Shown: piece after piece, positions 1 through 56,164 of the stretch | Layout: every line of letters begins with the position of its first letter | Position numbering within the stretch: position 1 is the stretch's first letter | Assembly: GCA_051117555.1 (NCBI GenBank) | Contig: JBNPEG010000062.1 | Coordinates: 1 to 56,164 of the forward strand | Reading direction: 5' to 3' | From: Elainellaceae cyanobacterium | GTDB lineage: Bacteria > Cyanobacteriota > Cyanobacteriia > CAZCXK01 | Length of the DNA stretch: 56,164 nt | Notes under the pieces: model-generated | Database searches by the model: none | Told to the model about the DNA's origin: nothing | The model's input: only the letters and a program-made list of their open reading frames with translations | Program-made: the position numbers and the translations under genes

Positions 1-126
1 TGTTTGCTCGGATTCGCGGCTATATTGCAACCCTCAAGAAGCAAGGACTCAATGTTTTAGATGCCCTCAAGCAAGTCTTTTTGGGCAATCCAACGATGCC
101 GACTATGCTTCAACCTAAGTAGTTAC
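1..126 (+). mobile_element. 3' end of an IS66-family (ISBst12-like) element: transposase C-terminus (<3..122) plus right end
   Basis: Frame 3 reads FARIRGYIATLKKQGLNVLDALKQVFLGNPTMPTMLQPK*, a typical IS66 TnpC C-terminus. It is followed by GTTAC (122-126), matching IS66 GTAA...TTAC termini. Confidence 0.8.
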
Positions 127-236
127 AATGTTTCAGAATAATGCAAGCAATGATTCTTAACTGTTATTTCCCCTAAGTTCACTACAGTATGGCTAACACT
201 CACAAAAAAATCCATTAATTTTCTTAAAAGCTATTC

Positions 237-287
237 CTACGGTTGTTTTCTTTTACACCTTCGGTTATCCTCCGTCCTTAAGTGCTC
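237..287 (+). promoter_or_regulatory. 51-bp direct repeat, copy 1, containing a sigma70-type promoter
   Basis: 47/51 identical to 941-991; TTGTTT(243-248)-N17-TATCCT(266-271). Confidence 0.6.
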
Positions 288-437
288 TAGAGAGAATCTT
301 ACAATGCGATCGCCATCTTGTAGGGCGCATCATGACGCACCTGCAAACATGTATCACTATAATCAAAACGTTTGCTGAACATACAAGCGTCATAAAATAG
401 TGCGTTTGCTTAACAGCAAAGCACCCTTCCCTGCTGT

Positions 438-731
438 AAAGAGTCTCCGCATCTCTCTGGAGAGGCTCTGAACCTGCTTAAAGACTCTCCGAACTTCTCT
501 AGAGAGTGTTTGAGATTGTCCAGAGAGTCTCTGAACCTCTTTAAAGAGCCTCTGAATCTCTTTAAAGAGTCTCTGAACCTCTTTAAAGAGTCTCTGAGAT
601 TGTTTAAAGAGTCTTGGAACCTCTTTAAAGAGTCTCTAGGATTGTCTAGAGAGTCTTGGAACTTCTTTAAAGAGTCTCTGAGAGTGTCTAGAGAGTGTCT
701 GTATCTCTTTAAAGAGCCTCTAGACGTGATC
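438..731. repeat. Tandem array of ~14 degenerate 21-bp quasi-palindromic units (consensus AAAGAGTCTCTGAACCTCTTT)
   Basis: Units read directly at 438, 459, 480 ... 711. Open frames give heptads on both strands (KESLNLF / RDSLKRF). Confidence 0.95.
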
Positions 732-940
732 GAGCGGAGGCTGGCTCGATCGCACTCCATATCAAAACGGATTAAACAGGTGCTGGGTCTGCTTTAGGGC
801 GACGATTGCTAATCGACTTAAACCGTTCGCCCAACGGGTCAGCACGCTCTTAAGACTAGTAGCGCGTAGGATACATCACGACGCACCTTTGATATGTGCG
901 ATCGCCCACCCCCATCCGCTACATTTTTCAAAAATCATCA

Positions 941-991
941 CTACGGTTGTTTTCTTTTACACCTTGGGTTATCCTCTGTGCTTAAGCGCTC
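941..991 (+). promoter_or_regulatory. 51-bp direct repeat, copy 2; promoter of the structured RNA/leader
   Basis: TTGTTT(947-952)-N17-TATCCT(970-975) directly upstream of the structured element. Confidence 0.65.
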
Positions 992-1146
992 AAACGAGCG
1001 GCGCTCCCTAGAAGTGGTGACGCACGACTAGGAAGCTAATCCCCCACTGTTAGCACACAGTCGGAGACTACAGACCATGTTAATGCTCCTGTAGCCATCC
1101 TGCTTTGTCATGACAAAAAGTCGGGGTGGCTTTTTGTTTGAGCGCT
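985..1146 (+). ncRNA. Putative structured RNA / leader with symE-SymR-like architecture
   Basis: Ends pair (AGCGCTCAAAC 985-995 / GTTTGAGCGCT 1136-1146). Internal hairpins at 1003-1036, 1046-1061 and 1068-1094; terminator-like stem 1093-1131 followed by a T-run. Confidence 0.55.
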
Positions 1147-1148
1147 CC

Positions 1149-1248
1149 CATAGCTAAAGGCAGAAGGCAAAAGGCAAAAGGCAGAAAAAGCTGCTAATGG
1201 GTTGTTTCGGCCAATTAGGTTGTCCTAATGCATCTATCCCTTGCTATA
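1149..1248. repeat. ~100-bp (C/T)ATAGC...GCTATA-bounded element containing AGGCA(A/G)A heptamer repeats
   Basis: Termini match the other TATAGC/GCTATA elements in the window; AGGCAGA-AGGCAAA-AGGCAAA-AGGCAGA run. Confidence 0.5.
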
Positions 1249-1274
1249 TCGTTTACATAACAAGGAGCACATTC

Positions 1275-1511
1275 ATGATTTATCCTCCAAATCCGCCCGG
1301 TGGGGCGGACAGTTCGTCACGTCCCGATGATGAGCGTCATACCTTGCGGATTATTGCCGTCGGGTCGCTTACTGTTGTCAACCATCACATCATGCAGATG
1401 TTTCAACTGGGCTATGCCGAACCGGGCGAATGGTCAAAACCATTGCCTACCGTGAATCCGAATGAAGTGATGCGGATTCTTACCAAACGCGTCATGGGGA
1501 TTGGTAACTAA
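1275..1511 (+). CDS. Small conserved cyanobacterial hypothetical protein (78 aa)
   Basis: SD AAGGAG at 1262-1267. The motif GSxxxVxxxIxxxxxLGYAExGEWSxPLP...EVMRIL is recalled from a widespread cyanobacterial family. Confidence 0.8.
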   Translation: MIYPPNPPGGADSSSRPDDERHTLRIIAVGSLTVVNHHIMQMFQLGYAEPGEWSKPLPTVNPNEVMRILTKRVMGIGN

Positions 1512-1522
1512 ACCGGCAGATT

Positions 1523-1585
1523 AGATCCCCGGCTCCTTGATCGAAACTCACCAGGCTAGAGACTCACATTAGAAGCCGGGGATCT
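1523..1585. repeat. AGATCCCCGGCT...AGCCGGGGATCT inverted repeat (cyanobacterial intergenic hairpin / possible terminator)
   Basis: 12-bp perfect arms just after the stop of 1275-1511. Confidence 0.7.
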
Positions 1586-1866
1586 GTCAAACAAACTATT
1601 TGTCAAACCTGTCACTTTTTTTACCCGACACGCTTGATAATCTACATGAGCATTTCACCCAGTATGCCAACTCCGCTATAGTAATCAGACTGGCTGCGAT
1701 TATTTCATTGCCCCATCTAGGAGAGCGGTCTTTTTTGAGCATCGATTTCAAGCAGGGGCGCGTTAATGGCGAATGCCTTTATCAACTAACCGGGGTTTAC
1801 AAGTTGGGGTTTACAAGTACTTGAGCAATTCTGCGCTCTCAGCACTATCAACTAAGGATATTTGCG

Positions 1867-3117
1867 ATGACGACGACTCCCCTCACACCCCTTCAGCTTG
1901 ACGCAGTTCGCCAGCAGTTTCCTGCCTTATCAGGAGATTGGGTCTTTTTTGACAACGCCGGAGGGTCACAAACGTTACGAAGCGTAGTCGATCGCATTAG
2001 TGAATTTTTGCTCACCTCTGACGTGCAGCTTGGGGCATCCTACGGTGTTTCACAACTGGCAGGAGAACGGCTTGCCAAGGCGACTCAGGGCGTTGCCACG
2101 CTGATCAATGCGGCGGATGTGAGTGAGATAATCATGGGTTCCTCAACGACGCTACTGCTGCGAATTCTTTCATTGTGTCTGTCGCAAACGTTTAGCCCCG
2201 GTGATGAAGTCATTGTGACGAACTGCGACCATGAAGCTAATATTGGCGCGTGGGTTGACTTACAGAAGCACGGCATCATCGTCAAAACATGGCAAACCCA
2301 TCCGACCACGTTGACCTTAGATATCCATGATTTAGTAGACCTGCTTACGCCCCGCACTCGTTTAGTCGCGCTGACCCACGCCTCTAATATTTTGGGCACC
2401 ATCAACCCCATCCAAGAGATTGCTCGCATTGTACATGACCACGGTGCCATGATTTGCGTGGATGCAGTCGCCTATGCACCCCATCGACTCGTTGACGTGC
2501 AAGAGTTGGATGTTGATTTCTATGTCTTTAGTTTCTATAAGGTGTATGGCCCCCATCATGCCGTGATGTATGGCAAGCGGGAGCATCTACTCGCCATGCC
2601 GGGCATCAATCATTACTTCATCGACGACACTAATACGCCGTATAAGTTTCAACCCGGTAACGTCAACTATGAGCTGAGCTATGGCATGTTGGGATTGTGT
2701 GACTATTTGAGCGAGGTGGCGCAGATTCACTATGGCGATCGCACGGCTTCAACCCTACGTGGGCAGATGGTGCAAACCTTTGAACTGATCAGTGCCCATG
2801 AAGAAAGGCTGAGCGATCGCCTGCTCAGCTACCTCAACCAAAAGCCCAATGTGCGGATTATCGGCAATCCTAACCCCGATCAAGCTCAGCGAGTGCCCAC
2901 AATTTCCTTCATTATTGACGGGGTAGACAGCGCTACCATTCCACCCCAAATTGACCCGTACCACATCGGCATTCGCTATGGCGACTTCTATGCCAAGCGT
3001 CTCATTGAAGATTTGGGGCTAGCAAGTCAGAATGGCGTCGTTCGGGTGAGCATGGTGCACTACAACACGCTTGAAGAAGTCGATCGGCTTATTGATCATT
3101 TGGATTCTATTATTTAG
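1867..3117 (+). CDS. Cysteine desulfurase-like PLP-dependent class V aminotransferase
   Basis: FFDNAGGSQ, DHEANI, VDAVAYAPH, FSFYKVYGPH (PLP Lys), VRVSMVHYN. Confidence 0.9.
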   Translation: MTTTPLTPLQLDAVRQQFPALSGDWVFFDNAGGSQTLRSVVDRISEFLLTSDVQLGASYGVSQLAGERLAKATQGVATLINAADVSEIIMGSSTTLLLRILSLCLSQTFSPGDEVIVTNCDHEANIGAWVDLQKHGIIVKTWQTHPTTLTLDIHDLVDLLTPRTRLVALTHASNILGTINPIQEIARIVHDHGAMICVDAVAYAPHRLVDVQELDVDFYVFSFYKVYGPHHAVMYGKREHLLAMPGINHYFIDDTNTPYKFQPGNVNYELSYGMLGLCDYLSEVAQIHYGDRTASTLRGQMVQTFELISAHEERLSDRLLSYLNQKPNVRIIGNPNPDQAQRVPTISFIIDGVDSATIPPQIDPYHIGIRYGDFYAKRLIEDLGLASQNGVVRVSMVHYNTLEEVDRLIDHLDSII

Positions 3118-3333
3118 ATCTGTGCCAATCGCTTAAAATCTGCGATTATATAGGCTATATCCACAGTCGCGGTGCCATTGCGAACTTGGAATATAGCGAG
3201 CCTGTATGAAATATGAGCAAGCAAGAGGCGCACTCTTGAAGCATTGGGAAGTTATTTCACAGATGATTCGGAACTTTGAACTTGAGAGCAATGCGAAGCG
3301 ACGTTATACGATCAGCCAATAACGCCTTGTGGA

Positions 3334-3430
3334 GGGGGTCTGGGGGACGTGCCCGTCCCCCAGCGGGGGTTTGGGGGCAAGCGCCCCCAAGTCGCATGGT
3401 TTTGACACGACCCAATTTTTTGTCGCGTCA
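3334..3430. repeat. G-rich multi-hairpin intergenic repeat
   Basis: CTGGGGGACG/CGTCCCCCAG, TTGGGGGC/GCCCCCAA and TTGACACGAC/GTCGCGTCAA stems. Confidence 0.7.
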
Positions 3431-3525
3431 AGGATATGTGTACAAGAAGAAAGCTGATTCTCCCAAACTCAAGATCACCTAGCCCAATTTGCTAAAGTAT
3501 CGGTTGACCCCCACCGGAGACCTGA

Positions 3526-5151
3526 ATGGGCAATCGTTCGCTTTATTCACTAGCACTTGGCATTATGTCATTCGCGTTCATCCTCCTGCCGACCCATGCA
3601 GCAGAACGCATCACCCTCACCTATGGCATTTGGGGGCGATCGCTGGCAATATCCGACCTAGACGCATTCGCTCAAGACGGCGCGCTAGAGGGCAGTGTGG
3701 GGCAATTTCTGTCTCGCCTAAGTCCTGAGCAGCAGGCTCAAATTCGAGAGGTGCTGCAAGCTCGCTACGACGTTGATCCGGTGATGGTGAGCCGCTTTTC
3801 GTATACGGCATCTGGTGAGCAGCTTTTACGGGAAATCGGCGAACTCGTCACCCCACCATCTGGGCAAAACGGATGGTATGGACTGCGAGCCGCGCTAATC
3901 TTAGCCGCATCCGATCCAGACGGGCTGAGCATCCTCAATTTTCTCCGCCAGTATCCGACCGACATTCAGATTGATAGTCGTCAGGCGCTGCGTCAGGTTG
4001 AGCTATTTTCAACGCTCGTTGATGAAACCGAAGCGTGGATCGCTGAACTAGAGAAGCAAACTGAGGCGATCGCCTCTCGTGACGTCGTAACCGACCCCGA
4101 CCCACTGGCTGACTTGCGCCAACTAGGACGCGTTGATGCATCCGTGCAAACGCTCACCCTCTACGATGCCACGCGCGATCGCACCCTCGTAACTGATCTG
4201 TATCGTCCCAGTAGTTCTCGTTTAGAATCAGAAAAAATTCCCCTCATCGTGGTTTCAAACGGGCTGGGTGCCCGGCGCGATCGCTTCGATGATCTCGCCA
4301 ACTATTTAGCGTCGTATGGCTTTGCGGTGGCAATTCCTGATCATCCCGGCAGCGATCGCCAACGACTTCTAGACTTCTACAACGGGCTTCAGCGCGAAAA
4401 TTTTGAAGCCAACGAGTTCATTGATCGGCCACTCGATATTTCATTTCTACTCGATGAACTAGAAAAACGAAACGCGAATGAGTTTGATGCATCGCTTGAC
4501 CTACAGCGGGTTGGGCTATTTGGTTATTCCTTTGGTGGAACGACAGCCCTATCCTTAGCGGGGGCAGAGATCGATTTGAATCATTTAGAACGCGACTGCG
4601 AAACTCAGCCTGCTACTATCAATATTTCTTTGCTCTATCAATGTCGAGCCTTATCCGCATCGCGCACATCTACTCAGCTACGCGACGAGCGCATTCAAGC
4701 CATTTACGTCTTTGTGCCGTTTGGCAAAAGTCTGTTTGGTCCGGATGGGATGGCGCAGGTCGAAACGCCGATTATGTGGGAAGCCACTAATCAAGACATT
4801 CTCACTCCCCTAGTTATCGAGCAACTCCCCGCATTTCGTTGGCTGACTGGATCAGATAAGTATCTGGCAGTTGCCAATGGCTTACCCCACGCCCGGTTAA
4901 CCCTCGATGTCATCAATCGGCTCTCTAACCAAAATCTCGTCTGGGAGGATATCAAACCCATCACTCAGACCTACCATAATGTACTGAGTTTGATATTTTT
5001 TAAGGCCTATATCGCTCAAGAGGATCGCTATCGCCCGTACTTGCAAGCCTCCTATATTCAAGAGTTCGCAAATGATGCCTATCCCCTTAGTTTCGTGCGA
5101 TCGCTGCCAGACTATTCACTTGATGAATTATCAACCCCAAACACTGATTGA
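3526..5151 (+). CDS. DUF1400 + alpha/beta hydrolase, exported
   Basis: Signal peptide then AAERITLTYG (DUF1400-type N-terminus); PDHPGS; nucleophile elbow GYSFGG. Confidence 0.88.
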   Translation: MGNRSLYSLALGIMSFAFILLPTHAAERITLTYGIWGRSLAISDLDAFAQDGALEGSVGQFLSRLSPEQQAQIREVLQARYDVDPVMVSRFSYTASGEQLLREIGELVTPPSGQNGWYGLRAALILAASDPDGLSILNFLRQYPTDIQIDSRQALRQVELFSTLVDETEAWIAELEKQTEAIASRDVVTDPDPLADLRQLGRVDASVQTLTLYDATRDRTLVTDLYRPSSSRLESEKIPLIVVSNGLGARRDRFDDLANYLASYGFAVAIPDHPGSDRQRLLDFYNGLQRENFEANEFIDRPLDISFLLDELEKRNANEFDASLDLQRVGLFGYSFGGTTALSLAGAEIDLNHLERDCETQPATINISLLYQCRALSASRTSTQLRDERIQAIYVFVPFGKSLFGPDGMAQVETPIMWEATNQDILTPLVIEQLPAFRWLTGSDKYLAVANGLPHARLTLDVINRLSNQNLVWEDIKPITQTYHNVLSLIFFKAYIAQEDRYRPYLQASYIQEFANDAYPLSFVRSLPDYSLDELSTPNTD

Positions 5152-5231
5152 TCATTTGACACGGGTAATGAAATAGTCGCTATTGACTACTTCCGCAAAC
5201 AATGTGCAATGCATCAATTGCCTTGTACCCA

Positions 5232-8165
5232 CTATGGTCCTTCTCTATTGGTAGCCGCTTCCGCTTGTTGATAGGCAAATTCACTATTTTGGCGATACTG
5301 CTTCATTCGATCTTGAGCCACGTCATATCGCGGATCATCGTTCGAGACAGACGCCATGAGTTCAGAGGCTTGTTTCCACTGCACCGCCAAAACATACCAA
5401 TCTTCTGAACTTTGAGCGATTTCTCCTTCTGAAACGGCTTCCTGGTCAATTTGAACCGCCTCCGTAAACGGATCGTCTACTGTTGCAGAGCTGATTTGTG
5501 AATCATTGCCATCATTGGGACGGGTAGATATATCGGGAGCGATCGCCTCTAATGAGTCTCCACTCGTTGGCGTGGATGCGGTCCCAATCCAGCGGGTGTA
5601 TGCCATCCATCCAGCAATGCCAAATACGGCGGCTACTCCAAGCCCTGCAATCCACCATAGCCAGTGGGAAGACGCCCATGAAAGCGGAGAGGTATTCAAG
5701 GTCGCTACAAAATTATCAGACGTACTGTTGCCACCTAGAGGCGAAGCCATGGAAGAGGTTGGTCTCGCCAGCGTAGTAACCGGATTCAGCGGATGGGGCG
5801 ATCGCCCGTGAGAATTCCCGTTTTGAGAACTCCCGTTTTGAGAACTCCCATTTTGAGTCGATAGCGTCTCAGTCACCTGACCCTTGGAATAGGATGATGG
5901 GGTACGAGAATAGTAGTGTTGATAGTACCGATAATATCCATAACTGCGAGTCGTATGAGATTTTATACCATTGGCAATGATGCCCAGCACTGCTGCTGGA
6001 GTTAACTTGAGTTCGTCCAGTGCTCGTAACACGGCTGTGCGATCAGTTTGCCCCAGGCCAACTACTACAGCCATGCCGTCTGTATTGGCCGCTAATATGC
6101 TGCCATCGGCAAATCCCAGCAGAGGAGGCGTATCATAAATAACGAGATCAAAATGGTGGGTCACCTGGTCGCTGAGGTGTTTCATCCGCTGAGATGACAG
6201 CAATTTCACCGGATCGGGGGGCAACGGCCCGGCTGTCATCACAAACAGGTTGTCATCCACCTGCGATCGCTGAATGGCTTGATTGAGAGCCAACTGATCG
6301 GTAATCGCATTGCTCAATCCTCTAGCATTGGGCAAATTTAATCGGTCATGATGTTTGGGCGATCGCAAATCGGCATCCACTAGCAACACCCGATGCCCAA
6401 GCGTGGCAGCGGCCTTGGCCAAATTAAAGGCAACTGTTGATTTTCCTTCAGACGGAATGGCTGAGCTAATCACCAGCGATTGAATCGGGCGATCGGCACC
6501 GAGAAACCGGATATTGGTATGAAGCGAGCGAAACGACTCGGAAAATAGAGCGGTTCGAAAATCTCCGGCGTGGTTCGGCGAGACGCTTGATGGTTGAGGA
6601 GCCGCCGATCTAGAACCCGCCGCATGCAGGAGCTTTGCAAGCGCCTGAGTTGACTGCCCGTTTTGAAGGTTTGGCAAAAATGGGATAACTCCCAGAATCG
6701 GCAATTTTGTAAACGTTTTTAGGTCTTCGGGGGAATGAAACACATCGTCCAATTTTTCGATGAGCAGCGCTGCTGCGGTGCCTGCCAGTAGTCCAGCGAT
6801 CGCCCCTAGCATCAAATTTCTAGGCACATTCGGAGAAATCGGGGCTTGGGCGACGGAGGGATCTGCAATCAGTTCCCACGGCATCGACTTTTGTGCGGCA
6901 TCAATTTGCAGAGTCTCACGGGTTGCCAAAAATCGATTTAGACTTTCCGTCGCAATTTCAAGTTCGCGTTGCAAATCGGTGTATTGGCGAGCCAACTCTG
7001 GAACCAAATCAAATTCTTGCTTCAGGTCTTGCTCAACTCGTGACAAAGCTCGGTTACGGGCTTCTAGCATTTGAACCTGATTGGCCGCATTGATCAGTTG
7101 GCGGCTTAAATCAATTGAGGTTGCAGTCAATTGGGCATCGACGGGCGCTGTGAGGCGATCGCCCAAAATGCGGTTTGCCTCTTGAGTTAACAGGGGCAGC
7201 AGATTATCGCGCTGCTCTTCCAATGCCTGAATTTGGGGACTATCAGGCTGAAATCGAGTCGATTCGCTCGCAATTTGAGCCTCAATGTCTTGAATCTGGT
7301 TGAGCAGTGCTTGATATCGGGATGACTCGCTTAATGACGAGGCTGCGAGTGCCTCATCGGGTGAATAGCCAAGCTGACGTTGTAGATTGGCATAGAGCGA
7401 TCGCGCCTCGGTCAATTCGGCTTGGAGATCTTGCTGCTGCCCCTCTACAGAACTGAGGAGGGTAGAAAGCTCATCTCCCCGCAACTCAGGATCTAAGATG
7501 CTATATTCCTGCCGAAACCGTTCTAACCGAATTTGCAAATTGGTGACCCGGTCTTGCAGGTCAGGTAGCTGATCATTGACAAACTGAATGCCGTTTTGAA
7601 GGCTGGTTCGCTGCTGGTCAAAGCTGTAATTCAAATACTGCTCAGCGACTTCGCTTAAAACCGCGCGAATTTTCTCTGGGTCATGATCTCGATAGCTGAC
7701 TGCCAAGACCTTGGTTTCTCGCAGGCGAGTAATAAACAAGTTGTCTGCAAGAGACGCCGCATCCAGATCGGGATATGTTGCCTGAAGGCTTTCAGCAATG
7801 GGCTTCAGTAAAACTGGGCTCAGTAACACCTCGATTTGAGTATCATAATCAACCGTCGACTGGAGCCCAATTTGTTCATCCACTAACAGTTGCTGAGAAC
7901 GGTCTGCATCGTTAGCCGACTCAATCAACACCCGAAACTCACCCCGGTAAATAGGAGTTCGAGTGAGTGTCCATCCCCAGATGCCAGCGCTGACAACTGC
8001 TGCGACGCTAGCAATAATCCATCCCCGGCGACGAGCAATGTGTAGCAGATGAACGAGATTTAAATCGTCCGGCTCTGGACTGAGTGCTCTAGAGTCGATA
8101 GGAATCGGATAAGGCGGTATGTGGCCATTGTGATGAATTGGAGAATGGTCGGACTGAACTGGCAT
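5232..8165 (-). CDS. wzc: Wzc/GumC polysaccharide co-polymerase tyrosine autokinase with C-terminal extension
   Basis: Two TMs around a coiled-coil periplasmic part, Walker A PSEGKST, LVDADLR, YDTPP, Tyr cluster SYGYYRYYQHYY, then ~220 extra aa. Confidence 0.9.
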   Translation of the reverse strand: MPVQSDHSPIHHNGHIPPYPIPIDSRALSPEPDDLNLVHLLHIARRRGWIIASVAAVVSAGIWGWTLTRTPIYRGEFRVLIESANDADRSQQLLVDEQIGLQSTVDYDTQIEVLLSPVLLKPIAESLQATYPDLDAASLADNLFITRLRETKVLAVSYRDHDPEKIRAVLSEVAEQYLNYSFDQQRTSLQNGIQFVNDQLPDLQDRVTNLQIRLERFRQEYSILDPELRGDELSTLLSSVEGQQQDLQAELTEARSLYANLQRQLGYSPDEALAASSLSESSRYQALLNQIQDIEAQIASESTRFQPDSPQIQALEEQRDNLLPLLTQEANRILGDRLTAPVDAQLTATSIDLSRQLINAANQVQMLEARNRALSRVEQDLKQEFDLVPELARQYTDLQRELEIATESLNRFLATRETLQIDAAQKSMPWELIADPSVAQAPISPNVPRNLMLGAIAGLLAGTAAALLIEKLDDVFHSPEDLKTFTKLPILGVIPFLPNLQNGQSTQALAKLLHAAGSRSAAPQPSSVSPNHAGDFRTALFSESFRSLHTNIRFLGADRPIQSLVISSAIPSEGKSTVAFNLAKAAATLGHRVLLVDADLRSPKHHDRLNLPNARGLSNAITDQLALNQAIQRSQVDDNLFVMTAGPLPPDPVKLLSSQRMKHLSDQVTHHFDLVIYDTPPLLGFADGSILAANTDGMAVVVGLGQTDRTAVLRALDELKLTPAAVLGIIANGIKSHTTRSYGYYRYYQHYYSRTPSSYSKGQVTETLSTQNGSSQNGSSQNGNSHGRSPHPLNPVTTLARPTSSMASPLGGNSTSDNFVATLNTSPLSWASSHWLWWIAGLGVAAVFGIAGWMAYTRWIGTASTPTSGDSLEAIAPDISTRPNDGNDSQISSATVDDPFTEAVQIDQEAVSEGEIAQSSEDWYVLAVQWKQASELMASVSNDDPRYDVAQDRMKQYRQNSEFAYQQAEAATNREGP

Positions 8166-8279
8166 GGGTGCCCCCAAAAGATTTCGCCAAGAGAATATTC
8201 GGCGTTAATTCTGTTATCTTTTACAGGGCTATCGGGTCAAACCCGCATGGTTAATGAAATCCCTAACAAAAAATTAATC

Positions 8280-8372
8280 TATAGCCCTACGGGCTTAGGC
8301 TTGTGTGGTGAACCCGTGTGGCGCGCGGGTTCACCACACGTTCGGCATCCTAACGCGAGACATAAGGCTATA
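8280..8372 (+). mobile_element. MITE-like family A, copy 1
   Basis: TATAGCC...GGCTATA termini; central GTGTGGTGAACCCG/CGGGTTCACCACAC hairpin; homologous to 10152-10239 and 19967-20059. Confidence 0.8.
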
Positions 8373-8379
8373 TGATTAT

Positions 8380-9630
8380 TTAGAATACGGTGCCATCACT
8401 GTCGAGTTGAATGGGTGGAATACCGCCAGGGCGACGATGTGCCGCAATTTTTCGCCCCGCACTCCAGGTGCCACCTTGTAAAACTTTTGCTAAGGGCAGC
8501 TCGTTTGCACTGAGATTGAGCTTTTGACGGATTACATCCGCGATCGCATCTAAAGCAATCACCGTGAGCGATCGCCACTCGACAATCACCTCCGACTCAG
8601 GGCGATATAGATTGCCAATGATTCCCTCGTGCTTGGGCTGAATGAGCCCTAAATCAATGCATAGCCCGCCGTTGCGATATTCAGGCAAGCCGGTCAAATC
8701 GTCTAAGTGGGTAATCTGAAGTCCACTGTCTTGGAGTGGCTCAAGCAGCGAATAGGTCAACCACTGCGAGAGTTTATGAAACGGCACCAGATTACCGCCT
8801 GGTTCTGCATCGGACAGAGCCGAATGAACCCACACATCTCCTAAATTGACGCCAAATAGTTGCAGTCTGCCTGACCAGATATCGCTGAAGCCATCCAAAA
8901 CGGCGCGGAGAACATCGCGGGCGGGAAGACGGTGATCGACGGCGTGCGATCGCAAATAGTCTACCAAGTTGCCTAGACGCGGGGTTGGTTGCCCAAATAA
9001 ATCAGGATGTTGATGCAGAGCATGCCCGAGTTGATGCAAAAGATTCAGCCGCCCGGCGATGCCCACGAGTGGATTTTGGTCAGTCGCTTGAAACCCATCT
9101 GCCAGACGTGATTGAGTCAACTGCTGGAGCCCCAGCCCATCGACCTGAAACGGGTAATCCGGATTGCTAGAAAACAGACCCTGGCAAAACATATGAAAGC
9201 TTGCGATGGCAAGTCCCTCAGAGCGTTGAATGACCCGCTGTGTTTCTGGCTCGATGTATCGCCATTCAGCACCTGCCCCCGCATCTAGCAAGACGCTGAC
9301 AATCGCTAGGTCAAACTTGATGCGAGCGATTTCGAGCGCACTCAACTCTGTTAAATGGTGTTCCAGATGAGCAACACGAGGAATGCCACCCGATTCAAAG
9401 TGCCGCCAGCGGCTGTGAAACGGAATGTCTAGGTCAGGATAATTCTCCTGGATGACCTCAATCACATAGTCTGCAACCCGATTAAGCTGACTCACATCGT
9501 AGTCAAAGTGTTGAAGCTGATGATTACGCGCCCTCTCAAAGAGCACACCACAGCGCTCTCGAACTGCATCGGGCGATCGCAGATAATCAATGATTCGGGT
9601 GTGTTCTGCTAATAATTCTGATGTGCCCAT
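8380..9630 (-). CDS. URC4/Urg3 family (DUF1688) protein
   Basis: IPFHSRWRHF, VSVLLDAGAG, RSEGLA, FHKLSQWLTYSL, LTGLPEYRNGGL, C-terminal SDGTVF. Confidence 0.92.
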   Translation of the reverse strand: MGTSELLAEHTRIIDYLRSPDAVRERCGVLFERARNHQLQHFDYDVSQLNRVADYVIEVIQENYPDLDIPFHSRWRHFESGGIPRVAHLEHHLTELSALEIARIKFDLAIVSVLLDAGAGAEWRYIEPETQRVIQRSEGLAIASFHMFCQGLFSSNPDYPFQVDGLGLQQLTQSRLADGFQATDQNPLVGIAGRLNLLHQLGHALHQHPDLFGQPTPRLGNLVDYLRSHAVDHRLPARDVLRAVLDGFSDIWSGRLQLFGVNLGDVWVHSALSDAEPGGNLVPFHKLSQWLTYSLLEPLQDSGLQITHLDDLTGLPEYRNGGLCIDLGLIQPKHEGIIGNLYRPESEVIVEWRSLTVIALDAIADVIRQKLNLSANELPLAKVLQGGTWSAGRKIAAHRRPGGIPPIQLDSDGTVF

Positions 9631-9706
9631 CCTCCCTCATCCGATAGTGATCCGGCGATCATCTCGACTCGATGATCCTCGCAAAATTAGACCCAATACA
9701 TTACGA

Positions 9707-10105
9707 TTACGTCTCAAGCTGCTCTGCGCTTGACTCTGCGCTTGACTCTGTGCTCGTATCTGACTCGGATGCCTCTGGGGCTGACTCAGCATCGGATGAT
9801 TCTGCGGCCTCCTCTACTGGCGCTTCTGCGGCAGGGGGTTTGGGTTGGGTTGGCTTAGGCCCCCGCATCAATGCCGGAGAAACGGGAGGTTTGGAGTCTT
9901 CCTCACCACGGCGACCTCCCTTTTTCTTGCCTTTTTTTCGATTCTTGTCTCTGTCTCTGTCTCTATCTTTGGGTTCTCCGTCGCGATCTTTCTCGCGGCG
10001 AATCTGAGGTTTGGGACGTGATTCTGAAGACTGCGAAGGGCTGGCCGCATCGCCAGATTTCGCCATTGCCTCACGCTCAGATTTTTTGATTGGACGCTCC
10101 GCCAT
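9707..10105 (-). CDS. Conserved low-complexity cyanobacterial hypothetical protein
   Basis: MAERPIKKSER start, basic middle, PALMRGPKP motif, acidic tail. Confidence 0.8.
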   Translation of the reverse strand: MAERPIKKSEREAMAKSGDAASPSQSSESRPKPQIRREKDRDGEPKDRDRDRDKNRKKGKKKGGRRGEEDSKPPVSPALMRGPKPTQPKPPAAEAPVEEAAESSDAESAPEASESDTSTESSAESSAEQLET

Positions 10106-10151
10106 AGTTTGTTTGTCGTTCTAGTTCGAGGTCTGCATTTAAATAGGGTAC

Positions 10152-10239
10152 TATAGCCTACGCTCTCGCGTCAGGACGTTGAACGTGTGGTGACCCGCGC
10201 GCCGCGGGGCCCACCACACAAACCTAAGCCGGGGCTATA
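10152..10239 (-). mobile_element. MITE-like family A, copy 2 (inverted)
   Basis: TATAGCC...GGCTATA; its reverse complement aligns with 8280-8372. Confidence 0.8.
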
Positions 10240-10302
10240 GAGGGTGAGGCGGATTGAGGGGGTTAGACAGAAGTGGCCGTTAAATTGATTCATTCACTCG
10301 GT

Positions 10303-11130
10303 TCATTCACTCGGTTCATTCAAGAGGCGATCGCACCAGTCATTCACGGCGATCGCCCACCCCTGAGATCCGACAGCAGGGGCAACCTGCCACCCAGATC
10401 CCACTAACCCCGGATGAGGCCCACTCTGCCCCGGCACCACAATAGGAATATCGACAACCTCTAGCATGTCGCGATCATTGGGGCTATTTCCTAGGCCAAT
10501 CGTGGTCAATGATTGGCCCGGATTCGCAGTTTGATAAGCTTGGATGAGCAGCCGCGATGCGGTGCCCTTACCCGCCTGTTTTCCAATTAAATGAGAGAAG
10601 CGATCGCCCCTTACCACTTGAAACCCGGCTGCTTGAATCGCATCTGCAAGCGGGTCAGATGGAATAGTTTGAGGTGTGACAAAGGGCTCAGTAAAGTCTC
10701 TGGCTTTTGCCAGTTTAGCGTCGTCTGCTGCAAGCCCCGTTCGTTGAATAATCTCATCCACGCTCAGATCGCCAAACCCGCTCAGCGATGCTCCCAGTTT
10801 GGCAGCAATTGTTTGCAGTCCGTTGCGTGCATCGTCATAGGTGCAGCCCAATCGCAGCAGATGATAATCGTTCCAGACCTCTGCCTCGGGTAGCACAAAG
10901 CGGCGATCGCCCATCGGGATAAACACTCCGCTGCCGTTTTCAGTAATAAACGGGTCGTGTAGCTCAAGCACCTGACATAAGGCTTCCACTTCCCTTCGGG
11001 TCTTACTTGTGACCGGAATCACCGGAACCTGGTGGTCTTTAAGTCGACCCAAAACAGGAAGGACAGGCTCGTATTGGTAATCATCGGGATTAAGAAGAGT
11101 GCCATCTAGATCGGTAAAAATAAGCAGCAC
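10303..11130 (-). CDS. HAD-IIB glucosyl/mannosyl-3-phosphoglycerate phosphatase (GpgP/MpgP-like)
   Basis: FTDLDGTLL, TSKT, ENGS, RDFTEP, GKG and GNSPND motifs. Confidence 0.88.
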   Translation of the reverse strand: MLLIFTDLDGTLLNPDDYQYEPVLPVLGRLKDHQVPVIPVTSKTRREVEALCQVLELHDPFITENGSGVFIPMGDRRFVLPEAEVWNDYHLLRLGCTYDDARNGLQTIAAKLGASLSGFGDLSVDEIIQRTGLAADDAKLAKARDFTEPFVTPQTIPSDPLADAIQAAGFQVVRGDRFSHLIGKQAGKGTASRLLIQAYQTANPGQSLTTIGLGNSPNDRDMLEVVDIPIVVPGQSGPHPGLVGSGWQVAPAVGSQGWAIAVNDWCDRLLNEPSE

Positions 11131-11342
11131 GGTATAGAATCCTCAAGTGCACCACAGATTTGGCAGTGATCTGCGAATCTGCCCGTTGGCTTCAGAGTTC
11201 TCAAATGCGGACGAACCCTGCGAACCCGTGAATTGATATCACAAATCACTGTAAGCTTAAAAGTGCTAATTTGGAAAATCCCGACGCTTTAAGCATCTAG
11301 ATACAAGCACCCATCGCAAAGACGTGAGTTGAGAGGACGAAG

Positions 11343-12119
11343 ATGAAGCGGCGACACTTAATTCGATATGCCGGAACGGGCTTTCTCGCAGCATTAGGAC
11401 TGGGCATTAGCTCAAGTTTTCAAGGTTCCCAAGCCCAAACGGGGCAATCCGTTTCCATTCAGTGGCTAGGGCACACTTGTTTTCTCTTCTCAGGAAACGG
11501 GCGTCGCATTCTGGTAAACCCGTTTCGCGCGATTGGCTGCACCGAAGGATATCGCCCTCCGCGAGTGTCTGCTGACCTAGTGATGATTAGCAGTCGGCTG
11601 CTCGATGAAGGCGTAGTTGAAGGGCTTCCCGGCAATCCCAGGTTGTTGGCTGATGCAGGCGTCTATCAGTTCAACGGGATGCAAGTTCAGGGGATCGCAA
11701 CGGATCACGATCGCAATCAAGGGCGCCGATTTGGCACCAACGTGATGTGGCAATGGAATCAGGGTGGGCTCAATATTCTCCACATGGGAGGCGCGGCAGC
11801 CCCCATCACGGTAGAACAGCAAATTCTTATCGGGCGGCCTGATGTTGCGCTCATTCCCGTTGGAAATGGCCCCAAGGCATACGGTCCTGACGAAGCCAAA
11901 TCTGCTATTCAGACTCTAAACCCTCGACTGATTATCCCAACCCACTATCGCACCCAAGCAGCAGATGCCGATGCCTGTGATATCGTTCCGCTCGACCAAT
12001 TTTTGACCCTCATGGATGGAACGCCAATCCAGCGGCGCAATGGCGACACCGTCACGCTCAGTCCTAACGATTTACCCGAAAGCGGTTCCAAAATTGAAGT
12101 GCTAAGTTACGGGTTTTAG
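11343..12119 (+). CDS. MBL-fold (beta-lactamase superfamily) protein with Tat signal and degenerate metal motifs
   Basis: MKRRHLI signal, WLGHTCF, IPVG, IIPTHY. Confidence 0.85.
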   Translation: MKRRHLIRYAGTGFLAALGLGISSSFQGSQAQTGQSVSIQWLGHTCFLFSGNGRRILVNPFRAIGCTEGYRPPRVSADLVMISSRLLDEGVVEGLPGNPRLLADAGVYQFNGMQVQGIATDHDRNQGRRFGTNVMWQWNQGGLNILHMGGAAAPITVEQQILIGRPDVALIPVGNGPKAYGPDEAKSAIQTLNPRLIIPTHYRTQAADADACDIVPLDQFLTLMDGTPIQRRNGDTVTLSPNDLPESGSKIEVLSYGF

Positions 12120-12188
12120 CGAACGGCATCAATACTGTCTGTCATGCTAGATCAGTAGTGTTGAAACATTCCCAAAAGACCTGAAGAA

Positions 12189-13505
12189 ATGATGCGAGAC
12201 GAATATCGGCAGCGGCGCGAGCAATTCATGGCGAAGATTGGGCACGGCACGGCGGTGTTTCCCAGCGCTGTGGTGTCTGTGATGCATCGAGATGTTGACT
12301 ACAACTTTCGCCAGGAAAGTGACTTATATTACCTCACTGGATTAAATGAGCCGGAAGCAGTGGCGGTTTTGGCACCGCATCATGATGAGCATCGGTTTGT
12401 GCTGTTCGTACGCCCCAACGATCCAGAAAGAGAAACGTGGAGTGGTCGCCGGATTGGGGTGGAAAAGGCGAAAGAATTTTTTGAGGCAGATGAGGTGTAT
12501 CCCATTCATGAACTCGATGAAAAACTGCCTCAGTATCTCGAAAAGGCCGATCGAATCTACTACCACTTTGGGCGCGATCGCACCTTTAACGACACGCTAC
12601 TAAAGCACTGGCAGCGGCTCATGGCCACGTATCCCAAACGAGGGATGGGGCCGATTGCCGTTGAAGATCCGGGCCCAATCCTGCATGCAATGCGTCAGAT
12701 TAAGAGTCCGACCGAGCTAGAGATGATGCGAAAAGCGGCAGCAATTTCAGTCGAAGCCCATCTGCGAGCGATGGAATTTGCTCGACCGGGGCGCTATGAG
12801 TATGAAGTGCAGGCAGAAATTGAACATATCTTTCGACTGCGAGGCGGTATGGGCTTTGCCTACCCCACGATTGTCGCCTCAGGGGATAATGCGTGCATTC
12901 TGCACTACACCGAAAATCACCACCAATTGCACGATGGTGACTTGCTGCTGATTGATGCAGGCTGCGCATGCGACTACTACAACGCAGACATTACCCGTAC
13001 GTTTCCGGTGAATGGCAAATTTACGGCTGAGCAACAGGCAATCTATGAAATTGTTTTAGAGGCTCAGCGACAGGCGATCGCCCAGGCACAACCCAGCACC
13101 CCCTATAGCCAGATCCACGAAACCGCAGTGAAGGTTATCGTTGACGGCTTATTAGACTTGGGATTATTACAGGGAGACGCCGACGAAATTATCAAAGAGG
13201 AGAAATATAAGCCGTTTTATATGCATCGCACTGGCCACTGGCTGGGTCTTGATGTCCATGATGTCGGCGTTTACCAGCACGGCGAAACGGCTCACTTACT
13301 AGAGCAAAATCAAGTGTTTACCGTTGAACCGGGCATCTATATCAGCCCCACCATTCAACCTGCTGAGGGGCAGCCCGAGGTCGATGCGCGCTGGCGTGGA
13401 ATCGGCATCCGCATCGAAGATGATGTCGTGATCACAGCGGATGGTCACGACATTTTGACCGCTGGCGTTCCCAAAGATATCGCTGACTTAGAGAGGCATG
13501 CTTAG
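12189..13505 (+). CDS. pepP: Xaa-Pro aminopeptidase P
   Basis: FRQESDLYYLTG, LIDAG, ADITRT, HWLGLDVHD, TVEPGIY, GIRIEDD. Confidence 0.95.
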   Translation: MMRDEYRQRREQFMAKIGHGTAVFPSAVVSVMHRDVDYNFRQESDLYYLTGLNEPEAVAVLAPHHDEHRFVLFVRPNDPERETWSGRRIGVEKAKEFFEADEVYPIHELDEKLPQYLEKADRIYYHFGRDRTFNDTLLKHWQRLMATYPKRGMGPIAVEDPGPILHAMRQIKSPTELEMMRKAAAISVEAHLRAMEFARPGRYEYEVQAEIEHIFRLRGGMGFAYPTIVASGDNACILHYTENHHQLHDGDLLLIDAGCACDYYNADITRTFPVNGKFTAEQQAIYEIVLEAQRQAIAQAQPSTPYSQIHETAVKVIVDGLLDLGLLQGDADEIIKEEKYKPFYMHRTGHWLGLDVHDVGVYQHGETAHLLEQNQVFTVEPGIYISPTIQPAEGQPEVDARWRGIGIRIEDDVVITADGHDILTAGVPKDIADLERHA

Positions 13506-13735
13506 GGAGACATGCTTAGAGGAGCATGAAGGGTTCGTCGAAGAGTCACGCGTTACCCAAGTGCATACCGCTATAAGTCGGGGGACAAAAATATTTACTG
13601 TCATTGCAATGACACCGTAAGGCTGAACAACATAAGGATTCCGTGTTTCGTCCTGATGAATAGATCAGAAATCCGTAATCGTGTGGGGAGTCTCGAGAGG
13701 CTTTGTCCCCCATTACCCGATACGGATTCCAGTTC

Positions 13736-15280
13736 ATGAACACATTCAAGTGCTTCCTCAAACCAACCGGTCATGTCTTAACCACCGCCGCATTCACCTC
13801 GGCTGCTATTAATGGGCTACTCATCCGCCCAAGCCAGGCAGAGCCAAGTCCTGAACCGCCACTGACGGCACCCACCAACGCATCAAAATTAAGCGTAACC
13901 CCGGTTCGCACCGTCACGCCTCCAGAGGCGGTTTCAAATCAACAGTTTGTCGGCTCCGATTTTCAGATATCTCAGCATCAGGCTGTTGAGTTGAGCGATA
14001 ACCCGCTCTCTTCTGATATCAACATTCCAACCAGCAACTCGCTCCCCCTCAATCTGCCTTCTAATCCTGACTCTAGCCCGACTCAACAGTCTCAGCCCTC
14101 CGACCCCTTGCCCTCTGACTCACCCAACTCACAAACTAATCCCCAATCGATTGATATTCCAGTCAACACGCCAACCGATCAAACACGAGATACTGCACTC
14201 GAATTATCGAGGCAGCGGCTTGAAGATAAACTGGCGCAGATTGTTGAGCAAGATCGTAACGAACGAGAAGAGCGGCTTCGGCAAACACTCATGGAGACGG
14301 CGACCCGATATATTCGGAGCGGTCAACGGCAAGCGGCGCACACCATTGCTCAAAATCCAGCGCTCTCGCCTGAGAATCGTGAAGACTTATTAGCCATGCT
14401 GAATGGGCAAGAACCTGTTCCATCCAGAGTTTCGCAACCCGCTCCTAGTGCGATTCGTGCTAGCCCATCTGAATCAGGATGGGAGACGGCGTCTCGACGA
14501 AATGGGGCAGGGGCTTTTTCTCAACGCCAGCTTTCTCCCCACATGTGCCGAGAAAGCTCTAACCCGCGCGATCGCCTCTTCTCGAATCCTGGAATTGGGC
14601 AACAGCCTCCCACTACTCTGGCACAGTCTAATCAGTTTTCCGTTGGCAGCACGTTTCTTGAGGGAATCGGGCAACAAGCTCCCTCAATTTTGGTTTCATC
14701 TACATCGACCCATAATCATATTCCCGCATCAGATTTAGCAGAACTGAATACTCATTCCGACTGTGATGAAGGTCCTCTCTCAATTTCAGAGATTCCTAAT
14801 AATTTCTTCAGCTACCAGTGGATGCCTCGCATCGGGCAAGGTCAATCTGGAGCATTAGAGATGATTTTTCCGCTTTCAATTCCTGCTCGCATCACCTCTT
14901 TATTTGGCTGGCGGATTCATCCGATTTCAGGAACCCGTCGCTTCCATTTTGGAATTGACTTTGGTGCTCCGACAGGAACCCCCGTAGTCGCAGCGCTGCC
15001 GGGTCAGGTGGAAACAAGCGGTTATCAAGATGGCTATGGGTTGACGGTGGTCATCGAAAATGGGGATGTCGGGCAGCGAAATCTGTATGCTCATTTGTCA
15101 GAAATTGCGGTGCAGCCGGGCGCTTGGGTTGAACAAGGCGCTGTGATTGGTTGGGTTGGCAGCACAGGCAACTCAACCGGGCCTCATCTTCATTTTGAGG
15201 TGCATCAACTGGGTACGGAGGGGTGGGTTGCGGTCGATCCGATGGCAATTTCGCCGGTGATTAATATCGGAGCCCGATAA
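13736..15280 (+). CDS. M23 family metallopeptidase with long low-complexity N-terminus
   Basis: C-terminal FGWRIHP, HFGIDF, YAHL, GNSTGPHLHFE. Confidence 0.9.
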   Translation: MNTFKCFLKPTGHVLTTAAFTSAAINGLLIRPSQAEPSPEPPLTAPTNASKLSVTPVRTVTPPEAVSNQQFVGSDFQISQHQAVELSDNPLSSDINIPTSNSLPLNLPSNPDSSPTQQSQPSDPLPSDSPNSQTNPQSIDIPVNTPTDQTRDTALELSRQRLEDKLAQIVEQDRNEREERLRQTLMETATRYIRSGQRQAAHTIAQNPALSPENREDLLAMLNGQEPVPSRVSQPAPSAIRASPSESGWETASRRNGAGAFSQRQLSPHMCRESSNPRDRLFSNPGIGQQPPTTLAQSNQFSVGSTFLEGIGQQAPSILVSSTSTHNHIPASDLAELNTHSDCDEGPLSISEIPNNFFSYQWMPRIGQGQSGALEMIFPLSIPARITSLFGWRIHPISGTRRFHFGIDFGAPTGTPVVAALPGQVETSGYQDGYGLTVVIENGDVGQRNLYAHLSEIAVQPGAWVEQGAVIGWVGSTGNSTGPHLHFEVHQLGTEGWVAVDPMAISPVINIGAR

Positions 15281-15367
15281 TAGCGCTCATTCAGAAATTC
15301 TGAGACTTCTCAAGGCTCCCATTTTCGACTTTAATTTCTTCAGTACTGAGAGAAATTTGGTGGGTGA

Positions 15368-16276
15368 ATGCGAGTGTCTACTCAACTGATTCCGGGCGAT
15401 CGCTTTATTCTAGATTGTCGAGGCCGCACTCTTGACTGCCGCCCTGGCATCAATGAGGGTGCCCACATCATGGGGATTTTGAATGTCACCCCGGACTCAT
15501 TTTCAGACGGTGGACGATATCTGCAAACAGATGCCGCTCTCCGTCGAGCAGATGCTATGGAGGCAGAAGGAGCCGCCATTCTCGACATCGGAGGAGAGTC
15601 GTCTCGTCCAAAGGGAGCGACGTATGGATCAGGTGCTGAGCCCGTCTCAGTAGACGACGAGTTAAAGCGGGTGATCCCAATCATCGAGGCGATCGCCCCT
15701 CGCTTTCCAGACCTACTTATTTCTGTGGATACCTATAAGCCCCAAGTGGCTCAAGCGGCGCTTGAAGCAGGAGCCCATCTAATTAATGACATCACTGGAT
15801 TGCGGATTTTCCCAGAAACAGCTCACGTTGCCGCTCGACACGGAGCCCCGTTAATCGTGATGCATTCGCTGGGTCGTCCGGGGGCCATGCCTCATGAACA
15901 TCACTATGAGAATGTTGTAGACACCGTTAAATCGTCTCTCCAAGAATCGATTCAGCTTGCTGAGCAGGCTGGAGTTCGGCACGTCATTACCGACCCGGGA
16001 TTTGGATTTGGCAAATCTGTGTCTGAAAATCTTCAACTGATTCGCGAAACCCAAACCTTTGTCGATCTAGGGTATCCGGTCCTGGTCGGGATTTCTCGAA
16101 AAAGCACCATCGGGGCAGTATTAGGGTCGACTCAATCCCCCCTGCCTCTGACAGAAAGACTGTATGGCACCTTAGGGGCTACCGCAGTTGCGGTGCTTCG
16201 CGGGGCAACCCTCATCCGGACTCATGATGTCCGTCCGACGGTTGATCTGGTGAAGCTAATTGCCGCAACTCGTTAA
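15368..16276 (+). CDS. folP: Dihydropteroate synthase
   Basis: MGILNVTPDSFSDGG, DIGGESSRP, ISVDTYK, DPGFGFGK, SRKS, IRTHDV. Confidence 0.95.
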   Translation: MRVSTQLIPGDRFILDCRGRTLDCRPGINEGAHIMGILNVTPDSFSDGGRYLQTDAALRRADAMEAEGAAILDIGGESSRPKGATYGSGAEPVSVDDELKRVIPIIEAIAPRFPDLLISVDTYKPQVAQAALEAGAHLINDITGLRIFPETAHVAARHGAPLIVMHSLGRPGAMPHEHHYENVVDTVKSSLQESIQLAEQAGVRHVITDPGFGFGKSVSENLQLIRETQTFVDLGYPVLVGISRKSTIGAVLGSTQSPLPLTERLYGTLGATAVAVLRGATLIRTHDVRPTVDLVKLIAATR

Positions 16277-17398
16277 ATGCGATCGCCCGCCTCCACTAGC
16301 TGGTTGTCCTGGCGCAGGGAGCTCTGGATAAAAGCGTCCAACTCACCATCCATGACATCATCGACGGCAGTCGTTTCCATACCGGTTCGCAAATCCTTCA
16401 CCATCTGATACGGATGGAATACGTAGTTGCGAATTTGGTTTCCCCAAGCCGCTTCAACCATGTCACCCCGGATGTCAGCAATTTCTTGGGCGCGCTGTTC
16501 TTGAGCAATCACGAGTAGCTTTGCCTTGAGAAGCGCTAGCGCCTTTTCCTTGTTTTGCAATTGCGATCGCTCCTGAGTACACCGAACTGCGATGCCGGTC
16601 GGGATATGAACCACGCGCACAGCCGTTTCAACTTTGTTGACGTTTTGTCCGCCTTTTCCGCCAGAGCGAGAGGTCGTAACTTCCAGGTCTTTTTCTGGAA
16701 TATCAAGCTCAACAGAGCTATCTAAAATAGGCATCACCTCAACGCCAGCAAAACTAGTTTGCCGCTTACCGTTGGCATTAAAGGGCGAAATCCTCACGAG
16801 ACGATGCGTTCCCTTTTCAGCCTTGAGGTATCCATACGCATACTTTCCCTCGATCTCAAGCGTGGCCGACTTAATGCCAGCTTCATCTCCCTCAGAGAGT
16901 TCAGCCAAATGAACGGTATAACCGTCTCGTTCTGCCCAGCGAGTATACATACGGAGCAACATCTCCGCCCAGTCTTGAGCATCCGTGCCGCCCGCTCCAG
17001 CGTTAATGGCTAAAACCGCTCCTCCTTGATCGTACGGACCTGACAACAGTTGCTGAGTTTCCCACTGGTCAAGTGCTCGATTTAGATGAGCTAGATTAAC
17101 TTCTGCTTCTTGAATCAGAGCCTCATCCTCGTCGAGTTCTAGCAATTCTAAAATGGCTTTCATATCGTCTAGCCGAGCATTCCACTGCTCAAATTGCTGC
17201 AAACTCGTTTTCAAGTCATTGAGGTTTTGAAGCGTGCGCTGCGCTCTGACCTGGTCATCCCAAAGCTCAGGCTGAGCAGCCACTTGTTCTAAATCGCGAA
17301 TTTTTGCAGTCAATGCCGGAACGTCAAAGATAGTCCTGGGTTTTACCCAGGCGCTCCGCCAACAAATCTACCTCGCGCTTGAGGTCTGTCGTTTCCAT
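16273..17398 (-). CDS. prfB: Peptide chain release factor 2 with programmed +1 frameshift
   Basis: METTDLKREVDLLAERLGKTQDYL, then CTT-TGA-C (17329-17323), continuing DVPALTAKI... in the +1 frame; SPF and GGQ motifs. Confidence 0.96.
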
Positions 17399-17949
17399 AG
17401 TAGGCATAGCAATTTAATCAATCGACTCTTCACTCATTTTATTCTACTCAACAGAACTACAGACCTATCGATAACGGAATTACTAATTCTGAGTCTCCAG
17501 GTATGGTAGCAGGTACCCTCAGGAAAGGATCTGGTGGTTCAAATTGCCCGCAAACATCGTGCGCATTCGCGGACTCCCGCAGACGCCTGCAAAATTGGAG
17601 AATTGGGAACCTGCGGAAGCAGGTTTGTTCGTATAGCCCTCGACTTTAGTCGCCCGGGTAGTGAAGAAAAAGAGTCTGGTGGTTCAAACCCCAACTTTCA
17701 CCATTTGTATCCGTTACGTTACGTTTTACTTTTTTTCCGATAAGCCGATGTCAGACAGGTGTCTAGCCTTGCCAAATCGCTTTTACGTTCCTTAATCTGC
17801 GGCTTAAGTTGCGAGTAATGAGAAGAAGAGTTCGGTATTTATGCTGATACTTACACAAACCCCTTTATCTATTCCCGTGAAATAACGATGGTATGCACTA
17901 GGTCATTCTAAGGAGAATAAGCCTAACTCTGACGCAAGGTGTTTTTCAG

Positions 17950-18735
17950 ATGACGGCAACTAAATCTTCTCTCCGTTCGCACAGCATGGAATTATTGATG
18001 GCCTACCATCAAAATCCCTCTCTCAAAGTTCGTAACCAGTTAGTTCGAATGAATGCAGGCTTAGTTCGCAAAATCGCTCACCGAGTGAGCCATCAGTGTG
18101 TTGAGCCCTACGAAGATCTAGAGCAAATTGGGTATATTGGCTTAATTCGAGCAATCGAGCGGTTTAACCCCGGCCAAGGGTGTGCCTTTAGCTCATTTGC
18201 AGTCCCTTATATTCGTGGCGAAATGCTTCACTTCTTGCGCGATCGCGGCAGTGCTGTAAAGGTGCCTCGTCGTTGGCAAGACCTCCAAAAAGAGGGACAA
18301 AAGGTTCGAGTGCAGCTTTCAAAGGATCTGGAGCGTCAGCCCACCGATCAAGAAGTCGCCGACAAAATAGGAATCTCTCAAGATGAATGGCGAGAAATCA
18401 AACTGGCTGTTCGCAACCGGTTGCCCCTAAGCCTCGATGCAACCGTATGTCATCAAATCGACTCTCCTATTACGTTGGGAGATACGTTGACTGATGCTAA
18501 TTATCAAACTCTGCAATGGCTAGAAGAAGATCGACAGCTTCTCCAACGGGCTCTAAACCAGCTTGAAGACAAAACCAGAGCCGCCATCGAATTTGTATTT
18601 TTTAGTGATATGTCTCGTAAGGAAGTCGCCGAGCGAATTGGTGTCAGCCCGATGACGGTAACGCGGCGTATTCAGCGTGGGCTTGAGCAGATGATCACAT
18701 ACCTTCAACCTCAAACGCTGCGTACTGAACCCTAA
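17950..18735 (+). CDS. sigF: RNA polymerase sigma factor SigF (group 3)
   Basis: RNQLVRMNAGLV, EPYEDLEQIGYIGLIRAIERF, IRGEMLHFLRD, GVSPMTVTR. Confidence 0.92.
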   Translation: MTATKSSLRSHSMELLMAYHQNPSLKVRNQLVRMNAGLVRKIAHRVSHQCVEPYEDLEQIGYIGLIRAIERFNPGQGCAFSSFAVPYIRGEMLHFLRDRGSAVKVPRRWQDLQKEGQKVRVQLSKDLERQPTDQEVADKIGISQDEWREIKLAVRNRLPLSLDATVCHQIDSPITLGDTLTDANYQTLQWLEEDRQLLQRALNQLEDKTRAAIEFVFFSDMSRKEVAERIGVSPMTVTRRIQRGLEQMITYLQPQTLRTEP

Positions 18736-18961
18736 ACCCAGTCGTTTCTTCGACTATGTCGATCTGGCACGATCTAGCACATGTGATGGATTAACAGGAT
18801 TGTTGCCGCTTACGGTGCTGAGCCGATCTACCTTGCGTCATGTTGAAGGGTGCAGTGTTGAAACGGCAATATTCCGCTAATAGGAATACATAGTTGGCTA
18901 GTTCAATCTTGATGCCGCTCTGCAAACCGCGTTGCAGGGCGGCTTTTTCTGCACAGTTAAA

Positions 18962-19056
18962 TATATCAATGTGTAATTGCGTCAAGGACAGAAACGGTGG
19001 TGTAGGGCGCGTCGCGTCCCGCACCACTGTACTTAACCCAGGCGCATACCGCTATA
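18962..19056 (+). mobile_element. MITE-like family C, copy 1
   Basis: ATTGCGTCAAGGACAGA...hairpin...CTTAACCCAGGCGCATACCGCTATA; homologous to 42997-43085. Confidence 0.75.
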
Positions 19057-19210
19057 GGGTGGGCAGCCAAGAATGGTAGCATCTGCAAGGAACTGGGCGG
19101 TTGCTATAGAACGAACGTAAGGCGATCGCACGTTACAGTTCTGACCTCAATTCAGGCAGTCACTGTGATAGCGCGATCGCCCTAACAACTTGTAGCCGGG
19201 CAACTTGAGA

Positions 19211-19915
19211 TTAGGCAGCTAGATCAAATAGCAGCACTTCAGCCTCAGCAGATGCACCTTGAAGAATGAGCGTGTCTTCATGGGCGATCGCCACCCCATC
19301 TCCTGCCGAGACAAGCTGACCGTTGAGTTGAATAGCGCCTCGCGCGACCTGCACCCACGCGACTCGTCCATTAGCAAGCGAGTAGCTAAGCGTTTCGCCA
19401 TCATTCAGGAGGGTCGCGTAGAGATTCACGTCTTGATGAATAGTGACCGAGCCATTTCGACCCTCTTGTGAGCCAATCAAGCGTAGCGTTCCGTGCTTTT
19501 CCTCCTTTGAAATATGAATTTGCTCGTACTCCGGATTTAGCGCTTTTTGATTGGGCAGAACCCAAATTTGCAGAAAGTGAACTGGGTCGGTTTGCGATGC
19601 ATTAAATTCGCTGTGCTGGATGCCGGTGCCCGCAGACATGCGCTGCACATCCCCAGGGCGAATGACCGAACCATTTCCGATGTTGTCTTGATGTTCTAAC
19701 GCACCATCAAGCACATAGGAAATAATTTCCATATCGCGGTGTCCGTGGGTGCCGAAGCCCCGACCGGGCTGAACTTTGTCTTCGTTGATGACCCGCAAGC
19801 TTGAAAAGCCCATATGCTCTGGGTCGAAATAATGACCAAATGAGAACGTGTGTCGGCTATCGAGCCAACCAAAGTTGGCGACTCCACGCGTCCCGGAGGA
19901 ACGAATCGTAATCAT
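19211..19915 (-). CDS. Pirin family protein (YhhW-like)
   Basis: [43 protein letters not shown] upstream. Confidence 0.95.
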
Positions 19916-19966
19916 TGAGATAGACCTCCTTATCAAAATGCGTGCTGGTGTAGCAGCCGCTTGACG

Positions 19967-20059
19967 TATAGCCCTACGGGCTTAGGTTTGTGTGGTGCCC
20001 CCCGCGGCGCTGGGGCTCACCCCACGTTCAATGTCCCAATGCGATCGCGTACGGCTATA
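19967..20059 (+). mobile_element. MITE-like family A, copy 3
   Basis: TATAGCCCTACGGGCTTAGG start identical to 8280; ends GGCTATA. Confidence 0.8.
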
Positions 20060-20105
20060 TTTTTAGTATGGACTGAGTCTAAATAAAATACAATATAGTT
20101 TATTG

Positions 20106-20135
20106 GAAACACATTGTTTCTTATTTAGCTACAAT
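20106..20135 (+). promoter_or_regulatory. Palindrome GAAACA-CAT-TGTTTC plus TACAAT -10; candidate LysR operator/promoter
   Basis: Lies in the divergent pirin-lysR intergenic region. Confidence 0.45.
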
Positions 20136-20147
20136 GCGATCGCCATT

Positions 20148-21062
20148 ATGGATAAATTTGAATGCATACGAGCATTTACGCGCGTTGTTGAGACGGGCGG
20201 ATTTGCTGCCGCTGCCCGTGAGCTTGAACTGTCGCGGTCGGCAGTCAGTAAATTGGTGATTCAGCTCGAAAATAATCTCGGCACTCAACTGCTCCATCGC
20301 ACGACTCGCCACGTCAGCCCTACCGAAACAGGACTCGCCTTTTATGAGCGGTGCGTCAGAATCTTGGCCGATTTGGAAGAAGCGGAACTAGCGATTTCCA
20401 ATCTTCACGGAGAACCCAGAGGCACTTTAAAGATTAATGCCCCCATGTCATTCGGCACCCTATATTTGGGCTCGGCAGTGGCAGATTTCATGACCCGCTA
20501 TCCTGATTTGCAGGTGCAGTTGACCTTAGACGATCGATTTGTTGACCCCATTGAAGAAGGCTATGACGTAGTGGTTCGAATTGCTCACCCTGCCGAGTGG
20601 GCCGGTTTAATCGTCTGCCCGATTGCCCCAGCGCCTCGAATTCTTTGCGCATCGTCTACCTATCTGCAAAAATATGGGACTCCCCATCATCCAGATGAGC
20701 TTCGCAATCACGCCTGTTTGCACTATGGCTATCTCACCACGCGAAATCAGTGGATATTACACGGTCTTGATGGTGAATATCGGGTGCCGATTCGCAGCAC
20801 GCTGTGCTCAAACAATGGAGAAGTGCTGAGAGATGCGGCACTATGCGGGTTGGGAATTGCCCTTCTGCCCGCATTCATTGTTAGTAATGACCTAGAGGAT
20901 GGGAGATTGCAATCTGTACTGCCGGACTACCATCCTCCTGAGATTGTAATCAGCATGATTTATCCGGTGAATCGCCACCTGTCGGCAAAGGTTCAGCTAT
21001 TTACAGAGTTTCTGCGATCGCGATTTGGCAATTTATCAGAAAGCCAAGTAGGACCGGGCTAG
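20148..21062 (+). CDS. LysR family regulator (CrgA-like)
   Basis: GGFAAAARELELSRSAVSK HTH, LLHRTTR, GLGIALLP. Confidence 0.95.
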   Translation: MDKFECIRAFTRVVETGGFAAAARELELSRSAVSKLVIQLENNLGTQLLHRTTRHVSPTETGLAFYERCVRILADLEEAELAISNLHGEPRGTLKINAPMSFGTLYLGSAVADFMTRYPDLQVQLTLDDRFVDPIEEGYDVVVRIAHPAEWAGLIVCPIAPAPRILCASSTYLQKYGTPHHPDELRNHACLHYGYLTTRNQWILHGLDGEYRVPIRSTLCSNNGEVLRDAALCGLGIALLPAFIVSNDLEDGRLQSVLPDYHPPEIVISMIYPVNRHLSAKVQLFTEFLRSRFGNLSESQVGPG

Positions 21063-21587
21063 GACTAGGGCAGAGATTGATTTAGAATCAACCGCTTCGC
21101 CGTCTAAAATAGCCTCTTCTAGCTGCTGGGGAGTCATCAACACCACCTCGATATCTTCGTCGTCATCTTGATTGGGAGGAATTTCGAGTTTTTCGAGATC
21201 GGTTGCTAGGAATGCGTAAATAATTTCATCCGAATAGCCAGGCGCGAGAAAGAACTGTCCGAGCGATCGCCACTGATGGGCGCGGTATCCAGTTTCCTCT
21301 TCAATTTCTCGTCGGATCGTGGCTGCGGGCTCTTCATGCTGCTCCACGGTTCCGGCTGGAAATTCGAGCAGTCGTCCTTGAGCCGCAAAGCGATATTGAC
21401 GCACCAACACGACCTGACCGTCTGGCGTGACAGGAACGGCCAGTGCCCCGCCGGGATGCCGAACACATTCCCAATCTCCTTCTGCGCCATTGGGGAGTCG
21501 AAGTCGATTGACTTCAAAGCTAAATTTGCGACCTTGATAAAACAGCCTGTGTTTGAGCAGTTGGGGACGTTCTTTTCTGAAAGACAT
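21036..21587 (-). CDS. NUDIX hydrolase (ADP-ribose pyrophosphatase-like)
   Basis: LVRQYR, EFPAG...RREIEEETGY Nudix box, APGYSDE. Confidence 0.92.
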   Translation of the reverse strand: MSFRKERPQLLKHRLFYQGRKFSFEVNRLRLPNGAEGDWECVRHPGGALAVPVTPDGQVVLVRQYRFAAQGRLLEFPAGTVEQHEEPAATIRREIEEETGYRAHQWRSLGQFFLAPGYSDEIIYAFLATDLEKLEIPPNQDDDEDIEVVLMTPQQLEEAILDGEAVDSKSISALVLARSYLAF

Positions 21588-21593
21588 AGACAA

Positions 21594-21684
21594 TATGGCG
21601 ATCCTAAATCGCTTGTAAATTGTGTATGAGGGTGGGGTGGGCTGCGCCTACCCCACCACTCACAACCCATTTGGGATTGCTATA
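21594..21684 (+). mobile_element. MITE-like family B, copy 1
   Basis: TATGGCGATCCTAAAT...TTTGGGATTGCTATA terminal repeats; homologous to 33559-33647. Confidence 0.8.
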
Positions 21685-21805
21685 TGAGATTGGATAGTGA
21701 GAAACGGCGACACGATAGTTAGCAGATCTTAAGGAGCATAGTCGGAGCGTGAGGAGTTGGTCAATCGCACGCTACGCTATGGGAGTGTCAGCCTTTTAAG
21801 TCTGT

Positions 21806-22486
21806 ATGACAATTATTCTCACCAATGATGACGGCATCGATGCCCCTGGCATTCGTGCCCTCCAAAATGCGTTAAACGGAGCAGGAAAAATTGTTGCACC
21901 TAGTACCCATCAGTCAGGATGCAGCCATCAGCTAACCACGGGGCGGCCCATCAAAATCGAACGACGGTCAACAGGGGAGGTGGCGATCGCCGCTATGCCC
22001 GCTGACTGTGCTCGGATTGCGGTGAAATGTTTTTACCCAGATGCCACCTGGGTGTTGTCTGGGATTAATGCAGGCGGCAACTTGGGGGCTGATGTGCCCG
22101 TGTCAGGCACGGTCGCTGCGGTGCGAGAAGCTGCCTATCTCCGCATTCCGGGAATTGCGATTTCTCACTATATTCATCGAGGACGAACTATTGATTGGGA
22201 CATCGCAAGCCGTTTGACGGCAAAGGTCATTGATACATTAATGGCTCAGCCCCATGAGGTCGGAACTTTCTGGAATGTGAATTTACCCCATTTGACCCCC
22301 GATGATCCCGATCCGGAGCTTGTGATGTGTTCCGCCTGCACGCAACCGCTGCCGACTGACTATGATTTAGACGGTGACACGATTCAATATGCTGGCAGCT
22401 ATGGCGATCGCGATCGCGACCCAGGTGGCGACGTGGACGTGTGCTTTTCTGGCAAGATCGCTGTTACCAAAATCCAGCTATGGTAA
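21806..22486 (+). CDS. surE: 5'/3'-nucleotidase SurE
   Basis: ILTNDDGIDAPG, SGINAGGNLG, SGTVAAVREA, WNVNLP. Confidence 0.93.
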   Translation: MTIILTNDDGIDAPGIRALQNALNGAGKIVAPSTHQSGCSHQLTTGRPIKIERRSTGEVAIAAMPADCARIAVKCFYPDATWVLSGINAGGNLGADVPVSGTVAAVREAAYLRIPGIAISHYIHRGRTIDWDIASRLTAKVIDTLMAQPHEVGTFWNVNLPHLTPDDPDPELVMCSACTQPLPTDYDLDGDTIQYAGSYGDRDRDPGGDVDVCFSGKIAVTKIQLW

Positions 22487-22571
22487 GACAGAATCTTCGT
22501 TAGCATCAACGCATCAACATAAAGGTAAAACGCCTGTGATACGGTATCTCTGTTAAAGCATTGACGGTTGA

Positions 22572-23078
22572 ATGAGTCAGACGCATCTTCCCCAAGACGA
22601 TTGTTTAGACGATCAATCACGCCCCATTATTGGCTGGCGAGAATGGATTGCCCTACCCGAGCTAGATATCTCGACAATCAAAGCCAAGATTGATACAGGA
22701 GCTCGCTCCTCTGCACTCCATGCCTACGACATTGAACCCTTCGAACGTGAAGGCAAGTCGATGGTGCGATTTAAGGTGCATCCCTATCAGCGAGATATCC
22801 ATCACGTTGTCGCGGCAGAAGCTGAAATTTTTGATAAGCGGCACGTTCGGAATTCGGGTGGGCATGCAGAATTGCGACTCGTTATTCTCACACCCGTTAG
22901 ACTCAACGGCATAGAATGGTCAATCGAGCTGACCTTGACAAATCGGGATGTAATGGGGTTTCGGATGTTGTTGGGTCGGCAAGCCGTGCGAGAACGCTTC
23001 CTCATTGATGCCAGTCGCTCATATATTCAAAGTCCAAGTCAGAGTCATCGATTGAAACGTCGGAAGAAAGGGTCATGA
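22572..23078 (+). CDS. RimK-associated retropepsin-like protease (RimB-like)
   Basis: [22 protein letters not shown]; overlaps the rimK start (ATGA). Confidence 0.9.
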
Positions 23079-23980
23079 AAATCGCAATTCTCTCTCGCAA
23101 AGCATCGCTCTACTCAACTCGACGGCTCAAAGAAGCTGGGGATCAACTCGGTCATGAGATGCATGTGATTGACTATTTGCGCTGCTACATGGACATCACT
23201 GCTCACAAGCCCCAAGTGATTTATCAGGGCAAACCTCTCGTCGAGTTTGAGGCGGTGATTCCTAGAATCGGAGCATCGAAAACGTTCTATGGGACGGCGG
23301 TTGTGCGTCAGTTTGAGATGATGGGTGTCTTTAGCGCCAATGAATCTCAAGCAATTTCGCGATCGCGCGACAAACTGCGCTGCCTTCAGATTCTTGCTCG
23401 ACAAGGCATTGGGCTTCCTGTGACTGGGTTTGCCCATTCCACCAAAGACATTGAAGGTCTGATTGAGATTGTGGGTGGGGCACCTCTGGTGATTAAGCTG
23501 CTGGAAGGTACTCAAGGCATCGGAGTCGTCTTAGCAGAAACCCGTCAGGCAGCTCAGTCTGTGATTGAAGCCTTTCGGGGGTTGGAAGCTAATATTCTCG
23601 TTCAAGAATTTATCAAAGAAGCCAAGGGAATGGATATCCGCTGCTTTATCGTGGGCGAGAAGGTGATCGCGTCGATGAAACGGCAAGGTGCGCCCGGAGA
23701 ATTTCGATCCAATATTCACCGCGGTGGCAGTGCCGAAAAAATCAAGCTGACGCCCGAAGAGCGTAGCACTGCGATTCGAGCTGCTAAGGCGATGGGTCTG
23801 AGGGTTGCAGGCGTTGATATTCTTCGCTCAAATCACGGGCCTGTGGTGATGGAGGTCAACTCATCTCCAGGATTAGAAGGTATTGAAACAGCCACAGGAA
23901 TTGATGTTGCAGGCAGAATTATTGAGTTTATCGAAAAGAATGCTGCACCGGGCAAAAATCGCGATCGCATTCAATATTAA
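23075..23980 (+). CDS. rimK: Alpha-L-glutamate ligase RimK
   Basis: [42 protein letters not shown]. Confidence 0.96.
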
Positions 23981-24169
23981 TCGTCTCAATTTTTTGTTGA
24001 ACCACAAAATCACTAAGTTTTAATGAAGATCACCTATCCGTCCCAGTAAGTCAGCCTCACTGGAGCTAGCCTAAGACCAGAAATTTGCCCGGTGCTGATT
24101 GCAACCGTGTAAGACGTTTGATTCAGAAAATCTGATGTAGCTCTTCAAGATTTTGCTCCTACACGTGGT

Positions 24170-25057
24170 GTGATGCTGTTAGATAATCTGCTCGGAATTG
24201 CTGGTCTGCTGCACTCGCGGCGTTGGCGGCAACGATTCATGTGGGCGGCGATCTCGTTAGCCTGTGTTCTGGTGATTTGGCAACTGTTTGATTGGTTGAC
24301 TCAGCCAACCACACTGATTGCCCTCTTTTTGCTGGTTTTAACCCTTCTGCCATTCATTAAAACGGTGCGATCGTGGCAGCGGTATGTCCTAAAAGGCGTA
24401 ACCGGTTTGCTGCTGGCATATTTGGCGGTCACATCTCCGCCTGCCGTCATGCTGGCAAATTATGGATTAACGGCGTTTTTGCCGCCTGATTCGGGTGAAA
24501 CGGTCGATTCGATTATTGTGTTGGGGCGGGGTGAGCTGCGCCGAAACGAAAGGATTGCAGAAGCCATTCAGCTTTGGAAGGCCGACCGAGCGCCTCACAT
24601 TTTTGTCAGCGGCATGAGTGATGCACAAGAAATCGTTGACTTGCTACACGAATCAGGCATCCCCAGATCGGCGTTGAGTGGTGAGAGGTGTTCTCAAAGT
24701 ACAGCAGAAAATGGACTATTTACGGCTGCCATACTCTATCCCCAGAGAGTTCGCCGTGTCCTTCTGGTCACCGATCCGCCGCATATGCTGCGATCGCTCC
24801 TGGTTCTTCGCAGCTTTGGGTTTGAGGTCATTCCCCATGCAATCCCTCAAGGTGATTTAACCTTTAATCCTCACATGCGTAGAGCCTTGAGAGAATATGC
24901 AGGACTGCTTGGATATTGGATTTCGGGGCGCTTTCAGCATCGTCCAACCGAGCAACTCAACCGTCCTCCGTCGGCAGTCATTCACAAAATGACGGACTGG
25001 AATTGTCGCATCAATGATTCTAAGACACCCTCAGCGGGGAGTCCCCGTGAAGAATAA
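24170..25057 (+). CDS. YdcF/DUF218 membrane protein
   Basis: N-terminal TMs; IIVLGRG, VSG, STAEN, LVTDPPHMLRS, REY. Confidence 0.88.
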   Translation: MMLLDNLLGIAGLLHSRRWRQRFMWAAISLACVLVIWQLFDWLTQPTTLIALFLLVLTLLPFIKTVRSWQRYVLKGVTGLLLAYLAVTSPPAVMLANYGLTAFLPPDSGETVDSIIVLGRGELRRNERIAEAIQLWKADRAPHIFVSGMSDAQEIVDLLHESGIPRSALSGERCSQSTAENGLFTAAILYPQRVRRVLLVTDPPHMLRSLLVLRSFGFEVIPHAIPQGDLTFNPHMRRALREYAGLLGYWISGRFQHRPTEQLNRPPSAVIHKMTDWNCRINDSKTPSAGSPREE

Positions 25058-25130
25058 GAAAAATCGGACAAATCACTGGAAAGGTGATACAACAAACTAA
25101 CTAACGGGTTATCACCATCTCCAGTTCCTA

Positions 25131-26150
25131 ATGGGTGAGGAATCAAACAACCAGTCTGATAGGCCAGATGTTTTTGGGGCGATACAGTCTCCACGTGCCG
25201 ATGCGATCGCCATTGGCGGCGTTACTGTGATGTCGGGCAAAAAGCAGCGAATTGATGTCCCCGTGGCTCATCTACCGACCCAAACTCCCATCTCGTTGCC
25301 CGTTACTGTCATCAACGGCACCCGGTCAGGACCTTGCCTGTGGCTAAGCGCTGCTATTCACGGCGACGAAATCAATGGCGTCGAAATCATTCGCCAGGTG
25401 CTCTCTCATGTCAAGCCTCGCCGCCTTCAGGGGACACTGATTGCCGTTCCGATTGTGAATGTCTTCGGGTTTATCGAGCAGTCTCGATATTTGCCGGATC
25501 GCCGCGATTTGAACCGCTCGTTTCCCGGATCACCCAGGGGGTCACTCGCCGCACGGCTTGCTAATCTATTCATGCGCGAAATTGTCGCACACTGCACCCA
25601 CGGTATCGACCTCCATACCGCATCCCATCACCGCATCAATCTCCCCCAAATTCGCGCGAATCTTAATGACCCTGAAACCTACCACGTCGCTAAAGCATTC
25701 GGGGCTCCGCTGATGATTCACGCTGAAACCCGTGACGGATCGCTTAGAGAAGCCGCCGCTAAACGAGGAATTCCAATTTTGCTCTATGAAGCTGGAGAAG
25801 CATTGCGCTTTGATGCCGATGCGATTCAAACCGGCGTGCAGGGTGTTTTGCGCGTCATGTCCGTGTTGGGGATGTATCCATCCAACCCTTTGGAGCAGTC
25901 TAACGCTGTGGTGAAAGTGGATAAAACTCGATGGATTCGGGCATCCCGGAGCGGGATGCTGCATATCGAGATTGAATTGGGCGATCGCGTCAGTCATCGG
26001 CAACGCTTGGGGTTTATTTCAGACGCGTTTGGTGAACGCAGCACGACCGTCCATGCACCTTCCAATGGAATCATTATTGGGCATACCCGAAACCCTTTGG
26101 TTAACCAAGGGGATGGCATCTTCCACATGGCGGTGCTTGATTCTGCTTAG
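25131..26150 (+). CDS. Succinylglutamate desuccinylase/aspartoacylase family (M14)
   Basis: AAIHGDEING, DLNRSFPG, IDLHT, YEAGE. Confidence 0.92.
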   Translation: MGEESNNQSDRPDVFGAIQSPRADAIAIGGVTVMSGKKQRIDVPVAHLPTQTPISLPVTVINGTRSGPCLWLSAAIHGDEINGVEIIRQVLSHVKPRRLQGTLIAVPIVNVFGFIEQSRYLPDRRDLNRSFPGSPRGSLAARLANLFMREIVAHCTHGIDLHTASHHRINLPQIRANLNDPETYHVAKAFGAPLMIHAETRDGSLREAAAKRGIPILLYEAGEALRFDADAIQTGVQGVLRVMSVLGMYPSNPLEQSNAVVKVDKTRWIRASRSGMLHIEIELGDRVSHRQRLGFISDAFGERSTTVHAPSNGIIIGHTRNPLVNQGDGIFHMAVLDSA

Positions 26151-26276
26151 GTGATTTCGTACCCTATATCTGATTCGGTTTCCTCACCTGCCTAGACTTT
26201 GCTGCATTCGATATGATGTCTATGTTACATGCAGGTTTTAGTGCGAAAGGAGGATAGAGCCTTGGTTCAAAGCGGA

Positions 26277-26621
26277 ATGTATGACACAGACAAACGAAAG
26301 CTATTGTCAGCCATCTGTCATGGCTCAATCTTCTTGAGTACAACCTTACTCGCAATTGGTGCACCAATCGCTATTCTGATGGTGTCTGATGATCCAGTGG
26401 TTAAAGCCAACGCGAAAGAAGCTATTAACTTTCATTTCAACGTTTGGTTCTGGAGTGTCATTATCGGTGTGTTGTCGTTCATCACGCTAGGCTTGCTCGG
26501 ATTCTTTCTAGTTCCGCTTGGCTTCATCTGGCATTGGGGACTAACGATTTGGGCAATCGTGCGATCGCTCAGTAAATCTGATGAACCCGTCCACTATCCA
26601 CTCATCGTGCGGATTTTCTGA
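26277..26621 (+). CDS. DUF4870 membrane protein
   Basis: LLSAICHGSIF, NAKEAINFH, C-terminal HYP. Confidence 0.85.
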   Translation: MYDTDKRKLLSAICHGSIFLSTTLLAIGAPIAILMVSDDPVVKANAKEAINFHFNVWFWSVIIGVLSFITLGLLGFFLVPLGFIWHWGLTIWAIVRSLSKSDEPVHYPLIVRIF

Positions 26622-26853
26622 TGCCTCAGGCGCTGATGGTAGTGTCATGACACTACTTCAATCCACCAAATTAGCTGTGCCACGCCAGCAGTGACTTGAA
26701 CCCGGTGCGTTACGCTTAACAGCACCCCACAGCACCGTTTATTTATGTCCATCGACTTACTGACTGACATATCACTCACCGAGATGATCCATTAGTATGA
26801 CGCGCAACTACTTCCCCGCGAACTATGCTACTTATATAAAGTTTCGATAAAGT

Positions 26854-26916
26854 GCCTATCTGAAAACTCGCTAGAGTTCTTGGAATCTAAAACCCTTGAC
26901 GGGGTTTTCGGATAGG
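26854..26916. repeat. CCTATCTGAAAACTCG / CGGGGTTTTCGGATAGG inverted repeat
   Basis: Imperfect ~16-bp arms directly upstream of a small ORF; the arm core TTTTCGGATAGG recurs at ~46270. Confidence 0.6.
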
Positions 26917-26942
26917 TTCAAACCTATGGGAGGCAAGTCAAT

Positions 26943-27107
26943 ATGTCTACTGACAATGTGCAATTACTTCTGAGTCGTCGCCGTGAGCAATGGCATCGTT
27001 TTCATCAACTTCGCGGCATTTCACCTCTAGAAGCAGCAGAAGCACGAGCATTAGCGATCAGTGCTGAACTGCAACTTTCAAATCAGGGTTTTCATGGACT
27101 GAAGTAA
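26943..27107 (+). CDS. Putative 54-aa small protein (absent from the ORF track)
   Basis: SD GGAGG ~9 nt upstream; MSTDNVQLLLSRRREQWHRFHQLRGISPLEAAEARALAISAELQLSNQGFHGLK. Confidence 0.5.
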   Translation: MSTDNVQLLLSRRREQWHRFHQLRGISPLEAAEARALAISAELQLSNQGFHGLK

Positions 27108-27154
27108 GGAGATTTTTCGTGCGATTTAAGTCTAACTTCAGTTCAGTCTCCCAC

Positions 27155-27178
27155 TAGGGCGCATACCTATGCGCCCTA
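27155..27178. repeat. REP-like palindrome TAGGGCGCATA-CC-TATGCGCCCTA
   Basis: Perfect 11-bp arms; related degenerate GTAGG...GCACC copies at ~320, ~866 and ~26704. Confidence 0.65.
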
Positions 27179-27335
27179 ATTTATTGCCATTTCTTGATTG
27201 CCATTCCCTCGAAGACAGTCCTACTAGCCCTTCAGGATTGGATGGATGTATAGGCCTCTCGCGGAGCAAGGAACCCTCAATCCGCTCTCCCAGGTGAGCG
27301 CGTAAGGCTATCAGCGGTAAGCCAGATACGGTTTG

Positions 27336-28391
27336 TTAGCTACGAATCTCGTTCCAAACCTGCACCCACTTATCGTAGTCTTTGACGCTCTGCCACATAT
27401 TGATTTCTGCATGGAGCGACAAATCATCCATGTAGAGTTCTTTCGCTCTCTCTGGGCCTATCGCCTCAGCCCCCGCCTCAGTCGCCCCTGAATATCCAGT
27501 TACATCCATGACCCCTTTTTGCCCATCGCCACTGAGGATGTAATCGATCCACTGATAAGCGGCATCGACATTCCGAGAATTTTTGGAAATCATCCATGAA
27601 TCTGTCCAACCTGTGAGCTTCCCTTCTGGACTCACCGAACCAATTGGAAAACCAGCCTCATCTAATTGAGTGTAGGTGAGAGGCCATGCATGAGCCAAAA
27701 CAACTTCACCTGACTGAAAGAGGTTTGCTAGTTCTCCCGCGGTCGTCCAAAATTTGCGAATACTCGGGCGGAGCTCAAGCAGTTTGTCTTTGACGTCTGC
27801 TAAATCATCGTCGGTTAGGCTGTACGGATCATCTTTACCTAACCAGAGCGCTACGTCAGCAATGGTGATCGGGTTGTCAGGGATTGTGACTTTTCCTTCA
27901 TAGTCCGGGTCAAACAAGATATTCCATGATTTGGGTGTCGTGGCTACTTCGTCCGTGTTGTAGAGCAGTACATTGGGGCCCCAAGCAAATGTCACTCCAT
28001 ACAGTTGCCCATCAAATGTATTCCAGTCACCGTGTTGAAAGGATGGAAAGATCGAATCAAAATTTTCTAATTTGCGGGTATCAATAGGTCGAACTAAGCC
28101 TGCCTGGTAGAGCCTTTCGGTGATATCTCCCGACGCAGAAATCAAGTCATACGTGCGTCCACGTCCAGCCCGAAATTTGGCAAACATTTCGTCACTAGAC
28201 CCTGCGTAGGTTGCCTTCACGACACAGCCAGTTTCCTGTTCGAATTGTTCGGTGAACGATGAATCGGTGTAGCCTTCCCATACGATGGCGGTTAGCGTAC
28301 AGCCGGCTGCCTGGGCTGGAGATGCAGGAATGAGCGCAGATGTCAGCCCTAAGAGGCTAACCACAAGTACAATCAACACACGATGCCACAT
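27336..28391 (-). CDS. PotD/PotF-like polyamine ABC substrate-binding protein (orphan)
   Basis: Signal peptide, WEGY, FEQETGC, WGPN, SWNILFDP, WTDSWMI; SD AGGAG. Confidence 0.88.
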   Translation of the reverse strand: MWHRVLIVLVVSLLGLTSALIPASPAQAAGCTLTAIVWEGYTDSSFTEQFEQETGCVVKATYAGSSDEMFAKFRAGRGRTYDLISASGDITERLYQAGLVRPIDTRKLENFDSIFPSFQHGDWNTFDGQLYGVTFAWGPNVLLYNTDEVATTPKSWNILFDPDYEGKVTIPDNPITIADVALWLGKDDPYSLTDDDLADVKDKLLELRPSIRKFWTTAGELANLFQSGEVVLAHAWPLTYTQLDEAGFPIGSVSPEGKLTGWTDSWMISKNSRNVDAAYQWIDYILSGDGQKGVMDVTGYSGATEAGAEAIGPERAKELYMDDLSLHAEINMWQSVKDYDKWVQVWNEIRS

Positions 28392-28507
28392 GAATTCATT
28401 CTCCTGTCTTAATAGATCAAACCTAACGACATCACTCAACCAGATAGGGTAGGCAGTTGGGATAAGAATTGATGTGTCGCGCATCACAGATAAACTCGGG
28501 ACATTCT

Positions 28508-30694
28508 CTAAGCATCGGATTCAACGTCCGATCGCCCTTCAGCAACGGGTGAGGATCGAGGCTTAGAGGTCGCTGTAGGAGGCGATTGCTTCCTGGCGGG
28601 CTGTGGCAGGGCGTCAGGTTGCCCCATTCCGTAGGTGAGGGCATAGCTGCGAGCGAGTAGCCAAAACCATAATGGCGGATTGCGAGGTTCTAGCCAGGGT
28701 TGAATGGCGCGCGTAAAACCAGGAACCCAGCCAAATAGCCAGCTTATCAATGCAGACAGCGTGAAATTGAGATAGCTACCCACCCAGCGAAACAGGTCTT
28801 TTGATCCGGCTAATTCCCAAATCCAGGTGAGAAGGGCAGGATTCTTCCAGGCGGCTTTTAGCGCCATGCGATTAAACGATAGCCAGCCAGCTCGATCTTT
28901 AATAAAGCGATCGCCCACCTCTGGAGACTCACTCGCCAAAATCCCAAAAAAGGTATTCAACATTGAGTTAATCCGCTCAGGAGGCAAAAATTTGCCTGTG
29001 GGTACCATCATTCCTTTAGAAAACAGCCATGTCACCGCGATGTTGCTTTGGAATGCCCGAATCTGACTAAGGTGTTTGGCATCCAGCAAATTGTGACGGA
29101 GGGCGGTATCCAGCAAATCGGTGAGGCGAGGGAGATTCCGCACAAGGGAACCAAACCCCGTGAATACGAGCGGAGACTGAAGCGATGCCGCGTCTCCAAT
29201 GGTGATCAGACGATCAAAGGCTACATGGCGATCGCTCCCCTTGATACTGAAATGGCCTGGAATATAGCCAAATGTCGGTTTTTTCCAGCTCAGCTGATCG
29301 ATATCACATCGACGATACTCCGGCAGAATCGTGAAAAAGTCTTCGTACATCTCCAGTAGGGAACCCGGATTCTCAGGATTCACCTGATGGTAATGAAACA
29401 GGTAAAACGTCAGTTCATCGCCCTTACCAGGAAATAACTCCCAGATTAGCTGCCGTCCTCGTGAAATATCCCCGTGGCTATTGAGCACATCTCCATAGCG
29501 GGAATCCCAGACACCCGATTTAAATCCACCATTAATCACAGCTCCAACCGTTGGACACACGCTATCGAATGCCCGTCCTCCGTTGATTTGCCATGCAATG
29601 GGCGACGCCGTTCCCATCGCATCGACCAGCAACTGTCCCTTTGCTAACTTGGCGGTTTGGGTTGGCAGATGGCTTGCATACACCGTGACCTGAGTTGGGC
29701 TAATGTCTGCCTTAATAAATTCAGTCTGATCCCAGATTTCGCCGCCTGCCGCCTTAAACTTTTCGCCACACGTGCGAAGCAACTGTTCCGCATCTAATGC
29801 CACATTCAAAACCGTCGGCGTATGCAAAATTGGCGCTTTTGCCTGGGGCGGATTATTGGCATCAAAAAACTTATGAAAGCCATCTCGATATTCACGGGCA
29901 ATGATGTGCTCAAACTCATCTGCGGTAAATAGTCCTAAATCGATCAAGCTTTGAAATTCGTCCCTTGAAATATTCCACTCACGGTTCATGCGGCCAAAGG
30001 GGAGCCGCTCAAGCAACAACACTCGATAGCCTAGACGCGCCATCACGGCAGCATGAATGACGCCGAGCGCACCGCCCACATAGATCAAATCGTAAGTGGG
30101 CGAATCTGCCGACCCCAGATTAGAAAATTCAGGAGACTGGAGCGGATGCCTCTCACCCTGTTCAGGGACTGAAAAAATAACCTGCTTGGGTTGCTTCGGG
30201 TTGCGAACTCCGTCGCGCCAGCGCTGCTCCCACCAATAGACCCGTTTGAGATCATATTCCCCGCTGGGCATTTTGCGAAAATAGCGAATCGTTTTGGGAT
30301 AGTGGGCCCCCAGCGCATCAAAGATGGATTCTTTGGGGTCAATCGCAGGCGGAATTGGGTAGTGATGAGGAAACTGTCGACGGATGTCTGCTAAAAGATT
30401 TTGAATGGTTTGCTTCTCGTATGGGAGAGGGGAAGCAGTCCACCGGAATACCTTGAGATAGGTCGTTCGCTGAACAGACCACGTAAATATAGATAGCTCT
30501 GCCGCAGAGGGGGGGCGTTGAGAATCTGAATCACGAATGGCGCCTGTTGGCATCTTGGAGGTCGCAACACTCAGACGAATTCCGTCAGGAGTCAGTGTTT
30601 TTTGCCCGGTATAGGGTTCAAACGTGTGTTGAAGCCATTCTCGGACTGCATCAATCTCGGGTGTAGGAATTTCTATATAGAGAATTTCTCTCAT
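28508..30694 (-). CDS. cruA: CruA-type lycopene cyclase (flavoprotein)
   Basis: MREILYIEIPTP N-terminus, YDLIYVGGALG, MNREWNISR, DAMGTASP, GDAASLQSPLVFTGFGSL. Size (~730 aa) fits CruA rather than CruP. Confidence 0.82.
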   Translation of the reverse strand: MREILYIEIPTPEIDAVREWLQHTFEPYTGQKTLTPDGIRLSVATSKMPTGAIRDSDSQRPPSAAELSIFTWSVQRTTYLKVFRWTASPLPYEKQTIQNLLADIRRQFPHHYPIPPAIDPKESIFDALGAHYPKTIRYFRKMPSGEYDLKRVYWWEQRWRDGVRNPKQPKQVIFSVPEQGERHPLQSPEFSNLGSADSPTYDLIYVGGALGVIHAAVMARLGYRVLLLERLPFGRMNREWNISRDEFQSLIDLGLFTADEFEHIIAREYRDGFHKFFDANNPPQAKAPILHTPTVLNVALDAEQLLRTCGEKFKAAGGEIWDQTEFIKADISPTQVTVYASHLPTQTAKLAKGQLLVDAMGTASPIAWQINGGRAFDSVCPTVGAVINGGFKSGVWDSRYGDVLNSHGDISRGRQLIWELFPGKGDELTFYLFHYHQVNPENPGSLLEMYEDFFTILPEYRRCDIDQLSWKKPTFGYIPGHFSIKGSDRHVAFDRLITIGDAASLQSPLVFTGFGSLVRNLPRLTDLLDTALRHNLLDAKHLSQIRAFQSNIAVTWLFSKGMMVPTGKFLPPERINSMLNTFFGILASESPEVGDRFIKDRAGWLSFNRMALKAAWKNPALLTWIWELAGSKDLFRWVGSYLNFTLSALISWLFGWVPGFTRAIQPWLEPRNPPLWFWLLARSYALTYGMGQPDALPQPARKQSPPTATSKPRSSPVAEGRSDVESDA

Positions 30695-30861
30695 TTTTGA
30701 TGATGTTTTTGACGATTTTTAAACTTTGACGACAATCATCTGACCGGGTAGGTGCAACTGATTCAAAATTTGCGCTACACTTCCCTTCAATGCGGTAAGC
30801 TCTTAAAAAACTTTACAGGATTCTCATATTTCTTCAGGGAGTGCATACATTTGTGACAACT

Positions 30862-31116
30862 ATGAATTATCCCATTCCAGAGAACCCCCAACAAATAGCT
30901 GCTCTGCGTCAAAAACCCATCGATGAAGAGATTGTTGCAGCTGCGATCGCCGGTGTGATTCGAGTTGCCCGTTCTAACGGTCAATCGTTAGAAGATTTGA
31001 CGGCTGAGGTTTTAGCGGACGATCGCATCTTAAATTGGGAAGTCCGCTGCTGGTTGAGCGAACTTGTCACCCAAACGTGGAAAAATCTTCCCCACGACAC
31101 TCAGGTAACGCTGTAA
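30862..31116 (+). CDS. Conserved cyanobacterial hypothetical protein (84 aa)
   Basis: MNYPIP...EEIVAAAIAGVI...GQSLEDLTAEVLADD. Confidence 0.8.
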   Translation: MNYPIPENPQQIAALRQKPIDEEIVAAAIAGVIRVARSNGQSLEDLTAEVLADDRILNWEVRCWLSELVTQTWKNLPHDTQVTL

Positions 31117-31190
31117 ATGATTGTCTCCAAATTTTTACCGCGCGTTGAGGTGCCCTTCCGTAATTCGTATATCCAATCCGCAGCGCCTCG

Positions 31191-32099
31191 TTACGAGATG
31201 GTTCTAGAAATCCAGACGAGTAAGCTGGGTGCGAATAATGCACCATCAATCCCAATGCTATAAACATCTCGGGGTGTTTTGGGAGTAATCGTCCAGACGA
31301 AGATGATGTTCATTACACTCATGGCGATCGCCACTAGAGGCATCGGAATCGCCAAGCTGTGTAACCACCCCCATGCCAAAATGGGCAACAGCAGCAGATT
31401 TAAGACAGACCAGATTATCCGATTTCCGGTCACTCCAACCATCAGTGGAAGGGTAAGGACGCCTTTCTTGCGGTCAGATTCTAAATCTCGAACATCGAAT
31501 AGATGAGAATTGGTGCCTACAAAAATCAGCAAGAATAAAGCGGTGAGCCCAGCAGATAGAGTCAACGACATTTGTGCGTACGCCAGTGGAACCGCGATCA
31601 GCGCGTAGGTAATCGTTCCACACACAATCCAGGCTTTGGACCCTGGGATATCTTTGAGGCGATACCACCGTAATCCTTGTTCGCGGCGCATTGGGAACAG
31701 GGGAATGCCGTAGATCAGAGGAACTAACCCCCCGCAGCTAACCAGCGGCACAGGGCTAGGAGCCTGATAGAGCAGAATTGCAGTACCTAACACGGCGATC
31801 GCCGTCATGCCCCATCCCCAACCATTCCGGAAGTATGCCTGGGCATCGGGGTCAGGAATTTTTTGAACATACGCATCTGCAATACGATCGAGATTGTAGG
31901 GAATCAGTGCTGCTGTAAAGATAAGTAATGCTGGATGCCAGTCAATGGCAATGCCTAAGGTATCTTGCACGAAGAATACCAAGGATGCAATGCCAGCCGC
32001 CACCCAAATGTTGGAGTAGACCAACCCATTGAGAAAAAGCTGATAGATCGTTTGAGAAATTGATGTTGAAGTCTGGCGAGAATGCTGTTGGAATGTCAT
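31191..32099 (-). CDS. UbiA-superfamily membrane prenyltransferase
   Basis: Multiple TMs; Asp-rich motifs YNLDRIAD and FDVRDLESDRKKGVLTLP; RLKDIPGSK. Confidence 0.85.
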   Translation of the reverse strand: MTFQQHSRQTSTSISQTIYQLFLNGLVYSNIWVAAGIASLVFFVQDTLGIAIDWHPALLIFTAALIPYNLDRIADAYVQKIPDPDAQAYFRNGWGWGMTAIAVLGTAILLYQAPSPVPLVSCGGLVPLIYGIPLFPMRREQGLRWYRLKDIPGSKAWIVCGTITYALIAVPLAYAQMSLTLSAGLTALFLLIFVGTNSHLFDVRDLESDRKKGVLTLPLMVGVTGNRIIWSVLNLLLLPILAWGWLHSLAIPMPLVAIAMSVMNIIFVWTITPKTPRDVYSIGIDGALFAPSLLVWISRTIS

Positions 32100-32224
32100 T
32101 GGGATTTTAGCAATTTCGTTGAGTCACGTATTGAGGGAAAGACGTTGAGAAGAGGTATTTGATTTCCACATAAATTGCCCGCAGGCATAGCCTACGGGCC
32201 TTACGCATGGCGTAATAGAATCTC

Positions 32225-33061
32225 TTAGCTGACGCCTGCCAACTCTCGCGAATCATCCGCAGAGGTATCTGGTGTGCGATCGCCAGATTCGCCCAAATCT
32301 GCTTGAGTTTTGATACGGGCAATGTTGTAGACTAGCAGTCCGAAAAGTGGCTTTGCCAACAAATCAGCAACAGTGTAGCCAATTTGCACGCCAACTAATG
32401 CATTAGCTCCAGCAATGCCCAGTTCGGGTAACACATATGCGATCGGGTATACACCCCATGATAGGAGCAGAAGTAGACGCATACTGCCGACCACAGATTT
32501 GACGCCTTCAGGCTGGCGATCGAGAGATTTGCCGAGTTCGATCCACAACACATACAAAATGTAAGCAAACGGGATCGTGCTAACGGCTCCCCAAATCGCA
32601 CGTGTCATGATGTCGTCAGCAATTTCGCCAGGATATCCAGTCACCAGCATCAAAACGGCTGCGACTGCCAGCTTAACGATTAACGGGCGAGCAACCTTCT
32701 TTGAAAGTGCAAGAACCGCTACAGCTTCCACAAGTAGCAGAGGCACCGTCAGCAACCAATCTGCATACCGATAAGCATCATTGAAAGGCTCACCTGTCGC
32801 CAGATACACACCCTCCTGGAGGGTGTAGGATGCATCCCAGCTACCAAAAATGCGGAAATAGTGGTATGCGGCAATACTAACAATCACACCCGAAATGAGT
32901 AGAGCAGGGCGATACTTTTCGCTCACTAGCGACTTTGCATTGAAAAAGAAGAGAGCTGCTGCGAGCATGGCAGCAATACAGAGCGAAAAGCCATTGTAAA
33001 CCAAACTAAATTGGTTATACGACAGCTCTGGTGGCAGCGATGCCAATGTCGATAACATCAT
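32225..33061 (-). CDS. Microbial rhodopsin, Gloeobacter rhodopsin/xanthorhodopsin type (DTE proton pump)
   Basis: 7 TM; YHYFRIF (His), RYADWLLTVPLLLVE (D-T-E), GYPGE, WGVYPIAY, DLLAK (retinal Lys); SD AAGGA. Confidence 0.95.
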   Translation of the reverse strand: MMLSTLASLPPELSYNQFSLVYNGFSLCIAAMLAAALFFFNAKSLVSEKYRPALLISGVIVSIAAYHYFRIFGSWDASYTLQEGVYLATGEPFNDAYRYADWLLTVPLLLVEAVAVLALSKKVARPLIVKLAVAAVLMLVTGYPGEIADDIMTRAIWGAVSTIPFAYILYVLWIELGKSLDRQPEGVKSVVGSMRLLLLLSWGVYPIAYVLPELGIAGANALVGVQIGYTVADLLAKPLFGLLVYNIARIKTQADLGESGDRTPDTSADDSRELAGVS

Positions 33062-33558
33062 AGTTTCATCCTTGTAAGCTACAAAATTCTTTAGGTTTCA
33101 ATCAGGCCCTTGAAGATAAATCTCCAACGAGGCGGCATAGTTCAATCGAGCAAAAATTAGATAATATGGTAAGCCATCTCACGAACTGGAGCTACTTCTA
33201 ATCGTTGCTATACAAAGCGTTAGAGGCTCTCTAAGACCATCCAGGGCTCAAGCAAAATGGAGTACGATGAGTCAAAACTAAGACGAGTCCAACGAATTTG
33301 GTGATAAATCCAATAAGAGAATTGCATTGAATTTCGTCCACAAAAAAGCTAGCTAATGAAATTCGCTAAATTAACATTTGAAAGCAAAAACGGCTAAGCC
33401 AGAATTCAGTTTTCGCATTCAATCATACAAACGTTAAATTCATCACAAATCTCAAATTTTCCCAACTCCATAGAATGGATTAGTGAATTATTTGACACGT
33501 TTAATCTATTTAATATTTCTTATAATTTTATCCGTCAAAAGGCGTATTCTTAATTCAA

Positions 33559-33647
33559 TAGAGCTATCCTAAATCGCTTGTGAATTGTGTGTGAGTTGGT
33601 GGGGCGGCGCCCGCCCCACCACTCACGACCCATCTGGGATTGCTATA
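33559..33647 (+). mobile_element. MITE-like family B, copy 2
   Basis: TAGAGCTATCCTAAATCGCTTGTGAATTGTG...GGGATTGCTATA with central GGTGGGGCGG/CCGCCCCACC hairpin. Confidence 0.8.
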
Positions 33648-33799
33648 GATGTCAGGGGATCTTTGCAAAGAATCTAAGGTAGGTTTGCAGGAAATAGCGG
33701 CAGCCTTTTTACCTCATGTCTCATCGACTCCGACGACAACTGCCTTTAGGCAAACGCTACTGCTAAAGAACTTGAGCGATCGCACTGTCGAATAATAGA

Positions 33800-33955
33800 T
33801 CGGGAGTAGATTGCGGAGATAGATCGTTCGCTCCAGGTGGGCTAACTGGTCAGCCGTATCTTCAACCCGAACAATCGGGCGGCTTTTTGAAGGTGGCTGT
33901 TCATCCCAAAACAGATGACCAATCCGCCGTGATTGAGTTTGACTTCTTGGATAAA
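33800..33955 (+). ncRNA. ssrS: Probable 6S RNA (SsrS/SsaA)
   Basis: Long rod: GGGAGTAGATT/AGTTTGACTTCT, GCGGA/TCCGC, central bubble, CAGCC/GGCTG, CTTCAA/TTGAAG, CCCGA/TCGGG. Motifs CTGGTCAGCCG and GTGATTGAGTTTGACT resemble cyanobacterial 6S (recalled); ends approximate. Confidence 0.72.
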
Positions 33956-34151
33956 CGCAGTACCGTTCTCTATCACACCGACTATCCTGCGAAGGAATAG
34001 TCTACCGGATAGTCGATTAATGCTAATCACCGAGTTGGGCAAAAGTTAAGGCATATAAGTCCTTAACTTTTCTGTATCGACCGGATGCTTGCATCCTCGT
34101 ATAACTAAGACAGTTCAACCCCTCCAAACCACTCACGAGGATTTTATAACT

Positions 34152-34340
34152 ATGAAACTTTCCTATCGCGGTATTCAATTTCAATCACCTGCTCCTTCAG
34201 CTCCAGCTTCAGCTTCATCCATGAACATAGCTGGCAAATATCGAGGAACTGATTTCAAATTTTCCTCGGCTGCTTCCACTGCTTTCGATTCAGCACTACC
34301 GCTCCAATATCGCGGCATCGTCTACATAAGCCCCCGGTAA
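34152..34340 (+). CDS. DUF4278 small protein (62 aa)
   Basis: MKLSYRG...GKYRG...LQYRG triple YRG motif; SD GAGGA; TATAAC at ~34110. Confidence 0.88.
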   Translation: MKLSYRGIQFQSPAPSAPASASSMNIAGKYRGTDFKFSSAASTAFDSALPLQYRGIVYISPR

Positions 34341-34384
34341 CACTCAACCGTGTGGGCTCGCCAGTTCTGCTCAATTAAACGATG

Positions 34385-34413
34385 ACCTGTTCTCCGATGA
34401 GAGCAGGTTTTTT
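34385..34413 (+). terminator. Intrinsic terminator after the DUF4278 gene
   Basis: ACCTGTTCTC-CGAT-GAGAGCAGGT followed by T5. Confidence 0.8.
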
Positions 34414-34498
34414 GAGCGTTGGTTTTTTGGCTTTTCGCTGGGAACGATAATGACATGCTACATCATCCCATTTGGGCTTCGACAAGGAGAACGCTGTC

Positions 34499-34624
34499 AT
34501 GAATAAACTGAAATACCACCTCATCAAACGAATTGCTCGGTTATCAGCTAAGCGTCACATCAAACGGTTAGCACGTGAGATGACGACCCGCTATCTAGCG
34601 ACGAAGCGCCCTGAGAATGATTGA
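34499..34624 (+). CDS. Putative 41-aa basic small protein (absent from the ORF track)
   Basis: SD AAGGAG ~10 nt upstream; MNKLKYHLIKRIARLSAKRHIKRLAREMTTRYLATKRPEND. Confidence 0.5.
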   Translation: MNKLKYHLIKRIARLSAKRHIKRLAREMTTRYLATKRPEND

Positions 34625-34834
34625 TTCCAATTCTTCAAGGTAAGGCTATAAATGAACAGGCTAGCACTGCAAGGCTGGTAAGCCGTCAATCCAAAATCAC
34701 TAGCGGAGCAGAGCGGAGCCATACCCTCGGGGCTATAAATCCAAAATCGTGAATTGGCATAACGGGAGTGATTGTGGGAGTGCCGTGGCGGTGGGTATTA
34801 ACCTCCTTGCCTGCTCACCCGTCATGCGGGATTG

Positions 34835-35671
34835 CTATCGGTGTTTCCAATATCGTTCAGTGTCCTCATCGGCGGGAAATAAACATTCGATTCGCAGTTC
34901 TTGCAGGGTAATGTCATAAGCAGTCCCGAGCGTGGCGATCGTTGAAAAAAATTGCCAGTCTAGAGAATCTCGCTTGAAGTGAACTGTAAGCAACAGGGTA
35001 TTTTGTTCGACTCGTTTGGGAATATGCCAAAGTTCAGTCACCCCTGGATAGCTCATGAGAGTGTTCAGCAATTGGGTAGATTGGTCACTGTTTCCTTCTG
35101 AGGTTACTTCTCGACGCACTCGATGCAGCAAATGCTCGGCGCACTCCCGCCAGTTGACAATAAAGGGGCGTAGTCCTTGGGGATGAAACATGGCCTGCAT
35201 GAGATTGAGTTTGCCATCCATGCTGGCATGGGTGTGTAGTGTTTCCATATCAAGGAATGCCGTCAAGAGACGAGTCGCAGCATCGTTGGTCAGCAGTAAA
35301 TTCCAGTAGCGATCAATAATGACTGCTGGATAGGGTTCTTGCTGTCGCAGCATGAAATCGAGCGCTTTGCGAATCGAAGTCATTTCAAGCGCTGAAAGGT
35401 CTGTCTCGGTGTGAATGGGCGCGAATCCAGCAGCGGTTAGCATTAGATTTTGGTGTCTCAACGGGACATCCAGAACAGCGGCTAATTCTAAAACCATCGC
35501 TCGGCTAGGGTTCGCTCGTCCTGATTCTAAAAAACTGATATGCCGTTGCGACACCCGACTGGCAAGGGATAACTCGAGCTGGCTGAAGCCTCGTTGAGTC
35601 CGCCATTGCTTGAGGAGCATGCTAAAGGAATGAGCGGAATCCGGTTGGATTGGATTGGAACGATGCTGCAT
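34835..35671 (-). CDS. XRE-family HTH regulator with MmyB-like ligand-binding domain
   Basis: SQLELSLASRVSQRHISFLESGR, EPYPAVIIDRYWN, LQELRIECLFPAD. Confidence 0.92.
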   Translation of the reverse strand: MQHRSNPIQPDSAHSFSMLLKQWRTQRGFSQLELSLASRVSQRHISFLESGRANPSRAMVLELAAVLDVPLRHQNLMLTAAGFAPIHTETDLSALEMTSIRKALDFMLRQQEPYPAVIIDRYWNLLLTNDAATRLLTAFLDMETLHTHASMDGKLNLMQAMFHPQGLRPFIVNWRECAEHLLHRVRREVTSEGNSDQSTQLLNTLMSYPGVTELWHIPKRVEQNTLLLTVHFKRDSLDWQFFSTIATLGTAYDITLQELRIECLFPADEDTERYWKHR

Positions 35672-35699
35672 GGCAGGTGTGCAAAACGGGACAGTGGTG

Positions 35700-35716
35700 A
35701 TTACCTCGTAGGTAAT
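35700..35716. promoter_or_regulatory. Perfect palindrome ATTACCT-CGT-AGGTAAT; likely XRE operator
   Basis: Sits between the divergent XRE regulator and DUF2834 gene. Confidence 0.65.
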
Positions 35717-35774
35717 TGTTTTTATTATCCTGCTTTGTCACGATCAGTTCATACTCATTGATTAGGAAAGAACC

Positions 35775-36155
35775 ATGCTGAAATCTGTTAATGCTTCGAC
35801 ACTATCCTCATCTAAGGTTATGAAACCGCTGTATTTACTGCTGGCGATCGCCGGTTCCGTTGCTCCTTGGTTTTGGCTACTTCAAGATCCAACCGCGTTG
35901 CTGACACCCACTGTATTTTTTCAACGAGCGTTTGCTAACCCGATTGCGATCGCGCTGACGACTGACCTACTCATCTCATCGACCGTTTTCTTTTGCTTTG
36001 CATGGATTGAATTAAAGCGGCTACGTGTTTCCCGGTTATGGATTTTGGTTTGTGTGGGGTTGACGCTTGGCGTTGGGCTTTCGTGTTCTCTACCCTTTTT
36101 CTTATATCGCCGAGAGTACTGGCTTGAACAAAATGCATCGTGTGGATCAAACTAG
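35775..36155 (+). CDS. DUF2834 membrane protein
   Basis: YLLLAIAG..PW, FANP, DLLIS, VGLSCSLPFFLY; the start may be 35820. Confidence 0.85.
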   Translation: MLKSVNASTLSSSKVMKPLYLLLAIAGSVAPWFWLLQDPTALLTPTVFFQRAFANPIAIALTTDLLISSTVFFCFAWIELKRLRVSRLWILVCVGLTLGVGLSCSLPFFLYRREYWLEQNASCGSN

Positions 36156-36522
36156 ACGCGATTGGGGTTAAGTTCTTAGCTTTTAGCTTTTGGCGATCAG
36201 CTATCAGATTTTAGTGATGTAGCAGTCCTACAGCGTTAGCCAGGTAGCTTAGAATATGACTCCTGATGAGATCCAAGGCTGGAGAAGCTATCTGGCGTGC
36301 AATCGCACAAAAAACAGTACAAAGAACAGTACAAAGAACAGTGGCGGTTGCTATGAATGATTCGTAAAAGGGGGGTGCCTGCTTCTGCTGAGCGCTGATT
36401 ACTGACTACTACCCGCTGACTTTCAAATCGCGAGACTATTTCCCCCTTTTGTGCCCCATTTTGCAACTGTTTCAAACATCGCTAATCTCAAGAATCAGAG
36501 TGTAGTCTTTCTACAACATATG

Positions 36523-39500
36523 CTATTCCACCACGCGTAAGGTAGAAGACGCCGATCGCCCAAACTCTTCAGGAGCATATTCTAGGTGCGCTTCGGCTCC
36601 GGGATAGTGGTAGGTGCCGGGCGTCACCGATCGCACGAGGTAATGGAGACTATACACACCCGGATCGAGGCGATCGCCATAGGCCACGATGCGATCCTTA
36701 TAAATCGTTTGATAGCCGACTTGCCAACTATCACTGCGGGCTTGGAAGTAGGGATTAGCAGTTTGAAAGCTTTCATCCACGGCTTCAAATCCGGCGGGGA
36801 GGGGGTCGGTGATGACGACATGATCGACAGAATGATCGGTGATGATTTCTAGCCCAACGTCATAAACCTGACCCGGCGGCACCGACAGCGGGTCGTCTAC
36901 CACATAGAGGTCATACTCTTGAAGGACATCATCCTGATTCGCGGGGCGAATGGTGCGCGTCACCCGCAAGCCGCTCAGCCGTCCGGGCTGGTCGCCTTCG
37001 AGCCGATAGCGATAGGCTGCTAGATAGTGCAGCAAGCCATCACCTGTTTTTTGCAGGGAGAGCAGATTACGCCCGCGCTGGAGGTCTGCCATGGGGATGC
37101 TCTCGGCAGCGCTGGGGTTGCTGTAGCCCTCAAACTCAGTCGAGAGAAGGGTTTGGCCATTCAGTTGAGCGGTAGCAGAAAAGTCAGGTGGGGTGGGCTG
37201 CAACTGGCTGTAGTTGACCAGTGCCAGCAGTGCTTCAGCATTGTCGTAGGTGCTGTCCCAAACGCCATCTCGCCGCTGATCGAGCAAGCCACGCACCAGG
37301 CGATCGATCAGTTCGGGATTGCTGTCGCGGGCAATGAAGAGGCGCAGCGCCTGTGCCTGCACTGCTGTCGGAGAGCTGAGCCACTGCCAGGTGCGGGGCA
37401 AGTTGACTGTCGCGCTGCGGCTGGTTTGATAGACAATTTCTTGCAGGTCGTTTGCCAGTTCGTTGGCTTGAGATTGCCAATCGGGGAGCTGAGCTAGATG
37501 TCGCGCCAGCTTGATTTGCGTCACCGGGTCAAACTGCGATCGCTGCGCATAGATATCGGCAACAAAAGAATTGCGCACATCGCCAAAGGCAGCCAGGGCA
37601 GTCAAAGCCCGGAGGCGCACCTGATTTTGGCAAAGCTGTTGGGTGCAGTAGTCATATTGGCTGGGGTTTGCCAGAATGTCTTGCAAATAGCTCCGCAATT
37701 GGCTCACCCTCTCTGCATCCGGAGCAGCAGCCGTGCCAGAGAAGGCATCAACAGCGCGGGCGATCGCCTCAGCCGCATAGGGCGTGACGTAAGGGTCAGA
37801 GCGCTCCTGCCCAGGGTAGGAGGCAAATCCACCATCGGGACGCTGTAGCTCACTCAGTCGGCTGAGGGCTTGAGTGGCTTGCCGGGTCGGCTCAAACTCG
37901 GCAAAGCTCTGACCTAGGGTTTGCAATAGAGAGTGCAGGCTAGTGGCGATCGCCAACTGACTGGCGGCAGGTTCTAAAAAGGGAAGCTGTTCCTGGTTGA
38001 GGACTTGCTGAGCCGGGGCGTTGATTTCAGGAATCAGGGTGCTGGCAAGTGTCAGGTCGATGCCGCCCGTGTCTTGCGGCACGTTCTCGGTGACGTTGAA
38101 GAGAATTTGGGCTTGGCTGGCGGTGACGCCCGTTTCTACCACCTGTTCGGTAATCTGGTTGGTGCGAATTTCGAGAGGAAACTCAAACGCATCCGAGAAT
38201 CCGTCGAGCTGGCTGGTGAACTGGATCGTGCCTTCATCCGACCCTGTTACCACCATCGGAAAGCGGTAGGCTTGGGTGCCCGATTCGACTCGAGTTTCCA
38301 GACTGGCGGAGGCATCATCTGCCAGTTGCAGCGCACCGCCGACCGTGCCGGTGATGTCGAGGGTGCCCGATTCACCCGTGTTGTTTGTGACAGAAAGCCC
38401 CGCCTCGATGCGATCGCCTGGACGGGCAAACTGCGGCAGAATCGGATTCGTCACTAGTGGCTTGGTGGAAATGAATGTCGTATCGGTGCTGTTGGCAAAG
38501 CGCAAATTGCCATCGGTGGCGATCGCCATGACTCGCCAGGTAGTGAGGTCATCTGGCAGGGTGAAGTTTACCGACGCGCGACCATTAGCGTCGGTGAGCA
38601 CCGAGCCGTTATAGTAGGCGATCGCCTTAAACTCGGTGCGAATGCGGGTGTCGCCTGCGCCGCTAGAAAGTCCGCCGCCATATCCCCAGCCTTTTTCCAA
38701 CGGAGATGAGAGGGGAGTCAAGACGACTTCGGGGCGATTATCGGCAAAGCGCACCGAAATCGGCTGTTCCGCATAGACCGTCTCGACCAAATTGGGGATG
38801 CGATAGCCGCTCAGTTGCAACACGGCTTCATTCACTGCCATGACAGTGATTTGTCCCTGAACAGGCTGTTCCCCCCCATTCGTCAAGCTGAAAGTCACGG
38901 TCTGCTCGCCTGCGGGTTCTAACGATTCCTCTGCCAAATCGACCTGAAGATCTAAATACGTGCTGTCCAGGCTCGTGCCAAAGGGCGCAAAGCCGATGCG
39001 AGCCAGGTCTTCCACAGTTCCTACTTCAACCTGAGATAGGGGTTCGCCCTTGCGTACCAGCACTGCTTCTACGGCGGCATTCGGCAGCATGTCAGACGTG
39101 ACTTCAAACTGAATCTGAGGCGCGCCCCCCTGTACGGTCGTTACAGTCTGGTAAATGGTGTCGTGCCGCACGATGGCAAAGTAAAGCTCGGCCTCCTCGT
39201 AGGGCGACTGGATTAACACCGTCGCTGTTTCACCCAGCTTATAGGTGTCTTTGTTGAGCTGAAGCTCAAGGCGGTCGTTGGTGTAGCGTCCTCCCCAGTA
39301 AACAGGCGTATTCCCTGTCACCCAAATCTGTGTATCGGTGGCAGTCACCTCATCATCAGCGTTAGCGAAGTTGGCGCGAATACGATACGACCCCGATTCG
39401 CTGGGCGTCAGCGTCACCGACTGGGGGTCATCCCCCGATCGCACGGTGGCCTCAGCGACGGTTTCATACTCCACCTGATTGCGGGCGGTGGAGCTACCAG

Positions 39501-42282
39501 CAATCACCTGAGTGATGCCGCTGTAGTTCATTTTCTGGAGTTCGATCCGCACCTGCTGCCCCGACACCGCATTACCGTCGGGGTCACTGACAATAATCTG
39601 GATGGGAAAATCTTCATCGACCTCCGCGACAAAATCACTTTGGAGACCAATCAGGCGATCGCTCGGCAATGCCGTAAAGGTCTGCGACGCCGTCACCGAT
39701 AGATTTGACACGTCCGACACCTCAGCATCCACGCGATAGGTCATCGGATAGGGCAAATCATCGGCGACTTCAACCGTCACCTCACCGCTGCCGTCGTCAC
39801 TGAGAGATTCGCTCCGCTGCAATACATCGCTGGATACAGAGGGAGCCTCGTCCGGCCAAAACCACTGCCGCCCAAAGGAGAATTGATTCCAAGCCTCTGG
39901 GGTGAACTGGGTTTGCTGGCGCGTGACATAGTAGCTGACGTCGCCTTCCTCCACGGGGGGTTCAAATAAATAGTTGCTCTGTGCCGATGCGGTGATCTCG
40001 TCTCCCGACATGGCAAATTGCTGATCGAGCGTCAGGTCGACTTTGAAGTTGGGCGGCTTGAACTCGGCGATGCGAAACTCGCCCGTGATTTCTTTGCCAT
40101 TGTCCGCCTTAGCGCGAATGGTGTAGAAGCCCAGCGGTTGATCAGGGGCGATCGCCCATTCCAGCGAGAAGGTGCCAAATGAGTTAGTTGTTTGAGTCCC
40201 TAGCTCGAGGGTGTTGCCGTTGGGATCATCCAGCGTCACCGTATAGGAAACATTTGGGTCTTGCTGGAGCGTTCCGTTTTGTAGGAAATAGGCGGCTCCG
40301 GTGAAATAAGCCGTCTCGCCCGGCTGGTACAGATTGCGATCGGAGAAAATCGTGCCCCGCGATTCGGGTTGGTTGTTGTTCCAGCCCCCCGTAATGCCGT
40401 AGCCCCACGCGCCACTGTACTGAAAGGTGCGAGCAAATGCCCAATCCTGTCCTTCCCGCGCGATCACGAGCAGATCGGGGGCATCGATAAACTGGGCGTT
40501 GCCGTTCATACACTGACGCAAATCGGATGCTCCCAACGCTAACTGGCCGGATTGATCGGCTTGTCCGGAAAAGCAGGGTGAGGTCGCGGTGCGCGTTTCG
40601 GCATCCAGTCTCGATTCATAAATCTCGATTCGCGCATTCCCAACGCTGGAGCCGTCAGACAAATGCTGCACGCGCACGATGCCCGACTCGGGAAACCACT
40701 GGGCAAACACGCCTAGATTCGTCAATTGCACTAACCCATAGAAAGTCGGTTCGCGCCATTCCTGTCGACCATCTACGGAATACTGTCCAGCACGTGCTTG
40801 GACTCCGTACGCTAGCATGCCCGTGTTACTATTCAGCCTTTCTCGCAGCGGTACGGCAATTTCGGTCGTTTCATTGGCTGGTAGCTGTACTGGAGCCGTC
40901 TGCCAGTTCGCCGGGCCGGGCAACAAATCCGTTGTTTGATTTCGAGGATAGGCCGAATCCGTGTAAACCAAGTCGCCGGGCTGCACGATGCGATAAGCAG
41001 CTTTGTATTGGTTTTCGGGCAAATTCACGGCTGAGAAATTGAGCTGTAGATTTTGCCCCGCCGGGAAAATGTTGAGTCCGTTGGGTGCCCAGAAGTCGCC
41101 TGCCAAATCGCCCGTTTCGTAGCGAACCGTCACAGATTCGCCCAATGTTTGCCCGTATTGGTCTTCGAGCTCAGACCCTAAGGTGATGGTGTAGGCAGTG
41201 GCTGGCTCTAATGCCCATGGGTTTAGGCTAACGAGGCGATCGCCCTCATAGGCTCTTATCAGCGGCGGCGTGTCTTTTGGTGGCGGATCGATCGAAATAT
41301 TCTCTGCGGCAGACTCTGCCACCAGCCCATTGTTGAATGCGAGCTGCGGTCGTCCTTTAACAAAGCGGCCATGGGCTCCGCCCGCGCTTGCTGAATCGAC
41401 GAGTTCTAACTCTTCAAAGCTGAGCGGCCCATAGGTTTCCACTTGACTGGTAAATGCCATCTCACTGGCTAAATTACCCCCCGCCGGCAGAATCCCAGGT
41501 GCAAATTCCAAGGTGTAGCGGGTTGCCTTGGCAAGCTGTCGCTGAGGTGTAATCTGATAAACCCACTGCCGCGCCGACGGGTCAAACTCTTCTTGAGGCG
41601 TATCTCTAACCTCTTGAGAATTTGGGTCAGAATCATCCGCGGATTCAACAGCGAGCCTGACCGACTCTTCGCTGTTGGCAGGAATAAGGCGAACGTGGTC
41701 TCGCAGTGATCTCAGATTGAGTTCGACATTAGAAGTCACCCTCAGGGTTGGCTGCAACTCAATCGGGGGCAATTCCGATTCTGGGAATTCGGACGTTCCT
41801 GGCAAGTTGGTGAGCTGAATGGGTTCTGTGTTGAACGTCCAGACGAAATCTTGATCGAGCTGGTGCTCGTTTAAATCTGCTAAGCCCGCCTTAAGGGTGA
41901 CGCGAAATCGGGTGGCGTTAGGAAGCGCCTGATCGGCTTGAAAACCTACCATGCGCGGAGTTAAAAACCGAAACTGTCCGGGTAAGGGAGGTACCACTTC
42001 AAAGTTTTGCAGAACCTCTCGCGACTCGGGATTGGCTAAATCCTCAACGGGGATCAGCGGATCGGTGAAGCGAATTCGAATTTGTGCAAGTGATTCGGCT
42101 TGCTCAGTTGGGCTGATGTTCTCAATCCAGTCTGGCAAGGTAGGGGTTGGAATCGGCTCGACACTTGGAGGAGGGGCAGATTCTCGCAACTGCACAATGT
42201 TGCATCCTGCGATGAGCAGCGTCATGCTGAAGCCTAGTAGAAAATACGTCCAGGTTTTAGCGATGAGTCGAGAAATCTGCAT
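36523..42282 (-). CDS. Bacterial alpha-2-macroglobulin family lipoprotein
   Basis: Lipobox LIAGC, Ig-like N-terminus, FSDRNLYQPGE, EFKPPNF, LPDDLTTWRVMA, LPQFARPGD, QRPDGGF, DPLPAGFE, YAPEEFGRS. Confidence 0.93.
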   Translation of the reverse strand: MQISRLIAKTWTYFLLGFSMTLLIAGCNIVQLRESAPPPSVEPIPTPTLPDWIENISPTEQAESLAQIRIRFTDPLIPVEDLANPESREVLQNFEVVPPLPGQFRFLTPRMVGFQADQALPNATRFRVTLKAGLADLNEHQLDQDFVWTFNTEPIQLTNLPGTSEFPESELPPIELQPTLRVTSNVELNLRSLRDHVRLIPANSEESVRLAVESADDSDPNSQEVRDTPQEEFDPSARQWVYQITPQRQLAKATRYTLEFAPGILPAGGNLASEMAFTSQVETYGPLSFEELELVDSASAGGAHGRFVKGRPQLAFNNGLVAESAAENISIDPPPKDTPPLIRAYEGDRLVSLNPWALEPATAYTITLGSELEDQYGQTLGESVTVRYETGDLAGDFWAPNGLNIFPAGQNLQLNFSAVNLPENQYKAAYRIVQPGDLVYTDSAYPRNQTTDLLPGPANWQTAPVQLPANETTEIAVPLRERLNSNTGMLAYGVQARAGQYSVDGRQEWREPTFYGLVQLTNLGVFAQWFPESGIVRVQHLSDGSSVGNARIEIYESRLDAETRTATSPCFSGQADQSGQLALGASDLRQCMNGNAQFIDAPDLLVIAREGQDWAFARTFQYSGAWGYGITGGWNNNQPESRGTIFSDRNLYQPGETAYFTGAAYFLQNGTLQQDPNVSYTVTLDDPNGNTLELGTQTTNSFGTFSLEWAIAPDQPLGFYTIRAKADNGKEITGEFRIAEFKPPNFKVDLTLDQQFAMSGDEITASAQSNYLFEPPVEEGDVSYYVTRQQTQFTPEAWNQFSFGRQWFWPDEAPSVSSDVLQRSESLSDDGSGEVTVEVADDLPYPMTYRVDAEVSDVSNLSVTASQTFTALPSDRLIGLQSDFVAEVDEDFPIQIIVSDPDGNAVSGQQVRIELQKMNYSGITQVIAGSSTARNQVEYETVAEATVRSGDDPQSVTLTPSESGSYRIRANFANADDEVTATDTQIWVTGNTPVYWGGRYTNDRLELQLNKDTYKLGETATVLIQSPYEEAELYFAIVRHDTIYQTVTTVQGGAPQIQFEVTSDMLPNAAVEAVLVRKGEPLSQVEVGTVEDLARIGFAPFGTSLDSTYLDLQVDLAEESLEPAGEQTVTFSLTNGGEQPVQGQITVMAVNEAVLQLSGYRIPNLVETVYAEQPISVRFADNRPEVVLTPLSSPLEKGWGYGGGLSSGAGDTRIRTEFKAIAYYNGSVLTDANGRASVNFTLPDDLTTWRVMAIATDGNLRFANSTDTTFISTKPLVTNPILPQFARPGDRIEAGLSVTNNTGESGTLDITGTVGGALQLADDASASLETRVESGTQAYRFPMVVTGSDEGTIQFTSQLDGFSDAFEFPLEIRTNQITEQVVETGVTASQAQILFNVTENVPQDTGGIDLTLASTLIPEINAPAQQVLNQEQLPFLEPAASQLAIATSLHSLLQTLGQSFAEFEPTRQATQALSRLSELQRPDGGFASYPGQERSDPYVTPYAAEAIARAVDAFSGTAAAPDAERVSQLRSYLQDILANPSQYDYCTQQLCQNQVRLRALTALAAFGDVRNSFVADIYAQRSQFDPVTQIKLARHLAQLPDWQSQANELANDLQEIVYQTSRSATVNLPRTWQWLSSPTAVQAQALRLFIARDSNPELIDRLVRGLLDQRRDGVWDSTYDNAEALLALVNYSQLQPTPPDFSATAQLNGQTLLSTEFEGYSNPSAAESIPMADLQRGRNLLSLQKTGDGLLHYLAAYRYRLEGDQPGRLSGLRVTRTIRPANQDDVLQEYDLYVVDDPLSVPPGQVYDVGLEIITDHSVDHVVITDPLPAGFEAVDESFQTANPYFQARSDSWQVGYQTIYKDRIVAYGDRLDPGVYSLHYLVRSVTPGTYHYPGAEAHLEYAPEEFGRSASSTLRVVE

Positions 42283-42472
42283 AATGTTATCTATTTAACA
42301 CGTTCGCCCGCATTATTTGTCATACCGAATCTCGGCTCCTCCATCATGAGATTCCCACAATTCTTAATTCATAGCCTGAGTCAAAATCTATAGTGGGCGA
42401 TCGCCACATTACCCCAATGCAGATTCCCTCTGGCATACTGAAAGTCAAACGCCATTATCTATTTCTGCTGCT

Positions 42473-42862
42473 ATGCTAGGCAACTTTCAGCAAAGTCGAC
42501 TCCGTATTGAAGTCGACGCGTCAGACGATATGATTCGAAAAAGCTTGCTGCGTCCGGAGCAGTTTCGACAGTGGCTATGGCCGCAACAGTTCTCAACCGA
42601 TCTTCCAGACGAATTGAGTGCAGGGCTAATATTCAAAAGTTGGCTAGGTCCAATAACAATTCAGCATCAGGTCGACATCGCAGAAACCATCTGCCTACGA
42701 CTCTTGATGAGCGAAGGCATCGACGGATTTCATGAATGGCACTGGGGCGACGGCTGGATTCAGTCGTGCCTGGAAGGAGTCTCAGTGTTGCCGTTGAACC
42801 TAGGACAAACCGTGAGCTTAATGCGGTTAAGGCAATTTTTAGAGCAGCCGTCTGCTCAGTAA
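42473..42862 (+). CDS. Conserved cyanobacterial hypothetical protein (START/SRPBCC-like)
   Basis: MLGNFQQSRLRIEV...GIDGFHEWHWGDGWIQS. Confidence 0.82.
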   Translation: MLGNFQQSRLRIEVDASDDMIRKSLLRPEQFRQWLWPQQFSTDLPDELSAGLIFKSWLGPITIQHQVDIAETICLRLLMSEGIDGFHEWHWGDGWIQSCLEGVSVLPLNLGQTVSLMRLRQFLEQPSAQ

Positions 42863-42996
42863 AGGGATGAGTAGCGGGATAAATTGGACGAATCTTCAGG
42901 CATCTAATGGGAATGTCCCACGCAAATTTATCCGCAAATTCATCAATATTTATAGTTGGGTCATTTCCAGCAGTAGATTACAGACACGCGAGTCCC

Positions 42997-43085
42997 TATA
43001 GCAATTTGCGATTGCGTCAAGGACAGAGATGGCAGAGTGGGCGCGCCCTACTCTGCCATGCTTAACTCAAGCGCATACCGCTGTA
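42997..43085 (+). mobile_element. MITE-like family C, copy 2
   Basis: TATAGCAATTTGCGATTGCGTCAAGGACAG...GCGCATACCGCTGTA. Confidence 0.75.
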
Positions 43086-43113
43086 ATGTCAAAATAATAG
43101 CCAAGTCTCGATC

Positions 43114-44448
43114 CTAATCTGAGTGCAGTGAATCATCGGACTGCTGGTCCGTTGGCTTTTCGATTCTCAACCTCACCGACTCCGCATGAGATGACAACCC
43201 TTCAGACATTGCCAGCAAATCAATTTCGTTAGCAACCTGATACAGTGCCGTGTGGGAGTACTCGATTAAGCTAGAGTGTTTCATAAACGTCTCAACACCC
43301 AGTGCCGACGCATATCGAGCCGAACCAGATGTAGGCAGCGTATGGTTGGGGCCTGCCAAATAGTCACCAACCGCTTCGGGAGTGGAATATCCTAGGAAAA
43401 TTGCTCCGGCATGGCGGATATGATCTATCAACCCCCATGGATCGGATATCTCAAGCTCAAGATGCTCCGGGGCAAATTCGTTGGATAACTCAGCCGCCGT
43501 CTTCAATGAATCTACGATGACGACAAGACCGTGATGGGCGATCGCCTTTTCGGTTTCAATCCGGCGTGGATGATTGACAAGCTGATTTTGAACTTCGGCC
43601 ACAACTTGGCGGGCTAGTGCAGAATCGGGCGTTAGTAAGATGGCGGCGGCCATCGGATCATGCTCTGCCTGTGCCAGCAAATCGGCAGCAACGTGAACCG
43701 GATTGGCATCAGAATCAGCAATAATTAAGACTTCAGACGGCCCTGCTAGAGAATCGATGCCAACGGTGCCATAAACGAGCTTTTTGGCAAGGGTGACATA
43801 GATGTTGCCGGGGCCTGTAATGACGTCTACTTTAGGGATACTTTCAGTGCCGTAGGCTAACGCGGCGATCGCCTGCGAGCCACCGACTCGATAGATCTCC
43901 TGAATTCCAGCCTCTTGAGCTGCCACCAATACCGCTGGATTGACTGATTTTCCGGAGCCGGGCGGGGTCACCATCACAATGTGAGGAACCTGCGCTACCT
44001 TAGCCGGAATTGCATTCATCAATACCGTACTTGGATATGAAGCTCGACCCCCAGGGACATAAATTCCCGCTCGGTCAACGGGCGTATATCGCTTGCCTAA
44101 AACAATTTCATCATCACCAAAATGCACCCAACTCTTAGGAATGCGCTGACGATGAAACGCTTCAATGTTACGGGATGCGAGCCGAATAGAATCTAATAGC
44201 TCTTTGGAAACCTGCTGATACGCTGCGTCCAATTCTGGACCGCTGACCCTCAGTTCGTCAGGGGTTAAGGTTTGATGGTCAAACTCTTCGGTAAAGTGCA
44301 GGAGAGCTTGATCCCCCTTACGCTTTACGGTCTGGATGACTTCTCGAACCGTTGCCTCTTTGTGAACGACCTGATCGTCATGCGTGCGATCGCAAATTCG
44401 CCGCAGTTCAGTTCGTGCCTCAGCTAGCTGAGTGATAATTCGCAGCAT
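43114..44448 (-). CDS. hisD: Histidinol dehydrogenase
   Basis: YVPGG, GPGNIYV, AGPSEVL, QAEHD, APEHLEL, GPNHTLPT; start taken at MLRIITQ. Confidence 0.96.
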   Translation of the reverse strand: MLRIITQLAEARTELRRICDRTHDDQVVHKEATVREVIQTVKRKGDQALLHFTEEFDHQTLTPDELRVSGPELDAAYQQVSKELLDSIRLASRNIEAFHRQRIPKSWVHFGDDEIVLGKRYTPVDRAGIYVPGGRASYPSTVLMNAIPAKVAQVPHIVMVTPPGSGKSVNPAVLVAAQEAGIQEIYRVGGSQAIAALAYGTESIPKVDVITGPGNIYVTLAKKLVYGTVGIDSLAGPSEVLIIADSDANPVHVAADLLAQAEHDPMAAAILLTPDSALARQVVAEVQNQLVNHPRRIETEKAIAHHGLVVIVDSLKTAAELSNEFAPEHLELEISDPWGLIDHIRHAGAIFLGYSTPEAVGDYLAGPNHTLPTSGSARYASALGVETFMKHSSLIEYSHTALYQVANEIDLLAMSEGLSSHAESVRLRIEKPTDQQSDDSLHSD

Positions 44449-44737
44449 TGCCACATGAAATCTCGGAATGCTAAGCCACAGGATTACGTTACAGTCGAAC
44501 TGGATAAACTTGATTGGAGCACGTCGAGCAGGATCTCTACCCAGTGCTACCAAGTATAAAACTCAAATTTCCTCCGGTCCTCTTCTCTAGGTTAACCTGG
44601 ATTTTTGGTGGATTCCGTATCTTGCTCAGAGATATTGGAAGAGACTGTTGGTAATTTAGCAGGATAATTCGCTACAATAATTAATCCTAGAAGCATTTTT
44701 CATTAAATTCATCCAAGGGATTTATCGGGGATTCACT

Positions 44738-45082
44738 GTGCCAAACATTAAGTCTGCAATCAAGCGTGTTCAAACTACAGAGCGAAACCGCTTACGCAAT
44801 AAGTCCTACAAGACTGCCGTCAAAACGCTGACGAAGCGTTATCTAGCAGCGGTTGAGTCTTATGCAGCTAGCCCAAGTTCAGAATCTATGCAAGACGTGC
44901 AGCAGCGGATGGCTGCTGCTTACAGCAAGATTGACAAAGCTATAAAGCGGGGTGTGCTGCATCCCAATACAGGGAACCGTAAAAAAGCGCGTCTAGCAAA
45001 AGTTCTGAAGATGCATGATGCGCCTGCCGCTCAAACTGCACCGACCGAAACCTCGACTCCGGCAGAGGCAACAGCAGAATAG
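44738..45082 (+). CDS. rpsT: 30S ribosomal protein S20
   Basis: NIKSAIKR...RLRNKSYK...[18 protein letters not shown] start. Confidence 0.97.
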
Positions 45083-45157
45083 GGTTGACTCACGCCTGAT
45101 TTGGAGCACACTGTCTGCTACAACGATTGAAGGTATTGACGCAATACCAGCGGTTAT

Positions 45158-45982
45158 ATGCAACTCATAGACACCCACGTTCACCTTAATTTTGAGACCT
45201 TTCAATCCGATTTGGATGAGGTGGCTCAGCATTGGCGAGATGTTGGAGTGGTTCATATGGTTCACTCCTGTGTCGAACCCGCTGAATTCTCCGATATTCA
45301 GGCTCTAGCCGATCGATTCTCAGAGTTATCATTTGCCGTTGGGCTGCATCCGTTAGACGTTGACCGTTGGACGGCTGATTTGGCGACCGAAATCCGAACC
45401 CTTGCTCAGTCTGATGAGCGAGTTGTTGCGATTGGTGAAACCGGTTTAGATTTCTTTAAATCTGATAACCATGAGCAGCAGTACTTGGCATTTGAAGATC
45501 AATTGGCGATCGCACGCGATCTAAATCGTCCTGTGATTATTCACTGCCGTGATGCGGCTACGCCAATGGCAAATCGCTTAGAAGAAATTTGGAGCAAGGA
45601 TGGGGCGGTTCGTGGGGTCATGCATTGCTGGAGTGGCACTCCCGAAGAGACTCAGCGGTTTCTGGAGTTAGGGTTTTACATTAGCTTTAGCGGAATTGTG
45701 ACATTCAAGAATGCAACTCAGGTTCACGCATCTGCCCAAATCGTTCCGAGCGATCGCCTGTTAATCGAGACAGACTGCCCATTTCTGGCTCCTGTGCCGA
45801 TGCGAGGAAAAGGACGGAATCAGCCTGCCTATGTTCAATTTGTCGCAGAGAGGCTAGCCGAACTTCGACATGTTTCGTTAGACACCATTGCGCATCAAAC
45901 CAGGGTCAATGCGTGCGAGTTATTCAATTTGCCGCCGCTGACAGGGAGCGCTAGTGACGCCTTAGCCTCTTCGATATCTTGA
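45158..45982 (+). CDS. tatD: TatD family DNase
   Basis: [37 protein letters not shown]. Confidence 0.95.
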
Positions 45983-46452
45983 TTAGCACATTGCTAATTA
46001 GGATGAATAAGCAATGATGTTTCTACGAATCAGCGAATTTACTGAGACAATGTTCCACCATTTTAAAAAAATCGTTAAACTGGTAAGACGCGTGTCAAAT
46101 TTGGATGTCCAGAACAGTAAAATTAGCTTCAGAATCAACTGAGTCCAAGTTGCATCGCCATTAAGCATCTTGAGATGCTTAGTATCTCTGTCGTGGCGTT
46201 GGGTTCTGTTTCCATTGCTTGAGTTCGTATTCCTTAACCTCATTGAGTGACTATACGCTCATATTGCTCTTTTCGGATAGGTGATAACCCCGTTCAGTTA
46301 ATCCTATACTGGAGACTACTCGTTTTTCTATCAAATTGATGAGTTAATAAATCTCGATTGGAACTTACTCGCAATTGCCGACCTGTAAATATTTCTAAAG
46401 ATTTCCGATGTTGCTTCAGTCCTCGTTATTGTATTGGGGTCTGAAGCTTTTG

Positions 46453-46481
46453 TTGACAACCGACAACTTCTACTGTAGTAT
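46453..46481 (+). promoter_or_regulatory. Near-consensus sigma70 promoter of rpoB
   Basis: TTGACA-N17-TAGTAT, 40 nt before the rpoB ATG; SD GAGGAG. Confidence 0.75.
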
Positions 46482-46520
46482 TGGGGGCTCGCCTGGAGCG
46501 TGACCCGTTTGAGGAGACGC

Positions 46521-49500
46521 ATGACTAACTTAGCCCAAAGTGCACCCGCCTTTACTCTTCCAGATCTAGTTGAAATTCAGCGGGCAAGTTTCCGTTGGTT
46601 TCTCGAAGAAGGACTGATTGAAGAATTAAATAGTTTTTCCCCTATCACTGACTATACCGGGAAGCTTGAACTCCATTTCTTAGGCAAGAATTACAAACTT
46701 AAGCGTCCGAAGTACGCCGTAGACGAAGCGAAACGTCGAGACAGCACCTACGCTGTCCAAATGTATGTTCCGACTCGTCTGATCAATAAAGAGACCGGCG
46801 AAATTAAGGAGCAAGAGGTTTTCATTGGCGATCTTCCGTTGATGACAGACCGGGGTACGTTTATCATCAACGGCGCGGAGCGTGTCATCGTCAACCAAAT
46901 TGTCCGCAGCCCTGGAGTTTACTACAAGGCTGAAACTGACAAGAATGGGCGTCGAACTTATAATGCCAGCCTGATCCCGAACCGAGGGGCTTGGTTAAAA
47001 TTTGAAACCGATAAAAATGACTTGGTTTGGGTTCGGATTGATAAGACTCGCAAGCTATCGGTTCAGGTTCTCCTGAAAGCGCTGGGTCTTAGCGATAGCG
47101 AAATTTTCGACGCATTACGACACCCTGAATACTATCAGAAGACAATCGACAAAGAGGGACAGTTTAGCGAGGAAGAAGCATTGATGGAGCTTTATCGAAA
47201 GCTTCGTCCAGGCGAACCTCCAACCGTTTCAGGCGGGCAGCAACTGCTCGATTCTCGCTTCTTTGATCCCAAGCGATATGATCTGGGCAAAGTCGGTCGA
47301 TACAAGCTCAATCGGAAACTCCGGTTAAATATTCCAGAAGCCGTGCGCGTCTTGACCCCCCAAGGCATTTTGGCGGCTGTGGATTATTTGATTAATCTTG
47401 AATTCGATATTGGTAGCGTCGACGATATTGACCACTTGGGGAATCGTCGAGTTCGTTCAGTCGGTGAATTATTGCAAAATCAGGTTCGCGTCGGCCTAAA
47501 TCGACTGGAGCGCATTATCCGGGAACGGATGACTGTATCAGACGCAGACTCGTTAACGCCTGCGTCTCTGGTTAATCCCAAGCCGTTGGTTGCTGCAATT
47601 AAAGAGTTCTTCGGCTCATCTCAGCTCTCTCAGTTCATGGATCAGACAAATCCTCTAGCAGAGTTGACCCACAAGCGCCGTTTGAGTGCGTTGGGGCCTG
47701 GAGGATTGACCCGCGAACGGGCTGGTTTTGCGGTTCGCGATATTCATCCATCGCACTATGGTCGAATCTGTCCGATTGAGACACCAGAAGGTCCAAACGC
47801 CGGCTTAATTGGTTCTCTCGCAACTCACGCCCGCGTGAATGCATATGGATTTGTAGAGACTCCCTACTACCCTGTTGAAGGGGGGCGAGTCCTTAAAGAT
47901 CGGCCCCCCCTATATATGACGGCAGATGAGGAAGACGATCTAAGAGTTGCACCGGGAGATATCCCTGTTAACGAAGAAGGATACATTCTCGGAAGCACAG
48001 TCCCCGTCCGATATCGTCAAGATTTTACGACCACGTCGCCCGATCAGGTCGACTACGTGGCGATTTCACCCGTTCAAATTATTTCCGTTGCAACATCGCT
48101 GATTCCTTTCTTGGAGCATGATGATGCCAACCGAGCCCTGATGGGATCTAACATGCAACGTCAGGCGGTTCCGCTGCTTCGTCCAGAGCGCCCCTTAGTT
48201 GGCACCGGGCTAGAAGCGCAAGCGGCTCGTGACTCTGGAATGGTCATCGTGAGTCAGACTGATGGTGAGGTTTCGTACGTCGACGCGAACCGAATTCGAG
48301 TGCGATCGCCCGAAGGGCGGGAGTCAGAATATTTCCTCCAGAAATACAATCGCTCAAACCAAGACACGTGTCTCAATCAAAGACCGCTCGTCTTTGCGGG
48401 CGATCGCGTCGTTACAGGACAAGTTCTCGCGGATGGCTCCGCAACAGAAGGCGGAGAGCTGGCTCTTGGGCAAAACGTTTTGGTTACCTACATGCCGTGG
48501 GAGGGCTATAACTACGAGGATGCCATTCTTATTAGTGAGCGCTTAGTCTACGACGATGTCTACACGTCTATTCACGTCGAAAAATATGAGATCGAGGCTC
48601 GTCAAACGAAGCTAGGTCCAGAAGAAATTACTCGCGAAATTCCGAACGTGGGTGAAGATGCGCTTCGTCAACTCGATGAAGGTGGAATTATCCGCATTGG
48701 TGCTTGGGTTGAAGCTGGGGATATTCTAGTTGGGAAAGTGACTCCTAAAGGTGAATCCGATCAGCCACCTGAAGAGAAATTGCTCCGCGCTATTTTTGGC
48801 GAGAAAGCGAGAGATGTTCGGGACAATTCACTGCGAGTACCTAATGGTGAAAAGGGTCGCGTCGTCGACGTACGAGTCTTTACTCGTGAACAAGGAGATG
48901 AGCTGCCTCCCGGAGCTAATATGGTTGTTCGCGTCTATGTCGCACAAAAGCGTAAGATTCAGGTCGGCGACAAGATGGCAGGCCGACATGGAAACAAAGG
49001 CATCATTTCTCGCATTCTGCCGATTGAAGATATGCCCTATCTTCCAGATGGCCGCCCCGTTGACATTGTCCTGAATCCTTTAGGTGTACCGTCTCGTATG
49101 AACGTCGGGCAGGTATTTGAATGCTTGCTGGGGTGGGCTGGTGAAGTTTTGGATGTTCGATTCAAAATGATCCCGTTCGATGAAATGTACGGTGAGGAAG
49201 CATCTCGACTGACTACGCATTCCAAACTTCAGGAAGCCAGAGAAAAATCTGGGCAGGATTGGGTCTTTGATCCGGGCAATCCTGGCAAAATTCAGGTCTT
49301 TGACGGTCGGACAGGAGAGCCATTCGATCGCCCAGTAACAATAGGTAAGGCCTATATGCTGAAGCTTGTTCATCTAGTCGATGATAAGATTCACGCTCGT
49401 TCAACAGGGCCATACTCCCTAGTGACTCAACAGCCCTTAGGTGGTAAGGCTCAACAAGGCGGTCAGCGGTTCGGTGAAATGGAAGTCTGGGCTCTCGAAG

Positions 49501-49823
49501 CGTTTGGTGCTGCCTATACTCTCCAAGAATTGCTGACAGTCAAGTCAGACGATATGCAAGGGCGGAATGAAGCTCTTAATGCGATTGTAAAGGGTAAGGC
49601 AATTCCTCGACCCGGAACACCTGAGTCGTTCAAGGTCTTGATGCGAGAGCTGCAATCTCTATGCTTGGATATTGTGGCTCATAAGCTAGAAACCAAAGAA
49701 GACGGAACGAGTCGCGATGTTGAGGTCGACTTAATGGCTGATACAAGTTCGCGGCGTACGCCCTCACGTCCGACATACGAATCCATCACTCGAGAAGAAG
49801 TTATGGAAGAAGCTGAAGAATAA
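46521..49823 (+). CDS. rpoB: RNA polymerase beta subunit
   Basis: [30 protein letters not shown]. Confidence 0.99.
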
Positions 49824-49937
49824 ACCATAAACGCTTGGCGGTTAGTGAGTCATCCTCAGAAACTAGATTCGACGAATCGCCAAGCGATGGTTGCACCATA
49901 TCTATCTGAATTGCCCACGTAGAGGAACAGATTAGCG

Positions 49938-51812
49938 ATGCCGAAGATAGAGCAACGGTTTGATTACGTTAAGATAGGTTTGGCATCTCCCGATAGAATC
50001 CGTCAATGGGGAGAGCGCACATTGCCGAATGGGATGGTGGTTGGGGAAGTCACCAAACCAGAAACTATTAATTATCGAACCCTTAAGCCCGAGATGGACG
50101 GGCTCTTTTGTGAACGAATTTTTGGACCTGCAAAAGATTGGGAATGTCACTGCGGAAAGTATAAGCGCGTTCGTCATCGTGGTATTGTATGCGAGCGTTG
50201 TGGCGTCGAAGTAACAGAGTCCCGCGTTCGTCGCCACCGCATGGGATACATCAAGCTTGCAGCTCCGGTTGCCCATGTCTGGTACTTGAAGGGCATTCCG
50301 AGCTACATGGCGATTCTGCTAGACATGCCTCTTCGAGATGTTGAACAGATCGTTTATTTCAACGCCTACGTGGTGCTGAATCCTGGGAATGCTGAGAATC
50401 TTTCGTATAAGCAGTTGCTGACCGAAGATCAGTGGATTGAAATTGAAGATCAGCTATATAGCGAAGATTCGCAATTGACAGGAATCGAAGTTGGAATTGG
50501 TGCTGAGGCGCTGCAGCGACTCCTTCAAGATTTAAACTTAGAGGCTGAAGCCGAACGGCTCCGGGAAGAAATTGCGACTGCTAAAGGGCAAAAGCGAGCT
50601 AAGTTGATCAAGCGTTTGCGCGTAATCGATAACTTCATCGCAACGCAATCTAAGCCAGAATGGATGGTTTTGTCGGTGATTCCGGTGATTCCGCCGGATC
50701 TGCGTCCTATGGTTCAACTCGACGGAGGACGATTTGCAACCTCTGACTTGAATGATTTATATCGTCGAGTCATTAACCGAAATAACCGATTGGCTAGACT
50801 TCAAGAAATTTTGGCTCCTGAAATCATTGTTCGAAATGAAAAGCGGATGCTTCAGGAAGCAGTCGACGCGCTAATTGATAACGGTCGGCGGGGACGCACC
50901 GTTGTAGGCGCGAATAATCGGCCTCTTAAGTCGTTGTCTGACATCATTGAAGGTAAACAAGGGCGGTTTCGGCAAAATCTGCTAGGTAAGCGGGTTGACT
51001 ACTCTGGCCGTTCTGTCATCGTGGTGGGCCCTAAGCTTAAGATTCATCAGTGTGGGCTTCCTCGCGAGATGGCAATTGAATTATTCCAGCCATTTGTTAT
51101 TCATCGATTAATTCGACAAGGCTTGGTGAATAATATTAAGGCTGCGAAGAAGCTAATTCAGCGTAATGATCCCAGCGTTTGGGATGTGCTCGAAGAGGTT
51201 ATTGATGGACATCCGGTGCTTCTGAACCGAGCGCCGACCCTGCACCGTCTCGGCATTCAGGCTTTTGAGCCAATTTTGGTTGAGGGCCGTGCCATTCAGA
51301 TTCATCCCTTGGTTTGTCCAGCATTTAACGCTGACTTCGATGGTGACCAAATGGCGGTTCACGTTCCTCTCTCTCTCGAATCGCAAGCTGAAGCTCGGTT
51401 GTTGATGCTGGCATCAAATAATATTTTGTCACCGGCAACAGGACGGCCGATTATTACGCCTAGTCAAGATATGGTCTTGGGATGCTACTACCTAACCGTT
51501 GATAATCCAGATGCAAAACTGGGAGAGGGAAGATATTTTTCCGGTCTTGATGACGCCATCATGGCATATGAACATGGTCACGTTGACCTTCATTCATATA
51601 TTTGGGTGAAATTTGACGGCGACATGGAAACAGAGGGCCCTGACGATAAACCCGTGGAAGAGCACAGGGCTGATGATGGCGCGGTCACAAAAATCTATAA
51701 GTATCGTCGGGTGCGTGAAGACCAAGACGGTAATTTAATTTCTCAATACATCCGCACGACACCTGGACGTGTCATTTACAACAAAACTATCCGGGATGCG
51801 CTGGTCAGTTGA
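49938..51812 (+). CDS. rpoC1: RNA polymerase gamma subunit
   Basis: Zn finger; catalytic NADFDGD motif. Confidence 0.99.
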
Positions 51813-51991
51813 TACTCATTGCGTGCTCATGGGTTTGGAGAACGCTGGATTGAATTGATCTGAGCTTTTGACGAGCTTCGGGGGCGTGGTTAGCAGACCC
51901 TTTCTGCTTGGAGCTCGACTAAGCGAGACACGATTGATAAGGGGACGTTGGTTGATAGCTGAATGCTGATAAATTGAGGGGCTGAGACACT

Positions 51992-54900
51992 ATGATGCCA
52001 GAGCAAAATTCGATTCAGAAAGTTGAAAAGCCGATTATTTTTCGAAATCGAGTCACAGATAAGAAGCAACTCCGCAAGCTTGTTGCATGGGCATTTACAA
52101 ACTATGGGACAGCTCGCACTGCTCAGATGGCTGACCTGCTGAAAGACATGGGCTTTCGGTATGCAACTAAGGCAGGCGTTTCGATCAGCGTCGATGATCT
52201 TCAAGTACCCCCTAGCAAAAAGCAGCTATTAGAAGCAGCGGAAGAAGAAATTCGGGAGACTGAAAGCCGCTACACGCGGGGTGAAATTACAGAGGTTGAA
52301 CGCTTCCAAAAGGTTATTGATACCTGGAATGGAACAAGTGAAGAGCTCAAGGACGAGGTTGTTCGTAATTTTAAGGCGAAGAATCCTCTGAACTCGGTCT
52401 ATATGATGGCTTTCTCTGGAGCTCGGGGAAATATTTCTCAGGTGCGGCAACTTGTTGGAATGCGCGGACTAATGGCAGATCCGCAGGGTCAGATTATCGA
52501 CCTTCCTATCAAGACTAATTTTCGTGAAGGACTGACCGTTACTGAGTATATTATCTCGTCGTATGGTGCTCGGAAAGGGCTGGTGGATACGGCGTTGCGG
52601 ACAGCGGATTCAGGATATTTAACCCGACGACTGGTGGACGTGTCGCAAGATGTCATCATTCGAGAAATCGACTGTGGTACCCAGCGGGGAATTAAGCTGC
52701 GGAGCATGACAGACGGTGAACGGGTTTTGATTCCTTTGCAGGATCGATTGCTAGGTCGGGTGCTTGCCTGTGACGCGATTAATCCGAAGACTGGGGAAGT
52801 AGTTGCGGCTCGAAATCAAGATATTTCTGAAGAGTTGGCTGAAACGATTTGTGATGCGGGCATTGAGCAGGTAGTCCTGCGATCGCCCCTAACCTGCGAA
52901 GCAAGTCGTTCGGTTTGTCAGCACTGCTACGGCTGGAGTTTGGCTCACGCCAAAATGGTGGATTTGGGCGAAGCGGTTGGTATTATTGCTGCTCAGTCTA
53001 TTGGTGAGCCGGGTACACAACTGACGATGCGGACGTTCCATACGGGCGGGGTCTTCACTGGAGAAATTGCTCAGCAAAATCGTGCCCCCTTTGATGGGGT
53101 TGTTCGATTGCCGAAGTCTGAACGCGTTCGGACTCGTCCGTTTCGGACTCGCCACGGCGAAGATGCGTTGATCGTAGAAGCGAATGTTGAGATCAGCGTT
53201 GAATCGGGCGATCGCAAAAAATCGTTTCCCGTTGGGCAGGGTTCAATTCTATTTGTTCGGGATGGAGCGTCTGTCAAATCTGGACAAATTCTTTCTGAAA
53301 TGCAGGCCACCGGTCGTGCTCGCAAGATCACCGAGAGAGCTACCAAAGACGTGGCGTCTGATTTGGCAGGTGAGGTCAAGTTTGCAGACCTTGTTCCCGA
53401 AGAGAAGAAAGATCGTCAAGGTAATACTACGCGAATTGCTCAACGGGGTGGTCTAATTTGGGTGTTATCTGGTGAAGTATATAACTTGCTCCCTGGCGCA
53501 GAACCCATCGTTAAAAATGGCGATCGCGTCGAGTCTGATAGTATTCTTGCTGAAACCAAGCTCATCACCGAGCATGGCGGCATCGTTCGCATCCCTCAAG
53601 AAACCGAAGGAAAAGGAGGGCGGGAAGTTGAAATTATCACAGCCTCCGTTCTCTTAGACCAAGCGCAGATTATCGTTGAAAGTCAACAGGGGAAAGAGCA
53701 ATATCTTATTGAGACTCAAAACAAGCAGCGGTTCTCGCTGATTGCCACCCCAGGCACTAAAGTAACGAACAACCAAGTCGTTGCAGAATTAATCGACGAC
53801 CAATATCGCACCCAAACAGGCGGTATCATTAAGTACTCGGGCGTTGAGGTTGCAAAGAGAGGAAAAGCAAAACAGGGGTACGAAGTCGTTCAGGGCGGAA
53901 CGCTGCTTTGGATTCCGGAAGAAGCCCACGAAGTCAACAAAGATTTGTCCTTGCTGCTGGTTGAAGATGGTCAATATGTCGAGGCAGGAACCGAAGTTGT
54001 TAAAGACATTTTCTGCCAAAGCAACGGAGTCGTAGAAGTCACCCAGAAAAATGATATTCTGCGAGAGGTCGTCATCAAACCTGGGGAAATTCACATGGTT
54101 GATAATCCTGAGGCCGTTATGTCTAAGGATGGCACCATCGCAAATCCCGGACAGGACGTGATGCCTGGTTTAACATCCGCTGACCTGCGTTATATCGAAT
54201 ATGTCGAAACTCCGGAAGGTCCTGCGATTCTTTTGCGTCCAGTGACAGAGTTTACAGTTCCCGATGTACCGTCTGTTCCAAGTCAAGAATCGATCAGTGA
54301 AGAGTCAGGTCGTGCGATTCGACTACGCGCCATTCAGCGTATTTCTTATAAGGATGGAGAGCGAGTCAAGTCTGTGAGCGGCTTAGAATTGCTTCGAACC
54401 CAGCTAATTTTGGAAATCGATGAAGATAATCCTCAGTTAGCAGCCGATATTGAGCTAGTTCCCGATGAATCCGATCCAGAATCCCTGAGATTGCAGTTGG
54501 TTATCCTAGAATCTCTCGTTATTCGACGAGATGTTGCTGCCGATCAGACTCAGGGGAGTACTCAAACCCGCTTACTAGTGCAAGATGGTGACCAAATCGC
54601 TCCGGGCGCCGTCGTTGCTCGAACTGAAATCCAGTGTAAGGAAGCTGGTGAGGTTCGGGGTATTTTGGAGGGCGCAGAAGCGATTCGACGGATTCTGGTA
54701 GTGCGTTCGGCAGATGTAGTGAACATTGATTTGCAAGGGCAAACGCCAACCGTCAGCGAGGGAGACTTGTTCGTGTCTGGAGCAGAAATAGCTCCCGGAA
54801 TTTTTGCCGAAGAATCTGGTCAAGTTGTTCAGATTACTGATTCACACGTGATCACCCGAATTGCACGTCCTTATCGAGTGTCAGCAGGCGCTGTTCTTCA

Positions 54901-56035
54901 TATCGATGATGGAGACTTAGTCCAACGGGGCGACAACCTCGTGTTGTTGGTGTTCGAGCGAGCCAAAACGGGCGATATCATTCAGGGTTTGCCGCGTATC
55001 GAGGAACTGTTAGAAGCTCGTAAACCTAAGGAAGCCTGCATCTTAGCGGAGCGTGCAGGAACTGCTCAAGTTGTGTATGGAGATGATGAAAGCGTAGAAA
55101 TCAAGTTGATTGAGCCTGATGGGGTTATTACCGATTATCCCCTTGGACCGGGTCAGAACGTGATTATGGCCGATGAACAGGAAGTGGGCCCCGCAGAACC
55201 TCTCACGGATGGTCCTGCCAATCCTCACGAAATCTTGGAAATTTTCTTCAAGTTCCATCATGCGGATAAGGGATTTCATGAGGCTGCATTGATTAGTCTT
55301 GAAAAAGTTCAGACTTTTTTGGTCAATGAAGTTCAATCTGTTTATCAGTCTCAGGGGATTGATATCTCAGACAAGCATATTGAGGTTATCGTACGTCAGA
55401 TGACTTCAAAGGCTCGCATTGACGATGGAGGCGATACGACGATGCTTCCAGGTGAATTGGTCGATCTATATCAGATCGAACAGGTCAATGGAGCTATGTC
55501 AATCACAGGAGGCGCACCTGCTGAGTATACGCCGGTCTTACTTGGAATCACAAAAGCATCGCTCAATACGGATAGTTTTATTTCAGCGGCTAGTTTCCAA
55601 GAAACAACTCGGGTTTTAACAGAAGCTGCCATTGAAGGCAAGTCTGATTGGCTGCGCGGTCTGAAGGAAAACGTTATCATCGGGCGTCTCATCCCTGCGG
55701 GTACTGGCTTCAACGCATATGAAGAGCCCAACAATGTTGATGTTGACTTGAGTTTTGATGGCAACGTCTTTGATACAGATGTTGACCTCAAAGATGTCGT
55801 GCTAGATGATCGGACTGCTCGAACTTATGAATTGGAGGGAGGCTTAGATGTCTTCCCTCGCGGGCAAGAGGGCAATTTAGATTCCTCATCTCCCCGCTCA
55901 AATTACTCCAACTTTGCGTCGGGTAGAGCCGCTGATCCATACTCTTCTATCTTGAATGAGAATGATGACTTTGAGATGGATGTCAGCCCGTTTGGTGATG
56001 GCGATGGTTCTAGTAACTCGAATGACGATGACTAA
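51992..56035 (+). CDS. rpoC2: RNA polymerase beta' subunit (C-terminal part)
   Basis: [48 protein letters not shown]. Confidence 0.99.
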
Positions 56036-56041
56036 CGATTA

Positions 56042-56164
56042 GGGAGCACGTCACATTCTTGAGAGAAAAATTAGAGTAAGGCTGTAGCGATATTTTGAGG
56101 GGGCAACCATGACGCCAGAGGAACGGCAAGAACTGCTGCAATGCCGCCAACGCATCGCGGAATT
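56042..56164 (+). mobile_element. Left end of a probable ISKra4-family IS; transposase start 56109..>56164
   Basis: MTPEERQELLQCRQRIAE resembles cyanobacterial ISKra4-type N-termini (recalled); candidate end GGGAGCAC at 56042; truncated by the window edge. Confidence 0.55.

Follow-up and report, generated by a model that had tools for sequence, protein, structure and literature searches.

Organization of the Locus

The DNA analyzed here, referred to as the window, is a stretch of 56,164 nt (positions 1 to 56,164 of contig JBNPEG010000062.1) from Elainellaceae cyanobacterium (GCA_051117555.1). Positions 941–1511 represent a self-contained module of ∼500 bp that occurs in dispersed copies and consists of a promoter, a leader RNA of 165–175 nt, a Shine-Dalgarno (SD) sequence and a gene for a small protein (Table 1). 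An earlier note on this DNA had listed the promoter, the pairings, the hairpins, the linker and a minus-strand TAACAT hexamer, and all of these were found where that note had placed them. The predicted fold has helix P1 closing the 5' end of the RNA onto the region directly before the ribosome-binding site. The AAGGCA-rich insert between leader and SD is lacking in most copies of the module, and within the same genome (G000) the window copy shares it only with copy C219.

Table 1. Positions of the features of the module in the window.
Feature	Position	Strand	Remark
LexA-like motif ACTACGGTTGTTTT	940–953	+	Two mismatches to the cyanobacterial LexA box
Sense promoter box TACGGTTGT, overlapping the -35	942–952	+	TACG(G/C)TTG(T/C) at the -35 position in most of 123 family copies
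Sense -35, TTGTTT	947–952	+	17-nt spacer to the -10
Sense -10, TATCCT	970–975	+	TAnnnT equally placed across family copies; probable transcription start near 982
Five-helix leader RNA (P1–P5), the family element	982–1150	+	156.8 bits with model R1
P1, 5' strand AGCGCTCAAAC	985–995	+	Perfect 11-bp pairing with GTTTGAGCGCT (1136–1146)
Putative SymR-like antisense RNA	985–1070	-	∼80–90 nt, hairpins complementary to P3 and P2; both ends predicted
P2 hairpin, GCGCTCCCTAG..GTG(1014–1016)-GTGACG-CAC(1023–1025)..CTAGGAAGC	1001–1036	+	Many compensatory changes
P2 apical loop, GTGACG	1017–1022	+	First hypervariable loop
P2–P3 linker, GCTAATC (GCUAAUC)	1035–1041	+	Identical in the E. coli symE leader
P3 hairpin, CCCCCACTGT-TAGCAC-ACAGTCGGAG	1041–1066	+	SD-like GGAG on the 3' strand
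P3 apical loop, TAGCAC	1051–1056	+	Second hypervariable loop
P4 hairpin	1067–1095	+	Predicted fold; pairs covary
-10-like hexamer TAACAT in the P4 apical loop	1082–1077	-	Candidate antisense promoter
P4, 3' side, GCTCCT	1085–1090	+	Complementary to the SD region AGGAGC(A); ACUCC/GCUCC conserved
P5 hairpin, stem GCCATCC (1094–1100)/GGGGTGGC (1123–1130)	1094–1130	+	Followed by the U-run TTTTTGTTTG, which forms the P1 3' strand
P1, 3' strand (1136–1146, GTTTGAGCGCT), into the tail CUCC (1145–1148)	1136–1148	+	Second candidate anti-SD element
AAGGCA-rich insert, leader to SD	1150–1260	+	∼105 nt
Shine-Dalgarno sequence, AAGGAG	1262–1267	+	AGGAG conserved 7–10 nt before the ATG across copies
Small-protein ORF	1275–1511	+	78 aa

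The LexA-like motif had been taken as a possible link to the SOS response. Its two-mismatch match to the cyanobacterial box was counted correctly, but the right half-site varies across the family. The lexA gene of the same genome carries the exact box GGTACACCTGTTCT, and none of the 17 exact LexA boxes found genome-wide lies at a family promoter. Judged from these sequences, a LexA box at the family promoter is not supported.

Distribution of the Module

The genome of the window contains 17 full copies of the promoter, RNA and ORF unit, and three sister genomes have 23, 6–7, and 5 matches. The RNA was matched in 32 of the 151 cyanobacterial genomes sampled, some of which have up to 23 copies, and in 26 of 81 genera of the class. 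Strains of Nodosilinea, Leptolyngbya and Egbenema are among the culturable carriers. The same small-protein family lies 3' of at least 95 of 123 copies, usually 20–31 nt after the RNA, and the leader RNA is also found upstream of two other ORF families. Among the cargo are FISYR-type and HTH-like ORFs. The protein family is present on plasmids of Nostocales as well; at the two plasmid loci examined, model R1 had no match upstream of the protein gene.

Searches of the sense strand against Rfam release 15 gave no match for positions 941–1274 of the window at E ≤ 10 and none for eight other copies at E ≤ 1. Full-text literature searches found no published description of the leader RNA; the supplements of one paper (PMC12873609) could list a related structure. 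The leader RNA is a widespread, undescribed structured RNA family before small-protein genes. If this is true, an RNA family that about one in five of the sampled cyanobacterial genomes carry, with as many as 23 copies in each, had stayed undescribed.

The copies do not share conserved neighbors, since 26 flanking ORFs from 13 loci were mutually unrelated. A multicopy unit dispersed among unrelated genes, with many copies near contig ends and other repeat elements flanking several of them, is what a mobile DNA element (MITE) would look like, and its terminal inverted repeats might merely resemble an RNA closing stem. The copies, however, are alike from the promoter as far as the stop codon (about -265 to +238 relative to the ATG), and P1 does not mark the limits of this repeat unit. 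P1 moreover covaries and has 10% G-U pairs, which are RNA-level constraints, and the ORF is under purifying selection. Comparison of G000 with genome G002 gave neither an empty/filled site pair nor a target duplication, G000 being fragmented and the flanks repeat-rich. We regard a MITE as a highly improbable explanation.

Structure of the Leader RNA

The RNA had been described as structured and self-closing from the window alone, and this held up in both folding and comparative analyses. The minimum free energy of positions 982–1150 is -68.4 kcal/mol compared with -46.2 ± 4.2 kcal/mol for 200 shuffled sequences (z = -5.3), none of which folded as well. Among 39 diverse sequences, 90.7% of the pairing cells can pair versus 76.7% after shuffling, and controls in which the pairing was slid pair at no more than 48%. 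Both sides have changed in 29 of 35 pairs in the same set, a number reached by none of 500 shuffles. P1 also covaries across genomes, e.g., GCGCUCAAAC/GUUUGAGCGC versus CCCAAAAA/UUUUUGGG, and the junction nucleotides GCUAACCCCC, UAGCCACCC, and GGGGUGGCU are invariant across genera. Outside the loops the RNA varies less than the ORF (0.054 versus 0.18/0.18/0.34 by codon position).

Two strands of the RNA could mask the SD. In full-length folds, P4 is predicted to pair with the SD in 17 of 69 cases. Once the 5' half is removed, the tail that follows P1 sequesters the SD in 28 of 69. These are thermodynamic predictions, and their results differ between subfamilies.

The P5 stem and the U-run behind it had suggested a termination switch, i.e., a transcription attenuator in which sense transcription would terminate at P5 and its U-run, with read-through into the ORF decided by the 5' end of the RNA or by a bound antisense RNA. 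Behind the GC-rich P5 stem comes a stretch rich in U: 75 of 86 parsed copies have TTT within 14 nt, and 39 of 86 have TTTT. The antisense strand of one copy also matches the Rfam family ctRNA_pGA1 weakly (19.9 bits, E = 0.07), a match that recalls the countertranscript attenuation systems of plasmids. Yet the U-run often starts 2–5 nt off the stem, and many copies have a poor one, e.g., UUCUCGUUUG; the P5 loop is ∼20 nt long, and a generic terminator scan did not call the stem. In addition, P1 pairs with the U-run itself, which the polymerase releases only after the termination decision. The switch is doubtful, and attenuation strikes us as an improbable account of the family.

The Small Protein

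The 78-aa protein has the family core LRvIAvGS..V..H..Q.yQLGYA.P.EWS.PlPTvNPnEVM.ILTkR. There are ∼18 paralogs in its own genome and 441 cluster representatives (50% identity clusters) at E ≤ 0.001; the relatives found in the ESM Atlas are solely cyanobacterial clusters annotated as hypothetical protein. It has no Pfam match at E ≤ 1 and none in NCBIfam or PADLOC. The SymE family (PF08845) has no match anywhere in the genome, in agreement with the earlier reading that the downstream protein is not SymE. The AF2 model (pLDDT 84) shows a β-α-β-β core, for which neither Foldseek against the PDB (best E = 0.44) nor a wide VIA-align search (best Z = 3.8) gave a convincing fold match. One of the longer family members has a TIR domain upstream, and nothing was found in the others. 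That the protein is soluble and matches no toxin family or fold counts against a type I toxin-antitoxin (TA) reading of the module. If the antisense reading given below is true, this widespread family of unknown fold and function (441 clusters) stands out as a candidate for a toxic or regulatory role.

Hypervariable Loops

The apical loops of P2 and P3 vary far more between near-identical paralogs than the other parts of the leader do. Among 14 RNAs with ∼95% likeness, the mean pairwise difference is 0.51 for the P2 loop and 0.47 for the P3 loop but 0.054 for the remainder; for the five closest copies the values are 0.54 (loops) and 0.013 (rest). The combination of P2 and P3 loops is unique to each copy within a genome, both in the genome of the window (17 of 17) and in G002 (19 of 19 parsed).

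Several uses of the loops were considered and rejected. Words made of the P2 loop and its flanks, with one mismatch allowed, were not enriched on the same contig, which gave no sign of local targets. The loops do not co-vary with the protein, as copies C203, C187, and C240 encode identical proteins and have different loops. The P2 loop does not seem to pair within its own RNA, because the other variable parts are identical where P2 loops differ. An anticodon-like reading of the 7-nt loops, judged by eye, was dropped as the 6-nt loops do not fit it.

Evidence for a Putative Antisense RNA

The minus-strand -10 element proposed for the window (TAACAT) has a conserved counterpart throughout the family. 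In every one of the 123 copies the minus strand of the P4 region has a -10-like hexamer (TAAAAT 68, TAAAAC 15, TAAACT 12, TACCAT 7, TACAAT 7, CATAAT 4, others 10), and it is preceded by TGn in 60 of them. A TANNNT of any kind was found at P4 in 122 of 123 copies when the minus strand was read and in 40 of 123 when the sense strand was. A -35 element for this candidate promoter was not found, and the P4 loop motif ANNNUA, conserved when read in the sense direction, may have its role in the sense RNA instead.

The helices also differ in their G-U content. G-U pairs make up 1.5% (12/784) of the predicted pairs in P2 and 1.9% (11/572) in P3 as opposed to 10.4% (65/628) in P1, 10.1% (77/766) in P5, and 5.8% (26/449) in P4, with the counts taken from the 71 of 123 copies that were parsed by anchors, which are related to each other and come from an alignment (A2) fitted to the model. 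Avoidance of G-U pairs in P2 and P3 would be expected of a region in which both strands have to fold. The antisense strand of the window is predicted to fold as two adjacent hairpins (z = -4.8), like SymR of E. coli.

The Rfam model of SymR (RF01809) matches six family copies with 38.9, 33.4, 31.1, 30.1, 25.8, and 20.8 bits. All six matches lie on the antisense strand in the same register, and all score below the gathering score of 61 bits. When the whole genome of the window was searched, a family copy was the single match at E ≤ 1. The window copy itself has no SymR match even at E ≤ 10, and three of the five genomes searched were without a match. The symE/SymR-like architecture claimed in the earlier note is supported by the shared order of leader elements and by the six model matches. 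Formal membership in the Rfam SymR family is not supported, with a best score of 38.9 bits against the 61-bit threshold and no match for the window.

Taken together, the hexamer, the G-U avoidance, the hypervariable loops and the SymR-model matches are most likely explained by a cis-antisense RNA over helices P2 and P3. Its geometry counts against this reading: the putative start (∼1070) is placed ∼195 nt before the SD in the window and ∼95–100 nt before it in typical copies, which would leave both the actual SD and the start codon uncovered by the antisense RNA, and in the window copy the 105-nt insert parts the leader from the SD.

A purely cis-acting leader could dispense with the antisense RNA. 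Such a leader would resemble a riboswitch or bind a protein, possibly the small protein itself in an autoregulatory loop, and formation of P1 would set access to the SD. The compact five-helix junction with its invariant nucleotides, the two CUCC elements complementary to the SD and the stronger conservation of RNA than of ORF all fit this view. So do the two other ORF families found downstream, since an RNA that also precedes these behaves as a general regulatory module. What it leaves unexplained is the restriction of G-U avoidance to P2 and P3, the minus-strand TANNNT pattern, the SymR-model matches on the antisense strand and the wholly different loops of copies with identical proteins (C203, C187, and C240). 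We therefore consider a leader acting only in cis rather unlikely, if still worth keeping in mind.

Proposed Mechanism

The reading we prefer, with a probability of roughly 0.6, is that the module works like a type I TA or a plasmid countertranscript system in which a SymR-like antisense RNA acts on the leader. What was observed, i.e., the RNA family and its structure, its link to the ORF, the hypervariable loops, the conserved minus-strand hexamer and the SymR-model matches, is consistent with the following scheme. The promoter in the P4 loop would drive, from the opposite strand, an antisense RNA of ∼80–90 nt whose two hairpins are the complements of P3 and P2. First contact (kissing) would be made at the apical loops of these two helices, and as the loops differ between paralogs each antisense RNA would act on its own mRNA only. 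Pairing with the 5' half of the leader may then open P1 and P4 and free the CUCC strands (P4 3' side and tail after P1) to pair with the SD, which would block translation. The long sense-antisense duplex might also favor decay. Three elements of this scheme are inferences, namely that the antisense RNA is transcribed, in which direction it regulates, and that the protein might be toxic.

Comparison With Known Systems

The symE/SymR locus of E. coli is reportedly a type I TA system, described by Kawano, Aravind and Storz in 2007. The symE leader of E. coli K-12 and the leader in the window share the same order of elements: AGCG, a hairpin topped by GUG..CAC, GCUAAUC, and a hairpin carrying GGAG. 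The E. coli leader aligns with the family over P2 and the linker, and model R1 matches it weakly but in register (6.6 bits). In both systems a two-hairpin cis-antisense RNA of ∼77–90 nt (putative in the cyanobacteria) lies opposite the 5' leader, with UUAGC as the linker between the antisense hairpins (in the window according to the predicted fold) and a start, here predicted, directly 3' of the second hairpin. Both have a small cytosolic protein as cargo.

SymR extends across the SD and start codon of the toxin gene, and SymE (PF08845) has an AbrB-like fold. The cyanobacterial cargo is not SymE, and the cyanobacterial leader has three extra helices (P1, P4, and P5), with the result that the true SD and AUG would lie outside the antisense RNA. 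The family promoter also differs in having no LexA box, and the single symE/SymR locus contrasts with the 17–23 paralogs per cyanobacterial genome with their variable loops.

The SymR/symE cassette may be an ancient portable module of Proteobacteria and Cyanobacteria that gained three helices and a new cargo in filamentous cyanobacteria and spread to dozens of copies per genome, with two hypervariable kissing loops guarding against cross-talk. We put this forward tentatively, at somewhat less than even odds. The new cargo would comprise an uncharacterized family of 60–160-aa α/β proteins and at least two other small ORF families. If correct, the module would represent the first large type I TA-like family found in cyanobacteria and would bring with it a novel type of cytosolic toxin, and its copies would form a natural library of orthogonal antisense regulators. 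SymR-type antisense control would then extend past the enterobacteria to another phylum and to a cargo other than SymE.

Among cyanobacteria, Microcystis aeruginosa has a candidate type I TA system in its msoT1/msoA1 pair, and the screen behind it, according to the Discussion of the paper, covered membrane toxins only and deliberately excluded symE/symR-like cytosolic types (PMC12390103). Our module resembles msoT1/msoA1 as a candidate cyanobacterial type I TA system, a comparison made by description rather than by sequence.

Multicopy type I TA systems with paralog-specific antisense recognition include Ibs/Sib in E. coli and AapA/IsoA in Helicobacter, in which the toxins are short hydrophobic peptides. 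The cyanobacterial family likewise has several near-identical sense/antisense pairs, the antisense partners being putative, and short variable segments that likely discriminate between them. It differs in its 78-aa soluble α/β protein and in having a five-helix junction as leader.

Countertranscripts control plasmids such as R1 (CopA/CopT) and ColE1 (RNAI/RNAII), and the ctRNAs of pT181 and pGA1 belong to the same kind. Unlike these, the cyanobacterial family is chromosomal and dispersed and has no replication gene. As in the plasmid systems, loop kissing would set the specificity, and loop changes would create new pairs that do not cross-react. If this is true, the 17–19 near-identical RNAs per genome, each with a unique pair of 6–7-nt loops, would be a natural experiment on antisense cross-talk.

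The leader RNA and its fold

The sense promoter, the closing pairing, the hairpins, the linker and the minus-strand TAACAT described in the earlier note are all present where it had placed them, which confirms its observation (see table). The RNA of positions 982–1150 has a minimum free energy of −68.4 kcal/mol, compared with −46.2 ± 4.2 for shuffled sequences (z = −5.3; 0 of 200 shuffles as good).

Features of the window copy of the leader RNA and its downstream gene
Feature	Position	Remark
Sense promoter −35, TTGTTT	947–952	
Sense promoter −10, TATCCT	970–975	
Predicted leader RNA start	near 982	
P1 strands, AGCGCUCAAAC / GUUUGAGCGCU	985–995 / 1136–1146	perfect pairing
Hairpin P2	1001–1036	apical GUG-GUGACG-CAC
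Linker GCUAAUC	1035–1041	between P2 and P3
Hairpin P3	1041–1066	
Hairpin P4	1067–1095	
Hairpin P5	1094–1130	U-run directly after
Minus-strand hexamer TAACAT	1082–1077	minus strand
SD, AAGGAG	1262–1267	
78-aa ORF	1275–1511	

The fold was examined by covariation in 39 diverse sequences aligned to R1, a covariance model built from the 17 full copies in the window's own genome. Standard pairs occupy 90.7% of the cells, compared with 76.7% after shuffling, and in 29 of the 35 pairs both partners have changed, although the alignment is fitted to the model and its sequences are related. None of 500 shuffles reached the observed values, and pairing in slid controls was 33–48%. Compensatory changes occur in every helix (P1, lower and upper P2, P3, P4 and P5); P1, for example, is GCGCUCAAAC/GUUUGAGCGC in the window's genome and CCCAAAAA/UUUUUGGG elsewhere. 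P2, P3 and P5 were also recovered by RNAalifold alone.

Copies, spread and genomic setting

The leader is a multicopy element. A genome search followed by alignment with flanks gave 17 full copies in the window's genome, besides two truncated gene fragments (C23 and C118). All 17 have the same order: a TACGGTTGT box with the −35, a TAnnnT −10, the RNA, ≈20–30 nt, AGGAG, ATG and a paralogue of the 78-aa ORF. Counted from the ATG, the copies are homologous between about −265 and +238, a stretch that begins with the promoter and closes with the stop codon. The neighboring genes at 13 loci are mutually unrelated (integrase, SAM synthetase, DAHP synthase, GUN4, riboflavin genes, a caspase-STAND protein, an IS200 transposase and others), which indicates a self-contained and dispersed module. 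A reading of the element as a MITE was rejected, since the homology spans promoter to stop codon and both the covariation and the G-U content of the pairs speak against it.

R1 matched all four genomes of the family and order (17, 23, 6–7 and 5 matches). Across the class it matched 32 of 151 genomes and 26 of 81 sampled genera, using strict filters and scoring at most 18 candidates per genome. Carriers according to protein-based loci include Elainellaceae, Nodosilinea, Leptolyngbya, Crinalium, Scytolyngbya, Oculatellaceae, Thainema, Egbenema and others. The sense strand has no family in Rfam 15, and a full-text literature search found no description of the leader. A screen of the regions flanking 931 orthologous gene groups (PMC12873609) may list a related structure in its supplements. 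The leader is a new, widespread RNA family.

Several other features surround the window copy. Positions 210–294 carry a second family promoter together with the initial ≈17 nt of the RNA (79% identity to 914–998 over 85 nt; 92% over 237–287), followed by unrelated sequence leading into a tandem array; this could be a promoter standing alone or what is left of a decayed unit. The array (410–760) repeats a 21-nt unit, TAAAGAGTCTCTGAACCTCTT, ≈14–16 times. No tandem repeat is commoner in this genome than the period-21 type (73 arrays, with 6.5% of the genome within 3 kb of one), and 10 of 19 family loci have such an array within 3 kb, the unit differing from array to array. Directly 3′ of the ORF, positions 1523–1585 form an inverted repeat, AGATCCCCGGCT ... 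AGCCGGGGATCT, and the motif GAAGCCGGGGATCTG is also found directly upstream of the promoters at C152, C240, C219 and C28 and at loci L103–L105 of a second genome, G002. The contig probably starts inside an insertion sequence: the end of an open ORF (3–122) has last residues that weakly match the C-terminus of an IS66-family transposase (NCBIfam NF033517, E 6e-4, far below the cut-off).

Genes behind the leader

The same protein family follows the RNA in 25 of 32 first-round loci of other genomes and in at least 95 of all 123 collected copies. A second family (…FISYR.L..W…) stands behind 10 copies and a third, weakly HTH-like, behind 3; the remaining copies have no clear cargo (13) or are cut by contig ends (2). 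At L263 (G050:C25:642700-644010), in another cyanobacterium, the second and third families form a two-gene operon behind the leader. Proteins of these families, of 115 aa and 108–115 aa, respectively, are also seen at L160–L174, L084 and L083, and Pfam gave only weak HTH hints for them. The occurrence of the RNA before differing ORF families suggests a portable control module.

The 78-aa protein family is real, with 441 cluster representatives at E ≤ 0.001, a conserved domain that is always C-terminal, and about twofold higher divergence at third codon positions (0.34) than at first and second positions (0.18). AF2 models the protein confidently (pLDDT 84), with a beta-alpha-beta-beta core at residues 21–74. 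Family and structure searches matched it to no family or solved fold, bearing out the earlier statement that it is not SymE. In one 580-aa member, P0163, the family domain is preceded by a TIR domain (PF13676, E 1e-30) and a WD40-like stretch, which could either connect the family with conflict systems or stem from a gene-call fusion. Distant members of the small-protein family reside on Nostocales plasmids (L267, Trichormus variabilis ATCC 29413 plasmid D; L268, Tolypothrix PCC 7601 plasmid) next to a parG or integrase gene. R1 found no match upstream of either ORF, and on reading, the stretch upstream of L267 lacked leader motifs, so the protein family is wider than the RNA.

A putative antisense RNA

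The minus-strand −10 claimed for the window is a family trait: a −10-like hexamer lies on the minus strand of the P4 apical region in 123/123 copies. The types are TAAAAT (68), TAAAAC (15), TAAACT (12), TACCAT (7), TACAAT (7) and CATAAT (4), along with TACACT, TAAGCT, TATAAT, TATGAT and others. Positions T1, A2 and T6 are conserved and the middle ones variable, and an upstream TGn is present in 60 copies, among them those with the imperfect hexamers TAAAAC and CATAAT. Within a 60-nt P4 segment, TANNNT occurs on the minus strand of 122 copies and on the sense strand of 40.

G-U pairs support folding of one strand only. Their share of predicted pairs is 10.4% in P1, 10.1% in P5, 5.8% in P4, 1.9% in P3 and 1.5% in P2 (71 of 123 copies parsed), and the per-pair covariation table has a similar pattern. 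Avoidance limited to P2–P3 is expected if the complement of P2–P3 must fold too. In the window, the minus strand from 1072 to 978 folds into two adjacent hairpins (z = −4.8).

The Rfam SymR model reached 38.9 bits (E 3e-6, 241 nt searched) on one copy's minus strand. Its single match at E ≤ 1 in the window's whole genome is the minus strand of the C65 copy (30.1 bits, E 0.0024), and of six such matches in G093 and G002, five fall on the minus strand of an R1 copy, in the same register. Three further genomes (G063, G111 and G050) gave no match, nor did the window copy, and no match reached the SymR gathering score (61 bits). The predicted SymR-like antisense architecture is supported, and the earlier interpretation as a whole is partly supported.

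The P2 and P3 apical loops, both lying under the predicted antisense RNA, are hypervariable. Among 14 RNAs from three genomes (≈95% identical), the mean pairwise difference is 0.51 for the P2 loop and 0.47 for the P3 loop, compared with 0.054 for the rest of the RNA and 0.072 for the promoter; for the five closest copies the loops differ by 0.54 vs. 0.013. Copies with identical proteins have unrelated P2 loops, and the (P2, P3) pair is unique per copy within a genome (17/17 in the window's genome; 19/19 parsed in G002). Distant genomes share some loop types: in 118 copies (120 rows, two being reverse-strand matches of one copy), CUACCAA occurs six times and CGGGAA, CGCCAA and CGGCAA four times each.

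Regulation, termination and LexA

Two CUCC-containing strands show complementarity to the SD region, one on the 3′ side of P4 and the other in the tail directly after P1 (GCGCUCCUU). In the window, GCUCCU (1085–1090) on the P4 3′ side is complementary to AGGAGC (1263–1268), while in the C152 group CAGGAGUGU stands opposite ACACUCCUG with a 9/9 match. Partition-function folds of full-length RNAs gave the P4 strand as main SD partner in 17 of 69 copies, and in folds without the 5′ half, which imitate antisense pairing, the SD is almost wholly taken up by the tail in 28 of 69. These predicted pairings suggest a hand-over, in which antisense pairing would open P1 and P4 and the SD would pass to an anti-SD strand. 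Antisense pairing might also act by duplex-directed decay. In the window copy the anti-SD tail is far removed from the SD by an AAGGCA-rich insert of ≈105 nt (1150–1260), shared with the C219 copy and the G002 copy L116; pieces of it occur elsewhere in the genome (C121, C254, C36 and C202).

The earlier note had also seen a possible termination switch, and P5 with its U-run is indeed terminator-like in part of the family: 39 of 86 copies have TTTT no more than 14 nt further on. An attenuator at this site is nevertheless doubtful, because P1 can form only once the U-run has been made and a generic terminator scan did not call the P5 stem. The proposed LexA/SOS link is not supported. The conserved promoter block TACG(G/C)TTG(T/C) fits a −35 with an upstream extension, and the right half-site is not kept in the family. 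Judged by the cyanobacterial LexA consensus, lexA itself has an exact box upstream (GGTACACCTGTTCT), and no family promoter coincides with any of the 17 exact boxes found genome-wide.

Comparison with symE/SymR and other type I systems

Judging from sequence and predicted structure, we rate the leader as antisense control akin to type I toxin-antitoxin systems, with a putative antisense transcript and a putative toxin role for the protein. In plasmid countertranscripts and multicopy type I systems, specificity is set by loop-loop contacts, and the variability of the P2 and P3 loops follows the same pattern. PMC12390103 presents the first candidate type I system in cyanobacteria, from a screen that, by its own account, intentionally omitted cytosolic types of the symE/symR kind.

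The symE/SymR layout given in the earlier note proved accurate against the E. coli K-12 record, in which SymR lies opposite the symE leader and starts 6 nt inside the CDS, and against the leader sequence, which runs AGCGCG, a hairpin with a GUG-CGCCAA-CAC top, GCUAAUC, an SD-bearing hairpin and AUG. The symE leader and the cyanobacterial leaders align over P2 and the linker, and R1 finds the former weakly (6.6 bits) in the correct register. E. coli SymR folds into two adjacent hairpins, as does the antisense strand of the window copy. The cyanobacterial leader adds P1, P4 and P5, and its SD lies ≈100 nt (≈195 nt in the window) beyond the predicted antisense start, whereas SymR starts within the coding sequence. 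Unlike the E. coli locus, the cyanobacterial cargo is not SymE.

Follow-up and report, generated by a model that had tools for sequence, protein, structure and literature searches.

In published descriptions, cyanobacterial rhodopsins of the GR, CyR and CyR-II types are encoded by stand-alone genes, and the supply of their pigments alongside photosynthesis is a question in its own right. What is to be made of a soil cyanobacterium in which a rhodopsin gene lies directly 5' of an orphan gene of the UbiA superfamily? The window analysed here is the whole stretch of 56,164 nucleotides of contig JBNPEG010000062.1 (assembly GCA_051117555.1) from an Elainellaceae cyanobacterium, and its coordinates and motifs bear out the preliminary description of a DTE rhodopsin followed, 125 bp away on the same strand, by a UbiA protein with both Asp-rich motifs. 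The locus draws attention to a recurrent genomic partner of cyanobacterial rhodopsins that resembles a carotenoid-modifying enzyme.

The upstream gene (32225..33061, minus strand; 278 aa) encodes what is, judged by its matches and key residues, a Gloeobacter/xanthorhodopsin-type rhodopsin, a light-driven outward proton pump. It matches PF01036 in a Pfam profile search (E 4.8e-43), and among solved structures it is closest to Gloeobacter rhodopsin (6nwd, E 1.8e-112, ungapped over 252 residues), with psXR also matching (9wfa, E 8.6e-112). The Schiff-base lysine, DTE motif and His-Asp counterion complex of seven-helix GR/xanthorhodopsin pumps are all found (D101/T105/E112 form the DTE motif; H67, D233 and the Schiff-base K237 are also there). 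As in that family, of which it is a close relative, a glycine occupies the carotenoid-antenna fenestration position; this residue, G158, is invariant in 15 GR-type sequences and aligns with G178 in GR numbering, the offset being taken from the 6nwd alignment. The genome encodes three RPE65-type carotenoid oxygenases, and retinal more likely comes from one of these than from Blh. PF15461 (Blh/Brp) has no match in the genome, in a search that was equally silent in all control genomes; the model scores 131.9 bits on the rhodopsin-adjacent gene of another genome (G094, locus L118). The present pair is laid out like that rhodopsin-blh pair, with a polytopic membrane protein of about 300 aa directly downstream on the same strand, but here the downstream product has the UbiA fold and is not Blh.

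This downstream gene (31191..32099, minus strand) encodes an uncharacterised integral-membrane protein of 302 aa, in which the motifs N69-x-D71-R72-x-x-D75 and D202-x-R204-D205-x-x-S208-D209 are invariant across an alignment (A1) of 30 homologues, the D/K positions being retained in 31 wider relatives. Its AlphaFold (AF2) model (pLDDT 87, pTM 0.85) has AfUbiA, DGGGPS, UBIAD1 and ApUbiA as top Foldseek matches (probability 1.00, TM 0.53-0.67), with AfUbiA (4tq3) at probability 1.00 and TM 0.63-0.67. By its motifs and modelled fold, it is a catalytically equipped membrane prenyltransferase with two predicted Mg-diphosphate-binding Asp motifs and the UbiA fold. Its Pfam UbiA (PF01040) score is 30.5 bits against a cut-off of 34.2, and most of its homologues carry a precomputed PF01040 match. 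It lies far below every NCBIfam cut-off (for the housekeeping UbiA enzymes, best scores 17-26 bits, cut-offs 238-387), and none of the 51 wider relatives scanned (0/51) reached a UbiA-family cut-off.

We also asked, as had been proposed at the outset, whether the protein groups with the housekeeping UbiA enzymes. It does not, and all five are encoded elsewhere in the genome, each above its NCBIfam cut-off: haem O synthase (CtaB), 4-hydroxybenzoate polyprenyltransferase, homogentisate phytyltransferase (HPT), ChlG and cyanobacterial MenA. A role as a housekeeping quinone, tocopherol, chlorophyll or haem enzyme is ruled out by scores far under the cut-offs and by the five separate genes that fill these roles. 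The nearest named profiles, archaeal DGGGPS-like and NCBIfam PRK13591, match very weakly, and neither is a carotenoid enzyme; together with AfUbiA (4tq3) and the PT_UbiA_5 subgroup of IspH-UbiA fusions they make up the best matches by profile and by structure, though these are weak. The protein scores 5- to 10-fold under the cut-offs of the PRK13591, DGGGPS-like and PT_UbiA_5 subgroups, and the genome has no GGGPS/PcrB, the partner in the ether-lipid route, above cut-off. One IspH-UbiA fusion appears among the relatives (E 5e-21), and no fused form was found within the clade itself in a weak search; according to one publication (PMC4746011), what such fusions do is not known. Near the three non-cyanobacterial relatives with readable flanks, pigment genes are absent.

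That the best matches, weak as they are, belong to lipid or quinone enzymes lends weight to a different account, in which UbiA would make some other isoprenoid lipid (such as a further prenylquinone, an antioxidant resembling the tocochromanols, or a lipid for the membrane or for export) with no functional tie to rhodopsin, and both genes would be accessory traits of cyanobacteria from high-light, marine, hypersaline or crust settings, tending to land in the same flexible regions of the genome. We regard this as doubtful, though with a substantial chance of being right. Against it stand the presence of all known quinone and tocopherol prenyltransferases in the genome already and the lack of an above-cut-off GGGPS/PcrB partner.

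The preliminary description had extended the pair to a rhodopsin-UbiA-cruA module, and here the comparison with related genomes divides the claim: the rhodopsin-UbiA pair stands and cruA falls away. cruA (28508..30694, minus strand; 728 aa) does lie one small gene beyond UbiA, but that conserved 91-aa gene of unknown function (30841..31116) sits on the plus strand, convergent with UbiA and divergent from cruA, so that cruA cannot share a transcript with rhodopsin or UbiA. Many proteins annotated by JGI as 'lycopene cyclase CruA' share 68-75% identity with the cruA product, which is 33% identical to the CruP paralogue of the genome (contig C135, its gene 61% identical to a Halothece-type gene); by sequence identity, cruA is the ortholog of CruA and not of CruP. 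Beyond it, as context, lies a polyamine-type ABC substrate-binding protein gene (SBP; 27336..28487, minus strand; SBP_bac_8, E 8.5e-35). The 91-aa gene, which has no Pfam or NCBIfam match, is 96% identical within the genus and 64% in the sister genus, where it again adjoins cruA. In the sister-genus genome G482 (99% complete) the SBP is 85% identical and syntenic, the SBP-cruA-small-gene block is kept, and neither this UbiA nor any PF01036 gene occurs; rhodopsin and UbiA are adjacent in all three genomes of the genus studied here. Because the sister genus has the block without UbiA or rhodopsin, these two are, on comparative grounds, a two-gene accessory pair beside a resident cruA, which is itself a bystander by the same comparison, a separate transcription unit at its ancestral site whose adjacency is coincidental in this genus.

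The two genes of the pair are themselves separated by a GC-rich hairpin found in a pattern scan 26 nt past the rhodopsin stop (32177..32199, minus strand; 10 pairs, 8 of them G-C, and a weak U tract) and present in the MFE and centroid folds alike. The two further genomes of the genus keep the stem, differing in the loop and by one G-U/A-U change; the hairpin is possibly a terminator, attenuator or 3' stabiliser. Given this conserved hairpin and the place of cruA within the ancestral SBP-cruA-small-gene block, the stretch from rhodopsin through UbiA and the small gene to cruA is not one operon. The hairpin, which suggests separate transcripts, would also suit the view that the tandem arose by chance and became fixed in a single genus, nearby rhodopsins elsewhere being likewise accidental. 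We consider this decidedly improbable, since rhodopsin and UbiA are absent together from the sister genus, a joint absence that counts against the account of an unrelated lipid as well.

The distribution of rhodopsins around UbiA in other lineages bears more broadly on both alternatives. Rhodopsin genes stand within 4 kb of UbiA in four lineages that are separate on the UbiA tree and involve three pump clades (GR, CyR and CyR-II): the genus of the window (GR type, gap 125 bp), Leptolyngbya sp. Heron Island J (L008; GR type, 2.4 kb), L012 (CyR-II type, 3.95 kb) and L077 (CyR type, 3.8 kb). A fifth case, in L037, is an NaR/ClR-like rhodopsin about 11.6 kb away. The four near cases compare with about 0.04 expected (Poisson p ~1e-7), an estimate that presumes random placement, the excess being smaller if accessory genes crowd in islands; rhodopsin is, in addition, joint second among about 600 neighbour families by recurrence over 22 UbiA lineage groups. 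Both observations argue against chance, in favour of which are the confinement of the tandem form to one genus and a rhodopsin tree in which joint transfer with the pair of L008 finds no support. Moreover, habitat alone would hardly bring a gene found in some 5% of cyanobacteria to within 4 kb of UbiA four times independently.

Recurrence is not the same as conserved linkage, however, and a survey of rhodopsin neighbourhoods for this UbiA clade upholds the former, in four lineages within 4 kb, and not the latter. Most GR-type rhodopsins are not adjacent to this UbiA, and UbiA, cruA and cruP are absent from the flanks of 10/10 other GR-type rhodopsin loci in UbiA-bearing genomes. One account (PMC4210194) describes the gene for GR as solitary. 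In Waterburya kin of L077, rhodopsin and UbiA lie about 1 Mb apart. The near cases also differ in architecture, being tandem, divergent or convergent, with rhodopsin divergent from a UbiA operon in L008 and L012; this variety is what one would expect if the enzyme made a lipid unconnected with rhodopsin.

At the level of whole genomes, the clade is patchy (8/401 cyanobacterial genomes), and PF01036 is found in 5/8 genomes with UbiA and 16/393 without (Fisher p 1.2e-5; 1.5e-4 with genus collapsed). In a second collection, rhodopsin occurs in 32/80 clade-bearing genomes against 21/401 in the background sample. Culturable carriers of the UbiA include Leptolyngbya sp. Heron Island J, Lyngbya sp. 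PCC 8106 and Xenococcus sp. PCC 7305. This co-occurrence lies mostly between families and not inside them, and the within-family contrasts of the 401-genome sample (with versus without UbiA: 2/3 vs 0/1 in f13, 1/1 vs 0/1 in f17, 0/1 vs 1/1 in f26 and 0/1 vs 0/24 in f3) are too few to part co-occurrence from shared ancestry or habitat. Forty-eight of the 80 genomes with UbiA, including chromosome-level Rivularia assemblies, have no rhodopsin match, rhodopsin occurs without UbiA in 16/21 genomes of the 401-genome sample, and a GR-type rhodopsin is found without UbiA in a 99%-complete genome (G264). The coupling thus appears to be facultative, as either gene occurs alone. The two sets of solitary genes and the predominance of between-family co-occurrence are again points for the unconnected lipid.

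The remaining neighbours of the UbiA clade speak more directly to its substrate. Directly downstream of UbiA, L053 and L066 carry a CruP orthologue, which in L066 overlaps UbiA by 4 bp. Same-strand arrays of a helical carotenoid protein (HCP; Carot_N), a MATE exporter and UbiA occur in L013, L043 and L059, HCP and UbiA without MATE in L018, and in L008 an HCP-MATE pair lies 6 kb from UbiA, with the rhodopsin on UbiA's other side. A PAP-fibrillin-like gene is directly upstream in 10 Rivularia/Calothrix-type loci (4-bp overlap in five), and a polyprenyl synthetase gene lies 3.3-3.8 kb upstream in 4 loci. The fibrillin-like and polyprenyl synthetase neighbours suit a prenylquinone product just as well.

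Carotenoid-binding or -processing neighbours (rhodopsins, CruA/CruP, HCP with MATE, fibrillin-like) recur across lineages far above chance, and a carotenoid-type substrate is favoured because in other lineages UbiA is linked, in putative operons, to cruP, to HCP plus MATE or to the fibrillin-like gene. HCP and CruP, as carotenoid-specific neighbours, fit poorly with an unrelated lipid; that account can claim the fibrillin-like and polyprenyl synthetase genes, as well as the MATE exporter, which is the commonest same-strand upstream neighbour in the Xenococcaceae/Pleurocapsa-type clade (directly upstream in 7 loci).

Because its relatives recur beside rhodopsins and carotenoid-handling genes in other cyanobacteria, UbiA may well be carotenoid-modifying, and our tentative preference, held at somewhat short of an even chance, is for a carotenoid-directed prenyltransferase loosely coupled to rhodopsins. 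Much as lycopene elongases do, such an enzyme would move a prenyl group from a prenyl diphosphate onto a carotenoid-pathway molecule, close to or at the lycopene/beta-carotene node, from which retinal is supplied as well; in high-light habitats the modified carotenoid might serve in photoprotection or be a pigment associated with rhodopsin. The original suggestion that UbiA prenylates or elongates a carotenoid gains from its non-housekeeping nature, its carotenoid-gene neighbours and the co-occurrence with rhodopsin, and loses from the unconserved linkage and the bystander status of cruA.

We know of no carotenoid with extra prenyl units from cyanobacteria, nor of elongated carotenoids in oxygenic phototrophs. 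One could speculate, though we think it unlikely, that this clade gives oxygenic phototrophs their first carotenoid prenyltransferase, an elongase-like enzyme. Its product, a prenylated or elongated carotenoid, would pass to HCP, to fibrillin and, as an antenna pigment, to the fenestrated GR-type rhodopsin, and the enzyme would also compete at the lycopene node with the synthesis of retinal; bacteria would then have an equivalent of the opsin/lycopene-elongase node of haloarchaea. Such pigment handover and competition would account for a repeated recruitment of cyanobacterial proton-pump genes beside UbiA.

The lycopene elongases (LyeJ/Lye of haloarchaea, CrtEb of Corynebacterium, LbtBC of Dietzia) are likewise UbiA-fold membrane enzymes with two Asp-rich motifs, and they and the bacterio-opsin/Lye circuit share with the present clade a genomic association with opsin and lycopene-cyclase-type genes. 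In Halobacterium, bacterio-opsin inhibits the UbiA-family lycopene elongase (PMC6212597). By analogy, UbiA could resemble a lycopene elongase and compete for lycopene with the synthesis of retinal, apo-opsin binding and inhibiting the enzyme so as to direct flux to beta-carotene and retinal. Besides that precedent, the tandem beside cruA, the divergent layouts of rhodopsin and UbiA operon in L008 and L012, and an association covering three proton-pump clades whose sole common requirement is retinal would all agree with this. We nevertheless judge it very improbable. Most UbiA carriers have no opsin that could regulate the enzyme, and NF009608, a model of elongases only by inference, matches the Corynebacterium glutamicum and Haloferax volcanii control genomes and nothing in this one. 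Where the known elongases have a cruF/crtD or CrtYe/f-type partner, the clade has CruA/CruP-type, HCP, MATE and fibrillin-like neighbours; no cruF, crtD or C50-cyclase gene (CrtYe/f, LbtA) is among the scanned window ORFs, the cyclase-family neighbours being CruA/CruP-type instead. The host is, moreover, an oxygenic phototroph, and its opsin linkage facultative.

A carotenoid-directed prenyltransferase, if confirmed, could mean a new carotenoid class in oxygenic phototrophs, could account for pigments that serve rhodopsin-bearing cyanobacteria as antennae or in photoprotection, and would give an orphan UbiA family a function. Should the enzyme be unrelated to carotenoids, it would still mark an uncharacterised isoprenoid lipid of high-light cyanobacteria. 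Members of the clade occur in cultured strains of Lyngbya, Xenococcus, Crocosphaera, Nodosilinea and Rivularia.

The four genes that the preliminary description placed side by side are indeed present in the window. The rhodopsin gene (32225-33061, minus strand; 278 aa; PF01036 E 4.8e-43) is followed on the same strand by a gene for a UbiA-like protein of 302 aa (31191-32099), which starts 125 bp past the rhodopsin stop codon. The lycopene cyclase gene cruA (28508-30694, minus strand; 728 aa) lies further on, with a small open reading frame of 91 aa on the plus strand (30841-31116) between it and UbiA. Apart from these four, the 56-kb window carries housekeeping genes, and no further pigment gene was found among them. 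By the names of its closest database matches, the organism belongs to the Elainellaceae. The rhodopsin aligns with Gloeobacter rhodopsin (GR; 6nwd) without gaps (E 1.8e-112) and carries D101/T105/E112 (DTE), H67, D233, K237 and G158, read from that alignment at an offset of +20. The last of these occupies, in GR numbering, the fenestration-glycine position. The CruA protein is 68-75% identical to many proteins named 'lycopene cyclase CruA' by JGI, and 33% identical to the second family member of this genome (G000), on contig C135.

Comparison within the family distinguishes an old part of this block from an accessory one. In G482, a 99% complete genome of a sister genus, the genes for an ABC substrate-binding protein, CruA and the small protein stand in the same order (85, 71 and 64% identity), and neither a match to the UbiA profile nor a PF01036 gene occurs anywhere in that genome. 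In the window's genus, the rhodopsin-UbiA-small gene-cruA arrangement is found in 3/3 genomes. Because the sister genus keeps the cruA block without either gene and the window's genus keeps all of them, cruA is a bystander at its ancestral site, and the GR-type pump and the UbiA come and go together as an accessory pair, gained or lost jointly in this family. What had been proposed as a rhodopsin-UbiA-cruA module is thus reduced to the pair that G482 lacks. No convincing flanking repeats and no tRNA were found at the block as scars of a mobile element. Transfer of the pair from a donor resembling Leptolyngbya sp. Heron Island J (locus L008) gets no support from the rhodopsin tree, whose base is unresolved. 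Two further MAGs labelled Elainellaceae (loci L021 and L039) also have UbiA and a GR-type rhodopsin, both genes falling in clades apart from those of the window's genus, a pattern that would fit either independent acquisition or imprecise taxonomic labelling.

Upstream of the rhodopsin by 1.8 kb, on the same strand, lies a gene for an MmyB-like HTH regulator (34835-35671; MLTR_LBD E 1.4e-29). It is probably not a dedicated regulator, because no copy turned up within the 32 kb surrounding the block in another genome of the genus. Beyond it, a bacterial alpha-2-macroglobulin-type protein of 1919 aa (36523-42282, minus strand; MG2, A2M and bMG10 domains) is encoded within a stretch of higher G+C content (0.54-0.57 vs ~0.50).

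The 91-aa gene is real: its identity is 96% between members of the genus and 64% to the copy in the sister genus, which also adjoins cruA. Because it lies on the opposite strand, cruA cannot share a transcript with rhodopsin or UbiA. Between the latter two genes is a hairpin (32199-32177, minus strand) of 10 pairs, 8 of them G-C, which the MFE and centroid folds both show. The genus's two further genomes have it as well, differing only in the loop and at one G-U/A-U position. Read-through is possible, since the U tract of the hairpin is weak.

The UbiA-like protein scores below the Pfam threshold for its family (30.5 bits; cut-off 34.2), and no NCBIfam model came near its own cut-off. It is nonetheless an intact, prenyl-diphosphate-binding member of the fold. 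The motifs N69-x-D71-R72-x-x-D75 and D202-x-R204-D205-x-x-S208-D209 are invariant in an alignment of 30 homologues, and the AlphaFold model derived from this alignment (pLDDT 87, pTM 0.85) matches AfUbiA, DGGGPS, UBIAD1 and ApUbiA with probability 1.00 in structure comparison. There are seven PF01040-type genes in G000, of which five exceed NCBIfam cut-offs, for haem O synthase, 4-hydroxybenzoate polyprenyltransferase, homogentisate phytyltransferase, ChlG and cyanobacterial MenA. Since these housekeeping enzymes are separately encoded, the window's UbiA is, judged by its sequence, an extra enzyme outside the quinone/lipid set. Grouping with that set had been raised as a possibility; the protein instead falls far under every NCBIfam cut-off. 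NF009608, a model presumably equivalent to the lycopene elongases, matches in the C. glutamicum and Hfx. volcanii control genomes and has no match in G000. An ether-lipid route was set aside, as G000 has no PcrB/GGGPS above cut-off.

A profile search of 1.84 billion representatives with this clade yielded 769 clusters at E <= 1e-10, 57 of them reaching E <= 1e-30. Among the 150 relatives listed, 51 were scanned against NCBIfam; none (0/51) reached a UbiA-family cut-off, the commonest weak match was PRK13591, and one relative was an IspH-UbiA fusion, a type described as of unknown function in the accessible portion of PMC4746011. The cluster names of 10 of these relatives were generic, the ESM Atlas matches of the window's UbiA were generic UbiA clusters only, and no fused forms of the clade itself were found among longer proteins, which is weak evidence. 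A metagenome scan with distant relatives gave seven loci, three with usable flanks (~70% GC), and no pigment genes were found in the flanks of those three non-cyanobacterial relatives.

To our knowledge, lycopene elongation is the sole carotenoid reaction known for the UbiA fold. A carotenoid-directed function is our best guess for this orphan clade, tentatively held, because of its genomic company. In Dactylococcopsis (L066) and Halothece (L053), for example, an orthologue of the CruP of G000, the CruA paralogue on C135, is encoded directly downstream of UbiA, with a 4-bp overlap in the former; this orthologue shares 61% identity with the C135 gene and 31-33% with CruA. In a Xenococcaceae/Pleurocapsa-type clade, UbiA is the last gene of a same-strand array, with a MATE exporter immediately upstream in seven loci. 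In L013, L043 and L059 the exporter is preceded by the gene for a helical carotenoid protein (HCP; Carot_N, E 3.6e-54), which in L018 comes directly before the UbiA region, and the HCP-MATE pair recurs in the rhodopsin-bearing locus L008, 6 kb from UbiA. The array of HCP, small Cys-rich protein, MATE exporter and UbiA on one strand (L013:5558-8897, L043:382-3317, L059:5897-8885, L018:6934-8891) looks like an operon to make and move a lipophilic pigment. CruA/CruP, HCP and rhodopsin share an involvement with carotenoids or retinal, which they bind or process, and the recurrence of UbiA beside rhodopsins and carotenoid proteins across lineages is non-random placement.

Other neighbours are less specific. 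In 10 Rivularia/Calothrix-type loci, UbiA is immediately preceded by a same-strand gene of ~246 aa, and in five of these the two overlap by 4 bp. The product of this gene resembles fibrillin (PAP_fibrillin E 0.028, covering almost the entire profile), and 29/30 of its nearest Atlas clusters belong to the PAP_fibrillin set. A polyprenyl synthetase is encoded 3.3-3.8 kb upstream of UbiA in four loci. These two neighbours fit any isoprenoid lipid, and the main rival reading, which we regard as somewhat doubtful, is that the enzyme makes an isoprenoid lipid unrelated to carotenoids. If the function is carotenoid-directed, the UbiA would prenylate a molecule of the carotenoid pathway, and perhaps the product would be used in photoprotection or as a rhodopsin-associated pigment. 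The opsin-coupled carotenoid module envisaged earlier is supported in part. A precedent is the inhibition of lycopene elongase by bacterio-opsin in haloarchaea, as given in the available part of PMC6212597. No family was found for neighbour cluster 72 or for a 171-aa membrane protein (cluster 2), both of which have unlinked copies in G000. In two chromosome-level Rivularia genomes (L026:7263-8004, L029:7263-8004), the fibrillin-like gene, one 246-aa frame in their kin, is two overlapping frames (99 + 176/177 aa), a split that a frameshift or a long-read assembly error might explain.

The linkage of rhodopsin to UbiA, scored within 8-kb flanks of UbiA, proved recurrent but far from general. The genes are in same-strand tandem in the three genomes of the window's genus. 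In L008, a GR-type rhodopsin (69% identical) lies 2.4 kb from UbiA, divergent from an array of small gene, peroxiredoxin, unknown gene and UbiA. The L012 rhodopsin (best solved relative cyanorhodopsin-II 8h79, E 3.7e-72) lies at 3.95 kb and diverges from the pair that UbiA forms with a histidine kinase gene, and that of L077 (cyanorhodopsin 6lm0, E 5.5e-98) is 3.8 kb away and convergent. A fifth case, L037, has an NaR/ClR-like rhodopsin at ~11.6 kb. The label 'near' requires five changes on the maximum-likelihood UbiA tree. If placement were random, 0.04 cases within 4 kb would be expected from the ~30 genomes that have both genes (Poisson p ~1e-7, under a null that takes no account of how accessory genes cluster). 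For an internal control, loci were sorted into 22 lineage groups (>= 70% UbiA identity) and ~600 neighbour families ranked by groups of recurrence; rhodopsin recurs in 4/22, behind only a promiscuous histidine-kinase/response-regulator cluster (seven groups) and tied with a TPR cluster. On the other side, at 10/10 other GR-type rhodopsin loci from UbiA-bearing genomes, UbiA, cruA and cruP are absent among the flanking frames, which are unrelated housekeeping genes instead; a GR-type rhodopsin occurs without UbiA in G264; and in Waterburya relatives of L077 the two genes are ~1 Mb apart. No description of a cyanobacterial rhodopsin-UbiA link was found among the papers listed in the literature searches, as judged in part from titles and the beginnings of abstracts: in their accessible portions, PMC4210194 has the GR gene standing alone, PMC5714133 yielded nothing on this UbiA clade, and PMC13753752 concerns archaeal lyeJ.

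At the level of whole genomes, in a sample of 401 drawn evenly over the phylum, the UbiA clade (E <= 1e-30) occurs in eight and PF01036 in 21, with both in five (G000, G158, G101, G128, G250). PF01036 is thus present in 5/8 UbiA-bearing genomes vs 16/393 others (Fisher p 1.2e-5, or 1.5e-4 with the window's genus counted once, kin not being independent). Within families the contrast is thin (2/3 vs 0/1 in f13, 1/1 vs 0/1 in f17, 0/1 vs 1/1 in f26 and 0/1 vs 0/24 in f3). A scan of one genome per species found 80 UbiA loci, 78 of them cyanobacterial, and PF01036 in 32/80 of the genomes (15/40 + 17/40). Habitat may contribute to this co-occurrence; many carriers are marine, hypersaline or intertidal by name. 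The purple sulfur bacterium Thiococcus pfennigii has a UbiA of the clade (L076:7725-8831; 48% identical) beside isocitrate lyase and signalling genes; its position nested among cyanobacterial sequences, though on a long branch, suggests lateral transfer.

As for retinal supply, G000 encodes three RPE65-type carotenoid oxygenases, and the beta-carotene dioxygenase Blh (PF15461) was not found in a genome search that also matched no control genome. One of the three oxygenases is the more likely source of the rhodopsin's retinal, because no Blh was found. No Blh stands beside rhodopsin in the Cyanophyceae loci examined; the classical pair is seen in G094 (L118:5333-7121), which belongs to a different class of the phylum and has Blh (131.9 bits) 104 bp after a rhodopsin of GR-like type (53% identical). 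In L077 (10647-13446), the gene for the 6lm0-like cyanorhodopsin is followed on its strand by those for a zinc alcohol dehydrogenase (22-bp gap) and for a 2-hydroxyacid dehydrogenase, a set that may be a retinal/retinol-handling unit. Elsewhere in G000, a second divergent UbiA-like gene (C201:42505-43479, equal to L081:8506-9480; PF01040 31.3 bits, under cut-off, no NCBIfam match) was considered as a relative of the window's UbiA and rejected as unrelated (BLASTP E 1.5). Near this second gene are those for an RPE65-type carotenoid oxygenase (E 8.4e-147), at 1 kb, and for phytoene synthase, at ~7 kb.
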